From IMG/VR virus record IMGVR_UViG_3300012983_000038, positions 33,240 through 97,239 of that record: a stretch of 64,000 nucleotides of DNA; one strand, 5' to 3'. The position numbers were made by a program, and so were the translations under genes. Under the pieces are notes generated by a model. That model did no database searches. It worked only from the letters and a program-made list of their open reading frames with translations, and was not told the DNA's origin. Shown here in pieces: positions 1 to 64,000 of this stretch (the first letter of the stretch is position 1; every line of letters begins with the position of its first letter). The DNA is from a virus (taxonomy: Duplodnaviria > Caudoviricetes).

Positions 1-309
1 GCTGCAGGAGGCGCTCTAATTGGTGCAGGAATTGGTGCAGGAGGATATGCACTTACTAAAGGTATCACTGGAGGTTTTGGCAATCTAGCGAAAAATGTAT
101 CTGCAGGAGGATTTAAAACTATTGGAGGTATTGGAGCAGGAGTAGGTGCACTTGCAGCAGGAATTAGTGCATTAAGGAGAAGAAGCAAGAAGAATGAAGA
201 TGTAGAGTTCTATAATGATAGATTGCAATATGCACAGAGACAAGCAAGGCGTAGAGAGCATCACGACTGGAAATCTAACATGACTCAAAGAGAAGGATAC
301 TCTTTTTAA
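1..309 (+). CDS. Partial (5'-truncated) glycine-zipper hydrophobic protein, putative virion/internal protein
   Basis: Frame 1 is open from position 1 to TAA at 307-309: AAGGALIGAGIGAGGYALTK...IGGIGAGVGALAAGISALRRRSKK; two GxxxG-rich helices. Confidence 0.75.
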   Translation, partial: AAGGALIGAGIGAGGYALTKGITGGFGNLAKNVSAGGFKTIGGIGAGVGALAAGISALRRRSKKNEDVEFYNDRLQYAQRQARRREHHDWKSNMTQREGYSF

Positions 310-321
310 TTCTAAAAAATT

Positions 322-1056
322 ATGATTAAATTTTTCGAAAACAGATTTTCTATAGAAGACGGAGGATATTCAGGTAACAAAAGAAAGGTAAAGTCTGGAG
401 GTTATGGAAAAGCAATGCTCTTAGGTGGTGGCACTGGTGCAGGAATAGGTGCACTTGCTGGATTAGGAACACCAACAACAGGAGTTTCAGCACTAATAGG
501 AGGAGGTATTGGAGCAGGATTAGGAGCATGGTTTAATTGGCTAGCTAATATAGCAGATAAGTCCGAGTTTAATACCAGTGCAGCACGTTCTTGCAGTTCT
601 TATAAAATTATTCAAGCTATTGAAGATGAGTATTCTAACGATGACCCTGACCTGAGCGAGAATACTGTTACTACTTCGACAGTATCCTCAAAAGGCAATG
701 TTGTAACTTCTTCTAGTAGAGTATTGAATAAGAAGAAAGATAATATCTCTCCTAAAGGCTTACTTTATACTATAGATGAGAATCCTAGAAAGCACTTAAT
801 TAGTATGATGTTGCAAGGTAATGTACTAGTTATTTACTTAAATGAGCTAAATAAAAGGGAGTTATCTATTGTAAATGAAATATTAGATGATTATTGTTTT
901 TCTTATAGGAATGCTGACTATTCTTCACAACAATGCGGAAAAAATAGTTATGTAATTGATCTTAAAATATTAGATAACTTAGAGGCAATAGTACCGCTTA
1001 CATTGATGGAAAGTGGACTTAAAATAAATATATTAACTAGTAGGTCTAGGAAATAA
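322..1056 (+). CDS. Glycine-zipper protein, paralog of the internal domain of 5306..6949; putative virion internal/ejection protein
   Basis: 244 aa; N-term MIKFFENRFSIEDGGY; GGGTGAGIGALAG...IGGGIGAGLGA; C-domain LDDYCFSYRNADYSS..NSYVIDL matches LDNYCKKYQGMKYSS..NSYSVDI in the 5306 ORF. Confidence 0.6.
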   Translation: MIKFFENRFSIEDGGYSGNKRKVKSGGYGKAMLLGGGTGAGIGALAGLGTPTTGVSALIGGGIGAGLGAWFNWLANIADKSEFNTSAARSCSSYKIIQAIEDEYSNDDPDLSENTVTTSTVSSKGNVVTSSSRVLNKKKDNISPKGLLYTIDENPRKHLISMMLQGNVLVIYLNELNKRELSIVNEILDDYCFSYRNADYSSQQCGKNSYVIDLKILDNLEAIVPLTLMESGLKINILTSRSRK

Positions 1057-1129
1057 GCGATGCTTTCTTGTTAATTAGCTCACTGCCTATCTAATTAATA
1101 TATAATTAATAATGTACAATAAATGATTT

Positions 1130-2062
1130 ATGGTATATTTTAGACAAAAAAATTACGGAAGCACTCCCAGCAGTCTATTTGAATTTCTAAAAACTCCATC
1201 AGGGGCAATTTCCGCAACGGCATTAGGCGTCTCAACTGCTAACATGTCTAGTAATATAGTTAGACATAATACTGACAAAAAATATCAAACTAATCAGTTA
1301 AATGCGATAAGAAATTTATCACGATCATTAGATGCCGTTGATACATCTATTAATAGGTATGCTGCAGCTAAAGACATCTTAGAAGGTAGTTATGCTACTA
1401 ATAAAGACTTAGATAAGCTCTTAAAAACTTTATATGATAGTAGAGGAGGTCGTAGAAAAGGAAAGAAAAAGAAGTTATTTAGTAGAAATGACTTTATCGG
1501 AAATGTATTTACAGGAAGTGGACTTGGAGCAAGTATAGGTGCTGCCGTAGGAAAGTTCCTGCCAAATAAAGTTACTACTACATGTGCAATAGGAGTAGGT
1601 ACTTTAGTAGGGGCATCTCTAGGGCTAGTTTATTCTATCATAAAAGATATAAGTAGTAAATTGAATATAGCAAGTACCGTAGATAATAGACTAATGAGGG
1701 GTATTATTGAGCAATTGAAAGGTATTGGACTAGTAGAAGGAAAAGATTTTACTAGAGACCCTAAAAAGGCTACGGAATTAAGAACGAAGGTCAGTATAGT
1801 AGTTAGTAGAGATTCTGGAGATTTGAGTTTAATAATTAATGCAGTCTCTGATGATAGGTTAAAGAAAACTTTAGACAGTATAATTAATTTACTTAAAAAA
1901 TCTAGTGGAGTTTCTATAAAAAATAATGAAAAACTGTCTGATAGATACAATGATATTACAATTACTACTGTAGAGAGCCCGACAAACGCTAAGCTAATTG
2001 CTGAAATAATTAAAGGATTAGTTAAAGAAGGGTACCCAGTTTATATACTAGAAGTAGGTTAA
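1130..2062 (+). CDS. Glycine-zipper protein with RQKxY/KLFS motifs, putative virion protein
   Basis: 310 aa; N-term MVYFRQKNYG, internal KKKLFS followed by GSGLGASIGAAVG..IGVGTLVGASLG. Confidence 0.55.
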   Translation: MVYFRQKNYGSTPSSLFEFLKTPSGAISATALGVSTANMSSNIVRHNTDKKYQTNQLNAIRNLSRSLDAVDTSINRYAAAKDILEGSYATNKDLDKLLKTLYDSRGGRRKGKKKKLFSRNDFIGNVFTGSGLGASIGAAVGKFLPNKVTTTCAIGVGTLVGASLGLVYSIIKDISSKLNIASTVDNRLMRGIIEQLKGIGLVEGKDFTRDPKKATELRTKVSIVVSRDSGDLSLIINAVSDDRLKKTLDSIINLLKKSSGVSIKNNEKLSDRYNDITITTVESPTNAKLIAEIIKGLVKEGYPVYILEVG

Positions 2063-2086
2063 TTTTACTAATTAATAATTTTTGAA

Positions 2087-4477
2087 ATGGCACAATGGAA
2101 AGAAACGCAAGAACCATATATTAAAGTTCAAGAGCGTATTAGAACAGCATCCTTAAATCCTACTGCTGGTGAGGATTTAATTATCGGAGTTACACTTATC
2201 TCTGATGCAGGTCCGTCTACTCCAACTCTAATCACTAGTCAGTCAGAGTTTGTAAAGACGTATTCAGCTAATGGAGAAGTAACTCAAGAATATATAAACT
2301 CTCTTAATAAGTTTTATACAGGAGAGGGTGATTCAAATCTTGCATCTACTATGTGGCAAAATGCATATAGATTAGCAGGATCAAATACCATGTTAGTCAC
2401 TAGAGCACTAAAGTCAGAGGATACTTATTTTGCAAAGCCACTAACATCAAGTAACTCTAATACTTATGTAATGAGGGATGGAGAGTTGCTGAAGAAAATT
2501 GAAAGTGGATTTAAGCTCTCTATAGATGAAAATGGAGATAACGCTGAAAACTCTACTTCAAGTGATGGATGGCTAATTAATGTTAATGGTATTGGTATCT
2601 TTGGAAATAGAACCACTGATGAAGGTCCTCAATATGATTACTACGTAGATAATTTGATCGACTTAGTTAAACAGTTGAATGAGACATCTAAATTCTACTC
2701 ACCGAATTATGTTTTTTATGAAGACTTGGAATTGATTAAAGAGTGGATTGAAGGTGTTAGTGAAAATGGGCCTAAGTCAGTAGTATTCAATGAGGTTTAT
2801 TTAGCTAACAATTTCTTGGATAAAAGTGATGATAGAACTATTAATTCCAAGGGTGAAAATGATGGATACTTATACCTAGTTCCTGCTGAGATTGACAATA
2901 CTACTAAAAATTCAGATCAAAAGGTCATCGATTTAAATAAGGATGCATATAGTGGAGGAAGTGAAGATTACGCTGAATTCTATGCACTTAACATTAATAA
3001 CTCTACTTCTCCTTTAAAAGTTCGTATTCGTCGTTTTAATCACGATGCAGTTACGATCAACAGTAGTGTAGTTAATGTAAAAGAGTTAACTGAGGGAGGA
3101 CTATCACAATATAACGTCATTGAATCTGTACTTAAGACCTATTTAAAAGGCGGAGAGGAAGTGACAAATCCTAATATTCTTGAGAGAGACTTTTTTGAGG
3201 TAGCTATTCAAGACCCTATGATGAGTGAGTATGTATCTTTCTTTACTGTTGGAAATTTACCAGGAAGAGGAGATATTGCGTCAGAGGAGCTTAATGATTT
3301 GTTGACTATGATTCAATTAGAGCTTCCAGAGGATCTTCATGACTTGGGATTGAATTATTATGGCTATGGTGGTGATGATAATAAATTCTATTTATTAGAT
3401 AAAGGTGAAGTAGAGAAAAGTGATGGAAGTATTAATTCCAGTGTAAAAATTGCCGGTACTGCAGCAAATTTAGCATCTATTAAGAAGAATACTGATCTAA
3501 AAACTGGAGATATTTATAAAGTAGGTACAGAAACTTCATATGACTATTATAAATATGGAAGCAATGGTATTACTCAAATATATGCAGATCTTTCAATAGA
3601 TAGTAGCAAGACTTCAATTATTTCTGTAGATGATTCTGATTTAACTAGTGCATTAGATAAGATAGTATTGGATGAGGTTTATATTACAGAAGGACTTAGC
3701 GACTTAGGTAATACGAATCCAGCTTTTCAGAATTATATGGCTACTATTGCAAAGAACGAGAATTATTTCTATCCAGTATCTACAATTAACAGTACTAATT
3801 ACATGGTTATTGGAAATTCAGCAAGTAAGATTTCTATTGATTCTTATAAGCTGTATATGTCTGCACCATGGGATATTGATACTAGCAGTTTTGGATGGAA
3901 GTATTATGCATCTCCTTCAGTACTTTATTGGGAAGCTGTTGCAAGAAATAGGTCAAATAATGAAGAATTTAGATCTGTATTTGGACAAGGAGGAGGAGTA
4001 GTTCAATATCAAAATCCAGTAACAGAGTTTAATAAGAAGACTCGTCAATTGCTGTTAACTAAGAAGGTAAACACTGTAGTATGGAATAATCAGACATCTT
4101 CTTGGAATATGAATGATAACTATACTAAGCAAATTGAGAATACTATTATGAATGATGAAGCTAATTCTCGTTTAATGATTAGGATCTCAAAGGCTATTCC
4201 AGTTATTTTGAAGCAATTTATTGGAAGGAAGATTAGTGATGTATTATGTAACGATGTTCACAATACTATCAACTATTTCTTCAAGACTACGATATTGCCA
4301 ATGATTTATACTGTAGATGATTATAAGATTTTCTGTGAGTATGATGAAGTTTTGGCACGTCAGAATAAGATAAAAGTTAGAGTTGCTGTTAGGTATTCTC
4401 GTTCTTTGAAATACATTGAAGTTATTAATGATGCTTTTGATGTAGGAATGGATATTAGCGGCGAGGAAAATATTTAA
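2087..4477 (+). CDS. Contractile tail sheath protein
   Basis: 796 aa; sheath-type N-term (EPYIKVQER..GPSTPTLITSQSEFVKTY); C-term sheath domain (LLTKKVNTV..NSRLMIRISKAIPVILKQFIG..NKIKVRVAVRYSRSLKYIEV). Confidence 0.85.
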   Translation: MAQWKETQEPYIKVQERIRTASLNPTAGEDLIIGVTLISDAGPSTPTLITSQSEFVKTYSANGEVTQEYINSLNKFYTGEGDSNLASTMWQNAYRLAGSNTMLVTRALKSEDTYFAKPLTSSNSNTYVMRDGELLKKIESGFKLSIDENGDNAENSTSSDGWLINVNGIGIFGNRTTDEGPQYDYYVDNLIDLVKQLNETSKFYSPNYVFYEDLELIKEWIEGVSENGPKSVVFNEVYLANNFLDKSDDRTINSKGENDGYLYLVPAEIDNTTKNSDQKVIDLNKDAYSGGSEDYAEFYALNINNSTSPLKVRIRRFNHDAVTINSSVVNVKELTEGGLSQYNVIESVLKTYLKGGEEVTNPNILERDFFEVAIQDPMMSEYVSFFTVGNLPGRGDIASEELNDLLTMIQLELPEDLHDLGLNYYGYGGDDNKFYLLDKGEVEKSDGSINSSVKIAGTAANLASIKKNTDLKTGDIYKVGTETSYDYYKYGSNGITQIYADLSIDSSKTSIISVDDSDLTSALDKIVLDEVYITEGLSDLGNTNPAFQNYMATIAKNENYFYPVSTINSTNYMVIGNSASKISIDSYKLYMSAPWDIDTSSFGWKYYASPSVLYWEAVARNRSNNEEFRSVFGQGGGVVQYQNPVTEFNKKTRQLLLTKKVNTVVWNNQTSSWNMNDNYTKQIENTIMNDEANSRLMIRISKAIPVILKQFIGRKISDVLCNDVHNTINYFFKTTILPMIYTVDDYKIFCEYDEVLARQNKIKVRVAVRYSRSLKYIEVINDAFDVGMDISGEENI

Positions 4478-4483
4478 AAAAGC

Positions 4484-4544
4484 AGGGTTAGTATAGAGAA
4501 TTAACTTTTGAATATTATGGTTAAAAATCTATACTAACCTTTTT
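4484..4544 (+). terminator. Probable intrinsic terminator after the sheath gene
   Basis: Stem GGTTAGTATAGA / TCTATACTAACC followed by a T-run. Confidence 0.6.
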
Positions 4545-4558
4545 ATTAGTTTTAGTTT

Positions 4559-5290
4559 ATGGAAAAGACATTGTTAGTAGACCTAAAGAAGAAGATGTTT
4601 ATTAGAAGTGCGCTATTAGCATTGGATTCTCTAGATGAACTATTGAATATTAATGATTACTTGTCTCCTGATGAAATTTTATTGGAGATAATAAAAAAGG
4701 CATTACGTGAATATGAAAACACCTTGCCTTTAGTTTTAGATATGAATTTAAACAGGAATCAGATGGAGTCTTGTTCAGGTAAAGCTGGATACGGGGAGTT
4801 CAAATCTAATTTCACATTATATTTAAATTGTGCAATAGATGAGTCACAAATAGTATTAGTACCTAGAAGTTGTCCCTTATGGAGATGTGCAGGTTCTTAT
4901 CCATTAGCGGGATCATTTACTTACTTTAGTGATTATCAAGAGCCGTATGTATTTTTAGGAGATTTACCGACACAGGATCAATTTTCAGTTAGAGCTCTGT
5001 GTGCAAGACCAATTATACCTGATTTCTTACCAGATAAATCATTCAATCCTGTTAGTGAAAAGGCTGCAGTATATTGGATGAACGTTGAAGAAGGAGCCAA
5101 AGGAAGTTATTTTTTAGACTTATGTATGGTTCACTTATTAGATTACTTGAGACAATTGAAATCCTCTATCATGTTACACTCAATGCCAGTAGATGTAATG
5201 TCAAACTTAGATCCAGCATATCAAGAGTTAAGAGCTAGATGTGATCACTTTGCACTTCAATCTGGTTGGGATGGACAATTATTGATTTAA
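4559..5290 (+). CDS. Putative neck / head-tail adaptor protein (T4 gp13-like)
   Basis: 243 aa; helical N-term (DEILLEIIKKALREYE..P), beta-rich middle, helical C-term; located in the structural module. Confidence 0.4.
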   Translation: MEKTLLVDLKKKMFIRSALLALDSLDELLNINDYLSPDEILLEIIKKALREYENTLPLVLDMNLNRNQMESCSGKAGYGEFKSNFTLYLNCAIDESQIVLVPRSCPLWRCAGSYPLAGSFTYFSDYQEPYVFLGDLPTQDQFSVRALCARPIIPDFLPDKSFNPVSEKAAVYWMNVEEGAKGSYFLDLCMVHLLDYLRQLKSSIMLHSMPVDVMSNLDPAYQELRARCDHFALQSGWDGQLLI

Positions 5291-5305
5291 TAAAGAAAGC
5301 AGTAT

Positions 5306-6949
5306 ATGTCACATAGTAGTTACAGTTTTCAAAGAAAGCTATTTAATGAATCTATTATTAGTAAATCATTAAAGTATGCCAGGCACAGAATAAGTAATAA
5401 GAGTAGTAAGAAAAACAATAAAAATAGTATTAATCCAATTGAAGTAATAAGTGATAAAATTGATTATTACATAGATACTCCTACTGATGCAATTTCTGAC
5501 TGGATATTACCTGTAGATGATAATGAGACAGATGGATTGAAAAGTAAACTAAAGAATAGAGTTGATGACTCTTTTAGTGATAAACTAAGAGTATTAGATA
5601 AACTAAAGCAGTTAAAAGATAGTATGATTAAATTTAGACAAAAAGAGTGTTCTATCAAAGATGGGTACTATACAGGTCCGAAGGATTTAGATAAAGTTCC
5701 TGGAGCTTTTGATATAATAGGTAAAGGTGCTATTGGAGGGTCTATAATAGGAGGTATAGTTGGCAAATTAAGCAAAAATGATAGGGACAGTGGATTTGAT
5801 GATGACTATATATCCAAAGGTGCTAAGGTAGGAGGCCTTGCTGGTGTTGCAGGTGGAATTGCGCTCAAACTATTTCTAAATCATCTACACAATCCAATGA
5901 AGGAAGTAGAGTATAAAGAAGTTGACAGGCATCTTAGGAGAGAGTTTGGAATGTATAGAGTAGGGGGAGTTGTTGTAGGAGATAGTATTTCGAACAGGGC
6001 AACATTGAGTGATAAGTTTAGCTTTGATGACAGAAATGTAACTGATTATAAAATCAATATTGCAATAGCTAATAATAAAGTAGTATTGTACACTTTCGGT
6101 GCGAGTGATGAGGATATTAAGAAATTAGACAGCTCATTGGATAATTACTGCAAGAAGTATCAAGGAATGAAGTATTCATCTAAGTTAATAAATCCTAATA
6201 TGAATTCTTATTCTGTTGATATTACATTTACTAATTATCAAGTAATAGCTAATTTTATAATGGAAATATCTAATTCATTGATGACAAAGATCAATCTACT
6301 AAATGACGGAGCTTCTATAGTTCTTAATAGACTTAAAGACTACAGAGAGTGGGTCGACAATGACAGCAATGATGAAGATGTCTTTGAAACACCTCAACAA
6401 TCCAGTAAATTATTTAGTAGTTTCATAGACTCAACAAGATTAAATAAGTCCAGTATAGCTAGCATATTAAGTCAAAGCGGATATGAGTTTCTAAACAAGT
6501 CAATGTTCCAGCAAGGGTCTACTATTAAAGGGTGCGCTTCTGCAGCAATACTAAAGGCAATGGTCGCAGCTGCCAAATCTATTAAGAACAATGAACTAGT
6601 TAGATTAGGAGCTCCTGCTAGTAGATATAAGTTTGGAACATCTTATTTAAAATCAACTTTAGATAAGCTTTATTACACTAAGGGATTGCATTATACTATA
6701 GGAGATAAGAATAGTCCTAATAATTTTAGCATGAGTGAGGGAAGATTTTTCATTACAATTGCCAAAAATAGTAAGGATAGAGAGACAGTAGATAGTAAAT
6801 TCTGGAATGGATTAAAGTCTGTTGTACATAGGAATGATTTAGGAGAGGTTATTTCTTATACATATACAATTAAGTCTAGAGAAGAATTTGAGATGATCTT
6901 GAAGAAATTAATGTCCACTAAAGTAAAATTTAACTTATTTGAGGCATGA
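5306..6949 (+). CDS. Multi-module glycine-zipper protein with three K-x-F/C-S/N motifs; possible polyprotein or internal start at 5624
   Basis: 547 aa; FQRKLFN at N-term, in-frame internal MIKFRQKECSIKDGYY (ATG 5624), SSKLFSS near 6404; GAIGGSIIGGIVG and GAKVGGLAGVAGG helices. Confidence 0.6.
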   Translation: MSHSSYSFQRKLFNESIISKSLKYARHRISNKSSKKNNKNSINPIEVISDKIDYYIDTPTDAISDWILPVDDNETDGLKSKLKNRVDDSFSDKLRVLDKLKQLKDSMIKFRQKECSIKDGYYTGPKDLDKVPGAFDIIGKGAIGGSIIGGIVGKLSKNDRDSGFDDDYISKGAKVGGLAGVAGGIALKLFLNHLHNPMKEVEYKEVDRHLRREFGMYRVGGVVVGDSISNRATLSDKFSFDDRNVTDYKINIAIANNKVVLYTFGASDEDIKKLDSSLDNYCKKYQGMKYSSKLINPNMNSYSVDITFTNYQVIANFIMEISNSLMTKINLLNDGASIVLNRLKDYREWVDNDSNDEDVFETPQQSSKLFSSFIDSTRLNKSSIASILSQSGYEFLNKSMFQQGSTIKGCASAAILKAMVAAAKSIKNNELVRLGAPASRYKFGTSYLKSTLDKLYYTKGLHYTIGDKNSPNNFSMSEGRFFITIAKNSKDRETVDSKFWNGLKSVVHRNDLGEVISYTYTIKSREEFEMILKKLMSTKVKFNLFEA

Positions 6950-7353
6950 TTATATTAAGAAGTAAGTTTTTCTCAAAGTACATCAATATAAATGATATGA
7001 TAAACAAGCTCGATAAGGAGGACTTGATTGATTATGATATTAGTTATAGTATTCCGAGTGATTGTATTTCTATAAGTGCTGATTTGGATAACTTTAGAAT
7101 ATTTATACCGTACGAAGATGAATTTGCGCAGTATGATATAGATGATTTTATTAGGGAGTTTGGAGTTACTTATAGGACAAAAACTGTTAGAGATCGAGAC
7201 TTGTTTATATTGACTGTTATAGGTGGAAGGATAAATGAGAAACAGTTTTATAAGCTATTAAAATTCTTGATAACTGAGTATAAGTATTGCAATATATTAC
7301 TTGACAAGAATGAATATGATAGGCTGATTAATAAAAAGAAAAAACGCAAATAA
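6946..7353 (+). CDS. Hypothetical protein with MIILRSKFFS N-terminal motif
   Basis: 135 aa; ATGA overlap with the upstream gene; shares the N-terminal motif with neighbours. Confidence 0.6.
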   Translation: MIILRSKFFSKYININDMINKLDKEDLIDYDISYSIPSDCISISADLDNFRIFIPYEDEFAQYDIDDFIREFGVTYRTKTVRDRDLFILTVIGGRINEKQFYKLLKFLITEYKYCNILLDKNEYDRLINKKKKRK

Positions 7354-7356
7354 GGT

Positions 7357-7794
7357 ATGAGTGATGAGAATATGACGTCAAAAATCCTAGACAAAGCAAA
7401 TAAAATATATTCGATAGGTATGAAGGCTATCAAGTTACAAATGAAGTTGCTAGGGACAGATTTTGTAGTATTGCGACCTAAGGATAATTCAAAATGGAAG
7501 AATGTATTTGGAGGGTCATATTCCGCCGATAGTACCTTAGAGAATGATTACGAACAATTTACCACACGATTGATTATTAATTTGAATGATATGAGAGATG
7601 TGTGGAATAGGAATCGTGACATGGTACAATCATTTACTCCTGATGGCTCTTTAAAGGTAGGCGACGAGCTTCAATTTACAAGAGACAAGCGGACATATAG
7701 ATTTAAGGTAGTAATGAAGCAGAGTTTTAGTGAATCTGCAGACGTACTATACACATATACATTATCTAGCATTATAGAGACGTTAAATGATTAA
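7357..7794 (+). CDS. Putative head-closure/neck protein (T4 gp14 / stopper-like)
   Basis: 145 aa; MKLLGTDFVVLRP...LKVGDELQF..YRFKVV pattern typical of stopper beta-barrels. Confidence 0.45.
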   Translation: MSDENMTSKILDKANKIYSIGMKAIKLQMKLLGTDFVVLRPKDNSKWKNVFGGSYSADSTLENDYEQFTTRLIINLNDMRDVWNRNRDMVQSFTPDGSLKVGDELQFTRDKRTYRFKVVMKQSFSESADVLYTYTLSSIIETLND

Positions 7795-7802
7795 ATTTAG
7801 AA

Positions 7803-10800
7803 ATGATAAGGAGAAAGATCTTAAGGGAAAATAGAATACCAGGAGCTGAGTCATTAACCAGACCTGAGGAAATATCAGAGATGTCGAAGTATCTAGGTTC
7901 ATTAATAGATAGTAAGCATTCTGATCTTGAGTTAGACAATAGGTTAATAAAAGTTCCTGGCAAGTCTACTGGAAAGATACCTGAAATTTCTGAGTTAGGA
8001 AGTCCAGTAGAGAAGATGTTAGAGAGTTTTACTAATTCTGACATAAAGGAGCTGGATACTAAGATAAGAGTAGGTTTAGACATTGAGGATTCTACATTTG
8101 ATTTAGAGAGGGAGAGTTTCAGAAATAGTAGTGCAGTTAAATTAGATATAGCTGATGATCGTGAAATAAAGCTCTCTAGACATAAGGAAGAGGTAGATAT
8201 AAAAGATATTAATAGGTCTAAACATTACGAGGAGTATATAAATAGTAGAAGGAAGGAATTATTATCTGACAAGTCTAATAATGGTGAGCCTAAGTTAGTA
8301 GATAGCAGTAGAAAGTTATTAAGTAATCAAGGGGCAGAAGTTAAGAAGTTAGATAATAAAATAGAGTCACTTAATGTAGATCGAGTTGAAAGTTTAGGTA
8401 GTAGAAAGTTAGAGGAAATATTATCTGATCAAAGTAGGGATAGTGAAATAAAACTGGAGGATGAAGTAAAGCGATTGAAGGTAGGAGAAAGAATATCTAA
8501 ATTGCCTAATAAATCTTCCAAGTTAAATATAGGAAATGATCGAGTTAATTTAAGTGATTTTAAGGATATAGTACCAGGTGAAATAAGTCGAGTATCAAAG
8601 TTAGAAGATTATAGAGACGACATTGATTACAGCAGGGATATTTCACTAGAGGACTATATTGAGGGATTAGGAGGAGAGTTAGAGGATGATAAATTAAGTT
8701 ACTATATAGATCAATTAAAATTAAATACGTCTAATAGTGGATTTGATGGTAAAACTCTTCCTGATTCGATGTTGACTGTACCTAGTGGAGAATTTAAGGA
8801 AGTAGCTGGAAATATTAACAGTTACAAAGATGAATTAGACACTGGGGATAGAGAGGTAGAATTAGGCACATATATTTCGAGTCTAGATGTCAACAGTGGA
8901 TTTAGTGGAGAAGAGTTACCTGATTATTCTTTAACTATTCCTAATAACATTGATGGACCTGTTGAATTAGTTGACTCGGCTTTATTAGTGCCTGGAGATA
9001 TAGAAGAAGTTGGGTTAGAAGATAAGATAGTTAATAGGCCTGATGATAAATTTTCTACATATTTAAAAGATAGGTTAAAAGATTGTCTAAATGATTTGAA
9101 TAGTGATGATGAGATATTTAAGTTTTTGATGGATCTTATAGCTGAAGGAAGAAATGGTGGAAGAAATAGTAGTTGGGAAGAGAAATTAGGGTCATTAGCA
9201 TCTTCTTACTTAAATACTTCTAAGATATCGCCAGCCAGAGTAGAAGAATATTTAAAAGAGTTAGACAAAGTATTAAATGTTGATGTAATTGGAGGAAGAT
9301 CGGGAGACATTCTTTTTGACAATCGGAAGGGAGGCAATCACTTTGAGGAGAACTACAATTTACCTAACAATTCAAATAAGGGGTATATAAACGTAGAAGA
9401 TGCATTTAATAAAAAAGTTCTTGTATTACTAGAGGAGGAGAAGAAAAAAGAAGAAAAGAAGAAAGAAGATGGTCCCTGGTCATTACGAAAAGCTGCAACT
9501 GAGTTAACATTAGAAATACTAGTAGAAAAAAAGTTAATAGAGAGAAATAAGGTTACGGGTGATATAACGTTGCCTGGAAATAATAAATATCTAAACTCCC
9601 TTGCAAATACTATAGTTGGTATTGCGAGTGGAGAGAAAGAAGCTGGCAAGACACTTAATGAGTTTGCTGTAAACACAATAAAAGATGCAAAAGAGGATGT
9701 AAAGAAGCATATAAAGGAAAGTGTTCTATCAGGAGTATCAAAATATACTGGACTAGCTACAAAGAAGATGATGCCTTTGAATAAGCCCCTGAGAGATAGT
9801 GTAAATAAGGGGATAATGAAAGGTGCCAATGAACTAGTAAAAAAGGGTGAAGAGGAGTTTGATAAGTTCTTTAATACTTCAGAGTTAGAGGTTTTAGTAG
9901 GTAAGTCAGATTATGAAGAAGTAGTTATTTCTCCTAAGCCGTCCAATAGTAGTAATAAATCTGGAAGTAGGGCAAAGATAGATAAGCTAGATAAAGAGGT
10001 TGACGAGGAGAATAAATTAAAAGCTACTTATACTACTAGGAATTTCTTTGAGGATTTTTGGAGTTGCCCAGCTGTTCAGACTACATTACAGGATTTATGT
10101 ATTAAAAGTGACAGTTTGAATAGGGGATCTTCAATAAATGACTTGAAAGAACTATTAAAAAATTCTCCATATATTACAACACCTAGTAAATTTGGTACTA
10201 CTGGAATTGCTAATAGAGGAGTTCAATCATTAGACGTTACTAGTTATTGGGAAGTGATATTAACTCCTTATGTTTCTACTGATGAGGTTGTAGGTAATGG
10301 AGGGTATTCATTTCTTCCTTGTATAAATGAGATAAATTTACACAATCTAAAACATCATGGAGTAGCGACTAATTACAGCAGTTGGATTCCGTTTACATCT
10401 TTTAATTTACAAAAAGCTAGATTATCTTCTAAGCAAATACAATTATATTCAGGAGAGGTGAATTTTCCTATAAGTATGGAGAATATGAACGAGTTATTCC
10501 TTACTATTGCGGATGATTCATATAAGTCTTGGAAGTTGTATTTTGAAAAGTGTGCTGAAGTTTCTATATATAACTCAGTTCCACATACTGCAGAATATTA
10601 TGAAAGTAAGAATATGCCAATGTATCCTACTGCAGTTGATAAATCTAGTGTTTGTGTTTCTTATTATAAAAATATAGCATTTAATGTTAAGATATATGTA
10701 ATGACTCCGCAATATGGTACTATAAGAAAGTTTAATTTCTTGACAGTATTGAAGGAATTTGGGGAGGAATATACTGGAGATATTGATGGATCTGCGCCTG

Positions 10801-13800
10801 ATGTATCTCTATCTATGTCAATTGTAGGAGAAATAGATGAAATAGAGGTTCCGTACAATTCCGTTATTGAGCCAGAGGAGTATTATTTGGCAGATTGGGG
10901 AGCGGGTACAGGTGATATTGACTTATACAAAGACTTAACATTAGATGAATTATTAGAAATTGTCGATAGTGGTGAATATTTAGTTGGACATGAAGTAACT
11001 AGAAATATAGATGGGTATTTTGATGGAGAAGGTGTAGAAGGGTATTCAAATAAAGTACCTAGAAAGCTGCCTAATGGAATTAACTTAGATGATTTAGAAG
11101 TCTTTAATATTGACACTACCGTATATAAGAGAGCAAGTAATATGCAACCTTTGTACGATAAGGATAAGTGTGGAAAGTGTGGATATGGTACTTCAGAGAT
11201 ATTAATTGCAGGAGGATTAGGTGTAGGAGTAAGTCATCCAAAACAACCTAGAGATGCTTATAACTGGGTATATTGTCCTGAACATTCTTATGGAGATAAT
11301 AAGCCGGGTAAGTTTTTGGAAGATTTTGGCTGGATTTACTTAGGAGAAGGTCTTGCAGGAGAGAAGTCATTAGAATTAGAGCCTGGAGATTTATGTCACT
11401 GTAAGCCTGCAAATAGTCACTCTTACGGTCATATTTGTATATATCTACCTGATCGTACTGGAACGGAAGGAAAGTCGTGGGTATCTGATTTTAAGCAAGC
11501 CAATTCAGTTGTATACTCTGATGTAATAGAGGAGATAATTAATGGAACACTGGACAAGAATACTGTTACATATTGGAGATGGCCGAAGAGAGTTATCGAT
11601 GGTGAAAAGAGATTTATGAGCTTTGATATAGTAGAGACAGAAGTTATTCCAGCTGAGTTAAGTAGTAAAGATAGTTCGGCATCAGGTAAGTTTATTGATC
11701 CATTAGAGCCAGAAGGATTTACATCTCTCATGTCCCTCAATAATTATAAGCCATTTGATGATAGTGTTAGAATATTGGATGTAGATAAGATAAATGAGTT
11801 TGTATCTACTAAGAGCGAGAATGACCTAGTTAACGAAAAAGCTGCACGTGCTGTAAGTGAGATGTTAACTTTAGGTGGATTAGTAGAAGGAGAAGACTTT
11901 ATTTATACATTATCTAGGGAATGGAGTGACAAGTTATCTAATACAAGTTGGTATAAGATAGGTTGTGGTTATCCTCCAGCAGATATACAGGCAGGAGATT
12001 TAATGTGTGTAAAAGCTATTCATTTTGGTCAAGCTGTAGAAGATTTAGGATATGTTGCTTATTTTAATGGAATAAGTTGGATATCAGAGAATGTTCAAGA
12101 AGGATGGTTAAGAGCTGCTGATGTTTGGACAGAATTAAGTGTAGTCAGAGATTGTTATACATATTGGAGATGGCCTAGAAGGATATACGATGGAGAGTTA
12201 ATAGAAGATGCAGTAGGAGGTTCAGATAGTGATATTTGTGACTATATGTTTGAAGAGCTTATTCCAGAGGGTGCAGTATCTCCTTTATTGAAATCAGAAA
12301 ATGAAGAGGATGAAGAGAGTGATGAAACAAAAATAAAGGATGTATCAGAGGTATTTAATGTAGATGCTGCTATTAGTTTCATACAGTCAAATATTGAAGG
12401 AGTAAGTGAGAGTAAAGGAACTGCTTCTAGTACTATGCGTGATATATTGAAAAATGGTACATTAAGTATTAATAAATCATATGAGTTTACGCTAGCTAAG
12501 GAGTGGAGAAATACTTTACCTCAATATGGTTGGTATAATATAGGTAGCAGCTATCCTCCAGTTAACTTATTACAGCCTGGAGATATAATGGTAATAAGTG
12601 GCTTACCTGAATATTCATTTGGACATGTTGCAATTTGGACGGGAGAGTATTGGGCATCTGACTTTAATCAAGGCGATAATTGGAGAGTATTTGAGAATTT
12701 AGGTTATGGAGGTGTAGAAAGATGGTATAAAAGGTGCTATACTTATTGGAGATGGCCTAAGAGAATTTATAATGGTGAATTGATATTAGATGTATCAAAT
12801 CCATCGACTGAACCTAGTATCTTCATAAGAGAAAGTAGTCCTTCAAATACATCTGTTAATTTAAATCCTACTATTGACTATGAATATCCAGTATTACCAT
12901 TGCCTACGATAAAAGAAGTTAGCGAAGAGTTAGATGTTAAAATGGCAAGTGACTTCTCTAAAGCTACTATAAATAACAGTATTGGTCACGGTTATGCTGT
13001 ATCATCTGTCTTTAATGTGTTAGAGGCAGGAGGATTAAGTGATAAAGAAGCACTAATAGATACCTCAAATGGAATTATTATTGCTCGCACTTTATATGAC
13101 TTATTACCAGATATAGGTTGGTATTTGATAGGTAAAGGATATGTTCCGGAAGATATTGAAGAAGGTGATATCATGGTAATTGATGGAATCTCAGGCAGTG
13201 AACTAGGACATGTTGCATACTGGAATGGCACTAATTGGATATCTGACTTTAAGCAAGAAGGATGGATGATATTTAGTGATGTGTATAAGCCAGAGGAAGT
13301 AGAGAGTATAGTTACATATTGGAGATGGCCGAAGAAGAAAATGCCTGACTATGTGGAATTAGAAGACTTACCTATTATTGAAGAAGATAGTCCTAAAACA
13401 AGTGAAATCTGTGATGATAATAGATATATATTCCCACCAGAGGAGTATGACTATCCTATTGTAGAGCATGAAACTGTTGTAGTGGAAGAGATTTTGAATG
13501 TCATCAAGGCCAATAAACAGTCTTATAAGATTCTTGGAGAGAATAGTACAGGACATGCAGTTGAATATGTATTAAATTTCCTAAGAGCTGGTGGACTGTT
13601 GAATATAGGCTTGAGCAATGATGAGTTAAAAGGTGTAACATTCGAGTGTTTGAAGACACACTTGACTCAATATGGATGGTATGAATTTGCAAAAGGATAT
13701 CCACCTACTGATCCTAGTTGTTTGTATCGACTAGAAGAGGGAGATATTATGTTAATCGATCACTCTGCATTAGGACATATTGCATATTGGAATGGTATAA

Positions 13801-15062
13801 CTTGGGTATCTGACTTTAAGCAAGAAGGATGGTTAGTATTTAAAGACATTAATACTGTAAGTGAAATAGACTCTAAGGTTTCATATTGGAGATGGCCTAG
13901 AAGGATATACAATGGAGAGTTAATAGAAGATGATGAGATTCCAATTATGAAGGATGAGACTGTTACTCCGGATAGTGAGATTTGTGACAATGCTGGAGTA
14001 GATATGTTCCCACCTGCTGGTTATGAATATCCTTCATTTGAATACGTTGAAAGAGAAACTACAGAAATACTAAATGTCAATAAATCTAATGAATTCTCCA
14101 ATAATATAGTAAATAATAAAAGTACAGGTAAATCTATTCCTGCTGTATGGAAAATATATGAGGCAGGAGGGTTAACTAAGAATGAGGCATTGATGTATAA
14201 TGATATTGAGAAGGAAATGCCAACAGTCAAATACCTTCTTGATTCATTACCTGAGAATGGATGGTACATGTTTGCTAATGGGTTCCCGCCTGATAATATT
14301 TCAGAAACAGTTCATACATTAGAGCAAGGTGATTTGATGATAATAGATCATAAATTAGGACACATTGCATATTGGAATGGGTTGAATTGGATATCTGACT
14401 TTAAACAAGAAGGATGGATGGTATTTGATGATTTAAAGTCTACTGAAGAAATAAATTCTAAGGTTTCATATTGGAGATGGCCGAAGAAATATTCAGAAGA
14501 TACAGATCCAGATGAGCCAGATGCAGATAGTGATATTTGTACTGTAGATATTTCGCCATTACCTGAAGACGGTTATCAATATCCATCAGTAATACTAAAA
14601 ATTAAAGAGGTAGTACAGCCATTGTTTACTAATCAATCAAATATAGCATCCCTAGAAGTTACTAGTCTAGAGAGTACTGGATTCGCTAGATCTTCGGTAT
14701 TTAATATTCTAAGAGCAGGAGGATTAGGAGGATTATCTGAACGCCAAGGATTAAATTATACTGAAGAAGAGCTGAAGAATATGACTGCTACATATTTGAG
14801 AGGTACTTTGAATCAGAGAGGATGGTATCAGTATGGTTTCGGATATCAACCATTAGATCTGAAAGAAGGAGATATTATGTTAGTAGAAAGAGAATTAGGA
14901 CACATTGCATATTGGAATGGCACTAATTGGGTATCTGATTTTAAGCAAGAGGGATGGTTAGTATTTGAAGAGTATACTACGCAAGATGACATTGAAAAGA
15001 ATGTTACTTATTGGAGATGGCCTTGGAGAATTGATAAAAACGGGACAGAAGAATTAGATTAA
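7803..15062 (+). CDS. Giant tail-associated protein: N-terminal repeats + tube/baseplate-tube-like domain + 7 tandem NlpC/P60 (CHAP-like) peptidoglycan amidase domains
   Basis: 2419 aa; tube-like segment about 10220-10830 (YWEVIL..ELFLTIADDSYKSWKLYFEK..VKIYVMTPQ..DVSLSMSIVGE); seven repeats with AGGL..GW..GD...GH(I/V)A..W(V/I)SDFKQ..YWRWP. Confidence 0.75.
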   Translation: MIRRKILRENRIPGAESLTRPEEISEMSKYLGSLIDSKHSDLELDNRLIKVPGKSTGKIPEISELGSPVEKMLESFTNSDIKELDTKIRVGLDIEDSTFDLERESFRNSSAVKLDIADDREIKLSRHKEEVDIKDINRSKHYEEYINSRRKELLSDKSNNGEPKLVDSSRKLLSNQGAEVKKLDNKIESLNVDRVESLGSRKLEEILSDQSRDSEIKLEDEVKRLKVGERISKLPNKSSKLNIGNDRVNLSDFKDIVPGEISRVSKLEDYRDDIDYSRDISLEDYIEGLGGELEDDKLSYYIDQLKLNTSNSGFDGKTLPDSMLTVPSGEFKEVAGNINSYKDELDTGDREVELGTYISSLDVNSGFSGEELPDYSLTIPNNIDGPVELVDSALLVPGDIEEVGLEDKIVNRPDDKFSTYLKDRLKDCLNDLNSDDEIFKFLMDLIAEGRNGGRNSSWEEKLGSLASSYLNTSKISPARVEEYLKELDKVLNVDVIGGRSGDILFDNRKGGNHFEENYNLPNNSNKGYINVEDAFNKKVLVLLEEEKKKEEKKKEDGPWSLRKAATELTLEILVEKKLIERNKVTGDITLPGNNKYLNSLANTIVGIASGEKEAGKTLNEFAVNTIKDAKEDVKKHIKESVLSGVSKYTGLATKKMMPLNKPLRDSVNKGIMKGANELVKKGEEEFDKFFNTSELEVLVGKSDYEEVVISPKPSNSSNKSGSRAKIDKLDKEVDEENKLKATYTTRNFFEDFWSCPAVQTTLQDLCIKSDSLNRGSSINDLKELLKNSPYITTPSKFGTTGIANRGVQSLDVTSYWEVILTPYVSTDEVVGNGGYSFLPCINEINLHNLKHHGVATNYSSWIPFTSFNLQKARLSSKQIQLYSGEVNFPISMENMNELFLTIADDSYKSWKLYFEKCAEVSIYNSVPHTAEYYESKNMPMYPTAVDKSSVCVSYYKNIAFNVKIYVMTPQYGTIRKFNFLTVLKEFGEEYTGDIDGSAPDVSLSMSIVGEIDEIEVPYNSVIEPEEYYLADWGAGTGDIDLYKDLTLDELLEIVDSGEYLVGHEVTRNIDGYFDGEGVEGYSNKVPRKLPNGINLDDLEVFNIDTTVYKRASNMQPLYDKDKCGKCGYGTSEILIAGGLGVGVSHPKQPRDAYNWVYCPEHSYGDNKPGKFLEDFGWIYLGEGLAGEKSLELEPGDLCHCKPANSHSYGHICIYLPDRTGTEGKSWVSDFKQANSVVYSDVIEEIINGTLDKNTVTYWRWPKRVIDGEKRFMSFDIVETEVIPAELSSKDSSASGKFIDPLEPEGFTSLMSLNNYKPFDDSVRILDVDKINEFVSTKSENDLVNEKAARAVSEMLTLGGLVEGEDFIYTLSREWSDKLSNTSWYKIGCGYPPADIQAGDLMCVKAIHFGQAVEDLGYVAYFNGISWISENVQEGWLRAADVWTELSVVRDCYTYWRWPRRIYDGELIEDAVGGSDSDICDYMFEELIPEGAVSPLLKSENEEDEESDETKIKDVSEVFNVDAAISFIQSNIEGVSESKGTASSTMRDILKNGTLSINKSYEFTLAKEWRNTLPQYGWYNIGSSYPPVNLLQPGDIMVISGLPEYSFGHVAIWTGEYWASDFNQGDNWRVFENLGYGGVERWYKRCYTYWRWPKRIYNGELILDVSNPSTEPSIFIRESSPSNTSVNLNPTIDYEYPVLPLPTIKEVSEELDVKMASDFSKATINNSIGHGYAVSSVFNVLEAGGLSDKEALIDTSNGIIIARTLYDLLPDIGWYLIGKGYVPEDIEEGDIMVIDGISGSELGHVAYWNGTNWISDFKQEGWMIFSDVYKPEEVESIVTYWRWPKKKMPDYVELEDLPIIEEDSPKTSEICDDNRYIFPPEEYDYPIVEHETVVVEEILNVIKANKQSYKILGENSTGHAVEYVLNFLRAGGLLNIGLSNDELKGVTFECLKTHLTQYGWYEFAKGYPPTDPSCLYRLEEGDIMLIDHSALGHIAYWNGITWVSDFKQEGWLVFKDINTVSEIDSKVSYWRWPRRIYNGELIEDDEIPIMKDETVTPDSEICDNAGVDMFPPAGYEYPSFEYVERETTEILNVNKSNEFSNNIVNNKSTGKSIPAVWKIYEAGGLTKNEALMYNDIEKEMPTVKYLLDSLPENGWYMFANGFPPDNISETVHTLEQGDLMIIDHKLGHIAYWNGLNWISDFKQEGWMVFDDLKSTEEINSKVSYWRWPKKYSEDTDPDEPDADSDICTVDISPLPEDGYQYPSVILKIKEVVQPLFTNQSNIASLEVTSLESTGFARSSVFNILRAGGLGGLSERQGLNYTEEELKNMTATYLRGTLNQRGWYQYGFGYQPLDLKEGDIMLVERELGHIAYWNGTNWVSDFKQEGWLVFEEYTTQDDIEKNVTYWRWPWRIDKNGTEELD
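8150..9050 (+). repeat. Degenerate ~16-18 aa tandem repeats (about 15 copies) in the N-terminus of the 2419-aa protein
   Basis: EIKLSRHKEEV, EPKLVDSSRKL, EIKLEDEVKRL, ISKLPNKSSKL, VSKLEDYRDDI, DISLEDYIEGL, EVELGTYISSL, PVELVDSALLV etc. Confidence 0.6.
11095..15030 (+). repeat. Seven tandem ~190-aa NlpC/P60-like amidase repeats
   Basis: YWRWP ends each unit near 11586, 12177, 12760, 13332, 13900, 14485 and 15025; nucleotide identity visible (tggtatctgactttaagcaagaaggatgg, tattggagatggcc). Confidence 0.9.
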
Positions 15063-15081
15063 GTAAAAATATAGGTGATAT

Positions 15082-17589
15082 ATGTATGTAAATTTAGGAA
15101 ATATAGAATTGTACAGGAATAATTCTAGTGGTATAAATGACTGGATGATATTATCTGAAGTAGTAGATTCCGGAATGTCGTATGAAAAGCCGGTATATGT
15201 TAGGACTATTGAGGAGTTAGATTCATGGTTTGGCAAGGAGTTTAGTTCTTATAGTTACTTTAGAGAGTTACTATCATCTAGAGTTACTTTATATTTGTAC
15301 AAGCCTATATCAACTAAAGACTATAAATCAGAGGACTATATTGACTACTCTAATTTCTTTGATTATACGAATATTACTTTATATTCTGAAGACGTAAAGA
15401 TATTAGAGCTGCTGAAAAATGACTCTAGTAATTGTATTATCAGGGTTGTAGACGGCGGTTCTAATTTCTATGCGTTAGATGAAAATAAGAAGTTTTATGG
15501 AATTAGGGAGAATGAGATAGGGGATCGAGTAGTAATAAATGAAGAAAATCCGATACCTAGACATAGACTTCCTGATTTTGAGAAAGTGTTAAGTGAATTA
15601 GGAGGAATATCTAAATACAAGTTGGAAGGTGATTCTGAGATTTACATATGGACAGATATTGAAAACGATGGATTTTACAGTTTTATGGGAGTTAGTAATC
15701 TTCCTCAAAATGTAGAAAAGTTATCAAGTTCATTAAGTAATAGGGATACGTTATTGATTTTTAATAATAGAAGTATAATAAAGGAAGTTCACCCTCAATT
15801 AGACAAGAGTTTAGATTTTACTCGATTTGATGATGTGCCTGAAATAAAACTGAATGAATCATACTTAAAATACGTAGATTCAAGTAAGTTAGAAGAGGGT
15901 ACACAGACATTTGCTATAGACATTTACCATTTATACTCACCTTTTACAGAAATTAATACTGAGTCTGGGTATATAGTAGTTCCATCAGTAAAGAATGTTC
16001 GTGAAGTTAATGGTGAGTTAGTATATGATAATTACTTGTATGTATTTAATGGAGATACTAGTTGGCAGAATTCAGTTAAAGAAGATTATTATATTTCGAA
16101 GATAGATATTAATAATTTTGATCAATTTGTAGATTCATTGAGTGATATTGGGTATTTTATTAGGAGGGAAAAAGATGAAAATGGCCAATCTAAGTTAATA
16201 GCTGTATCAGATGTAGTAATACCTGTGAGAAAGTATTATAATTTAGATAACATTTCTATATATGTTCGACCAAGTAAGGAGATATCTGATAAAATATTAA
16301 GTAATTATTTTATAGGCAATAAGGAGTCAGGGATTAGGTTTTATAGTAAGACCATTGGAGTAGGTTCAGAGGTAGATGAAAGTTCTAAAATAAAAGTAAA
16401 AGTAGAGTATTCAAGTTCAGAGGCCAATAGATGTAGAATAGTTATAACCAGGTACGGATATAGTGAAGTATTTGAAGGGCCGTTAAGTAGTGATAAGTTA
16501 GGAGAGGAGAGGTTAGATTATAAAATATCTAAGGAGTCCAAGCTAGTTTATTGTGAATTTGGTGCAAGTTTAGATACAAAGTTAGATTATAGTGGGGAAT
16601 ATAAGTTAACGGGAGCAAAGAAGGAGCTATATAGTCCTGACATGTATTTGAAGTCTTTAGATTCTATATTTAATGAGTCATCTACGTCAGCTAATATAGA
16701 TTTCTTTTTAGTACCGAATAAGTATAAATATTTCGACATTAATAAGACGAATAAATATATTGGATACTACGAGATTTACGAAACTTTTTTAAAATACGCT
16801 AAAAATAATAAGTGTCAATTTTTAATAGAGAATATTGGACAGCCTGCAGATAAAATAGAGACAGTAGATAGGATTCCGTCAACAGAGGATGGTAAGTCTG
16901 GAGTAGTATATTATGTTCCTAGTTTAGACATGTACTCTACTATATTGAACGGAGTAATGAAAATTTTAATCAATAGGCCTGTAATATCGATAATCAAAAA
17001 TGGAGGGGATTATATATTCAACTATAACAAGGATAAAGAAAATTGGTTAGTATATTTTCATCGATCTATGTTAATTAGTGGAAGAATAAAGAGACCTGGA
17101 TATTATTTATTCTTAAAGAGCATTTTATATAATAAGTTTGGGGAATCGGAGAACAGAATACTTTATACATCTAGCATAAATGATAATGATCCCTACGAGT
17201 ATCAGAAAATAGAGGGACAATTTGAGAAGTACAAGAGCAATTTTCTGACAAATAATAATCACATGTACTATTATAAGAAATACTTTAATGGTTCAGATTA
17301 TACTACTACAATTTGGATGAGATTTGTTATTAGTAAAATTTTCAGAGAGTTAGATAAGAACAAGTGGAGATTACTGTCAACTAATTATGTAGGCAAGACT
17401 AGGGATATATTGTCGTCTATAATGAGTAATATAAAGAATTCATTTTCGATAGTAGATGACATTAATATTACAGAATTTAGTCCTACACAAAATACAAATT
17501 CGTTAAAGATTGGTATTGAGACGAAGGTAAATGACTTAATAGATAATGATATTGAGTTAGATATTACAATTAATTATAACACTTATTAA
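15082..17589 (+). CDS. Second, divergent tail-sheath-like protein
   Basis: 835 aa; N-term KPVYVRTIEELDSWFG..YFRELL..VTLYLYKP and C-term WMRFVISKIFREL...IVDDINI...NSLKIGIETKV resemble sheath terminal domains; directly upstream of the tube gene. Confidence 0.6.
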   Translation: MYVNLGNIELYRNNSSGINDWMILSEVVDSGMSYEKPVYVRTIEELDSWFGKEFSSYSYFRELLSSRVTLYLYKPISTKDYKSEDYIDYSNFFDYTNITLYSEDVKILELLKNDSSNCIIRVVDGGSNFYALDENKKFYGIRENEIGDRVVINEENPIPRHRLPDFEKVLSELGGISKYKLEGDSEIYIWTDIENDGFYSFMGVSNLPQNVEKLSSSLSNRDTLLIFNNRSIIKEVHPQLDKSLDFTRFDDVPEIKLNESYLKYVDSSKLEEGTQTFAIDIYHLYSPFTEINTESGYIVVPSVKNVREVNGELVYDNYLYVFNGDTSWQNSVKEDYYISKIDINNFDQFVDSLSDIGYFIRREKDENGQSKLIAVSDVVIPVRKYYNLDNISIYVRPSKEISDKILSNYFIGNKESGIRFYSKTIGVGSEVDESSKIKVKVEYSSSEANRCRIVITRYGYSEVFEGPLSSDKLGEERLDYKISKESKLVYCEFGASLDTKLDYSGEYKLTGAKKELYSPDMYLKSLDSIFNESSTSANIDFFLVPNKYKYFDINKTNKYIGYYEIYETFLKYAKNNKCQFLIENIGQPADKIETVDRIPSTEDGKSGVVYYVPSLDMYSTILNGVMKILINRPVISIIKNGGDYIFNYNKDKENWLVYFHRSMLISGRIKRPGYYLFLKSILYNKFGESENRILYTSSINDNDPYEYQKIEGQFEKYKSNFLTNNNHMYYYKKYFNGSDYTTTIWMRFVISKIFRELDKNKWRLLSTNYVGKTRDILSSIMSNIKNSFSIVDDINITEFSPTQNTNSLKIGIETKVNDLIDNDIELDITINYNTY

Positions 17590-17606
17590 TAAATTTTTTA
17601 ACAGTT

Positions 17607-18206
17607 ATGGCAAAGAAATCGAACACTGTTACTAGTTTGGTCAGATCTAGTGACATGCATATGAAGTTTGTAGATTACCATGAGTCATATAGAGAGAACA
17701 ATAAAGAGTTTCTAAGAGGTGATTTGTGGCAATTTGACTTTGTAAATCCTCCAAAATTAGCATACTATCCAGGAGATGATATTATTCACAAGCGATTGAA
17801 TACAGTAAATATTGCAACAGATAGTAGTGTTAATGGATTTGAGAAGAGAATGCGAGGTAACTACGTAATTAGACAACAGACGGGACAATCTACTGCAGGA
17901 AGCTTGGCACTCTCATTCATTGACAGGGAAGATCAAGCTATTTCATTCTTTGTAGATGATTGGAAGCAGAAGGTAGCAGATAGAGATACTAAGTACTCAT
18001 TTAGAAAAGAGGATTTAGTATGTGACTGTGAGATGTTTATTCTTAATTCATCTCGTGTTGATGTTAGACACTTAGAGTTTTATAATTGCAGTTTGGTAGA
18101 TGCTCCATTAGACGAGAGTGGTATTGATGCAGATGGTTCAGATAGATCAGATGTACAAGTAAGTATGGCATTTGAACATTACTCTCGTGAATTCTTAAAT
18201 GTATAA
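17607..18206 (+). CDS. Tail tube protein (T4 gp19-like)
   Basis: 199 aa; LWQFDF..GSLALSFIDREDQAISFFVDDWKQ..CEMFILNS..LEFYNC..DVQVSMAFEHY is a tube-fold pattern. Confidence 0.8.
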   Translation: MAKKSNTVTSLVRSSDMHMKFVDYHESYRENNKEFLRGDLWQFDFVNPPKLAYYPGDDIIHKRLNTVNIATDSSVNGFEKRMRGNYVIRQQTGQSTAGSLALSFIDREDQAISFFVDDWKQKVADRDTKYSFRKEDLVCDCEMFILNSSRVDVRHLEFYNCSLVDAPLDESGIDADGSDRSDVQVSMAFEHYSREFLNV

Positions 18207-18216
18207 TAATTAAATA

Positions 18217-18270
18217 AAGGGAGAATTATAAGGAGGGGTAGTATATAAATTACTCTTCCTTTCCTCTCTT
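18217..18270 (+). terminator. Stem-loop / probable terminator after the tube gene
   Basis: AAGGAGGGGTAGT / ATTACTCTTCCTT with a pyrimidine tail. Confidence 0.5.
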
Positions 18271-18310
18271 AAATTAAGTTAAGGAAGTAAAATAATAGAT
18301 AGTTTTTGTT

Positions 18311-19069
18311 ATGGAAATTTTAGTAAGTCAATTACCTAGCGGAGGTTATGGATATGATTTCCCTAGTATTAGTATTAAACCCATGTCATTTTTAGATATG
18401 GTTAAATATATGGAGTCTGTTCCTGAGGGTAAGATAGAGAAGTATATATATGATATTAAATTATTGATAGCTGAGGATAGTAACATCAATAATTGTTATG
18501 TAATGGACTTAGATTTTTTAATTTTCTATAAAAAGTTAATATCTGTATCTAGTGACATGACATATAATCTCACTGTAAACTGTTCTAATTGTGGAAAGTC
18601 TATTAGAAAGAGGATTTCACTAGATAAAGATATACAATTTAATCAGATAGATCCAAACTTAATGAATGGAGCTAGAATTGAGTTGTGTGGAAATGAATAT
18701 GATACAAAAGTTCCTACAGTTAAGGATTTTTTAGAAGTATTAGGCACTGTACAGAGACATAAATCTGTGAATGACTTAGATATTATTAAAACGATGTCTA
18801 TAATAGGTGACTTTTCTACACAAGGTAATGCAATACAGAAAGATGTTTTAAATGCAACACACGAAGATATTACATTACTTATTGCATTAAAAGAATTATA
18901 TTTTGACAGATTAGATCCGATTAAAGTAAGTTGTCCGAGTTGTAATAAAGAAGGTAATACAGAAGAAAGGAGGGTAATGACAGTAAGCGTAAATTCACTT
19001 ATTGTCGATTTCTTTCGAGATATCTGTGACAATTGCCCAATTAATGGATCTAAAATTCTTTTTAAATAA
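18311..19069 (+). CDS. Baseplate hub assembly / tail assembly chaperone (T4 gp26-like)
   Basis: 252 aa; LPSGGYGY..IKPMSF..DLDFLIFYKKLIS..CSNCGK..KVPTVKD..CPSC..DFF; lies between tube and tape measure. Confidence 0.7.
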   Translation: MEILVSQLPSGGYGYDFPSISIKPMSFLDMVKYMESVPEGKIEKYIYDIKLLIAEDSNINNCYVMDLDFLIFYKKLISVSSDMTYNLTVNCSNCGKSIRKRISLDKDIQFNQIDPNLMNGARIELCGNEYDTKVPTVKDFLEVLGTVQRHKSVNDLDIIKTMSIIGDFSTQGNAIQKDVLNATHEDITLLIALKELYFDRLDPIKVSCPSCNKEGNTEERRVMTVSVNSLIVDFFRDICDNCPINGSKILFK

Positions 19070-19412
19070 GTTTTTGAAAGTAGATAATATTGAACATTAT
19101 ACATTTAAGACATTATTAGAGCTCAAGAATTGCTATGAAGATTTTATGGAGAAGTCAGAAGGTAGTGATCCAGATTTCCCTATGTCTAATTTTGGAGGTA
19201 CTAAAGGTGCCAAGGTAGGAGGTATGAACATTCACAGACTCGATGATGAAGAGCGTGAAGAGTTTAAGGAGCGCATAGTTAATAAAGAAACGGGAAAAGT
19301 AAATAGATCTGAAAAACCTGAGGCAAAAGAAGAGTACTATGAAGACAAAAGAAAGAAGATGAGTAGCGAAGAGAGAGCTTTACAATTTCTTAAAAACAAT
19401 AATTTGAGATGA
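19026..19412 (+). CDS. Second tail assembly chaperone (T4 gp51 / GT-like), overlapping the upstream gene in the +1 frame
   Basis: Frame open from 19002; candidate starts GTG 19026 or ATG 19044; LMDLKFFLNKFLKVDNIEHYTF; ATGA overlap with the tape measure gene. Confidence 0.55.
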   Translation: MTIAQLMDLKFFLNKFLKVDNIEHYTFKTLLELKNCYEDFMEKSEGSDPDFPMSNFGGTKGAKVGGMNIHRLDDEEREEFKERIVNKETGKVNRSEKPEAKEEYYEDKRKKMSSEERALQFLKNNNLR

Positions 19413-22400
19413 GTCAGGGTCAGAACGAATTAGATAACAGGACAAATCAGATAATTTCTGGTAAAGCTGCTAATGGAAATGATTATGCTGGATTACAAGC
19501 TGCGCAACAACAGCTTATGGCAATTCAAGCAGAGCAGCGACAAAATTTAAATGTTGCTAGGGCAGAGGCTAATAATCTAAGTGCTCAAAGGAATATATTA
19601 GCTCAGGCAGGTGCAATGGCTGCAATGACATCCCAAGCTAATCAAGGTGGTCCAGTTCAAGGAAGACCATTAGTAGTTAATCCTGCTACTCAAGCTGTTC
19701 TAGGAAAATTTGGAGTAGGTCAACCGAAAACTATTAGATCACAAAATCAACAAGTTACTCCTCAAAATGTAGTAATAAATAATAACTATACTACTAATAA
19801 TAATGTTACTGTCCCTGCTAATATTGGAGGACCGATTCAAGGTAGGCCACTTCAATTTAATAAGCCACAAGAGGATAGTATGGGTAAGTTCAGAAATTGG
19901 ATGAATGCTGCCCTAGCTAAACAAAGTGAGGAGGCCCAGAAAAGAGATCAAGAGTATATTAGGAGAGAATGGTCTTTGACTAGATCTGCTAATAAAGTAA
20001 TTAAAAAGATAGAGGATTATGCTAAATCATTTGGAGAAAAAATTGATCCAAAGAGAATTGGTTCTACTATCGGATCTCAAATTAAGTCTATATTATTAAT
20101 TTTCGGACTTGGTGTATTATCTGCTAACTGGAAGAAGATATTAACAACGGTAGCCAAAATTGAAAGAAATATTAGAGGCTTTGCGGATTATTTAGGTATT
20201 TTTAGTGATGATCCTGGAAAATCTAGATTCCATAAACACGTAATTAAACTTCTAGGTGGTACTGATGAAGATGAGAATGCTTACGTTGCCTTAAAGAAGT
20301 TGTTTGTTGGAGATGGAAGTGGTAAAGATGGTGGCGGAGTATTTGGAACTGTTAAAATGTACTTCGAGGATCTCATTGCAGATAGAAAGAATGCAGTTGA
20401 AAAAGCCTTATCTGACAAACCAAAGGTAGGATTAAATGTTGCTGATTCATTAGGAAATATTGCTAATTATATTGGTGGTATTATTAGTGCAGCATTTACG
20501 GGAAGTAAAGGTTTAGCCAACTCTACTGGAACTAAGATTGCTAATGAAGGTAGGGCTGAGGCTTCTAGAGAATTTTCCACTCAATCTTATCGTAATGGAG
20601 GTAGCTTTAGAACAGATAGTGGTGAAATGGTTGATACTACGATAGGTGTTGGTTCTCACTTAGCTGGAAATAGTAGTGGTAGATTCTTTGAAGGCATGTA
20701 CAATAAGAATTCAAATGAGTATAGTGTCGGATTAGGATCAGATATTACTAGATTGATTAGTGATGCTCAAAAAGGTCATGTAAAAACTAATCAAATGGCT
20801 GCTACTATGATTGACTTACAAAATGCTGCCAGAAATAGAGAATATGTTGCTGTTCCTACTTCATTAGTTGACAGTCTATTTTCTGCTAAAGAGGTTGCGA
20901 ATTTCAAGAGACAGAAGATGGTTCGTGATGCATTCTTTAGGGTAGTAGCAGTTAAAAAGTCAGCTAAGCAAAGAGAATTAGATAAGGCAATATACGAAAC
21001 TCAATATCACGCTGAGTATGCTGAAGGTGTAGGTTTTGTTGGTGATCTTGGAGTTACGGCGGCATTATCTACTGTAACTGCTGGATTAGGATCAGTAGGA
21101 GTAGCTGCTAAAGTTGCTTCAAATTCAAGTAAAGTTGCTAATTTTGTTGGTGGTACAGTAAAGAAAATTAAAGGAGCTAGAGCAGCGGCAGCAGCTAGAA
21201 GTGCAACAGCTAAAGGTATTGGTAAAATTAAGACGGCAGGTAATGTTGCTAAAAAGGCTGCTGGAGTAGGCACAATGGCATATTATACTGCAGATAATAC
21301 TATAGATAATTTCAATGAATCTGCGGTAGCTATTAAAGAAAGTAGATTAAGAGATAAGTCAGAATCTAGCTTTATTAATAGATTGATTGGTGCAGATTAT
21401 AGTAAATTTGCAAACTTCGCATCTGAATATACTACAGAGATTAGACGAGTTCCACCAAAAGAAGCAGGCGGAAAGGACGTATATCATCTTTACGAAATTA
21501 ATTATGCAATGGTCCAGGAAATTAACAAGAGATTATCTGGACAATATGATGCCTCTACTGATAATGCTGACTTCTTTACTGGACTTGAACAGAATCTACT
21601 AGGAATGAGTGGTTCTAAGGAAATCTATATTACTGGAGGAAAAACACAGGCTGAAACTTGGGAAGATTACAACAATATGGTAGCTGAAAAAGAGTCTAGA
21701 GATCAATTAAGAGAAGCAAATTCAGAGAAAAATGAAAGAGCACAGAGATCTAAGGAGGCTATTGGAGAAGTTGTTGGAAATGTTACTAATGCAGCTAAGG
21801 AATATGGTAATAAAGTAAAAGATGCATTAATAGAAAAAGGAAAAGAGGCTGCTGCTAATGCTGAGGCTGGTGCATATAACATGAAACAGAACCTTAATAA
21901 TTGGGTAAAGAACGGTAAGCCAAAAGAGGGTGACGATAATTATTACTACGGCGGATCTTCTTCATCATCATCTAGCAGCTCAAGTTCTCCTAGCAATCAA
22001 ACTAATGGAAAAGGATCAATTATCAGTAATAGATACGTCAATACAGATAGAATGACTAAGGCTATAGATTACTTGAAAAAAGAGCTGGGAATTAATGATG
22101 TACAAGCCGCCGGTATTGTAGGTTGTTTATATGCAGAATCTCACTTGAATCCAGAATCTATTAATAAAGATGAGAAAGCAGGTGGAAATCCTAATGTAGA
22201 CAAAAATTATTACGGAGCTGGATTACCTCACTGGACACATAAGGAGAGAAAAGATAAAATTCTTAGCTACTTACAAGAAACTTCAAAGACTAAGGGAACA
22301 AAGATAGAAGATTTTGGATTTGAAGACCAATTAAGAGCTGTTGCATGGGAAATTAAAAATGATAGGAAAACATTCTTAAAAGTACTAAAAGAAAAGCAAA

Positions 22401-22909
22401 CTGTAGAAGATGCTGCCGATGCTACGTTAAGAGGGTATGAAAATGGTACTACTGATAAACTAGCAACTGTAGATAATATGGGTTGGAAAAGATGGAGTGA
22501 AGGAATGTACGATAGAACTAATGGTCGAGGTCATCATGCACTAAAGGCTATTCAAGTATATAATGAAGATTCTAATGGTGGATCCCCTCAATTTACTTAC
22601 TCTAATAATGTAAACCCTACTAGCATATCAGTTAATAAAGGTGGAAATTCTAGTAGTCAATCAAGCAGCTCAACAGACGTAGCAAGAACTGTTAGTAATA
22701 TTGATAACGTTTCTAATACTGACATCTTAGTTAGCATGAATAATAATCTAGTTAATATTAGTTCTAAGCTAGATTACGGTAATGAGATAGCTAGAGTTAA
22801 TACAGAAGTTGCAGCCGCTCAAGTAGATGCTATTAATAATTCTAATGGTTCTAAAAGTGTGGCAACTCATTTAGCAAAAAAAGAGGTAATCCGTAGCAAA
22901 ACAAGTTAA
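19409..22909 (+). CDS. Tape measure protein with C-terminal phage tail lysozyme domain
   Basis: 1166 aa; Ala/Gln/Gly-rich helical protein with a hydrophobic segment; C-term AAGIVGCLYAESHLNP..YGAGLPHWT..R..EDQLRAVAWEI..YE (Phage_lysozyme2-type). Confidence 0.8.
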   Translation: MSQGQNELDNRTNQIISGKAANGNDYAGLQAAQQQLMAIQAEQRQNLNVARAEANNLSAQRNILAQAGAMAAMTSQANQGGPVQGRPLVVNPATQAVLGKFGVGQPKTIRSQNQQVTPQNVVINNNYTTNNNVTVPANIGGPIQGRPLQFNKPQEDSMGKFRNWMNAALAKQSEEAQKRDQEYIRREWSLTRSANKVIKKIEDYAKSFGEKIDPKRIGSTIGSQIKSILLIFGLGVLSANWKKILTTVAKIERNIRGFADYLGIFSDDPGKSRFHKHVIKLLGGTDEDENAYVALKKLFVGDGSGKDGGGVFGTVKMYFEDLIADRKNAVEKALSDKPKVGLNVADSLGNIANYIGGIISAAFTGSKGLANSTGTKIANEGRAEASREFSTQSYRNGGSFRTDSGEMVDTTIGVGSHLAGNSSGRFFEGMYNKNSNEYSVGLGSDITRLISDAQKGHVKTNQMAATMIDLQNAARNREYVAVPTSLVDSLFSAKEVANFKRQKMVRDAFFRVVAVKKSAKQRELDKAIYETQYHAEYAEGVGFVGDLGVTAALSTVTAGLGSVGVAAKVASNSSKVANFVGGTVKKIKGARAAAAARSATAKGIGKIKTAGNVAKKAAGVGTMAYYTADNTIDNFNESAVAIKESRLRDKSESSFINRLIGADYSKFANFASEYTTEIRRVPPKEAGGKDVYHLYEINYAMVQEINKRLSGQYDASTDNADFFTGLEQNLLGMSGSKEIYITGGKTQAETWEDYNNMVAEKESRDQLREANSEKNERAQRSKEAIGEVVGNVTNAAKEYGNKVKDALIEKGKEAAANAEAGAYNMKQNLNNWVKNGKPKEGDDNYYYGGSSSSSSSSSSSPSNQTNGKGSIISNRYVNTDRMTKAIDYLKKELGINDVQAAGIVGCLYAESHLNPESINKDEKAGGNPNVDKNYYGAGLPHWTHKERKDKILSYLQETSKTKGTKIEDFGFEDQLRAVAWEIKNDRKTFLKVLKEKQTVEDAADATLRGYENGTTDKLATVDNMGWKRWSEGMYDRTNGRGHHALKAIQVYNEDSNGGSPQFTYSNNVNPTSISVNKGGNSSSQSSSSTDVARTVSNIDNVSNTDILVSMNNNLVNISSKLDYGNEIARVNTEVAAAQVDAINNSNGSKSVATHLAKKEVIRSKTS

Positions 22910-22914
22910 ATTTT

Positions 22915-24339
22915 ATGAAAGTTAGTAATAATAAACATGGGTGGTACTATGACAATGATCTAAAAAACCCGATAACTTGCTGTTCTCTTCATCCTAATGC
23001 TTGCAGATATACTTACACTACTTATGATACAGAAACTCAACGAACTATAGAAGGCGATCAGAAAATTTATGGACCTGAATGGATGAGTATACCAGAAAGA
23101 GACTTGTTACTAGATGAAAGAGAACATAATAACGTATATAGTTCTCCTTCTAGGGCTAACTATGGCTATTCAAAGTATCCAATCTGTAGAAGTATTTTAG
23201 CTGAGGATTTTAATGTTACTATTGTTAATGAGTGGACAGATTTTGGAGGAGATATTTTTGGTAATGTATGGAATGAGTTTAAACCACTTGCTCCATTTGC
23301 CAATAAAATCGTTAATACTCTATCTGATATGGAAGAAGCTCAGAATAATATGACACCTGAAGAAAATAATTTAGTAGATAGTCATTATAGTTCTAGTTTC
23401 TTAAAGCAGTTAACAGTAGATCTTAAAAATGCAGGAGAAGATATTCAAGATTACCTAAATAGATCTCTTGTAGTACAGGGAGCTAGATTCTCTTATTATA
23501 ATGGTACTGGTCTTGAGTTCTCTAATTTAGGAATGAGATTTACTATATTTCCTGAATGGCGTAAAGAAGGTGATAGATGGGTATTTAAATCAGTTATTGA
23601 TCAAGTTGAAGAAATTTATCCGTATGTAGTAGGTGAATTTAAAAACGTTAGCGAGGATTATACTGATACTTCTAATAAACTTGGAGCACTAGTGAATAAA
23701 ATTGTTGATACTACTAAAGACGCTTCTGGTATTGATATAAGCAAAGGTATTAGTAATGTCAAAGAGCTTATTTCATGGCAACTTCCTCCTGGTGGTTTTA
23801 AGGCAGATGTTAGAAATGTAGATAGTACTCAATTTGGAACTTTATTGCTTAGATTAGGTCCTTTTTATGAACTGAGAAATCTAGTAATAAGTAATGCCAG
23901 CTTCAGTTATTCTAAGCAAATGGTAAAAAATCCAGTTTTATATGGAAAAAATCTTAGCAACTCCTCTAGATCAGCTATATCAGGAGTAGGAGGTGGAGAT
24001 GTATTATTTAGTCCATTATATTGTGACGTCAACCTAGTATTAAAACCTGCCACAAAATATTCAGATGTAAGTTTGAAGAAGTTTGCAGCAGGAGCAGGTA
24101 GAACATATGACAAGGTTATTACACACGATACAATGCTAGGAAAATTGGCTAACATAGAAAATAGCTACAAGACGGGATTATATAAACCACCTACACCTAA
24201 GAAGAGTGAGGATAAAGGTACTAAGGATAAGAATAAGGAAACTAATTTATCAGCATTAGGAATAGGTGGAGGTATTGGTGCAGGAACTGGTGCAGCAGGG
24301 ATTGGTTTAGGAGGATTAACTGGAAAGGATAAAGGATAA
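22915..24339 (+). CDS. Baseplate tail-tube initiator-like protein (gp48/gp54-like) with Gly-rich C-terminal tail
   Basis: 474 aa; follows the TMP; LLLRLGPFYELRNLVISNASFSYSKQ..PLYCDVNLVLKP tube-fold pattern. Confidence 0.6.
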   Translation: MKVSNNKHGWYYDNDLKNPITCCSLHPNACRYTYTTYDTETQRTIEGDQKIYGPEWMSIPERDLLLDEREHNNVYSSPSRANYGYSKYPICRSILAEDFNVTIVNEWTDFGGDIFGNVWNEFKPLAPFANKIVNTLSDMEEAQNNMTPEENNLVDSHYSSSFLKQLTVDLKNAGEDIQDYLNRSLVVQGARFSYYNGTGLEFSNLGMRFTIFPEWRKEGDRWVFKSVIDQVEEIYPYVVGEFKNVSEDYTDTSNKLGALVNKIVDTTKDASGIDISKGISNVKELISWQLPPGGFKADVRNVDSTQFGTLLLRLGPFYELRNLVISNASFSYSKQMVKNPVLYGKNLSNSSRSAISGVGGGDVLFSPLYCDVNLVLKPATKYSDVSLKKFAAGAGRTYDKVITHDTMLGKLANIENSYKTGLYKPPTPKKSEDKGTKDKNKETNLSALGIGGGIGAGTGAAGIGLGGLTGKDKG

Positions 24340-24341
24340 AA

Positions 24342-24650
24342 ATGTACAGAAGAAGTAAAACATTGAACTCGGAATTTGAAGATCTGAGTAATTATATAGA
24401 AGGCAGTGATGTATATAATTCTGTGTTATTAACGGCAATATCAGATCCAAATTTATATAACGAGACCTATGAGATAACTGTATATGAGTATCGTCCAGAT
24501 CTAATAGCCAAGGATTTTTATGGATCTAGTAAATATTTAGGATTATTATTAGTACAGTGTCCGCCAGGTTTAGATACATATAAGCGAGGTAATAGATTGA
24601 AGTTAATATCTAAGACTACGTTAGATAATATACTGTCAAAGATTAAATAA
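24342..24650 (+). CDS. Baseplate wedge LysM-like protein (T4 gp53 / P2 gpX-like)
   Basis: 102 aa; YEITVYEYRPDLIAKDFYGSSKYLGLLL motif. Confidence 0.8.
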   Translation: MYRRSKTLNSEFEDLSNYIEGSDVYNSVLLTAISDPNLYNETYEITVYEYRPDLIAKDFYGSSKYLGLLLVQCPPGLDTYKRGNRLKLISKTTLDNILSKIK

Positions 24651-24732
24651 GAAAATAGCCCATGAGAGAATTGCAATAAGATTCTATAGTTCGATCTGCT
24701 CATGGGTACTAAGAAAGGAGGGAAAATAATAG

Positions 24733-25809
24733 ATGTCAGCAATAAGGACGCCTAGGAATTTTAGTATAGAAGTTCGGCCGTTTACAAATTCTGGATATTG
24801 GAGATTAACCTATATAACATTATTTGAGAAGTTAGGAGGAGAATTACCAACGGGGACGGCAGAATTTTGGAACGATGGATCAAACGAGTCATTAGAGTTT
24901 ATAACGAAAGTGACATCAGGAGAGATATTGATAACAGATGAAGAAAATGGGGGAAATCAGTTTAAAATTCCGTTCCATATTACCTGCCGAAATCACTTTA
25001 ATAATATGTTAGTGATAAGTTTTGCATGTATAGAGGATAAGAGGTTTTATACAGATAGGAAGTCATTAATATACAGAGATGGAGTTGAGTCGGCGATAAT
25101 AAATACGTATCCAGGTCCTATAAATATTAAAGTATCTAGTGGAATAATGAAAGATCCTCCTGTAATATATCAAATGTGTGAGACTGATTATGAACTGAAC
25201 AAGAGATTAATTAGGTCATTTAAGTATAACACAGTATATGGTTATGGCTGGGATGGGTTAATTATAAAGGATGTGATGGGTAGTAAAGGAAATGGGACTG
25301 TAGATTATGAGATAGTAGGAGGATCTATAATGAATAACAAGACCTCTCCGAAATTAAAATATAGCAGTACATTAAATCACGAGCCTTTTTTACCATTTCA
25401 ATCTAGTATTAATAAAGATGAAGAGAGCACAACCATACTAGATCATTATAAAGAGGAGCCTGAAAATTCTAGGATAATAATGGATTTTGAGAATTATCAC
25501 ATAGTAGGTAAAAGTTTTGAAGAGATGATGATTAATACTGAGAAGAACACTAATCTTTTAACTAGTGGAGGATTTTCGGATGTTATTATTTCAGGACCAA
25601 TAATGCCTACTTACAGACTAGGAGATTTAGTTAAGTATGAGAATTTTGACAAGACTAAGATTAAATATCCCTTCAACAAATATATAGTAGCATCAAATGA
25701 GTTATTCTATTCAACGGAGGAGAGTAATAAGGTTGATGAGATTGGTTTAAAATTTTCATGGAATACTAAATTAATAGGAGTAGAAGAAGGCGAGTGGAGC
25801 AAGGATTAA
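24733..25809 (+). CDS. Baseplate hub protein (gp27/gpD-like)
   Basis: 358 aa; ITLFEKLGGELPTGTA.., YQMCETDYELNKRL, YRLGDLV; between the LysM and spike genes. Confidence 0.65.
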   Translation: MSAIRTPRNFSIEVRPFTNSGYWRLTYITLFEKLGGELPTGTAEFWNDGSNESLEFITKVTSGEILITDEENGGNQFKIPFHITCRNHFNNMLVISFACIEDKRFYTDRKSLIYRDGVESAIINTYPGPINIKVSSGIMKDPPVIYQMCETDYELNKRLIRSFKYNTVYGYGWDGLIIKDVMGSKGNGTVDYEIVGGSIMNNKTSPKLKYSSTLNHEPFLPFQSSINKDEESTTILDHYKEEPENSRIIMDFENYHIVGKSFEEMMINTEKNTNLLTSGGFSDVIISGPIMPTYRLGDLVKYENFDKTKIKYPFNKYIVASNELFYSTEESNKVDEIGLKFSWNTKLIGVEEGEWSKD

Positions 25810-25826
25810 AATAGAAGTTTATATTT

Positions 25827-26471
25827 ATGGCAGTTTCTAATAATATTGAGTATTTTATAGGAGTAGTTTCTTATATTGAAAATGACCCTTATGGACTATT
25901 GAATGAGAAGAGCAAGGAGTATCAGGAAGTAGTTTGTGATATACCTGGAATAATAGAAGGAATAAAAGCATATCCAAAGAGAACAGGCAATGATGATCCG
26001 CAGGTAGGAGATAGGGTATTATTGTCAAGTTTAGATCCTGAATTTCACTCTTACTGGATTTATGAGAAACTGATGGAGAATGGTTTTGTAGGTATTAGAA
26101 GTAGGGGAAAGATGATTGATATAACTGAGGAGGAAATATCTATAGGAATTTTTAACCCTAATGACAAATACCCTGATGCTTATAGACCAGTACCAGACTC
26201 TTACATCAAAATAAAAAATGATGGAAATATAGAAATAAGCTCCTTCAATAAAATAGATGTTAAGGGAGTTAATGTGAAAGTAGAGGGAGAAAATATTGAA
26301 TTAGATGGAGTTAATATTGATATAAAAGGTAATAATGTTAATCTAGATGGCATTGTTGTACCTAGTGAAGATATGAGTGGTCCATTTAATTGTATCCCTA
26401 TTTGTCCATATACAGGTCAGCCTCATTGTGGAAAAACTATAATATCTAAAAATAAGAAAGGTAATGAATGA
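25827..26471 (+). CDS. Baseplate central spike (gp5/gpV-like)
   Basis: 214 aa; OB-fold (PQVGDRVLL), beta-helix repeats (IDVKGVNVKVEGENIELDGVNIDIKG), Cys/His tip CIPICPYTGQPHC. Confidence 0.75.
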   Translation: MAVSNNIEYFIGVVSYIENDPYGLLNEKSKEYQEVVCDIPGIIEGIKAYPKRTGNDDPQVGDRVLLSSLDPEFHSYWIYEKLMENGFVGIRSRGKMIDITEEEISIGIFNPNDKYPDAYRPVPDSYIKIKNDGNIEISSFNKIDVKGVNVKVEGENIELDGVNIDIKGNNVNLDGIVVPSEDMSGPFNCIPICPYTGQPHCGKTIISKNKKGNE

Positions 26472-27615
26472 AAATCTGAAAAAAGCTATAGACTCTCTTG
26501 CTGAAAATCTTTATGACATTTTTATTAAGGATATTGTGAAAAAGACTTCTATTCCGGATGAGCTTATTCCTAGTGAAGATGATGTAGTGAAGACAGTTAC
26601 CGATTTCATAAATAATTATAAGAAAAGGAAAGAAGAGAAAAAGAAAAAAGAAGAGGAAAATATTAATAAACTTTCTGAAAACGATAAAGAAAAGGTAAAA
26701 ACAGAAGAGAATCCAAAAATCAAAGAGGCAGAAGATGAACATGCTGCGGCTAGGGAGAAGATGAAAGGTATAATGATGAAAGGAAATGAGAGGGTAGCCG
26801 ATGTTAAAAAAGATACTGAGGAAAATCTTAAAAAATCTATGTCTGATAAAAAGAATGAGATTAAAAAAGATTTGAATCAAGTGGAAATTGACTTAACTGA
26901 CTTGATCGAACAGACTGGTGAATTAGGAAGTACTATATTACAAATTCCTAACGCAGCTATTAGTACTGGACCTACGGGAGTTAGTACTAGTCCTGGAAGT
27001 GTTGTAATTAATCTGAAAAACCTTAACGAAACAGCTAGAAATATTTGTACTAAAATTGATAAAATACAAGAAACTATAGATAAATATGAGCCTTTTATTG
27101 AGAAACTAGATGAGGAAGATGAAGATGCTAAGATAGTAAAAGAAGCAGTAACAGAATCTTTAAAAATTATCCAAAGTGTAATAGCTAGTATAACAATCTT
27201 AGTAGCTATAACTGGTCAGGTTCCTTCTAGTTGTAAAGATTCTAAAGTTATAGAAGATGCAAAAAAGGCTAAAGAAGAATTGACTCCAGAAAATATGACT
27301 CCTCCTTCTCAAAAATCTTGCTTAAATTGTAAAAATATTAAAGTTGATGATGAGTCTAAGCAATATATGAGTTTTACAAAGCAACTTATTTGGGATAATT
27401 ACGTAAATATTGGAGGAGTATTACCAGAGACTGATCCTAATTATGGAGTTTATCAAGAATTAGTTAAAGTAAAGAATGGAAACTGCCCTTATAACTCTTG
27501 TGAATTCTGTAAATTTGCTAGAGACGTTAGAAACAATGAAAAAATAAAAGAGCAGATAATACAATATCCAGAAGAGAATCAATTAGGCTCGTTCTGTAAA
27601 AATAATACTAACTAA
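26464..27615 (+). CDS. Hypothetical coiled-coil protein with C-terminal Cys cluster
   Basis: 383 aa; charged coiled coil, hydrophobic IIQSVIASITILVAI, CLNC..CPYNSCEFC..C. Confidence 0.6.
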   Translation: MNENLKKAIDSLAENLYDIFIKDIVKKTSIPDELIPSEDDVVKTVTDFINNYKKRKEEKKKKEEENINKLSENDKEKVKTEENPKIKEAEDEHAAAREKMKGIMMKGNERVADVKKDTEENLKKSMSDKKNEIKKDLNQVEIDLTDLIEQTGELGSTILQIPNAAISTGPTGVSTSPGSVVINLKNLNETARNICTKIDKIQETIDKYEPFIEKLDEEDEDAKIVKEAVTESLKIIQSVIASITILVAITGQVPSSCKDSKVIEDAKKAKEELTPENMTPPSQKSCLNCKNIKVDDESKQYMSFTKQLIWDNYVNIGGVLPETDPNYGVYQELVKVKNGNCPYNSCEFCKFARDVRNNEKIKEQIIQYPEENQLGSFCKNNTN

Positions 27616-27624
27616 AAAGAAAAT

Positions 27625-28440
27625 ATGAGCGATAATAAATACTTAAACGAAAGTGGATTATCTAAACTCTGGGAATTAATTAAAGATAGATTCCAAGAAA
27701 AAGGGGCATTAGGAAGTGAGATAGTTTCTATTGAGGTTATAGATAGTAATAGTGGTCTTAATTATAGTGAAGAACATCCCTATCATTTTGGAAGATCTAG
27801 TGAGGATGTTGAAGGGGTTAGTTATGACGCTCCACATTCATTATTTATTCACCCAGATACCGATGTGATATATTTTCATAGTGTAGGAAGTGATGGGAGT
27901 AAAGCAAGAAATCAAATTTGTAGAATCTATCCTATAGGTAATACTTCTTTTACTAATGGAAAGAGAGTTACTTTAATAGGGAGCTTTAGTATAATTCCTA
28001 GCGGTACAAGTAATGATAAATCTTCTGTATTAGGTGAGTCAACTGAGTTTGTTATAGATCCATATCAATATTCTAGAAACTTAATTGGAAAGAATAGTAA
28101 TGATATAACAGAGGAGAATACAGTTAATTTCAATGGCTATGCTCCTGGAACTACTGATCAAGTTACGGAGTCATTAGAAGACCAGGCTGATATAGATAAA
28201 CAATTTAAGAAAGAGTTTATTTATTGGAACAGAAAGTGGTATTCTTGTGATTATAATTTTATTCCAACTGCTAATAGTATTAGTTATGGTAATTATTATC
28301 CTGTAACTTCAGATTTATTAGCTAAGCAGGGATATGTAGATAATCAAACGTTATACCAAGAGTTAGGTGGTAAGGAGGAAGCATTAGACTGGATTACTAA
28401 TACAGAAATAGATACATTAATTGACGATATTTGTAGTTAA
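27625..28440 (+). CDS. Fibre-associated protein with N- and C-terminal docking-like motifs
   Basis: 271 aa; KYLNESGLSKLWELIK ... EFIYWNRKWY ... WITNTEIDTLI. Confidence 0.6.
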   Translation: MSDNKYLNESGLSKLWELIKDRFQEKGALGSEIVSIEVIDSNSGLNYSEEHPYHFGRSSEDVEGVSYDAPHSLFIHPDTDVIYFHSVGSDGSKARNQICRIYPIGNTSFTNGKRVTLIGSFSIIPSGTSNDKSSVLGESTEFVIDPYQYSRNLIGKNSNDITEENTVNFNGYAPGTTDQVTESLEDQADIDKQFKKEFIYWNRKWYSCDYNFIPTANSISYGNYYPVTSDLLAKQGYVDNQTLYQELGGKEEALDWITNTEIDTLIDDICS

Positions 28441-28506
28441 TCCTTATACTTGGTGCGTTCTGAGAATAGTTTAAGCATTAACTAAAATATATTATCTTAA
28501 GAAATC

Positions 28507-31500
28507 ATGGGAAACAAGTCAATTAAAGCAGAATCAAGTCAAGAACAAGGCTTAGGTTATCTGTTGAAAAAATTATGGGAAAAAATTACAGGTAAGCTAG
28601 ATGAAAAAGCTGATAAATCTGAAATATTAACCAAAACTGAAATAGAAGGTGAGTTTTTAAGTAAGAAAAATAGTACTCAGCAAAGAATGGAGAATAATAC
28701 TATCGTTACTAACTTAAATGCTGACCTTATTGACGGACTCCATTCTATTGAGCAATTTAAACTAGGTAATTGTGATCCTAATTCTGTTGGTCCTGCTTTT
28801 GGAAGAAATGCATATTCATCTAGAACTAATTCTTTTGCTATTGGATATCATGCACTAGACCTAAATAATGAAGGAGATGGGAATAATATTCTGATAGGTG
28901 GAAACTCTAGTGCTTATCCAGTAAGTACAGTAAATCCGTACTCTTTTACCTTGAATGGAGTCGAGGAAAATACATACTCGTTCAACTCTACTTACGAACA
29001 AACAGATATATTAAATATTAACGGAACTGACGTAGAATTTACAAATAATTACAGTAATGATACTAAAATTAGGTCGGTCATAGTTATTGAAGGAGAGCTG
29101 TTTTATGGAAGTATACCATCTACTGGTCACGAACTTCATACTTATCTCAACATATTTATTGCAAGCGAACCTCTACCGTATCATTGTCGTATTATACAAG
29201 TAACTAAGGAAGTAGTTGGAGGAACTTGTTATTCAATAGTGCTAGTTGATACAGAATCGCTATTTGTTAGTATTGATGGAACTTCAGAAATAGTTTGTAC
29301 ATTGATAGGTCAAAGAGGTATGGATTACTCTACTGCAATTGGCTATGGTAGTGGAGTAGGCTCATCTTTTGCTACTAGCATTGGAAGACAAAATAGTATG
29401 AGGGGATTTGGAAGTGTCGGTATAGGAACTAAAGTCGTTAGTAGTAGTGATACTACTGTAGGAGTAGGTGCTGAGATCTACAATGTTTCTGGTAGTTTTA
29501 TAGGGATTGGTGGTAAATTAAATAATAAGGGAAACAGTATTACAATGATTGGTCGCGGTTTGTGGAACAACAATATTACAACTAGTGCTACTATTATTGG
29601 AAACTATAATGATCCCAATGACATGAAAAATGCCTCACTAGTATTTGGAGGTGGATATAGTAATGAGAGAAGGTTTAATATTTTTAAATACACTACTGAA
29701 GGTAATTATTTCTTTGGTAGGAGTAATGAAAATAGACAAGTATCATTACTTCTAAGAACATCTGAAAAGAATTTTGGATTTAAGTTAGATGAGGTTGGTA
29801 AGAGCTCAGTAATATATAACAATAACACAGTAGCTTATGTCCCAACTACTACATCTAATATTATCAAGAATGGAGATAATCTTAATTTAGTTCGTGTACA
29901 AGAATTAAAGGATTATGTAAATTCTAGTATAGGAGAAGTAGAGCAGAATGTACAAGCGGATTGGAGTGAATTAGATGAAACTGCTGGATCTTATATAAAA
30001 AACAAGCCAATAATAGGAAATGGAGCAGTAACAGTTAAGCAGAATGGGGAAGTTAAGTCTACATTTACATTAGATCAGACTAGTGATGCTGTGATAGAAT
30101 TGACTGATACTACATACGAGGATGCTACTGTTGATGTTTCCGGATTAATGAGTTCTGATGACAAGGCTAAGTTAAATAGTATAGAATCCGGGGCAAATAA
30201 TTACACTCTTCCTGTAGCTACTAGTTCAGAGATAGGAGGAGTTAAGTCAGGTACAGATATTACTATAGATTCTGAAGGTAATGTTAGTGTAAATGATAAC
30301 AGCCATAATCACTCAGCCGAAAACATAACGACGGGAATATTACCAATAGAGAGGGGAGGAACTGGAAAATCTACAGCAGCGGAAGCATTATCCGTATTAG
30401 CTTCAAGTTCCACAACACCTACCACGTCGGATATTACGGCTGATGATACTAAAATATTGTCATCAAATTCATTAGGGTCTTGGAGTAATGTTTATGCTAC
30501 GACTGCTCTAAGTGTATGGAATTATGTAAAAGGAAAGCTAAAGACTGTAATTGGGCTTGATGAGAGCAGTTATAGTGGAACATCTGACAGAGCTATTTCT
30601 GATGGTTCTGGTAATGTAATAGAAGAGACTTACCTTACTAGAGCTGCTGTAGATGAGAAAGCTAATATTGATTACGTAAATGGCAGATTAGATACTAAAG
30701 TTGATAAAGTTAATGGAAAAGGATTATCTACTGAGGATTTTACTAGTCAATATAAGTCAAAGCTAGATAATATAGAGGCAGGTGCACAGGTTAATAATAT
30801 TGTAGCTATCAGACAAAATGGCAGTACTATTAATCCAGATAGTAATAAAATCATTAATATAACTGTACCTACTAAATTAAGTGAGTTAACTAATGATGGA
30901 AATTATCAGACAGCAAATGACGTTTCTAGTACTATAACCGGATTAGCTTTGGATAATGATACGGGAATTATTACGGCTACTAGAAAGAATGGTACTACTT
31001 TCACATTAGACTTACCTACAGAGAAAGTTATAAAGTCTGGTTATTATGATGGAAATAGGAAAGAGATAGTACTAGTTCTTGCTGATAATAGTGAGATTAG
31101 GTTTTCCGCATCAGAGTTAGTTGATTCTTATTTAGGAGATGGAAGTACTATAGAGCTTTTTACTGATTCTGATAGCAAAAAGAAATTCCGAATCACGACT
31201 AATTATAAGAATAAGATTGATAGTGCAGAGCAAACTAGTAATAGGACTTCTACAGTAAATTCATCTAGTACAGAGACTCAATATCCAACAGCTGCGGCAG
31301 TATGGAATGCTATTAAGAACTTTGCTACTAATACTCAAACTTTTTCTCAAGCAGGTAGTAGAAGTAACTTATCATCAGGTGAGACTATTAGTACATCATT
31401 TGGAAAGATTAGTAAGTGGTTTGCAGATCTTAAGAGTGTAGCTTTCTCAGGTTCTTATAATGATTTGAGTGATAAGCCTACTATTGGAAATGCTACAATT

Positions 31501-31956
31501 ACGATTAAGCAGAATGGTACTACGATAGGAACATTTTTACTTAACCAATCAGATGCAAAGACAATAGAGCTTACTGATAATAACACTACTTATGTTGCCG
31601 CTACTGAATCTGCCGCCGGATTATTAAGCGCTGCAGACAAGAAGAAATTAAATGGAATAGCGACAGGGGCAGAGGTTAATGTTCAGAGTGATTGGAATGT
31701 TAGTGATACAAGTTCAGACGCATATATTAAGAACAAACCTACCAGCGCATCTATAGTTACAAGCGGCGGAGGTATTAATGCGGCAGGAACAGGATTATCT
31801 AAGAGTGGTAATACATTGAATCACTCTAACTCAATTACTGCTCAGACTACTAGTAAATTTGTAGCTGTTAAAGTAGATGCACAAGGTCATATTAGTGCCA
31901 TAGGAGATACTTTAGAGGCTCTTACAGTTGATGAGATAAATGCGATATTAGTGTAA
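28507..31956 (+). CDS. Tail/head fibre protein with YadA-head-like repeats and duplicated fibre modules
   Basis: 1149 aa; STAIG/TSIG/VGIG/VGVG/IGIG repeats; VQ(A/S)DW..YIKNKP x2; IGN..VKQNG..TF.L.Q..IELTD x2; GL(M/L)S.DK.KLN.I..GA x2; KVDKVNGKGLSTEDFT. Confidence 0.8.
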   Translation: MGNKSIKAESSQEQGLGYLLKKLWEKITGKLDEKADKSEILTKTEIEGEFLSKKNSTQQRMENNTIVTNLNADLIDGLHSIEQFKLGNCDPNSVGPAFGRNAYSSRTNSFAIGYHALDLNNEGDGNNILIGGNSSAYPVSTVNPYSFTLNGVEENTYSFNSTYEQTDILNINGTDVEFTNNYSNDTKIRSVIVIEGELFYGSIPSTGHELHTYLNIFIASEPLPYHCRIIQVTKEVVGGTCYSIVLVDTESLFVSIDGTSEIVCTLIGQRGMDYSTAIGYGSGVGSSFATSIGRQNSMRGFGSVGIGTKVVSSSDTTVGVGAEIYNVSGSFIGIGGKLNNKGNSITMIGRGLWNNNITTSATIIGNYNDPNDMKNASLVFGGGYSNERRFNIFKYTTEGNYFFGRSNENRQVSLLLRTSEKNFGFKLDEVGKSSVIYNNNTVAYVPTTTSNIIKNGDNLNLVRVQELKDYVNSSIGEVEQNVQADWSELDETAGSYIKNKPIIGNGAVTVKQNGEVKSTFTLDQTSDAVIELTDTTYEDATVDVSGLMSSDDKAKLNSIESGANNYTLPVATSSEIGGVKSGTDITIDSEGNVSVNDNSHNHSAENITTGILPIERGGTGKSTAAEALSVLASSSTTPTTSDITADDTKILSSNSLGSWSNVYATTALSVWNYVKGKLKTVIGLDESSYSGTSDRAISDGSGNVIEETYLTRAAVDEKANIDYVNGRLDTKVDKVNGKGLSTEDFTSQYKSKLDNIEAGAQVNNIVAIRQNGSTINPDSNKIINITVPTKLSELTNDGNYQTANDVSSTITGLALDNDTGIITATRKNGTTFTLDLPTEKVIKSGYYDGNRKEIVLVLADNSEIRFSASELVDSYLGDGSTIELFTDSDSKKKFRITTNYKNKIDSAEQTSNRTSTVNSSSTETQYPTAAAVWNAIKNFATNTQTFSQAGSRSNLSSGETISTSFGKISKWFADLKSVAFSGSYNDLSDKPTIGNATITIKQNGTTIGTFLLNQSDAKTIELTDNNTTYVAATESAAGLLSAADKKKLNGIATGAEVNVQSDWNVSDTSSDAYIKNKPTSASIVTSGGGINAAGTGLSKSGNTLNHSNSITAQTTSKFVAVKVDAQGHISAIGDTLEALTVDEINAILV

Positions 31957-32033
31957 GGAAATATAAACTTCTATTATTTTATATCACACAAGTCATTATA
32001 GGTCTGGGAAGATAGGTAATGGCTGGGGAAATT

Positions 32034-32079
32034 AGAAAGGTAGGTAGAAATTAATAACCTATCTATCTTTCTTTTCTTT
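32034..32079 (+). terminator. Intrinsic terminator after the fibre gene
   Basis: AGAAAGGTAGGTAG / CTATCTATCTTTCT followed by TTTCTTT. Confidence 0.6.
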
Positions 32080-32101
32080 ACTAAAATTTATTATATTATA
32101 T

Positions 32102-32431
32102 ATGAAGTATTTGTTAGCTAGTGGTATAATAACTACTAAATTAGAAGAGTATATACTAGATTTATTCAAGTTGTATATAAACATTTACCCTGGGGACATA
32201 CCTGGGATGAGTATAGGATTTAATTCTGTACTAACTAATACTATGAAGTCAGAGTTATATTCAGAGATAGGTTTAAGGGTTAATGAATTGATAACTAATA
32301 TACAGGATAGGTTTAAGTCTGGCGTTACGATAAGGTTAGATAGTATAGAAGTAATAGATGAGACTAAAGTAAAGATACGGATAACAGTTAATAGTATAAA
32401 GACTGGTGAGATAGAGTTTAATATCAAGTAA
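32102..32431 (+). CDS. Baseplate wedge / sheath-initiator protein (gp25-like)
   Basis: 109 aa; YPGDIPGMSIGF equivalent to the gp25 GERP..P.FG motif; precedes a gp6/J-like gene. Confidence 0.6.
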   Translation: MKYLLASGIITTKLEEYILDLFKLYINIYPGDIPGMSIGFNSVLTNTMKSELYSEIGLRVNELITNIQDRFKSGVTIRLDSIEVIDETKVKIRITVNSIKTGEIEFNIK

Positions 32432-32448
32432 AATTTAGATATTTTTTT

Positions 32449-33966
32449 ATGAAGACGTTACAAGAATACATATCGACTTTTAGGGGGATAGCTAGTAATT
32501 TGAACATAGTAGGAGATAGTTCAGAGATACTAGTACAATTATTGGCTAATGCGACATATATAAATGAAGTAGATCAGATTTCATATAGTCGAGAGAGTTC
32601 AATAGACAAGTCGGTATTAGTAAATTCGAAGATCCAGCATTGTATGAATAATATGTACAGTGTATATAGGGGTCAATGTCCTAGAGTATTGCTTAGGTTC
32701 CGGCCGATGAGATATTTCAACTTCAATTTATACGATGAGATATTAACGTCGAGTACATTTAGGGTTCATTACATAGGATATATAAATGAGAAAGGTACGA
32801 CGGCTTCAACATCGAGTTTAGAAGATATTAATTCCGGCCGTACATCTAAGCTAGTTAATATAGAGTATGGTCCTTTATCAGTTCCACCTTCTATAACTGA
32901 CAATGAATCTGAGTATGTTACGATAGTTGGTATATTGTCAAAGGAGATAGTGTCAAAGGAATGGGAGACTACAGAGAACAATCCATATTTTGTAGAGTGT
33001 TATGAAGAGGGCTTAAGTAATGATTTGCAAGTAAAGATAAATGGTGAAAATGTATCTGTGACTCGTAATTTTAGTGATCATATATTAAATAAGAGTGTAT
33101 ATGATTTAACCACTACATCATTTGGGTCAAGGTTATATGTATCTGGTATATTAGGCGAGTCATCTTCATTTTCTTCTCAATTAGATTTACAAGTAGGTTT
33201 AAAAGTTCAGGCAAATTGGTTTAAGTATTCTGAATTGTCTGAGTATAATCCATCTGAGTTACGAAGAATAGTAATGAAGGGAGGAGAGATGAAGAAGTTT
33301 AGTGAAGAATTTTTGACATCTCGAGGCAACTTAGAAGAAATAAGTGATGGAGTATTATTAATAGATTCGTCAAAGAAGGATAGTGTACAGTCCATTCATT
33401 ATTTAAGTAACAGGGATAGATATTTGAATTCACTTTTAAGATCTAATCGTGATATTGGAAGGTTATTAGAAGAGAGTTATCCTGATTATGTTAAGATAGG
33501 AAGTACTAAGGTAGTTTTCAGCAATAATATAGTAACAGTATATTATGTTCCTTCTACTACTCCAATTATAGATCCAGAGGAATTATTCAAGCCATATAGA
33601 GAGAATATGAAGTCGTATTATATTATGGACGACTTGTATGTAAAGCAGGGAAATAGGATAATATCGACAGTTACGGTAGAATTAGGCTTAAATGATTTGA
33701 ATTCTGGAGATAGTGTAAAGAAAGAGTTAGATAATATTTTCTCAGAGTATAGTGGAAAATTAGGAGTAGATTTGACAAGTTCAGAGATTAAGGAGGAGAT
33801 TAAGTCAGCTATTTCCAAGATATCAGAAGTCAAAGTAGTAAAGAGTTTAGTAATTAATTTCAAAAGTAGCGATGGAAATGTGATATCTGCAGAGGAGGTA
33901 AAAGAGATTATTACAGTTGACCCTACTTACTTTGATATTGATGTAAATTTCAGAACAGTTAAATAA
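32449..33966 (+). CDS. Baseplate wedge subunit (T4 gp6 / P2 gpJ-like)
   Basis: 505 aa; ILVQLLANATY..RESSIDKS..SKIQH..MYSV; C-term EEIKSAISKISEVKVV. Confidence 0.7.
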   Translation: MKTLQEYISTFRGIASNLNIVGDSSEILVQLLANATYINEVDQISYSRESSIDKSVLVNSKIQHCMNNMYSVYRGQCPRVLLRFRPMRYFNFNLYDEILTSSTFRVHYIGYINEKGTTASTSSLEDINSGRTSKLVNIEYGPLSVPPSITDNESEYVTIVGILSKEIVSKEWETTENNPYFVECYEEGLSNDLQVKINGENVSVTRNFSDHILNKSVYDLTTTSFGSRLYVSGILGESSSFSSQLDLQVGLKVQANWFKYSELSEYNPSELRRIVMKGGEMKKFSEEFLTSRGNLEEISDGVLLIDSSKKDSVQSIHYLSNRDRYLNSLLRSNRDIGRLLEESYPDYVKIGSTKVVFSNNIVTVYYVPSTTPIIDPEELFKPYRENMKSYYIMDDLYVKQGNRIISTVTVELGLNDLNSGDSVKKELDNIFSEYSGKLGVDLTSSEIKEEIKSAISKISEVKVVKSLVINFKSSDGNVISAEEVKEIITVDPTYFDIDVNFRTVK

Positions 33967-33973
33967 AAAAGTT

Positions 33974-34558
33974 GTGATAGATATAAGAGTACCTAATCAT
34001 ATTCGAAAAGGCATTCCACTAGTAGATCAAATGTTACGAATGCTAGAGGAATATAAAAAAGTTTCTCAGGAGTCTAAAGAAAGTGAAGTAAAGTTAATAA
34101 TAGATCCAGTAGAGAAATTTTTAACCTCATGTATATTACGAAAAGAGGGACAAAGCGAGGAGGAGTATAAAAGTATAATTAATTACTTGATCCGATTATT
34201 CTATAGTGTAAAAGGAACAAAATTAGTAGTAGATTATATAGGAAAATATTTACCAAGTTTTGCCAGTAATATAAAATACTCTACAAATAGCATAGTAATA
34301 GAGTTGAATGAAGATATGGAGGTACTAGAGCAGACATTATTTGTAGATGATCCTAGTAGTTTCAGAAGAGATTTTGTTTCATTTCTAGATTCATTACTTT
34401 ATTACAATGGGGCTAGTGGGAAAAGTGAAGGTTCCTCTGATATAGTAATGAAGGGATCTGTTACATTAATAGTCAAGTCTCATTTAGATAGCTATTCCAG
34501 TACTGAGATATTAACTTATAAATTATTTGATATTACAAGCCAGGAGATTTATATATGA
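33974..34558 (+). CDS. Baseplate wedge protein (P2 gpI / gp7-like)
   Basis: 194 aa; INYLIRLFYSVKGTKLVVDYI motif (Y..KGT) downstream of the J-like gene. Confidence 0.6.
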   Translation: MIDIRVPNHIRKGIPLVDQMLRMLEEYKKVSQESKESEVKLIIDPVEKFLTSCILRKEGQSEEEYKSIINYLIRLFYSVKGTKLVVDYIGKYLPSFASNIKYSTNSIVIELNEDMEVLEQTLFVDDPSSFRRDFVSFLDSLLYYNGASGKSEGSSDIVMKGSVTLIVKSHLDSYSSTEILTYKLFDITSQEIYI

Positions 34559-36702
34559 ATAGCGGGAATTACGATATTTCAAAATTAGGTGAATTAAGGA
34601 CAGTAGTATATTATTCACATGGAGGAGGAAGTAAATATGCCACATCTAAGTTTTATCCTAGAGGTATAGAAGCTTCAAGTTTAGATGAAGTAAGGGGAGA
34701 TATACTAGAAACCTCGATGTCAACTAAGGTATTATATTATGGAAGTAGTGTTCAATTTCCCAGTATAGATCTCTCCGAATATGATTTTAAGTTTGATATA
34801 GATAAGGGGAAATATAATAGTGATTTAAAGATAATAAATGCATCAGAGAAGACTAGAGAATTAGTTGGCAAGGATGTAGAAGAGTTAGAAAAATTAGAGA
34901 AGGTTATATTTCCCACATTATCAACACAGGATATAGAAAATAGCTATGAATATTTTGGCTCGATGAAAATAAACAATCAGCTATTATATTTATTAGAAGC
35001 AGGTGAGTATATAAATAAGATAGAGGTTTATGAGGAAATTATAGATAAGAATTGTGAACTAGGCTTTGTTGATTATGATATCTTGAAGCAAATAGAAGGA
35101 GATCATGAATTTAAGGAGCCGAAGTATTGCATTTATCTAGGACCACTCTATGAAGACGCTCGAAATACAGAAGAGATGTACTATGATGGATATTTACCTA
35201 ATCCTGATACAACATCTACAATAACGAGCGAATCTGAGTGGAAAAAATTAAATGAAGAAATTACCGGCTCAAAGATTATCTGGATTTATATAACATCAGA
35301 TAGTGAGTCAGTATCTTCTTCAGTAAATATATCTAGTAGTTCATGGAGATTAGATATTAACCCTGCAAGAAATAAAAGTCAGGTCACACTAAGAAACGAT
35401 GATTTTTATAAAGGATTGAAAGAAACTAGAAACATTATGGAAGAAAACGGCTACTATTTTGATGCAGCTAGTAAAACAATGTTAGGTGTAGTTTCTAATA
35501 ATGAGTCAGGGTTTTTAAATTATCTAAGAGGAAAGAAGCTAGAAAAGAAATACTCTCCTAATATAACTTACTCAAAATTAGATGAAGTAGAGTTTAAAGG
35601 AGAGACGTATTTATCAGTAACGAATAATAATATAGGAAATTATCCAAGTATAACTAGCAACTGGATATTAAAATCTTCTTATTTACTAGAAGGAGATGTA
35701 AATGGAATCGTAGTATCAATTTATCCAGAAGAGAGTAAGTGTGATGTAAATCCTGGTAGTGTATTCTTAAATGATAATACTAAGACTGACATAGAATTTA
35801 GTATAATAGAGGCAGGTGAATATGAGTTTAGTAAGATTTATTTGTCTGATGAAGTAGAGTTAAGCAAGGAGTTCTATAGAGTTGAAAGTGGTTATGAGGA
35901 TACAAGTGAGGGAGATACAATAGAAGTTAAATATGTTATAATAAGTTACGAGGCAATAGAGAAAATAAAAGAAGCTGGAGGTAATCTTGTTTTTGTATTT
36001 GAGAAAGTTAAATGTACTACAACCTTTAATATTTACTATGATGATACTTTAGGCTATGTTTCAATTGGTGTAGGTAATTTCTCTGACTTTAAATTGGACA
36101 GTATAGAGACAGCAGAAGGAGTAATACCATTTGAATATAGTAATGCCAATAGTAAAGGAACAATTATAGCAGAGACGTTCAATAAAGAGGTTACATTTAA
36201 TTTGTTAGGGTTAGATAAGAGGTACAATATAGGGGAGATTTACATAACCTATACTAAAGATGGCAGATTTTATAAAGAGTCGTTGATTAATAATATAGTA
36301 GAAAGTGATTTTGGCGAGAATACTAAGCTATCTATAAAATTAAGCGAGGAACAATCTAAGTATAAATCAGCTACTATAGAAATGAAACCAGTAGCATCTA
36401 ACACATTAATAGAAATAGATCAAACTCCAGGAATCCAATTTAGCAAGGAAGGTTATATTTTGTACGACAGAGGAAGTGATATTAGTGATATTTACTTCTG
36501 CCTTGATGATAATTTATTGCCTAGTGATTATTACTTGGAGATAACTTCTTTAATTGATAATGAAGTAATTTGCCTAGAGTTATTAGAAGAAAGCGAAGGA
36601 AAGATAAAGGATACGGAATTCTTTATTAATCTATATAATGGCTTTCAGATCTATATTAAAAACTCTCAAGGTGAATATAATCTTCGTGTAATTAAAAAAT
36701 AG
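34555..36702 (+). CDS. Baseplate/tail structural protein with a CBM5/12-like small module
   Basis: 715 aa; YSPNITYSKLDEVEFKGETYLSVTNNNIGNYP..W motif; beta-rich acidic C-term. Confidence 0.5.
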   Translation: MNSGNYDISKLGELRTVVYYSHGGGSKYATSKFYPRGIEASSLDEVRGDILETSMSTKVLYYGSSVQFPSIDLSEYDFKFDIDKGKYNSDLKIINASEKTRELVGKDVEELEKLEKVIFPTLSTQDIENSYEYFGSMKINNQLLYLLEAGEYINKIEVYEEIIDKNCELGFVDYDILKQIEGDHEFKEPKYCIYLGPLYEDARNTEEMYYDGYLPNPDTTSTITSESEWKKLNEEITGSKIIWIYITSDSESVSSSVNISSSSWRLDINPARNKSQVTLRNDDFYKGLKETRNIMEENGYYFDAASKTMLGVVSNNESGFLNYLRGKKLEKKYSPNITYSKLDEVEFKGETYLSVTNNNIGNYPSITSNWILKSSYLLEGDVNGIVVSIYPEESKCDVNPGSVFLNDNTKTDIEFSIIEAGEYEFSKIYLSDEVELSKEFYRVESGYEDTSEGDTIEVKYVIISYEAIEKIKEAGGNLVFVFEKVKCTTTFNIYYDDTLGYVSIGVGNFSDFKLDSIETAEGVIPFEYSNANSKGTIIAETFNKEVTFNLLGLDKRYNIGEIYITYTKDGRFYKESLINNIVESDFGENTKLSIKLSEEQSKYKSATIEMKPVASNTLIEIDQTPGIQFSKEGYILYDRGSDISDIYFCLDDNLLPSDYYLEITSLIDNEVICLELLEESEGKIKDTEFFINLYNGFQIYIKNSQGEYNLRVIKK

Positions 36703-36708
36703 AGTAAA

Positions 36709-37785
36709 ATGTTATTAAATGGAAAGAGTGTACGAGGAATATTTGTATACGATGATTCTGTAAAATATGAAATAAGAGACTTAGTAGTAATAGATGGAAG
36801 AATTTATCAGTGTATTTTAGAGTCGGAAGGTGAAAATCCAAAAACCAGCGATAAATTTGAGATATACTTAGGTAATATGATAAGTAGTCTGGATCAATAT
36901 TATTCTAAGGATTTAAATGACGACTCTTTATATATCTCTAGTACTGATCTTTCCTCAATATTACAGAACGAGTTTTTTGGATTATCTGACATTGGAGTTA
37001 TTAAAGAGGGAATTAGATATAATTCTGACACTGACTCTCTTGAATTTACAGATGAGCTAAGTAAAAATATTAGTTCTGGGAAAAAGGTATTAGATGAGTT
37101 ATTAAATAGTAATATTAATAATGGGTTAATTCAAGTATCTAGATCGCTTCCTGAGATTAAAGATTTGTTACTATTAGATACAGAAGATGATAATAAGTAT
37201 GATGTAGTATTCCTTAGACAATATACTTACGAATACCAAAAGAAAATTTACAGAGTTCAAGAATTAATTGACTTTGTAACAGCTAGATCATTTTTCAGAT
37301 ATTCTACTAGTGATGAAAATTCCTATAATCCCGAGAAATTTTCTATTAGTGTAGATGATTGGAAAGGAACAATGACAACTGCTGAGGCTGATGTACAGAA
37401 GAAACTTAATGATATTGAAAATTACTATAGAGAACGCATTGATTCACTAAACCAAAAATTAGTTAACTTGACAAATTCTTATAAAATATCTACAGTCGAG
37501 TTTACTAAAGAAGGTGATAGTAGTAAGTATGTAATTGATCTTAAAGACAATAAAAAACTAGGAGTAATAACCCTGTATATAAAAGAAGTAGGTAGTAATA
37601 ATATTCACAGATTATACGAAACTTTAATTGATATAGATAGTGTAAATGAAGGTAATAAACAATCCTATTACATTTCAGAGAATATTAAAGTTGACGTATT
37701 TAAATCTAGTAGTGATGCCGTTCTAGTAATTAACAATGATTTAGCTGAAATAATAGAAATTAATTGCAAGAGCGCGTATAAATAA
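36709..37785 (+). CDS. Putative structural protein with N-terminal CBM5/12-like module
   Basis: 358 aa; YDDSVKYEIRDLVVIDGRIYQC..P.. Confidence 0.45.
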   Translation: MLLNGKSVRGIFVYDDSVKYEIRDLVVIDGRIYQCILESEGENPKTSDKFEIYLGNMISSLDQYYSKDLNDDSLYISSTDLSSILQNEFFGLSDIGVIKEGIRYNSDTDSLEFTDELSKNISSGKKVLDELLNSNINNGLIQVSRSLPEIKDLLLLDTEDDNKYDVVFLRQYTYEYQKKIYRVQELIDFVTARSFFRYSTSDENSYNPEKFSISVDDWKGTMTTAEADVQKKLNDIENYYRERIDSLNQKLVNLTNSYKISTVEFTKEGDSSKYVIDLKDNKKLGVITLYIKEVGSNNIHRLYETLIDIDSVNEGNKQSYYISENIKVDVFKSSSDAVLVINNDLAEIIEINCKSAYK

Positions 37786-37795
37786 TTTTTTGTTT

Positions 37796-38593
37796 ATGAG
37801 TAAGAAGTTTATATCTTTAGTTAATGATAAAGAGGTTAATGATTCAAATATTAAATTATCAGACTCTCCTTTAGGCGGTACTTTAATATATGCAAAATCT
37901 AATGGAGGTGATTATGTAGCTGTTAATAATCATCCAGACTTTAAGAGCGTAGAAGAAAGGATAGTAAATTGCTTTGAACTTAAAAATAGATTAGCAAGTA
38001 AGTTCTGGTTTAATGGGATTCTAAAGATATATAACTCGAAACAAAACAGTTATTCTTTAATTGATCCTATTACTTACCTAAATACTACTACATTAAAGCA
38101 ATATTTCGAAAAGACTAACCCTAATTATCTAACAATTAAGAATAATATTGAAAACTACGAAAAGAAAATTATTAGGGAGAGTGTATCTATTTCTAATAAA
38201 GATCTGTTAGATTTAAATGATACTTATAATAAACTCTTTCCTGATGGCAATACTATAAATAATTTTTGCAGTAACTATCTATCTAATGGAACTTTTGATA
38301 ATGAAATAAGTTTAGTTAGCGATGATTGTATAGTAAATTCCATCAGTTTAGGTAAGTATGCTCGGAAAAATAATAGCTTTTGTAACTTATCTATTCTATA
38401 TTATAAAAAAGATAAAGAGTTCATAGTAAATAAAAAGTTTCCAATCAATAAGGGAATAGATTTTATTATTGAACTAGAAGATGTTAGAATTGAGTTTATT
38501 AATAATGTAGTTAGAGTTTTTCCTACTAATACTAATGAGATTTCTGGCTGTATTATAAAAAATTGCAATATTTCTTTTTCACATGGCAAATAA
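37796..38593 (+). CDS. Hypothetical (putative virion) protein
   Basis: ORF (track start TTG 37790; ATG 37796), tightly packed in the structural operon. Confidence 0.55.
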   Translation: MSKKFISLVNDKEVNDSNIKLSDSPLGGTLIYAKSNGGDYVAVNNHPDFKSVEERIVNCFELKNRLASKFWFNGILKIYNSKQNSYSLIDPITYLNTTTLKQYFEKTNPNYLTIKNNIENYEKKIIRESVSISNKDLLDLNDTYNKLFPDGNTINNFCSNYLSNGTFDNEISLVSDDCIVNSISLGKYARKNNSFCNLSILYYKKDKEFIVNKKFPINKGIDFIIELEDVRIEFINNVVRVFPTNTNEISGCIIKNCNISFSHGK

Positions 38594-40142
38594 TGAGGTT
38601 AACTATGGACTTAGCTATCATACATATGTTAGTGAGTCAGTAATTGGAGTAGAGAATTGTAGTAAAATAGCCTTTTTCGATTACAACTCTCTAACGGATA
38701 ATGATTTGTCTCTCAGCACAGGAACAATTAAGGAGTGTTTTGAGTATCTTAAGGAAAATTCTCTTTGTGTAATTTCAGAAAAGACGGATGATTTCTTTTT
38801 GTATGATAGTAAATATGGAGGATTTAACACTCTTATTTACTTAAGCGAAAATGAAAAACCTCAGGGATACACAACTTATAGTAACATTCAAGGCAGTAAA
38901 AATGATGTTAAGGTAAAATTAAGCTTTGAAATTAACTATAAAACTCTAGATAATTGCAAAATAGTTAACTCTCTCACTGAAATCATAAGAAATAATGATA
39001 ATAGAGACTTTACGGGAGATGAGCTTTATAACTTTACTGGATTAAAAGTTGCTATAGAATCTTTACCACAAGCTGAGAATAATTTTAGATATACTAGCTA
39101 CTTAAATTCTGTATTAAATTCTCCAGATCGTAGTAAATGTATCTCTTTAGGTAACAATTTCGTATTTAAAGAGGAAAATATAGTCAATTATGTAGGATTT
39201 AATCTTCTAAATAACATAGTATTAGATGAAAAGTTAACAGGTTTTGATCAATTTCAAGTAGGCTTTTATAATTCTGACGTCGTATTATATTCTTGGTGTA
39301 AAAACGAAGAACAAAACGAGTGGAGATATTATATTAGATCTATCCTGAAAACTAATAAATATGGAATACCTATCATCTATACTAAGTCTTATAACGGATA
39401 TTTTGTTATTAAGGAGGAAGGAGTTGATAAAGAGATTGAAGATATTGTTTTCTGTGCCAATAAATATATAATCTGCAAAATAAAAAATGAAGATGATTTT
39501 GCAATATTCGATTCTACTATAAATAAATGGCTAGATAAAAAAGAAAATTTCAATACTATCATCAACTCAGAGGCAATGACTAATGATGTTATTTGCTATG
39601 TTCCTAATAAAATAAAGCAGATCAAAGATATCAATAATTATATTCCTGACCTGCTTAATACTAAAATTATAACTGAAAAATATCTGGCTAAAAATACAGT
39701 AGAGTTAATTAGAAGAATAGATAATTGGTTTATTTTGAAGGAGTATGATTTCTTTACTGGCAATTATAAGTACCTTTTTGCTAATCATAAAAATAGTATA
39801 TGTGTAACCGAAGATGAAGTGATATTTAATAAAGTACATGTTTTAAATAGTCAAGTGTTAATAGTTGATGATGAGAATAAATATACTTTTTATGGCCTGG
39901 ATGATAACACTGAACTTGATACTGTATACTATTCAAATAAAGCTAAGCAAGTTTTTAAAATTAGTGAAGAAGAAAAGGGGAATATTGTAGAAGTTAAGAA
40001 AGATAGTTTAATAAAAGATGGAATACTTGAGAAATTTAGGAGAAATATGTATCCTGAAAATCTATCAAGTCTTCCTGAAATATTATGTTCCTTCTGTGGT
40101 CTTATATTTTATAGAGAAGATAACCTATTAAAAGTTTTATAG
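38583..40142 (+). CDS. Hypothetical (putative virion) protein
   Basis: 519-aa ORF overlapping the upstream stop. Confidence 0.6.
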   Translation: MANNEVNYGLSYHTYVSESVIGVENCSKIAFFDYNSLTDNDLSLSTGTIKECFEYLKENSLCVISEKTDDFFLYDSKYGGFNTLIYLSENEKPQGYTTYSNIQGSKNDVKVKLSFEINYKTLDNCKIVNSLTEIIRNNDNRDFTGDELYNFTGLKVAIESLPQAENNFRYTSYLNSVLNSPDRSKCISLGNNFVFKEENIVNYVGFNLLNNIVLDEKLTGFDQFQVGFYNSDVVLYSWCKNEEQNEWRYYIRSILKTNKYGIPIIYTKSYNGYFVIKEEGVDKEIEDIVFCANKYIICKIKNEDDFAIFDSTINKWLDKKENFNTIINSEAMTNDVICYVPNKIKQIKDINNYIPDLLNTKIITEKYLAKNTVELIRRIDNWFILKEYDFFTGNYKYLFANHKNSICVTEDEVIFNKVHVLNSQVLIVDDENKYTFYGLDDNTELDTVYYSNKAKQVFKISEEEKGNIVEVKKDSLIKDGILEKFRRNMYPENLSSLPEILCSFCGLIFYREDNLLKVL

Positions 40143-40147
40143 AAATC

Positions 40148-43100
40148 ATGGGTTTAGTTATTTATAAAAAGCAGTTCATAGATGACTGTAAGAATTGTGA
40201 TAGTATAATAGAGTTTGTAAGCTATTCTGTTTCTAATAGTAACTTATTATTTGATGAAGGGTTTGATTCTAATACCTACAAAGTTAAAGTTATTGTAAGT
40301 GGGGATAGTTTTAGAATTAATATAGACAATGTAAAAGTAGATAAATGTACTGCTATTTACATATTTTATAAATTATCTGGACATTCTGATATAAAACCTG
40401 CATTCGTTATTTCTGATAAGTATGAGAATGGTGAATTAAGGGGCAAATTAGTATTAAACAGTAGCAATAATATCTTTAATGTCAAAATTAATAAGGATAT
40501 TAATAAAAACTGTTCATTTATCTGTAACAATTTAGGACAAGATATAGAATACTTGGAGAATAATTGCAATGATAATGGTAAAAATATATTCTCTGCTATT
40601 AAAGAAGATCCTAGTAATTTAAAAGATACTGATACTGTTTCTAAATACACTTTCAATCAATATATAATAGAGCAAAATTCTAAGAGATGTCATAAATCTA
40701 GTTTTGAAAGTATAGATTTTAACGGACAATTTAAGAGAGGAGCTTTTTTATATAAAGTGTACAAGAATATTACCTGTGAAATTAACGGAGTAGATAATAG
40801 CTTGAATGTATTAGTAAAAACAGAACTAAACTCTAATATTGCTGAAGGAGAATTTGAAACTGTTGATATTAATGGCACGGTAGAATTTGATGTATTTGAG
40901 GTTATTGATGGAAAATTATCTGAGGAGCCTGCATATTCTGGTACCGACTCTGTTAAAAATGTGCCTGAACTTTTAATAGAGTGTGTGGAAAAATCTAGTA
41001 ACTTCAATTATAATATAGAAAATTATAGTAAAGTTATAGAATACTCAAATCCATCTGTCAGTACTATTACTCCATATGGTATATTTAAACTTACTATTGA
41101 ACAAAAAGACTTCTATAGTAATGAATCTTATAAAATAGAATCTAAGCGTATAAAACTGATTCAAAAAGATTATGATGGAAACTGGTACATTCCTTCTAAC
41201 TATTACGAAAATAAAATTCCACTAATACTAAACGATAATTATGGAGGAAGTAGTGGGACATCTTTCCTGTTCTTCTTACATACAGACTTAGTTGGGGAAT
41301 ATGATATTAATAGAGATGGAATTAGTGAGGATGAATTAGAAAACTTTATACTTGATCTAAAAGAAAATATTAAGTTTGAGTATGAGAATGAAGATCTATT
41401 TAAAACATTCATTGAAGTTAATATCTCTTCTGATTCACTAGACTGGAGAAATGTTTTAGTTGATGGCACATGTAAAATACCTTTTAGATACAAATTTATT
41501 CAAGGACAAAATACTTCTACTACAAATTGGGTCCCTTGGATAGAAGACAATAATAAAGGTGATAAAATTTCTACATTAACTAAGCTGATCATAAAGTATA
41601 AAGATTACTCAGCTCCGGTCTATATCATTCAAAAAGCATTACAAGAACAAGAAATCAGTAGCCTTAAGTTGTTTTATGAGGATGGATCTGAAGTAATAAA
41701 TAATAAAATCTCTTTCAAAAATAACGAAACAGAGAAAAAATTATACTTCTCTACTACTGAAACTTCTAATAATGAATCTGAATCTGCTTATTGTTATTGG
41801 AAAGTTCTATGTAATAATAATCCTTCTGTTAGTTTTCTTCCTAATAATTATGGAAAAATATTAATTGGAAATGAGGATAAAAGCAATTGTCTATTCAGCT
41901 TAAAGTGCAATTATGAAGGCTGGGAAGATTTTGATAGTAGCGAAATTCAAATAGTTAGAAGCAAAGATGAAGATAAAGATGTTTCAGAGAATAGATCAGC
42001 TACTTGGAGAGAAGAAGCGCTTAACCTGAATAACTCCCTTTATAAATTCTCAGTACATAAAGACCGTTATACTCCTGAAATAGAAATCGTAGGAAGTAAA
42101 GAAGTAAGTATTAATAAACTCGGACTGTTAACATTTAAAGTAAAATCAAATACTCCTTTTTATGTTGATATGTGTGCTGGTTTAAATGACTTCAATGAGG
42201 ATGGTGTTGCTGATTCGTATCTCGCAAATGGAGCAACGACAGGAGGTAATTACGGACATTCTGAAAATTTAGGGTTTACTGGTCAAGAAGAATTATATGG
42301 GCGAGTAATAGTAAATGATAGTGGAGATATAATACAAACTCACGAATTGGATCAAACCTCTTGTTTTAGTAAATGGAAAGGTGAGGGATGTTATTATAGT
42401 ACGAATCCAGTTGTCATGAGCGAAAGAGAGTCAGTAAATCATTTCTTTAACGGAGACTTTGATAGTGACTCTGAAATACGCTCAACAAGTAAGGATTCAA
42501 TTTATAATAATAGATTCTTAGTTAGTGATTTCGACAATGAAAAGGGTGTAGAAGTTACTATATTAAGAAAAGAACTAGGATATGGAAAAGGTCAAAGAAA
42601 AGTTACAGATACCAACATTCTAGATCCATATCAATATATTTATCCTTCAAAAATATACGTCTACTCAAACAAAGATTATAAGAAGTTTGATAGTATTAAG
42701 TATATTATAAAAGACGGATGTTATGATCTAGACAAAACTCCACACAATGATGAATATAATCAAGAGGGATATATAAATAAGGATAGTAAAATTATTAAAA
42801 AAATTACTTGTAAATATTTATATAAGGGAGAGCTTGTTTATACGCTAACTGATGACAACCTTGGAGAAATTTGGAATAATAATAAAAAGAATATAGATAA
42901 GTATTTATTCTTTCCTAATAATGACTTTGAAGCTATTATTGAGGTAGAGGCAAATGGTTTATGTAGACGGCCTGGAATATTCGATCTAACTAATAAAGTC
43001 GATTTTAAATTTACTAAACTGGCTCCTAACTTTAATAGCGACGGAGAACTACTACACTATGAAGTAAGAATAAAACCTAACACTACTAAAGACACTATAT

Positions 43101-45466
43101 CATCTTCATTTATCATTTCCAGCTCTTTATACGTCGATAACAAGTCACAAATAGATGTTGATTATAATTACATAAAATTCCACTTATTATACAGTACTAA
43201 AAGAATAACTAGTATAAGTGTAGATGGATCTAGCTTTAGTGGAGTGCATGGAAATGAAGTAGATGTTCCTACCTCTATTACTAATGAGGGATTGCTGAAA
43301 GAATTTAGAGTAGACTCGGATCCAAAAATAGGTATATCAGGTTATCCAGCAATTAGTAAGATTAATGTAGGTGGAGGTAATTTATCTAATCTATCGCTGA
43401 ATCAACTTCATCTTACAGACGGCACAGCTACTTTTAAATATTACGGTACTTATAAAAACACGGGATTTGCAGGTAATATTAATACGGTAGCAGATTCTTA
43501 CAACTTTTCTATCTCAGCTCAAAAAAGTTCTAGTGAGAGCGATCAAGAGTATTATGGAAGAGTTATTCTAGATATGTTCGGGAATGATATAGAAAATCCT
43601 GACATTTATACTACTGATTATGAATACGAGAATAGTAGATTGAATGAGAATCTAGCCTGTAAAAAGTTTATAGCCTGGAGAAAGACTATTCCTAATATAA
43701 ATAATTATGAAAGCTTCTTAAATACAATGAAGAAGTTGGCTATTGATTGTATAGGGAATAGTTACTACTGCCTCGTAAAAGATAATTTAGATAGTGAGAA
43801 GGCATTTAGTTTCGGTGAAGAGACGAATCTAAAAGTAAATTTCACATATCATAATGTTGAAAATAGTCTTAATATTAGCCCTTCTGTTATTGATATAGAT
43901 GGCGGAAGGATGAAATTTACAGCTAGTTGGAGAAATACTGAAGGGATAGTAGAAGGGGTTAAGCAATTAGAATCTAATATTACCAATTACGAGAATAGTA
44001 GAGGAGGCTGTACTATAGATAAAAAAAATAATGAAATCACGGTACCAAGTAGACTATATTATACCCAAGAAATTGCCAATAAAAAGTATAAATTCCTTTT
44101 ATTTGGGGAGGATAGGGACAATGAATATACAAATTATATAGGAGATATTGATTTTTTATTCAACTATACTCAGAAAAAGGGTGATTATATAGTCAGGAAA
44201 GATTCTGTAAATTTAAAACAATTAGGTTATTCAAATTGTTTAATATTAAAAGACATCAATTCCCCACAAAATTATTACGCGTACTTTAATGATGATTCCC
44301 ACAAGATGAAATGTTCTGCTAAAGGTGAGGATACATCTATTTCATTATTTGGAGGCGTATTTGAATTAGAGAAAGAAAAAGAAATTGAAAAAGGAAAAGA
44401 AGTAGGAATTTTTAAAGTAGATGATAGAACTAGTGAAGATGTTATAGTAAGTTCTAATGCATCTAGTAATTGGGATGAGGATAATGTAACAATTCACTTC
44501 CCAGCTAATAGATCAAATAAAGAAATTACTAGATCTATATTACTTGGTGACGTAGACGATATTCATAAAGTAAGTATAGAACTAACACAAGGTCCTGCAG
44601 ATGATAAATTTACTTCTGAATTATCTGGACCACTATATCTATTAAGTGACGGAAGATTATTTGTAGAGAATGATATTAGTACTTTTAAATTTACTACAGC
44701 TATTCCAAAAAGTGATTTAATGTTGACTTGTAAAATAGGTGAAGAGGAGATAGAACTAGATTTACCAGCACCAGAAGAATTAATTGACGGTACCTATAAG
44801 TATGATCTAGAACTACAATTGCCTCCTAATCTAACTAACAAAGAGAGAGAAGTTGATATCACTTTTTATAAAATCTATTCGAAGTTAGGAGAAAAATATA
44901 TAGTTAAAAATTTCAAATGTTACCAGGGTTATTATTCTCTTAGTGTTTATGATGCAAATGATCTTGTAAATAAATACTTGTACAATAACCTTAATAATGT
45001 CGTAACACTTAATGAGAATGGAGTTGAAATTTCTAGTCCTTTTTCTGATCGCCACAAGTTTAAATTAGAATTGAGCAGGAGAGAGTATTATTTCGACAAG
45101 AGTAATAATAAATATAAACTTCAAAGTAATCCAACCGTGTACAAATCTTGGAGCGATTACTTAGATGATGATTTTGACTTGATAAAATTATATAGTAGCG
45201 TAGCAAATAATAATATAATAGATTCTACATTACTTATAAATGAGCTGGATGATATAGAAATGGGTAATTCTGATCATGTTAACTTCCTTCCATATTTGTA
45301 CTGCACTTATTCTAAATTTGATAAAGGAATAGGAGCTAATATTGATGTAAATGTAGAAATATTGGCAAGATTTAAGATGATGCCAGAATTAAGTGAAAAC
45401 ATTACTAATTATCTAAACTCTAAATCTATTAAGTTTGGTCTAATCCTAAAATTTAAAGCAAGCTAG
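40148..45466 (+). CDS. Large beta-rich virion protein, probably tandem Ig-like/BACON-like domains
   Basis: 1772 aa; motifs VTIHFPANRSNKEITRSI..IELTQG and LQLPPNLTNKEREVDITF..YQG resemble BACON repeats. Confidence 0.5.
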   Translation: MGLVIYKKQFIDDCKNCDSIIEFVSYSVSNSNLLFDEGFDSNTYKVKVIVSGDSFRINIDNVKVDKCTAIYIFYKLSGHSDIKPAFVISDKYENGELRGKLVLNSSNNIFNVKINKDINKNCSFICNNLGQDIEYLENNCNDNGKNIFSAIKEDPSNLKDTDTVSKYTFNQYIIEQNSKRCHKSSFESIDFNGQFKRGAFLYKVYKNITCEINGVDNSLNVLVKTELNSNIAEGEFETVDINGTVEFDVFEVIDGKLSEEPAYSGTDSVKNVPELLIECVEKSSNFNYNIENYSKVIEYSNPSVSTITPYGIFKLTIEQKDFYSNESYKIESKRIKLIQKDYDGNWYIPSNYYENKIPLILNDNYGGSSGTSFLFFLHTDLVGEYDINRDGISEDELENFILDLKENIKFEYENEDLFKTFIEVNISSDSLDWRNVLVDGTCKIPFRYKFIQGQNTSTTNWVPWIEDNNKGDKISTLTKLIIKYKDYSAPVYIIQKALQEQEISSLKLFYEDGSEVINNKISFKNNETEKKLYFSTTETSNNESESAYCYWKVLCNNNPSVSFLPNNYGKILIGNEDKSNCLFSLKCNYEGWEDFDSSEIQIVRSKDEDKDVSENRSATWREEALNLNNSLYKFSVHKDRYTPEIEIVGSKEVSINKLGLLTFKVKSNTPFYVDMCAGLNDFNEDGVADSYLANGATTGGNYGHSENLGFTGQEELYGRVIVNDSGDIIQTHELDQTSCFSKWKGEGCYYSTNPVVMSERESVNHFFNGDFDSDSEIRSTSKDSIYNNRFLVSDFDNEKGVEVTILRKELGYGKGQRKVTDTNILDPYQYIYPSKIYVYSNKDYKKFDSIKYIIKDGCYDLDKTPHNDEYNQEGYINKDSKIIKKITCKYLYKGELVYTLTDDNLGEIWNNNKKNIDKYLFFPNNDFEAIIEVEANGLCRRPGIFDLTNKVDFKFTKLAPNFNSDGELLHYEVRIKPNTTKDTISSSFIISSSLYVDNKSQIDVDYNYIKFHLLYSTKRITSISVDGSSFSGVHGNEVDVPTSITNEGLLKEFRVDSDPKIGISGYPAISKINVGGGNLSNLSLNQLHLTDGTATFKYYGTYKNTGFAGNINTVADSYNFSISAQKSSSESDQEYYGRVILDMFGNDIENPDIYTTDYEYENSRLNENLACKKFIAWRKTIPNINNYESFLNTMKKLAIDCIGNSYYCLVKDNLDSEKAFSFGEETNLKVNFTYHNVENSLNISPSVIDIDGGRMKFTASWRNTEGIVEGVKQLESNITNYENSRGGCTIDKKNNEITVPSRLYYTQEIANKKYKFLLFGEDRDNEYTNYIGDIDFLFNYTQKKGDYIVRKDSVNLKQLGYSNCLILKDINSPQNYYAYFNDDSHKMKCSAKGEDTSISLFGGVFELEKEKEIEKGKEVGIFKVDDRTSEDVIVSSNASSNWDEDNVTIHFPANRSNKEITRSILLGDVDDIHKVSIELTQGPADDKFTSELSGPLYLLSDGRLFVENDISTFKFTTAIPKSDLMLTCKIGEEEIELDLPAPEELIDGTYKYDLELQLPPNLTNKEREVDITFYKIYSKLGEKYIVKNFKCYQGYYSLSVYDANDLVNKYLYNNLNNVVTLNENGVEISSPFSDRHKFKLELSRREYYFDKSNNKYKLQSNPTVYKSWSDYLDDDFDLIKLYSSVANNNIIDSTLLINELDDIEMGNSDHVNFLPYLYCTYSKFDKGIGANIDVNVEILARFKMMPELSENITNYLNSKSIKFGLILKFKAS

Positions 45467-45472
45467 TTTTTT

Positions 45473-46183
45473 ATGTTCAATCGTATTAAAGATATTGTAC
45501 AGATTATAATTGAGCTGGATGAATCAATTGGCTTTAAAAAAGTTGTCAAATATGTTCTTTTCGGCTTATTTATATTAGGAATCTTTAATATCAAGACCGT
45601 TACAAAGACGTGTATTGAGTTTATTTCAGATTTATCAGAGGAAATTCATAATGAGAAAATGGCTAAACGTGATGAATTGCTTTTTGAACTTCAGCCTATT
45701 TTACGTAGCTTTATGAATGAGAGAGGTATTAATGCTGATCGAATCCTCTACTTTGAATATCACAACTCTAAAGAAAATCTAGTAGGTATCCCATTTAAAT
45801 ACGTAGATCTAGTTCTTCAAGTATCTAGCTACGGTGTGCCTAGTGTAAAAGAGTCTGATTTTAAAGATATCAATGTTGGAATGATTTCTACTCTATACGA
45901 AGACATTAAATTCGGAGAAACTGTCCACTATAGAGGAATGAATGATAGTATTTTTCTTAATAAGTATCATGGTGTATATGATATTTTTGAAAAGGATCAA
46001 TCATCTGAGAAATTATTTATATCAATACCTGGAATTACTCAGCCAATAGGATTAATTGTGCTTGAGTGGTTTAGTAGAGGTAATGAAGAGAGTGAAGAAG
46101 GCAGAATTAATGTATGTACTGTTAACGATGTAGCAGATAAGTATATACCTAGAATCAATGCATTAATTATGTCTAAAAACTAA
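45473..46183 (+). CDS. Putative holin, T4 gpT-like (single TM + periplasmic GAF-like domain)
   Basis: 236 aa; TM YVLFGLFILGIFNI; ADRILYFEYHNS..GIPFKY..PIGLIVLEW. Confidence 0.6.
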   Translation: MFNRIKDIVQIIIELDESIGFKKVVKYVLFGLFILGIFNIKTVTKTCIEFISDLSEEIHNEKMAKRDELLFELQPILRSFMNERGINADRILYFEYHNSKENLVGIPFKYVDLVLQVSSYGVPSVKESDFKDINVGMISTLYEDIKFGETVHYRGMNDSIFLNKYHGVYDIFEKDQSSEKLFISIPGITQPIGLIVLEWFSRGNEESEEGRINVCTVNDVADKYIPRINALIMSKN

Positions 46184-46204
46184 AATAAACTAAATTAATT
46201 TATT

Positions 46205-46915
46205 ATGTCAGAAGTTAATAACAACGACGTATTCTACACAGAGCAAGGTTATGTTTTGGAGGTGTCAGGAGATGAGTCAATTGTGAAGCCTATTGAATTG
46301 TCCTCAGATGCTGAAGTTCAATTGTCAAAAGTAAAACCTAATTTGGAAAAAGTATTCTGGCCTAACGGAGAAGTTACTAGCCGTTTCTGCCAAGTTTACG
46401 GAGTACAAGGACCTTACCCTGGTGGATACTTGAGTGATTTTGCTATTATGGTAAAAGCTGCAGGTTTCCCATTTGAAGGCCCTGTTACTAAATGGGAGGC
46501 TGTAAAAGGTGAAAAAGAAGGTGTTATCTATACTTTGAAAGGTACAGTAGAAGTAGCAGTAGAGAATATTCCACAATCTGTACAAGACTTGGCTGTTCTT
46601 ATTGTCGATGGTAAAGAGTGGTCAAATGCTGTTGGAACTTTGGCTAATGGTATCGATTTCTGTGACACAAAAACTCACGAGATCTGTATCCGCTTTACTT
46701 CAGAGATTCGTGCATACTTTACTGTAACCCCCGTAGTAGTTGAGGAGGAAGCTGATATCAATGTTGACGAGACTCCTGCAGGTAAGGTTCAACTTGAGGA
46801 AGAGGGAACAACTGAAACTCCATCTAATGAGCCAACAGGAGACGATACTACTGAAGAGGAACAAGGACCAAAAGAGGAGCCATTAGATCCAGTAGATCCA
46901 GAAACTGGGGCATAA
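46205..46915 (+). CDS. Hypothetical abundant virion protein with acidic Pro/Glu tail
   Basis: 236 aa; codon usage typical of highly expressed genes; followed by a terminator. Confidence 0.5.
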   Translation: MSEVNNNDVFYTEQGYVLEVSGDESIVKPIELSSDAEVQLSKVKPNLEKVFWPNGEVTSRFCQVYGVQGPYPGGYLSDFAIMVKAAGFPFEGPVTKWEAVKGEKEGVIYTLKGTVEVAVENIPQSVQDLAVLIVDGKEWSNAVGTLANGIDFCDTKTHEICIRFTSEIRAYFTVTPVVVEEEADINVDETPAGKVQLEEEGTTETPSNEPTGDDTTEEEQGPKEEPLDPVDPETGA

Positions 46916-46942
46916 TAGAAGATATTGTCTCTAAAATTTAAT

Positions 46943-46999
46943 AGAGTGGAGAGCTTGACTAGTAAAATATGATAGCAATCCACTCTTTATTTTTATTTA
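46943..46999 (+). terminator. Intrinsic terminator
   Basis: AGAGTGGA / TCCACTCT followed by TTATTTTTATTT. Confidence 0.55.
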
Positions 47000-47001
47000 T
47001 C

Positions 47002-48135
47002 ATGGAAGCAAAGAAAACTTTAATAAGAATAGCTAGAAGTAAAAGCGAGAATAAAGAAATCGCATTAATAAAATTAGATAAGTTCAATCACGAAGAAGGT
47101 CAACCTGTTTTATCTATTTATGACAAGGAAGATGGTGGTTTAGATGCTATTACTGCTGTAGGTATTAAAAATGGAGTTGGAAGAGATTGTTACTCTATTA
47201 TTTCTACTTCTGGATATTTTGTAGTTAATGAGGTATTTTTTCACAGACTTCCAGACGTTGCAGAATTAATAAACAACGGAATATATCTAAGTAAAGGCGA
47301 GGATGATAAATGGTGTATTACGGAAATTGATGATAAAGGTATAGCAAGAAAACCTAATTATGATATACCTGATCAAAGCATTTATTTAGAATTAAGTAGT
47401 GGATTTAGATGGTTCTTTAAAAATAATGAGCCAGTAAGAGAAGATGATTTCCTTACTCCAAATAAAATCCAAGAACTAGTAAAAGACTCTATATTAAAAA
47501 CCATTTCTACTAATATATCAGCTAGTATATATGAAATTAATGGTGTTAAGGCGATTAATGCAAAGGGAACTGTAATATCTGATCTAACTTTTAAAATTTC
47601 AGTAACAGATTTAGCAGGAAATGATGTAACTAATGACTGCTTTATTGAAATTTATAATGAAACTTTTAATAGATTAGAAGAGATGAGATATATTTCTGAT
47701 GACGGGGAATATACTATCTACGGTGATCATGATACTACTACAACTTTTACTATTAAATCTATATTCAAAACTGGAGATAATAGCGAAGTTTCTTGTAGTA
47801 CTAGCGTTGATCTTATATTTGCTGATTGTACTCTATATGGTACTATTAGTGATAATGAAACTGAATTAAATAACGGAAATGCAATTAGTCAACTTTATAT
47901 AGGAACTGGTGATCTTATTATAAATACAGACCTAGATAAACAGAGACTAGTCGTAAAAGTTCCTGCTGCATATAAAAAATTTAGTCATATATTCGACATA
48001 CACGGAATAGATTACATTAATGACTATGCAATAACTGAAGAAACTATTGATAATGTTACTTATAATGTGTATACTTTAATAGATAACATTAGAATAACTA
48101 ACTTTAAGCAAATATTTACGTATCGTGAGCAATAA
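47002..48135 (+). CDS. Fibre anchor/adaptor protein, N-terminal paralog of 54254..55684
   Basis: Likely start ATG 47002 (the track start 46969 lies inside the terminator); GQPVLSIY..AVGIKNGVGRDCYSII..PDVAEL matches GEPAIVRY..VLGIKDGKGPDCYTIT..PDVSEL. Confidence 0.6.
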   Translation: MEAKKTLIRIARSKSENKEIALIKLDKFNHEEGQPVLSIYDKEDGGLDAITAVGIKNGVGRDCYSIISTSGYFVVNEVFFHRLPDVAELINNGIYLSKGEDDKWCITEIDDKGIARKPNYDIPDQSIYLELSSGFRWFFKNNEPVREDDFLTPNKIQELVKDSILKTISTNISASIYEINGVKAINAKGTVISDLTFKISVTDLAGNDVTNDCFIEIYNETFNRLEEMRYISDDGEYTIYGDHDTTTTFTIKSIFKTGDNSEVSCSTSVDLIFADCTLYGTISDNETELNNGNAISQLYIGTGDLIINTDLDKQRLVVKVPAAYKKFSHIFDIHGIDYINDYAITEETIDNVTYNVYTLIDNIRITNFKQIFTYREQ

Positions 48136-57800: not shown

Positions 57801-57890
57801 CTATTTGTCGATTCCTAACCTGTATTTTTTGATCAATCGACATCCTTCTTTGATGCCCCATTTGACATCTTCAATGAAATTTTTCCACAT
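57801..57890 (-). CDS. Putative 29-aa small protein
   Basis: MWKNFIEDVKWGIKEGCRLIKKYRLGIDK*; A-rich leader; first ORF downstream of the promoter motif at 57956. Confidence 0.35.
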   Translation of the reverse strand: MWKNFIEDVKWGIKEGCRLIKKYRLGIDK

Positions 57891-57955
57891 ACTCTTATTT
57901 TTTTTGGTTAATATTCAAAAAATTAAAGTAACTCTCAAATAGAAAGTTACTTGGT

Positions 57956-57990
57956 CATATATAAGGGTTTCAGCGGGTGTATTACAGAGG
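57956..57990 (-). promoter_or_regulatory. Repeated phage early promoter, copy 1
   Basis: - strand CTGAAACCCTTATATATG. Confidence 0.65.
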
Positions 57991-57997
57991 CCAGGTC

Positions 57998-58032
57998 AAA
58001 AAATGCATCAGTAGTTTTACCTCCGCTGATGC
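57998..58032 (-). terminator. Intrinsic terminator
   Basis: GCATCAG / CTGATGC with A6 on its left. Confidence 0.65.
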
Positions 58033-58055
58033 CTCCAGAGTATATCTCCGACAGA

Positions 58056-58691
58056 TTACAACTTACCTTCAAGCTTATATCTGTCGTCTAATTTACCCTC
58101 GTCTTCGAGCCATTGCTCTACGAGGAGCATTGCATCTTTTACCTTTTCATCGGCGTTAGATGCCATTTTGGGATCCTCAATGTCCCACTCTGGCTCAACG
58201 AACCAGAAGTCTTCAGACGGATCCCCGTATATTACGTTCCAGTGGCGAGCTCCAACGACATACTCGCCTCTGATGCCGCTGTAAACGGCAACTATTGCGA
58301 CTAACTTCCTTCCGGAAGAGTCACAAATATAGTTCTTCGACCTGTCGATCGAAAACCATTCTGGGCATTCGTACGTTGCTAGTACTTTGCCCATTTCTAA
58401 CTCTGCCTTCACATTATCTGTGTTAACAGAGATCTTTATTTCTGACGGTAGAGTCTTTTCGAATTCTTTTACCGTCTTAATATACTCCTCAATTTTTGCA
58501 TCCAGAGGAGCTTTGGATGCCTCTACGATTTCTAAATCATAGTTGAAGACCGTAGAGGAGGTCTTTTCAACCGTTTGGTCGTACTTCTCATTTGAATCTC
58601 GGCCATTCCACTCGCTACTATAGCTTGTGGATGTCTCGCTGCCTGTCAAGACTAGGTTGACGGCAACGTAAAATACGTTATGCCATTTCAT
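58056..58691 (-). CDS. Hypothetical protein in an early cassette
   Basis: ORF (track start 58733; ATG 58691 MKWHNV also plausible); visibly higher GC than the structural genes. Confidence 0.7.
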   Translation of the reverse strand: MKWHNVFYVAVNLVLTGSETSTSYSSEWNGRDSNEKYDQTVEKTSSTVFNYDLEIVEASKAPLDAKIEEYIKTVKEFEKTLPSEIKISVNTDNVKAELEMGKVLATYECPEWFSIDRSKNYICDSSGRKLVAIVAVYSGIRGEYVVGARHWNVIYGDPSEDFWFVEPEWDIEDPKMASNADEKVKDAMLLVEQWLEDEGKLDDRYKLEGKL

Positions 58692-58792
58692 AATTTTTAC
58701 AACCTTCTTTCGATTTAAATAAACATAGAACATCGCGTCAAACGAAAGTAATTGCTTAAAGCAAATACGCTTAGTCCTTTAATTATAACTAT

Positions 58793-58826
58793 CATATATA
58801 AGGCTTTCAGAATTGTTCTAGGCGGC
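58793..58826 (-). promoter_or_regulatory. Repeated phage early promoter, copy 2
   Basis: - strand GCCGCCTAGAACAATTCTGAAAGCCTTATATATG. Confidence 0.7.
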
Positions 58827-58867
58827 AAAAAAATAATACAGATTCCATATAAATAAAAAATCTGTAT
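58827..58867 (-). terminator. Intrinsic terminator
   Basis: ATACAGATT / AATCTGTAT with an A-run on its left. Confidence 0.55.
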
Positions 58868-59076
58868 AAATTAAATTAAAAATGCGCTAGGTCTAAACTC
58901 TACTATTTGAGAAAACTCCCTTGCTAATTAGTTTTTTCGATCTTATTTTCTTAACCCGTTTGATCAGTTAGGGGATTTTTACGACTTTTCCTTGTCACTC
59001 TGGTTAGTAGGATTCCCAGAGAGCCTTTTTGTCCAACTTGGGTATGGCTTAAACCCAACACGCCTTCAGTCATGTC

Positions 59077-59364
59077 CTAGACGATTTCTACCTTCAGGTA
59101 TTTAAACCTGAAACCTTCCGGCAATGTGGTAGAACCTTCTGGGAGACGTCCGCCAACTAATTGAGCAACGTATGCAACGTCGCCCTTGGCAAGACTGACA
59201 TTAATGCGATTCATTGGTACGCCCAGAACGTTTGCAGTGTCCTGGTGTCCAATCGCAGACGTCAATCCGCTAGGCAGACTATCAACCTCAGAGATTCTTA
59301 CTTCACACGGAAGCTCAGAAATCATCTGAAGACTGAAAGCATTTAATAAAAATATGTCCTTCAT
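59077..59364 (-). CDS. acrIII-1: Anti-CRISPR ring nuclease AcrIII-1 (DUF1874 / STIV B116 / YddF family)
   Basis: 95 aa; all family motifs present: LLNAFSLQM, SAIGHQDTA (catalytic His), NRINV.L..GD..YVAQ, RLPEG..L. Confidence 0.9.
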   Translation of the reverse strand: MKDIFLLNAFSLQMISELPCEVRISEVDSLPSGLTSAIGHQDTANVLGVPMNRINVSLAKGDVAYVAQLVGGRLPEGSTTLPEGFRFKYLKVEIV

Positions 59365-59413
59365 ATTGACAATTTTATTAAATACTAAGTAAGGTTTTTC
59401 ACCCCTTACTAGT

Positions 59414-59449
59414 CATATATAAGGCGATCAGGTCCATTTCAAACGGTGA
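59414..59449 (-). promoter_or_regulatory. Repeated phage early promoter, copy 3 (drives acrIII-1)
   Basis: - strand CACCGTTTGAAATGGACCTGATCGCCTTATATATG; leader hairpin at 59385-59412. Confidence 0.7.
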
Positions 59450-59500
59450 AAATCGCTAATTCTGCCCTATTTTAGCCATTTTTATTGCAGATTCCACCAC

Positions 59501-59537
59501 AAAAAGACCAGGCTACTTATCACAAGCAACCTGGTCT
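59501..59537 (-). terminator. Intrinsic terminator with 17-nt core shared with 59611-59646
   Basis: AGACCAGG-CTACTTATCACAAGCAA-CCTGGTCT with A5 on its left. Confidence 0.7.
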
Positions 59538-59570
59538 AACAACTGAAATCATTAACAACATTCTTAATCT

Positions 59571-59606
59571 CATATATAAGGCTTTCAGTACGGTTTCAGA
59601 CGGCGA
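59571..59606 (-). promoter_or_regulatory. Repeated phage early promoter, copy 4
   Basis: - strand CGCCGTCTGAAACCGTACTGAAAGCCTTATATATG. Confidence 0.7.
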
Positions 59607-59610
59607 AAAT

Positions 59611-59646
59611 AAAAACCTCAGACTACTTATCACAAGCAATCTGAGG
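59611..59646 (-). terminator. Intrinsic terminator with 17-nt core shared with 59501-59537
   Basis: CCTCAGA-CTACTTATCACAAGCAA-TCTGAGG with an A-run on its left. Confidence 0.7.
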
Positions 59647-59722
59647 CAGTGAGATCTGTTAAATTTTATTAATTTAATGAAAGATTTTATTGAAAAAGAA
59701 TGTACAACAATTAATATTAAAT

Positions 59723-59992
59723 TTACTCTTTTTTGAACCAAATTTCACCTAATTTTCCTTTAATAGCACTAAAAAATGATCTATATCCTTTCTTCTCTAC
59801 TGTATATATCTCATTTCCGTAGTCATCTTCCTCCTCTCTATATTTGCACGTTTCTATCTCCCACATATCACTATAGCTAGAATCTCTGACAATACTAGAG
59901 AGGATTATAACTAGAAAAAACTCATAAATCAACATTACAATTGTAAAAATTGACTTAACAATGTTCTTTAGAATTGTAAAAAGTGAATCCAT
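59723..59992 (-). CDS. Small membrane-anchored hypothetical protein
   Basis: 89 aa; N-terminal hydrophobic helix. Confidence 0.55.
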   Translation of the reverse strand: MDSLFTILKNIVKSIFTIVMLIYEFFLVIILSSIVRDSSYSDMWEIETCKYREEEDDYGNEIYTVEKKGYRSFFSAIKGKLGEIWFKKE

Positions 59993-60198
59993 TAGTCTAA
60001 ATTATTTTTTAACATTTGTAAAACATCAATTAACTCACTGATAGCCTCTTTATCTAAAAAAGCTTCACTATCTCCCACTTTAATAGAAACTAGATTAACA
60101 GTACTAACATTTCCTGATTTCTTACAAGCTGAATTACTAATCTCCAAGCAATTTTTACTAGGAAAATCAAACTTATTCGCATTAATTACTACTTTCAT
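59992..60198 (-). CDS. Small hypothetical protein
   Basis: 68 aa; TAATG coupling to the downstream ORF; preceded by a promoter-motif variant. Confidence 0.6.
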   Translation of the reverse strand: MKVVINANKFDFPSKNCLEISNSACKKSGNVSTVNLVSIKVGDSEAFLDKEAISELIDVLQMLKNNLD

Positions 60199-60221
60199 AT
60201 TCTTTATTATTTAAGTTTTTA

Positions 60222-60296
60222 CACATATTAGGATTTGAGCTGGTACTAGATGAGAAATAGTAAGGAATCTGAAATCGTCTCAAATTCTTATATATG
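60222..60296. promoter_or_regulatory. Divergent pair of repeated promoter motifs (copy 5 on -, copy 6 on +)
   Basis: - strand CTCAAATCCTAATATGTG (60222-60239); + strand TCTGAAATCGTCTCAAATTCTTATATATG (60268-60296). Confidence 0.6.
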
Positions 60297-60299
60297 AGG

Positions 60300-60542
60300 A
60301 AGGATGAGTAATTCAATCCTAAACTCGACATTACAGACCGTTCCAGATTACGTAAAGTATTTTGGAATCTTAGGGGCGAGAGGACGAAGTTACCGGGTGT
60401 CTGGTTTGTAAGGTGCGCAGCAGTTCATGAATTGTATGATTTTTGAGATTTTATTTGTGAATTTTTTTTTTGAAATAAAATATTAACAATAATATTTTTG
60501 CAGGGTAATAGAAGGTGAAGAATCTTTTATTACTCTTTTTTT
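60300..60542 (+). ncRNA. Candidate ~240-nt structured small RNA (or 35-aa peptide mRNA) between a promoter motif and a terminator
   Basis: GC-richer 5' part with nested stems; only ORF is 60304..60411; terminator at 60502-60542. Confidence 0.45.
60502..60542 (+). terminator. Intrinsic terminator (+)
   Basis: AGGGTAATAGAAG / CTTTTATTACTCT + T7. Confidence 0.65.
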
Positions 60543-60549
60543 ATCGCCG

Positions 60550-60625
60550 AATTAAAAGCAGTTCTAAGAAAGTAGTCAGTAGAAATTTAAAATACTGAGA
60601 AACGATCTTGGAACTGCTTAATTTT
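60550..60625 (-). terminator. Long hairpin at the 3' end of the - strand nuclease operon
   Basis: AAGCAGTTCTAAGA / TCTTGGAACTGCTT with an inner CAGTA/TACTG stem. Confidence 0.5.
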
Positions 60626-61021
60626 TCACGAGTTATTTAATATTTTAGTGAACATTTTATCGATACCAGCTTTATCTAGTAGAAGGGAATAATTTTTGAA
60701 TATAGGTTTTTTATTCTTCCACTGTATAAAAGGTAGTCTAAAATTGTCACTATTATATAAATCCAGTCTTTTTTCTTCTGGCAGATATACAAAGAATGCA
60801 AAAGGTAATTTATTAACATCTGGAGTAAGCATAGTAATTTTATAAACTCTATAACCCTCAGCCACTTGAACTACTACTCTATCTTGTGGCAGACTAAATA
60901 GCAGCTTAATGTTTTCAATAATACCTTTAAGTTTTGACATCTCTGGTAAATCTGTTCTATAAAAGTCGGCTAAGTCTGTAACATTAGCGAACCTCATGCT
61001 TAAATAATAGATAGGTAACAT
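60626..61021 (-). CDS. Hypothetical protein co-transcribed with the SbcCD fusion
   Basis: 131-aa ORF starting 7 nt after the nuclease stop. Confidence 0.65.
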   Translation of the reverse strand: MLPIYYLSMRFANVTDLADFYRTDLPEMSKLKGIIENIKLLFSLPQDRVVVQVAEGYRVYKITMLTPDVNKLPFAFFVYLPEEKRLDLYNSDNFRLPFIQWKNKKPIFKNYSLLLDKAGIDKMFTKILNNS

Positions 61022-61028
61022 AATAATT

Positions 61029-63881
61029 TTAAGTTAATTCTATTATAGTACAACCCGAATCATTAAGTTTCAGGCTACATGATCTATTATTATTTATTTG
61101 CAAAGACTCTTGATGGCTACTAATAAACAAGCAATTTATATTCATGTTATTAATCATATCCATACAAATTTCCGCATTACCTGGACTAAGATATTTAAGG
61201 AACTCGTCTAGAATAAATAGTCCGGATTGTGGTAATATTTTGGATAGGAAGTGAATATCTAGAACTGTTTTTTGTCCACCAGAGCAAGCTTCATAACTCA
61301 CCCAATTACCGTTATTATTATATTGAGGTACAAGAGTCAAGTGAGTTTTCTTTCTATACTCTCTATTAGAAACTTCGTAATTTACCAGAGTGTCATTAAA
61401 TCTAGATACTAATTTCTCCATAACCTCTTTGTAAATAAATCCAGTAGGTCCAGTAAGTTTTATATAATCTTCTAAACTTTTTGCATAATTTAGAGTATTA
61501 TTAACTAGATTTTGAGCGATAGATAGGTCTGATTCTGCTTTTTGTTTATCTATCATGCTACTTTCCCAAATTTCCCATGCTGTAATATTGTTTTGGATTT
61601 CAGACATTTTAACAGCGAAATCATTAGGGAGAATAACTTTTTCTGGAATACCTAAAGAATTGAATTTATTGTTAAGATCTACTAGTTTATTATTAGCCAG
61701 ATTTAATTGTTCTCTAGTATTATGTTGAATATTTTTCTCAGTCAGCAGCATAGAGATTTCACTATTAGTACTATTTATTTGATTAGTAATAGAGTTATAT
61801 TCGTCTTGCTGTTGATTTACTATATATTCAAGCTCTTTTACTTCCTTACTAACTGTGCCATGTTCATTTAATTTCTCTTGTAACTGGGCATTTAGTTCAT
61901 TTTTTCTATTAGTAAGAGCATTTATTGTATTTTCATCTGGCACAATATTATTTCCGCAAGTAGGACATTTAGAGACTTTATTAGGGTCAATTTTATCTAC
62001 TTCAGCTCTTAGTCTTTTACCCTCATTGATTATTCTATTTAGTTCTGCGGATTTAAGGCTAAGTTTATCTTTTGCGCCAGCTAGATTTACGAGTTTATCA
62101 TTCAAGGAGTTTATTAGTTCTCTTTTTTGATTAATTTCAGCATCGATTAAGTTAGCGTCTCTGAATGAATTAATCTTTTGAGTCAGGTCTAATATTTCCT
62201 TGTTAGTAAATTCGATACTAGTTTGAATATTAGAAGAAGTATTACTATAGTTCATCCACAAGTTAGCTTTTTCTTGCATAATGATACCTTCTTCTTTATA
62301 CTTCATTAAATTCTCTTTTGAATCCTGAGGTAATACAATTCCATTAATCTTAGAATCGATAAACTCTATTAATCTCTCACACTCTTTTACTTTAGATATT
62401 TGAGAGGAGGATTCAATTTTGAGTTTACTAAGGAGACATTGGGCGGTATCATTATAAGTATCGATTTTATCTAATTTGAAAGCTTTAGATATAATTTCCG
62501 CTAATCTTTCTCCTGAGTTTGAGCCTATAAATTGATTGTGATCCTGGTCGTGAATTAGAACGTCAATATATTTAATGAACGGGAATCTATTTTCACAATC
62601 GGCATCAAAAGCGGGTTTATTGCTATATTTTTGAGGCTCATCGTTAATCCAAAGTCCGTAATCTTTTATATTAGTACTAGAGCTTCTTCTTAACTTATAT
62701 TTATTACCTTGATAAGAGAATTCAATTTCAGTAGTACATTTTTTAGTACCGAATTGAATGAAAGGGCTAAGAGAAGTAAGTCCACCTATTTTAGCACCAC
62801 AGAAAGCATATTTAATAGCAGAGATGAGAGATGATTTACCGGAACCATTTTCACCTACTAAAAGAATACGATCATTGTTGTTAAAATATATCTCAGCTTC
62901 TTCAATACTTCTCCAATTTTTACAGTACATCCTATGCAGAGTGAAGTTAAAATCGACCTCACCAGCATCAATATCTTTTATACTATTTAAAACATCTGTA
63001 TGAATATTCTGTAACCCTGCATTTATAATTGAATCATTAACAAGCCCTTCAATTTTATCCCATTCTGTCATTAGTCCGCCAGTTACAGGATTTATAATAT
63101 TTTCAGGCTCTTTCTTAAATACGTTAAATGTCATGATATCAGGTTTCCATCCCTCTTCTTCAATGTCACTTACGTATTGGAATTTCATTAAGTTGTTGTT
63201 AGGATTAAGATCTACTCTATCCCAAGATTTATTTACACAATCTAATACAATACCACAACTTATATCACTATCTGTCATTTTACATTTTTGAGGAATACCA
63301 ATAGACACATACTTTCCGATCTCACCTGGTCTATGTATATCACCACAAAAAGCTATATCAAACTTCGACTCATCTAATTCCTGTGATACAAAAGAGTCGT
63401 TATTAGAATAGCATATAGTAGCATGAGTAAATAAGATATCAACCTTATTATCAATCCAAGTTAGGTCAAATTCAGGTTGGTAATTATTAAAAGCTATCGA
63501 AACATTATCTATATTAACTATCGATCTATGTGCATATTTTAGATTAGGCGGTAAAATAACTCCCAAGCATGAATCAAATCTATCCTGATCTGCTACTCTA
63601 CTTGCCATATCGTGATTTCCCCATATAATCCATCCGCCTTTGAAATTTAACATGATGGCATTAAGGAAATTCCATACTTCAGATAATACAAGAGGCCCAA
63701 TAATAGACTTCTCAATAATATCTCCTGCAAATACTATATACTCACAGCCATATTTCTTACCTGCTTCAATAATATTTTTAGCAACTGTTCTACTTCCCTG
63801 ATAGAGTCTATATCTATTTGTGGGATTTCTGTGTGGATAATCGTTAATGTGAATATCCGAAACTGCTAATATCTTACTCAT
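61029..63881 (-). CDS. Fused Mre11/SbcD nuclease - Rad50/SbcC SMC-family ATPase (T4 gp47-gp46-like recombination exonuclease)
   Basis: Phosphoesterase motifs SDIH, AGD, GNHD, TH, GDIH; Walker A GENGSGKS; Zn-hook CPTC in the coiled coil; signature CSGGQ; Walker B FILDE; H-loop ISSH. Start ATG 63881 or 63896. Confidence 0.9.
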   Translation of the reverse strand: MSKILAVSDIHINDYPHRNPTNRYRLYQGSRTVAKNIIEAGKKYGCEYIVFAGDIIEKSIIGPLVLSEVWNFLNAIMLNFKGGWIIWGNHDMASRVADQDRFDSCLGVILPPNLKYAHRSIVNIDNVSIAFNNYQPEFDLTWIDNKVDILFTHATICYSNNDSFVSQELDESKFDIAFCGDIHRPGEIGKYVSIGIPQKCKMTDSDISCGIVLDCVNKSWDRVDLNPNNNLMKFQYVSDIEEEGWKPDIMTFNVFKKEPENIINPVTGGLMTEWDKIEGLVNDSIINAGLQNIHTDVLNSIKDIDAGEVDFNFTLHRMYCKNWRSIEEAEIYFNNNDRILLVGENGSGKSSLISAIKYAFCGAKIGGLTSLSPFIQFGTKKCTTEIEFSYQGNKYKLRRSSSTNIKDYGLWINDEPQKYSNKPAFDADCENRFPFIKYIDVLIHDQDHNQFIGSNSGERLAEIISKAFKLDKIDTYNDTAQCLLSKLKIESSSQISKVKECERLIEFIDSKINGIVLPQDSKENLMKYKEEGIIMQEKANLWMNYSNTSSNIQTSIEFTNKEILDLTQKINSFRDANLIDAEINQKRELINSLNDKLVNLAGAKDKLSLKSAELNRIINEGKRLRAEVDKIDPNKVSKCPTCGNNIVPDENTINALTNRKNELNAQLQEKLNEHGTVSKEVKELEYIVNQQQDEYNSITNQINSTNSEISMLLTEKNIQHNTREQLNLANNKLVDLNNKFNSLGIPEKVILPNDFAVKMSEIQNNITAWEIWESSMIDKQKAESDLSIAQNLVNNTLNYAKSLEDYIKLTGPTGFIYKEVMEKLVSRFNDTLVNYEVSNREYRKKTHLTLVPQYNNNGNWVSYEACSGGQKTVLDIHFLSKILPQSGLFILDEFLKYLSPGNAEICMDMINNMNINCLFISSHQESLQINNNRSCSLKLNDSGCTIIELT

Positions 63882-64000
63882 GATAAATTGTCTCATGGAA
63901 ACCCACTACTTTAGTTGTGGGAGGAATTGAGACTCGATTCCCTCTTTTGATTAGAAATATAATATTAATTATCACTTTTTTATTTAAAATCCAGACTACC

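Follow-up and report, generated by a model that had tools for sequence, protein, structure and literature searches.

The putative tail gene and its surroundings

The stretch of DNA analysed here, the window, is 64,000 nucleotides long. It contains a gene whose 2419-aa product carries a predicted tail-tube-like domain followed by seven tandem copies of a domain related to cell wall hydrolases. The source of this protein is an uncultured jumbo phage, and the fragment in the IMG/VR record is free of cellular genes. A near-identical protein, one residue apart, is recorded on a 101-kb contig. The features of the gene outside the repeats, and its downstream neighbours, are the following.

7803..15062, + strand: whole gene, 2419 aa, single unbroken ORF
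7839..7910, + strand: N-terminal motif PG..LTRPEEI..LSKYL, taken from the consensus of the carrier-family alignment and common to the whole family
7920..10019, + strand: variable region, differing widely in length across relatives and matching no family
10035..10847, + strand: predicted tail-tube/Hcp-fold domain, aa ~745-1015 (AF2 model and fold searches)
15082..17589, + strand: sheath-like protein, 835 aa (atlas leads only)
17607..18206, + strand: tail tube protein, 199 aa (phrog_45 tail tube, E 1.8e-7)
19409..22909, + strand: 1166-aa protein with a Phage_lysozyme2 match (PF18013, E 2.7e-17, aa 881-1017)

The current automated label of the protein is 'Gelsolin repeat' alone, which looks artefactual. 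The underlying Pfam match on the whole protein is over the cut-off (31 bits); on single repeats it drops to E 0.008-0.07 and covers about 30 residues of a GDIM.ID..GHIAYWNG hairpin. We set it aside as a motif-level artefact because the repeats are homologous to Tae3, as described below. DUF2793 is the sole other Pfam match on the whole protein, NCBIfam returned nothing for it, and tblastn against 50,697 phage records gave zero matches. Ahead of the tube-fold domain, aa 40-440 form an acidic, repetitive stretch (22% D+E), followed by a mixed-charge one at aa 441-740.

The earlier note on this DNA, made from the letters and their translations, had placed a tail-tube-like domain on the same protein, and here structure prediction and fold search agree. 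The AF2 model of aa 745-1015 (moderate confidence, pLDDT 69 overall, 75-91 in the core) has its best structural matches among the tube-fold chains of T4 (5IV5, 9MKB). Foldseek against the PDB retrieved these chains at E 2e-6 to 2.5e-5, with a neck-tail chain (9mkb_q3, E 2.1e-6) and also a baseplate-tube chain (5iv5_BG). VIA gave Z values of 9.5 (5iv5_BG) and 7.9 for the T4 chains, and nearly all of its top 50 are tube, Hcp, initiator or terminator chains. In BFVD we obtained 148 matches at E<=1e-3, many of them bearing a tail tube name. These results support a tail-tube/Hcp-like fold for this region, as modelled. Sequence similarity to the T4 chains is undetectable, however, and the T4 proteins have neither the N-terminal region of about 740 aa nor a lytic array. 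The carrier-family profile found nothing meaningful among PDB sequences, and hhalign detected no similarity between the carrier-family alignment and the phage's own tube protein; the tube fold is therefore visible at the level of structure only.

[quoted passage not shown] Here too, a tube-fold domain is followed by C-terminal effector domains in what would be a contractile injection machine. However, Hcp-ET proteins lack a long N-terminal extension, and each bears a single toxin domain that is paired with an immunity partner. What Hcp and the tube-fold domain described here demonstrably have in common is the fold (Z ~6-6.7).

Downstream, the 835-aa ORF is called sheath-like from leads to the Phage_sheath_1/1C and phiKZ_gp29PR clusters (feature score 0.94-0.95, TM 0.5-0.6 by target); it has no Pfam, PHROG or NCBIfam match. 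Across 20 neighbouring ORFs, PHROGs recognised only the phrog_45 tube protein and, on a 1149-aa ORF, four families of unknown function, while NCBIfam gave sub-threshold matches on a single neighbour. Relatives (L001, L002) show an identical gene order (135 aa, 145 aa, carrier gene, sheath-like, tube), and the flanks, that is, the 145-aa gene upstream and the sheath-like gene downstream, also lie beside relatives devoid of the array.

The gene product would thus be a structural tail protein. Could it instead act outside the tail, as a head-internal or ejected protein, or as a soluble lysis enzyme? We hold this to be very improbable: it has a predicted tube-fold domain, its gene keeps its place near the sheath-like and tube genes across relatives, and its size and long repetitive N-terminal region are unlike those of endolysins.

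Seven repeats and their catalytic residues

Behind the tube-fold domain, the repeats occupy the remainder of the gene.

11088..11609, + strand: repeat 1, the sole copy with a full triad (Cys1126, codon 11178-11180; His1210, codon 11430-11432; Asp1229, codon 11487-11489)
11754..12200, + strand: repeat 2, the three catalytic positions gone (Ala1348, Tyr1417 and the Glu of SEN)
12333..12782, + strand: repeat 3, Ala1541-His-Asp
12906..13355, + strand: repeat 4, Ala1732-His-Asp, domain without any cysteine
13467..13922, + strand: repeat 5, Ala1919-His-Asp
14043..14507, + strand: repeat 6, Ser2111-His-Asp, domain without cysteine
14595..15047, + strand: repeat 7, Ala2295-His-Asp, domain without cysteine

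In the MAFFT and HMM alignments, Cys, His and Asp each fall in a single column. The triad reads C-H-D in repeat 1, A-Y-E in repeat 2, S-H-D in repeat 6 and A-H-D in repeats 3-5 and 7. Ser2111 is the only possible nucleophile at the Cys position among repeats 2-7, which we call dead repeats for short. The earlier note had proposed that repeat 1 keeps its catalytic residues, that Cys is lost from all the others and that repeat 2 has lost its His as well; the aligned columns bear this out, with Tyr1417 in the His column of repeat 2. The motifs it quoted are also in place: GKCG at aa 1124, YGHI at aa 1208 and GYVAY at aa 1416, then EKAA, KGTA, HGYA, TGHA, TGKS and TGFA at aa 1345, 1538, 1729, 1916, 2108 and 2292, the last letter of each of these six being the Cys-equivalent position.

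Pairwise identity among the seven repeats is 26-48%, 16 columns are invariant, and the YWRWP motif occurs seven times in the protein. TRF found no long-period tandem repeat in the gene at the DNA level; the duplications are therefore old, and the array did not arise by amplification in recent times.

A profile built from the seven repeats matches Tae3 (4hz9_A, E 3.4e-11), and the catalytic columns of the repeats align on chain residues Cys23 and His81. By the chain numbering, and as Dong et al. 2013 reportedly describe, these two would be the catalytic residues of Tae3. The same profile matches 1280 other proteins (E<=1e-3), which, together with the shared identity and the invariant columns, indicates that the repeats are true homologues and not chance resemblances. 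Column statistics were computed on domain matches from 150 representative proteins (136-157 residues per column). Conservation reaches 0.99 for Cys and 1.0 for both His and the Asp of SDFKQ, the third residue, which lies 12-19 residues past the His and is kept in repeats 1 and 3-7. Over 136 full-length domains of other proteins, the three residues are likewise 99-100% conserved. Near-sole exceptions to this family triad are the dead repeats of our protein and those of one relative, P0003.

PHROG 38472 'endolysin' was matched at 3e-33, and weak, sub-threshold Pfam matches on the repeats or their relatives involve Amidase_5, CHAP and Tae4. In relatives, the domain is accompanied by LysM, GH19 or glucosaminidase modules, partners that point to wall hydrolases. 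The one named cellular relative of the repeat domain comes from a flavobacterium.

Comparison with Tae/Tse and CHAP structures, suggested in the earlier note, was run for repeat 1, the only copy modelled (AF2, pLDDT 62, moderate confidence), and gave matches to all three. VIA aligned the model with the CHAP endolysin Lys2972 (Z 8.0), Tae3 (Z 7.5) and Tse1 (Z 6.2), and the best Foldseek match was Tae3. Wall hydrolases of the NlpC/P60, CHAP or Tae/Tse kinds account for about 40 of the top 50 structures; the remainder, near the bottom, are mostly other papain-like cysteine peptidases. The profile match to Tae3 and the papain-like fold of the repeat-1 model support the assignment of the repeats to the NlpC/P60-CHAP superfamily, as had been proposed. 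Fold Z-scores are middling for the repeat-1 and tube-fold models alike (7.5-9.5).

Tae3 of Ralstonia pickettii (4HZ9/4HZB) is the closest solved relative by profile and ties for best fold match; it shares with the repeats the G.C at the helix start, GD, GH and W.SDFKQ. Tae3 itself, however, is a single-domain secreted effector of ~120-140 aa with an adjacent immunity gene, whereas the present protein has seven copies, six of them without the Cys, an extra C-terminal YWRWP strand motif and a fusion to a phage tail protein, with no immunity gene evident.

Judging from its triad, repeat 1 is likely the only peptidoglycan endopeptidase or amidase in the array. Its activity is not assured, since the helix after Cys1126 reads CGYGTSEIL against a family consensus of CAxYVRxAL, and a 9-nt duplication has inserted KCG immediately before this helix.

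Distribution of the array and the linker cysteine

The earlier note had also called for a comparison of repeat number across related phages, which gives seven here, four in P0003 and none in more than 100 relatives. The latter proteins (924-1309 aa, on contigs of up to 390 kb) end 14-58 aa past the tube-fold domain, and the array reads as a C-terminal add-on behind that domain. A scan of IMG/VR with the repeat profile yielded 22 loci, every one of them single-copy, and no further arrays.

P0003 is 85% identical to the 2419-aa protein over the N-terminal 1100 aa, and the order of its repeats is C-H-D, A-Y-E, A-H-D, A-H-D. Between the two proteins, live repeat 1 shows 37% identity and the dead repeats 45-64%, the highest value being that of dead repeat 2 (64%). 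The live-dead-dead-dead order has been kept and a dead copy is better conserved than the live one; this supports selection acting on the dead repeats.

Fast evolution of the live repeat is also what an arms race predicts, and one may ask whether the dead repeats are decoys that absorb Tai3-like periplasmic inhibitors of the host and spare the live domain. Tai3 inhibits Tae3 through a loop inserted into the active-site cleft (PMC6099711), and cleft residues are retained by the dead repeats. However, a virion would bring tens of such domains at most, probably not enough to titrate out a periplasmic protein that the host expresses, and we saw neither an immunity-like gene nor a T6SS context. As judged from the flanks, which form a phage tail module, the cognate immunity gene and T6SS delivery that go with a Tae3-Tai3 pair are lacking. 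We give little credence to the decoy hypothesis.

Several of the linkers between repeats carry a short motif, S-x-I-C.

12231..12239, + strand: S-x-I-C linker motif (Cys1479), ahead of repeat 3
13410-13412, + strand: Cys1870 of S-x-I-C, ahead of repeat 5
13983-13985, + strand: Cys2061 of S-x-I-C, ahead of repeat 6
14538-14540, + strand: Cys2246 of S-x-I-C, ahead of repeat 7

The S, I and C are invariant, at similar spacing, across six linkers in two phages. The motif was not found upstream of the Cys-containing domains of our reference set (136 full-length domains of other proteins, from a library of 1.8 billion proteins). Counting both phages, the linker Cys precedes six of the seven dead repeats that retain His and Asp, and every repeat located behind such a Cys keeps both residues; repeat 2, which has no linker Cys, has lost both. 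Five of the six dead repeats of our protein keep His and Asp, and with a linker Cys ahead of most of them this could mean residual or re-wired catalysis instead of binding alone. Repeats 3-7 would then be live by means of another nucleophile, either the linker Cys, 49-62 residues upstream of the Ala/Ser, or Ser2111, with which repeat 6 reads Ser-His-Asp. In the former case, the Cys of S-x-I-C, some 50 residues upstream, would fold into the cleft of the next domain and replace the missing nucleophile. The NlpC/P60 superfamily reportedly has members in which the catalytic Cys is circularly permuted (Anantharaman and Aravind 2003), which we count in favour of such a site. However, repeat 4 keeps His and Asp yet has no linker Cys, nor any Cys in its domain; the correlation comes from only about three independent repeat lineages; and an Ala in place of the nucleophile is a classic hallmark of pseudo-enzymes. 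We consider another nucleophile in repeats 3-7 improbable, and a linker Cys reaching the next cleft equally so. Were the latter true, activity would extend to repeats 3 and 5-7, making the protein a multi-headed endopeptidase whose Tae3 active site is split or permuted in a manner not seen before.

Possible roles of the dead repeats

What, then, would six copies deprived of their nucleophile contribute to a tail protein? As the Cys is kept in the first copy only, copies two to seven most likely do no cutting and serve to bind the wall or as spacers. We lean towards a tail-anchored peptidoglycan hydrolase, made of one live domain and an array of pseudo-enzymes selected for binding or spacing. 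Repeat 1 would locally open the host cell wall during infection. Repeats 2-7, in which the nucleophile is lost and the remaining family signature kept, would be pseudo-enzymes retained by selection, most probably gripping the peptide stems of the wall or spacing the live domain as beads on a string.

Dead CHAP or NlpC/P60 domains are already known. [quoted passage not shown] 2014, as having a non-catalytic, peptidoglycan-binding NlpC/P60 domain. Both are cases of a wall-hydrolase fold without catalysis reused for binding or structure. However, each of these is a lone domain with most of its triad gone, whereas the present array has six tandem dead copies in cis with a live paralogue, five of the six keeping His and Asp. 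For the live domain, a parallel exists among virion-associated peptidoglycan hydrolases with CHAP or NlpC/P60 domains, for example the hub 'cleaver' of Staphylococcus phage 812/K, also a papain-like wall hydrolase within a structural protein of a contractile tail. There, one live domain sits on the baseplate hub, while here the carrier has a tube fold and is encoded before the sheath gene, and six dead copies follow the live one.

The CHAP-fold domain of phage 812 devoid of catalytic residues plays a structural, masking role, and the dead repeats might likewise be purely architectural, forming a fibre, a spacer, an oligomerisation scaffold or a shield for the live domain, with no affinity for peptidoglycan. 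Neck whiskers, a chain filling the tube lumen, or shielding until infection in the manner of the 812 weld clip are examples of what this might entail. The position of the tube-fold carrier gene just before the sheath gene, the usual place of terminator or neck proteins, is consistent with such a role, as are the N-terminal region of the carrier family, already long, length-variable and fibre-like, and the different repeat counts of close relatives (4 vs 7). However, nearly all invariant cleft residues (GD, GH, W.SDF.Q) except the nucleophile have been kept; a mere spacer would need none of them, and repeat 2 shows that they can be lost. We regard a purely architectural array as rather unlikely.

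With a selected binding or spacing array on a tail-anchored hydrolase, the protein would unite three things known separately: a Tae3 amidase domain, a tube fold and a wall hydrolase turned non-catalytic. It is an unusually clean case, with one live copy and six nucleophile-less paralogues per chain and an arrangement shared by two diverged phages. The array offers a natural system in which to study the function of dead wall hydrolases in virions, be it avidity, spacing, masking or re-wired catalysis, and the dead repeats could supply compact stem-peptide-binding modules for engineered lysins.

As to its place in the tail, the tube-fold domain is most likely part of a ring located at an end of the tail tube, either the baseplate or the neck. 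If this ring is a hexamer, each virion would carry six live and 36 dead domains. A location at the neck would put the array far from the wall. Further along the same strand, the 1166-aa protein with the Phage_lysozyme2 domain is a candidate for a second virion wall hydrolase.

Seven repeats related to a secreted amidase

P0001 is encoded by one open frame and carries seven repeats of a single family behind its tube-fold domain.

Array-bearing gene and its repeats (window or residue positions; repeat limits and triads from MAFFT and HMM alignments)
7803-15062, + strand: array-bearing gene, uninterrupted frame of 2419 codons
aa 1124, + strand: GKCG motif of repeat 1, with the Cys1126 codon at 11178-11180
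aa 1208, + strand: YGHI motif of repeat 1, with the His1210 codon at 11430-11432
aa 1096-1269: repeat 1, triad C-H-D
aa 1318-1466: repeat 2, triad A-Y-E
aa 1511-1660: repeat 3, triad A-H-D
aa 1702-1851: repeat 4, triad A-H-D
aa 1889-2040: repeat 5, triad A-H-D
aa 2081-2235: repeat 6, triad S-H-D
aa 2265-2415: repeat 7, triad A-H-D

The motifs reported in an earlier note on this DNA (GKCG, YGHI, six substituted tetrapeptides and GYVAY) all lie where it had placed them. Alignment confirms its reading of the catalytic Cys position, replaced in repeats 2-7 by A, A, A, A, S and A, and of repeat 2, whose His is also lost. The scaffold is otherwise conserved, as claimed: outside the nucleophile and the helix after it, the family signature is still present in the dead repeats. 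Pairwise identity among the seven is 26-48%, with 16 invariant columns, and YWRWP occurs seven times. No tandem repeat is detectable at the DNA level in the array gene, so the copies are old. Within repeat 1, the sole live repeat, a perfect 9-nucleotide tandem duplication (AAGTGTGGA x2, window 11166-11183) encodes KCG-KCG and adds a cysteine, Cys1123, three residues ahead of the aligned catalytic Cys1126; P0003, an array-bearing relative, has a single Cys there.

Compared with solved proteins, the seven-repeat profile gives one strong match, 4hz9_A (E 3.4e-11), which is Tae3 of Ralstonia pickettii, a type VI secretion system (T6SS) amidase effector, in complex with Tai3. The Cys and His columns align to its residues 23 and 81, followed by an identical W-I-S-D-F-K-Q; the catalytic dyad of Tae3 is reportedly Cys23 and His81 (Dong et al. 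2013). The NlpC/P60-type fold proposed earlier is supported by the predicted structure of repeat 1 (AlphaFold2, pLDDT 62, pTM 0.68). Its best Foldseek match in the PDB is Tae3. In an all-against-all VIA search the highest places go to a CHAP endolysin at Z 8.0, to Tae3 at Z 7.5 (24% identity) and to Tse1 at Z 6.2. Wall hydrolases of the NlpC/P60, CHAP or Tae/Tse kinds make up about 40 of the top 50 VIA matches, and the remainder are mostly other papain-like cysteine peptidases. PHROG 38472 ('endolysin') matches at 3e-33, and no Pfam model is significant on the repeats. On the whole protein the Pfam 'Gelsolin repeat' reaches 31.3 bits (gathering cut-off 21 bits) at window 13701-13796 and at the corresponding sites in repeats 6 and 7. 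This match, the only precomputed Pfam label on the database copy of P0001, looks false; it spans a stretch of about 30 residues in the GD...GH hairpin.

A search of 1.84 billion representative proteins with the repeat profile gives 1280 at E<=1e-3. Among re-aligned domains from the best 150 of these, the Cys column is 0.99 conserved (136 full-length domains), conservation is 1.00 for the His and, within SDF.Q, for S, D and Q (157 domains), and GD and the G preceding His reach 0.98-1.0. In family members the Tae3-like domain is accompanied by LysM, GH19 or glucosaminidase modules, in the manner of wall hydrolases.

Could another residue serve as nucleophile in the dead repeats? Repeats 4, 6 and 7 have no cysteine at all. 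An S-x-I-C motif is invariant in the linkers ahead of P0001 repeats 3, 5, 6 and 7 and P0003 repeats 3 and 4, usually followed by a P-x-x-G-Y-x-Y-P-like stretch.

S-x-I-C linker motifs of P0001 (window positions)
12231-12239, + strand
13404-13412, + strand
13977-13985, + strand
14532-14540, + strand

The Ala/Ser position follows the motif at a distance of 49-62 residues. The motif is absent ahead of P0001 repeat 4 and of both copies of repeat 2, which also lack His and Asp, and it did not occur in the sequence preceding 136 ordinary family domains. It may have a structural part in the repeat unit, for instance by forming inter-chain disulfides; that its cysteine acts as a substitute nucleophile is less likely.

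The tube-fold carrier

A search with residues 740-1095 of P0001 gives over 100 proteins with lengths of 924-1309 aa and two that are longer. This carrier family, whose more than 100 members measure 924-2996 aa and are in many cases encoded on contigs of 160-390 kb from the human gut, shares the N-terminal motif LTRPEEI..LSKYL and an acidic, repetitive middle part whose length differs greatly even between close relatives (window 7803-10019, + strand, for both; alignment A2). In all these relatives little comes after the homologous domain of about 270 aa: 14-58 residues, and in two cases about 105.

An AlphaFold2 model of residues 740-1095, built on 29 family members (pLDDT 69 overall, 75-91 over the beta core), matches tube-fold proteins almost exclusively in Foldseek, VIA and BFVD. 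Foldseek ranks T4 neck-tail and baseplate-tube chains first (E 2e-6 to 2.5e-5), so both ends of the T4 tail are among the best matches, then tube chains of phage P1, Algoriphagus eCIS, PVC, AFP, lambda and phiKZ. VIA returns 5iv5_BG (Z 9.5), 9mkb_AC (Z 7.9) and Hcp proteins (Z 6-6.7), and many of the 148 BFVD matches at E<=1e-3 bear the name 'tail tube protein'. The earlier tail-tube-like assignment therefore holds at the level of predicted fold. By sequence, the domain showed no link to known tube families and no similarity to the phage's own tube protein.

Relatives of the array

P0003 (1836 aa, from a 39-kb contig with the gene order of the window) is 85% identical to P0001 over its N-terminal 1100 aa and has four repeats to the seven of P0001, reading C-H-D, A-Y-E, A-H-D and A-H-D. 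The layout of one live repeat followed by dead ones is thus older than the divergence of the two phages. Repeats 1, 2 and 3 pair one to one (37%, 64% and 45% identity). Repeats 4-7 of P0001 are 37-41% identical to P0003 repeat 4 and, being closest to one another (40-48%), look like a later expansion. Repeat 2, fully dead, has diverged less than the live repeat 1, which retains its catalytic Cys despite 63% divergence; the comparison is evidence of selection on the array.

Scanning IMG/VR with the repeat profile gave 22 viral loci with one domain copy each, the ORFs being either small, of lysin size, or large, with 1159-2205 codons. Among the best 150 representatives, the only other giant proteins pairing a Cys-less copy with a live one are P0006, P0014 and P0072 (2554-3275 aa, unannotated, on phage-like contigs, loci L025 and L026); in two of the three, the Cys-to-Ala/Ser and live copies flank a glucosaminidase domain. 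The combination of a dead and a live copy is thus also met beyond this phage lineage, and arrays of four and seven copies are so far unique to the P0001/P0003 pair.

Tail module and possible role

Neighbours of the array gene
downstream: ORF of 835 aa, Atlas look-alikes including sheath families
downstream: tube protein of 199 aa (phrog_45, 1.8e-7)
19409-22909: ORF of 1166 aa, Pfam Phage_lysozyme2 ('phage tail lysozyme') at aa 881-1017, E 2.7e-17

The 835-aa product is a lead for a sheath-like protein. Given its lysozyme domain, the 1166-aa product would be a second virion wall hydrolase beside P0001, and the tail module thus seems to carry two different ones. Nearly all ORFs tested in the tail region had no match in PHROG, Pfam or NCBIfam. 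The order 135 aa, 145 aa, carrier, about 800 aa, tube is kept at the loci of P0003 and another relative (L001 and L002), and places the carrier where terminator or neck proteins usually lie.

The best-supported reading is that P0001 is a putative tail-anchored wall hydrolase. Its tube-fold domain would take part in a ring at one end of the tube, repeat 1 would be the part that cuts the wall's peptide links, and the nucleophile-less repeats, with their cleft residues kept, may serve for wall binding or as spacers for the live domain. Structurally, the earlier interpretation is supported, and the avidity or decoy function that it gives to the dead repeats is a proposal. T6SS Hcp-ET proteins likewise carry a C-terminal papain-like toxin behind a tube fold (PMC6099711, a review that also covers Tae3 as a T6SS amidase effector). 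There are two precedents for the reuse of a dead papain-like wall hydrolase: RipD, and in phage 812 the weld protein, whose CHAP-fold clip domain also masks the live hub domain (PMC13433997).

The window covers positions 33240-97239 of an IMG/VR record of 97,239 bases. CheckV puts this 97-kb record at 26% completeness, and carrier-family relatives lie on contigs of 313-390 kb, which together point to a jumbo phage and suggest a genome of roughly 370 kb.
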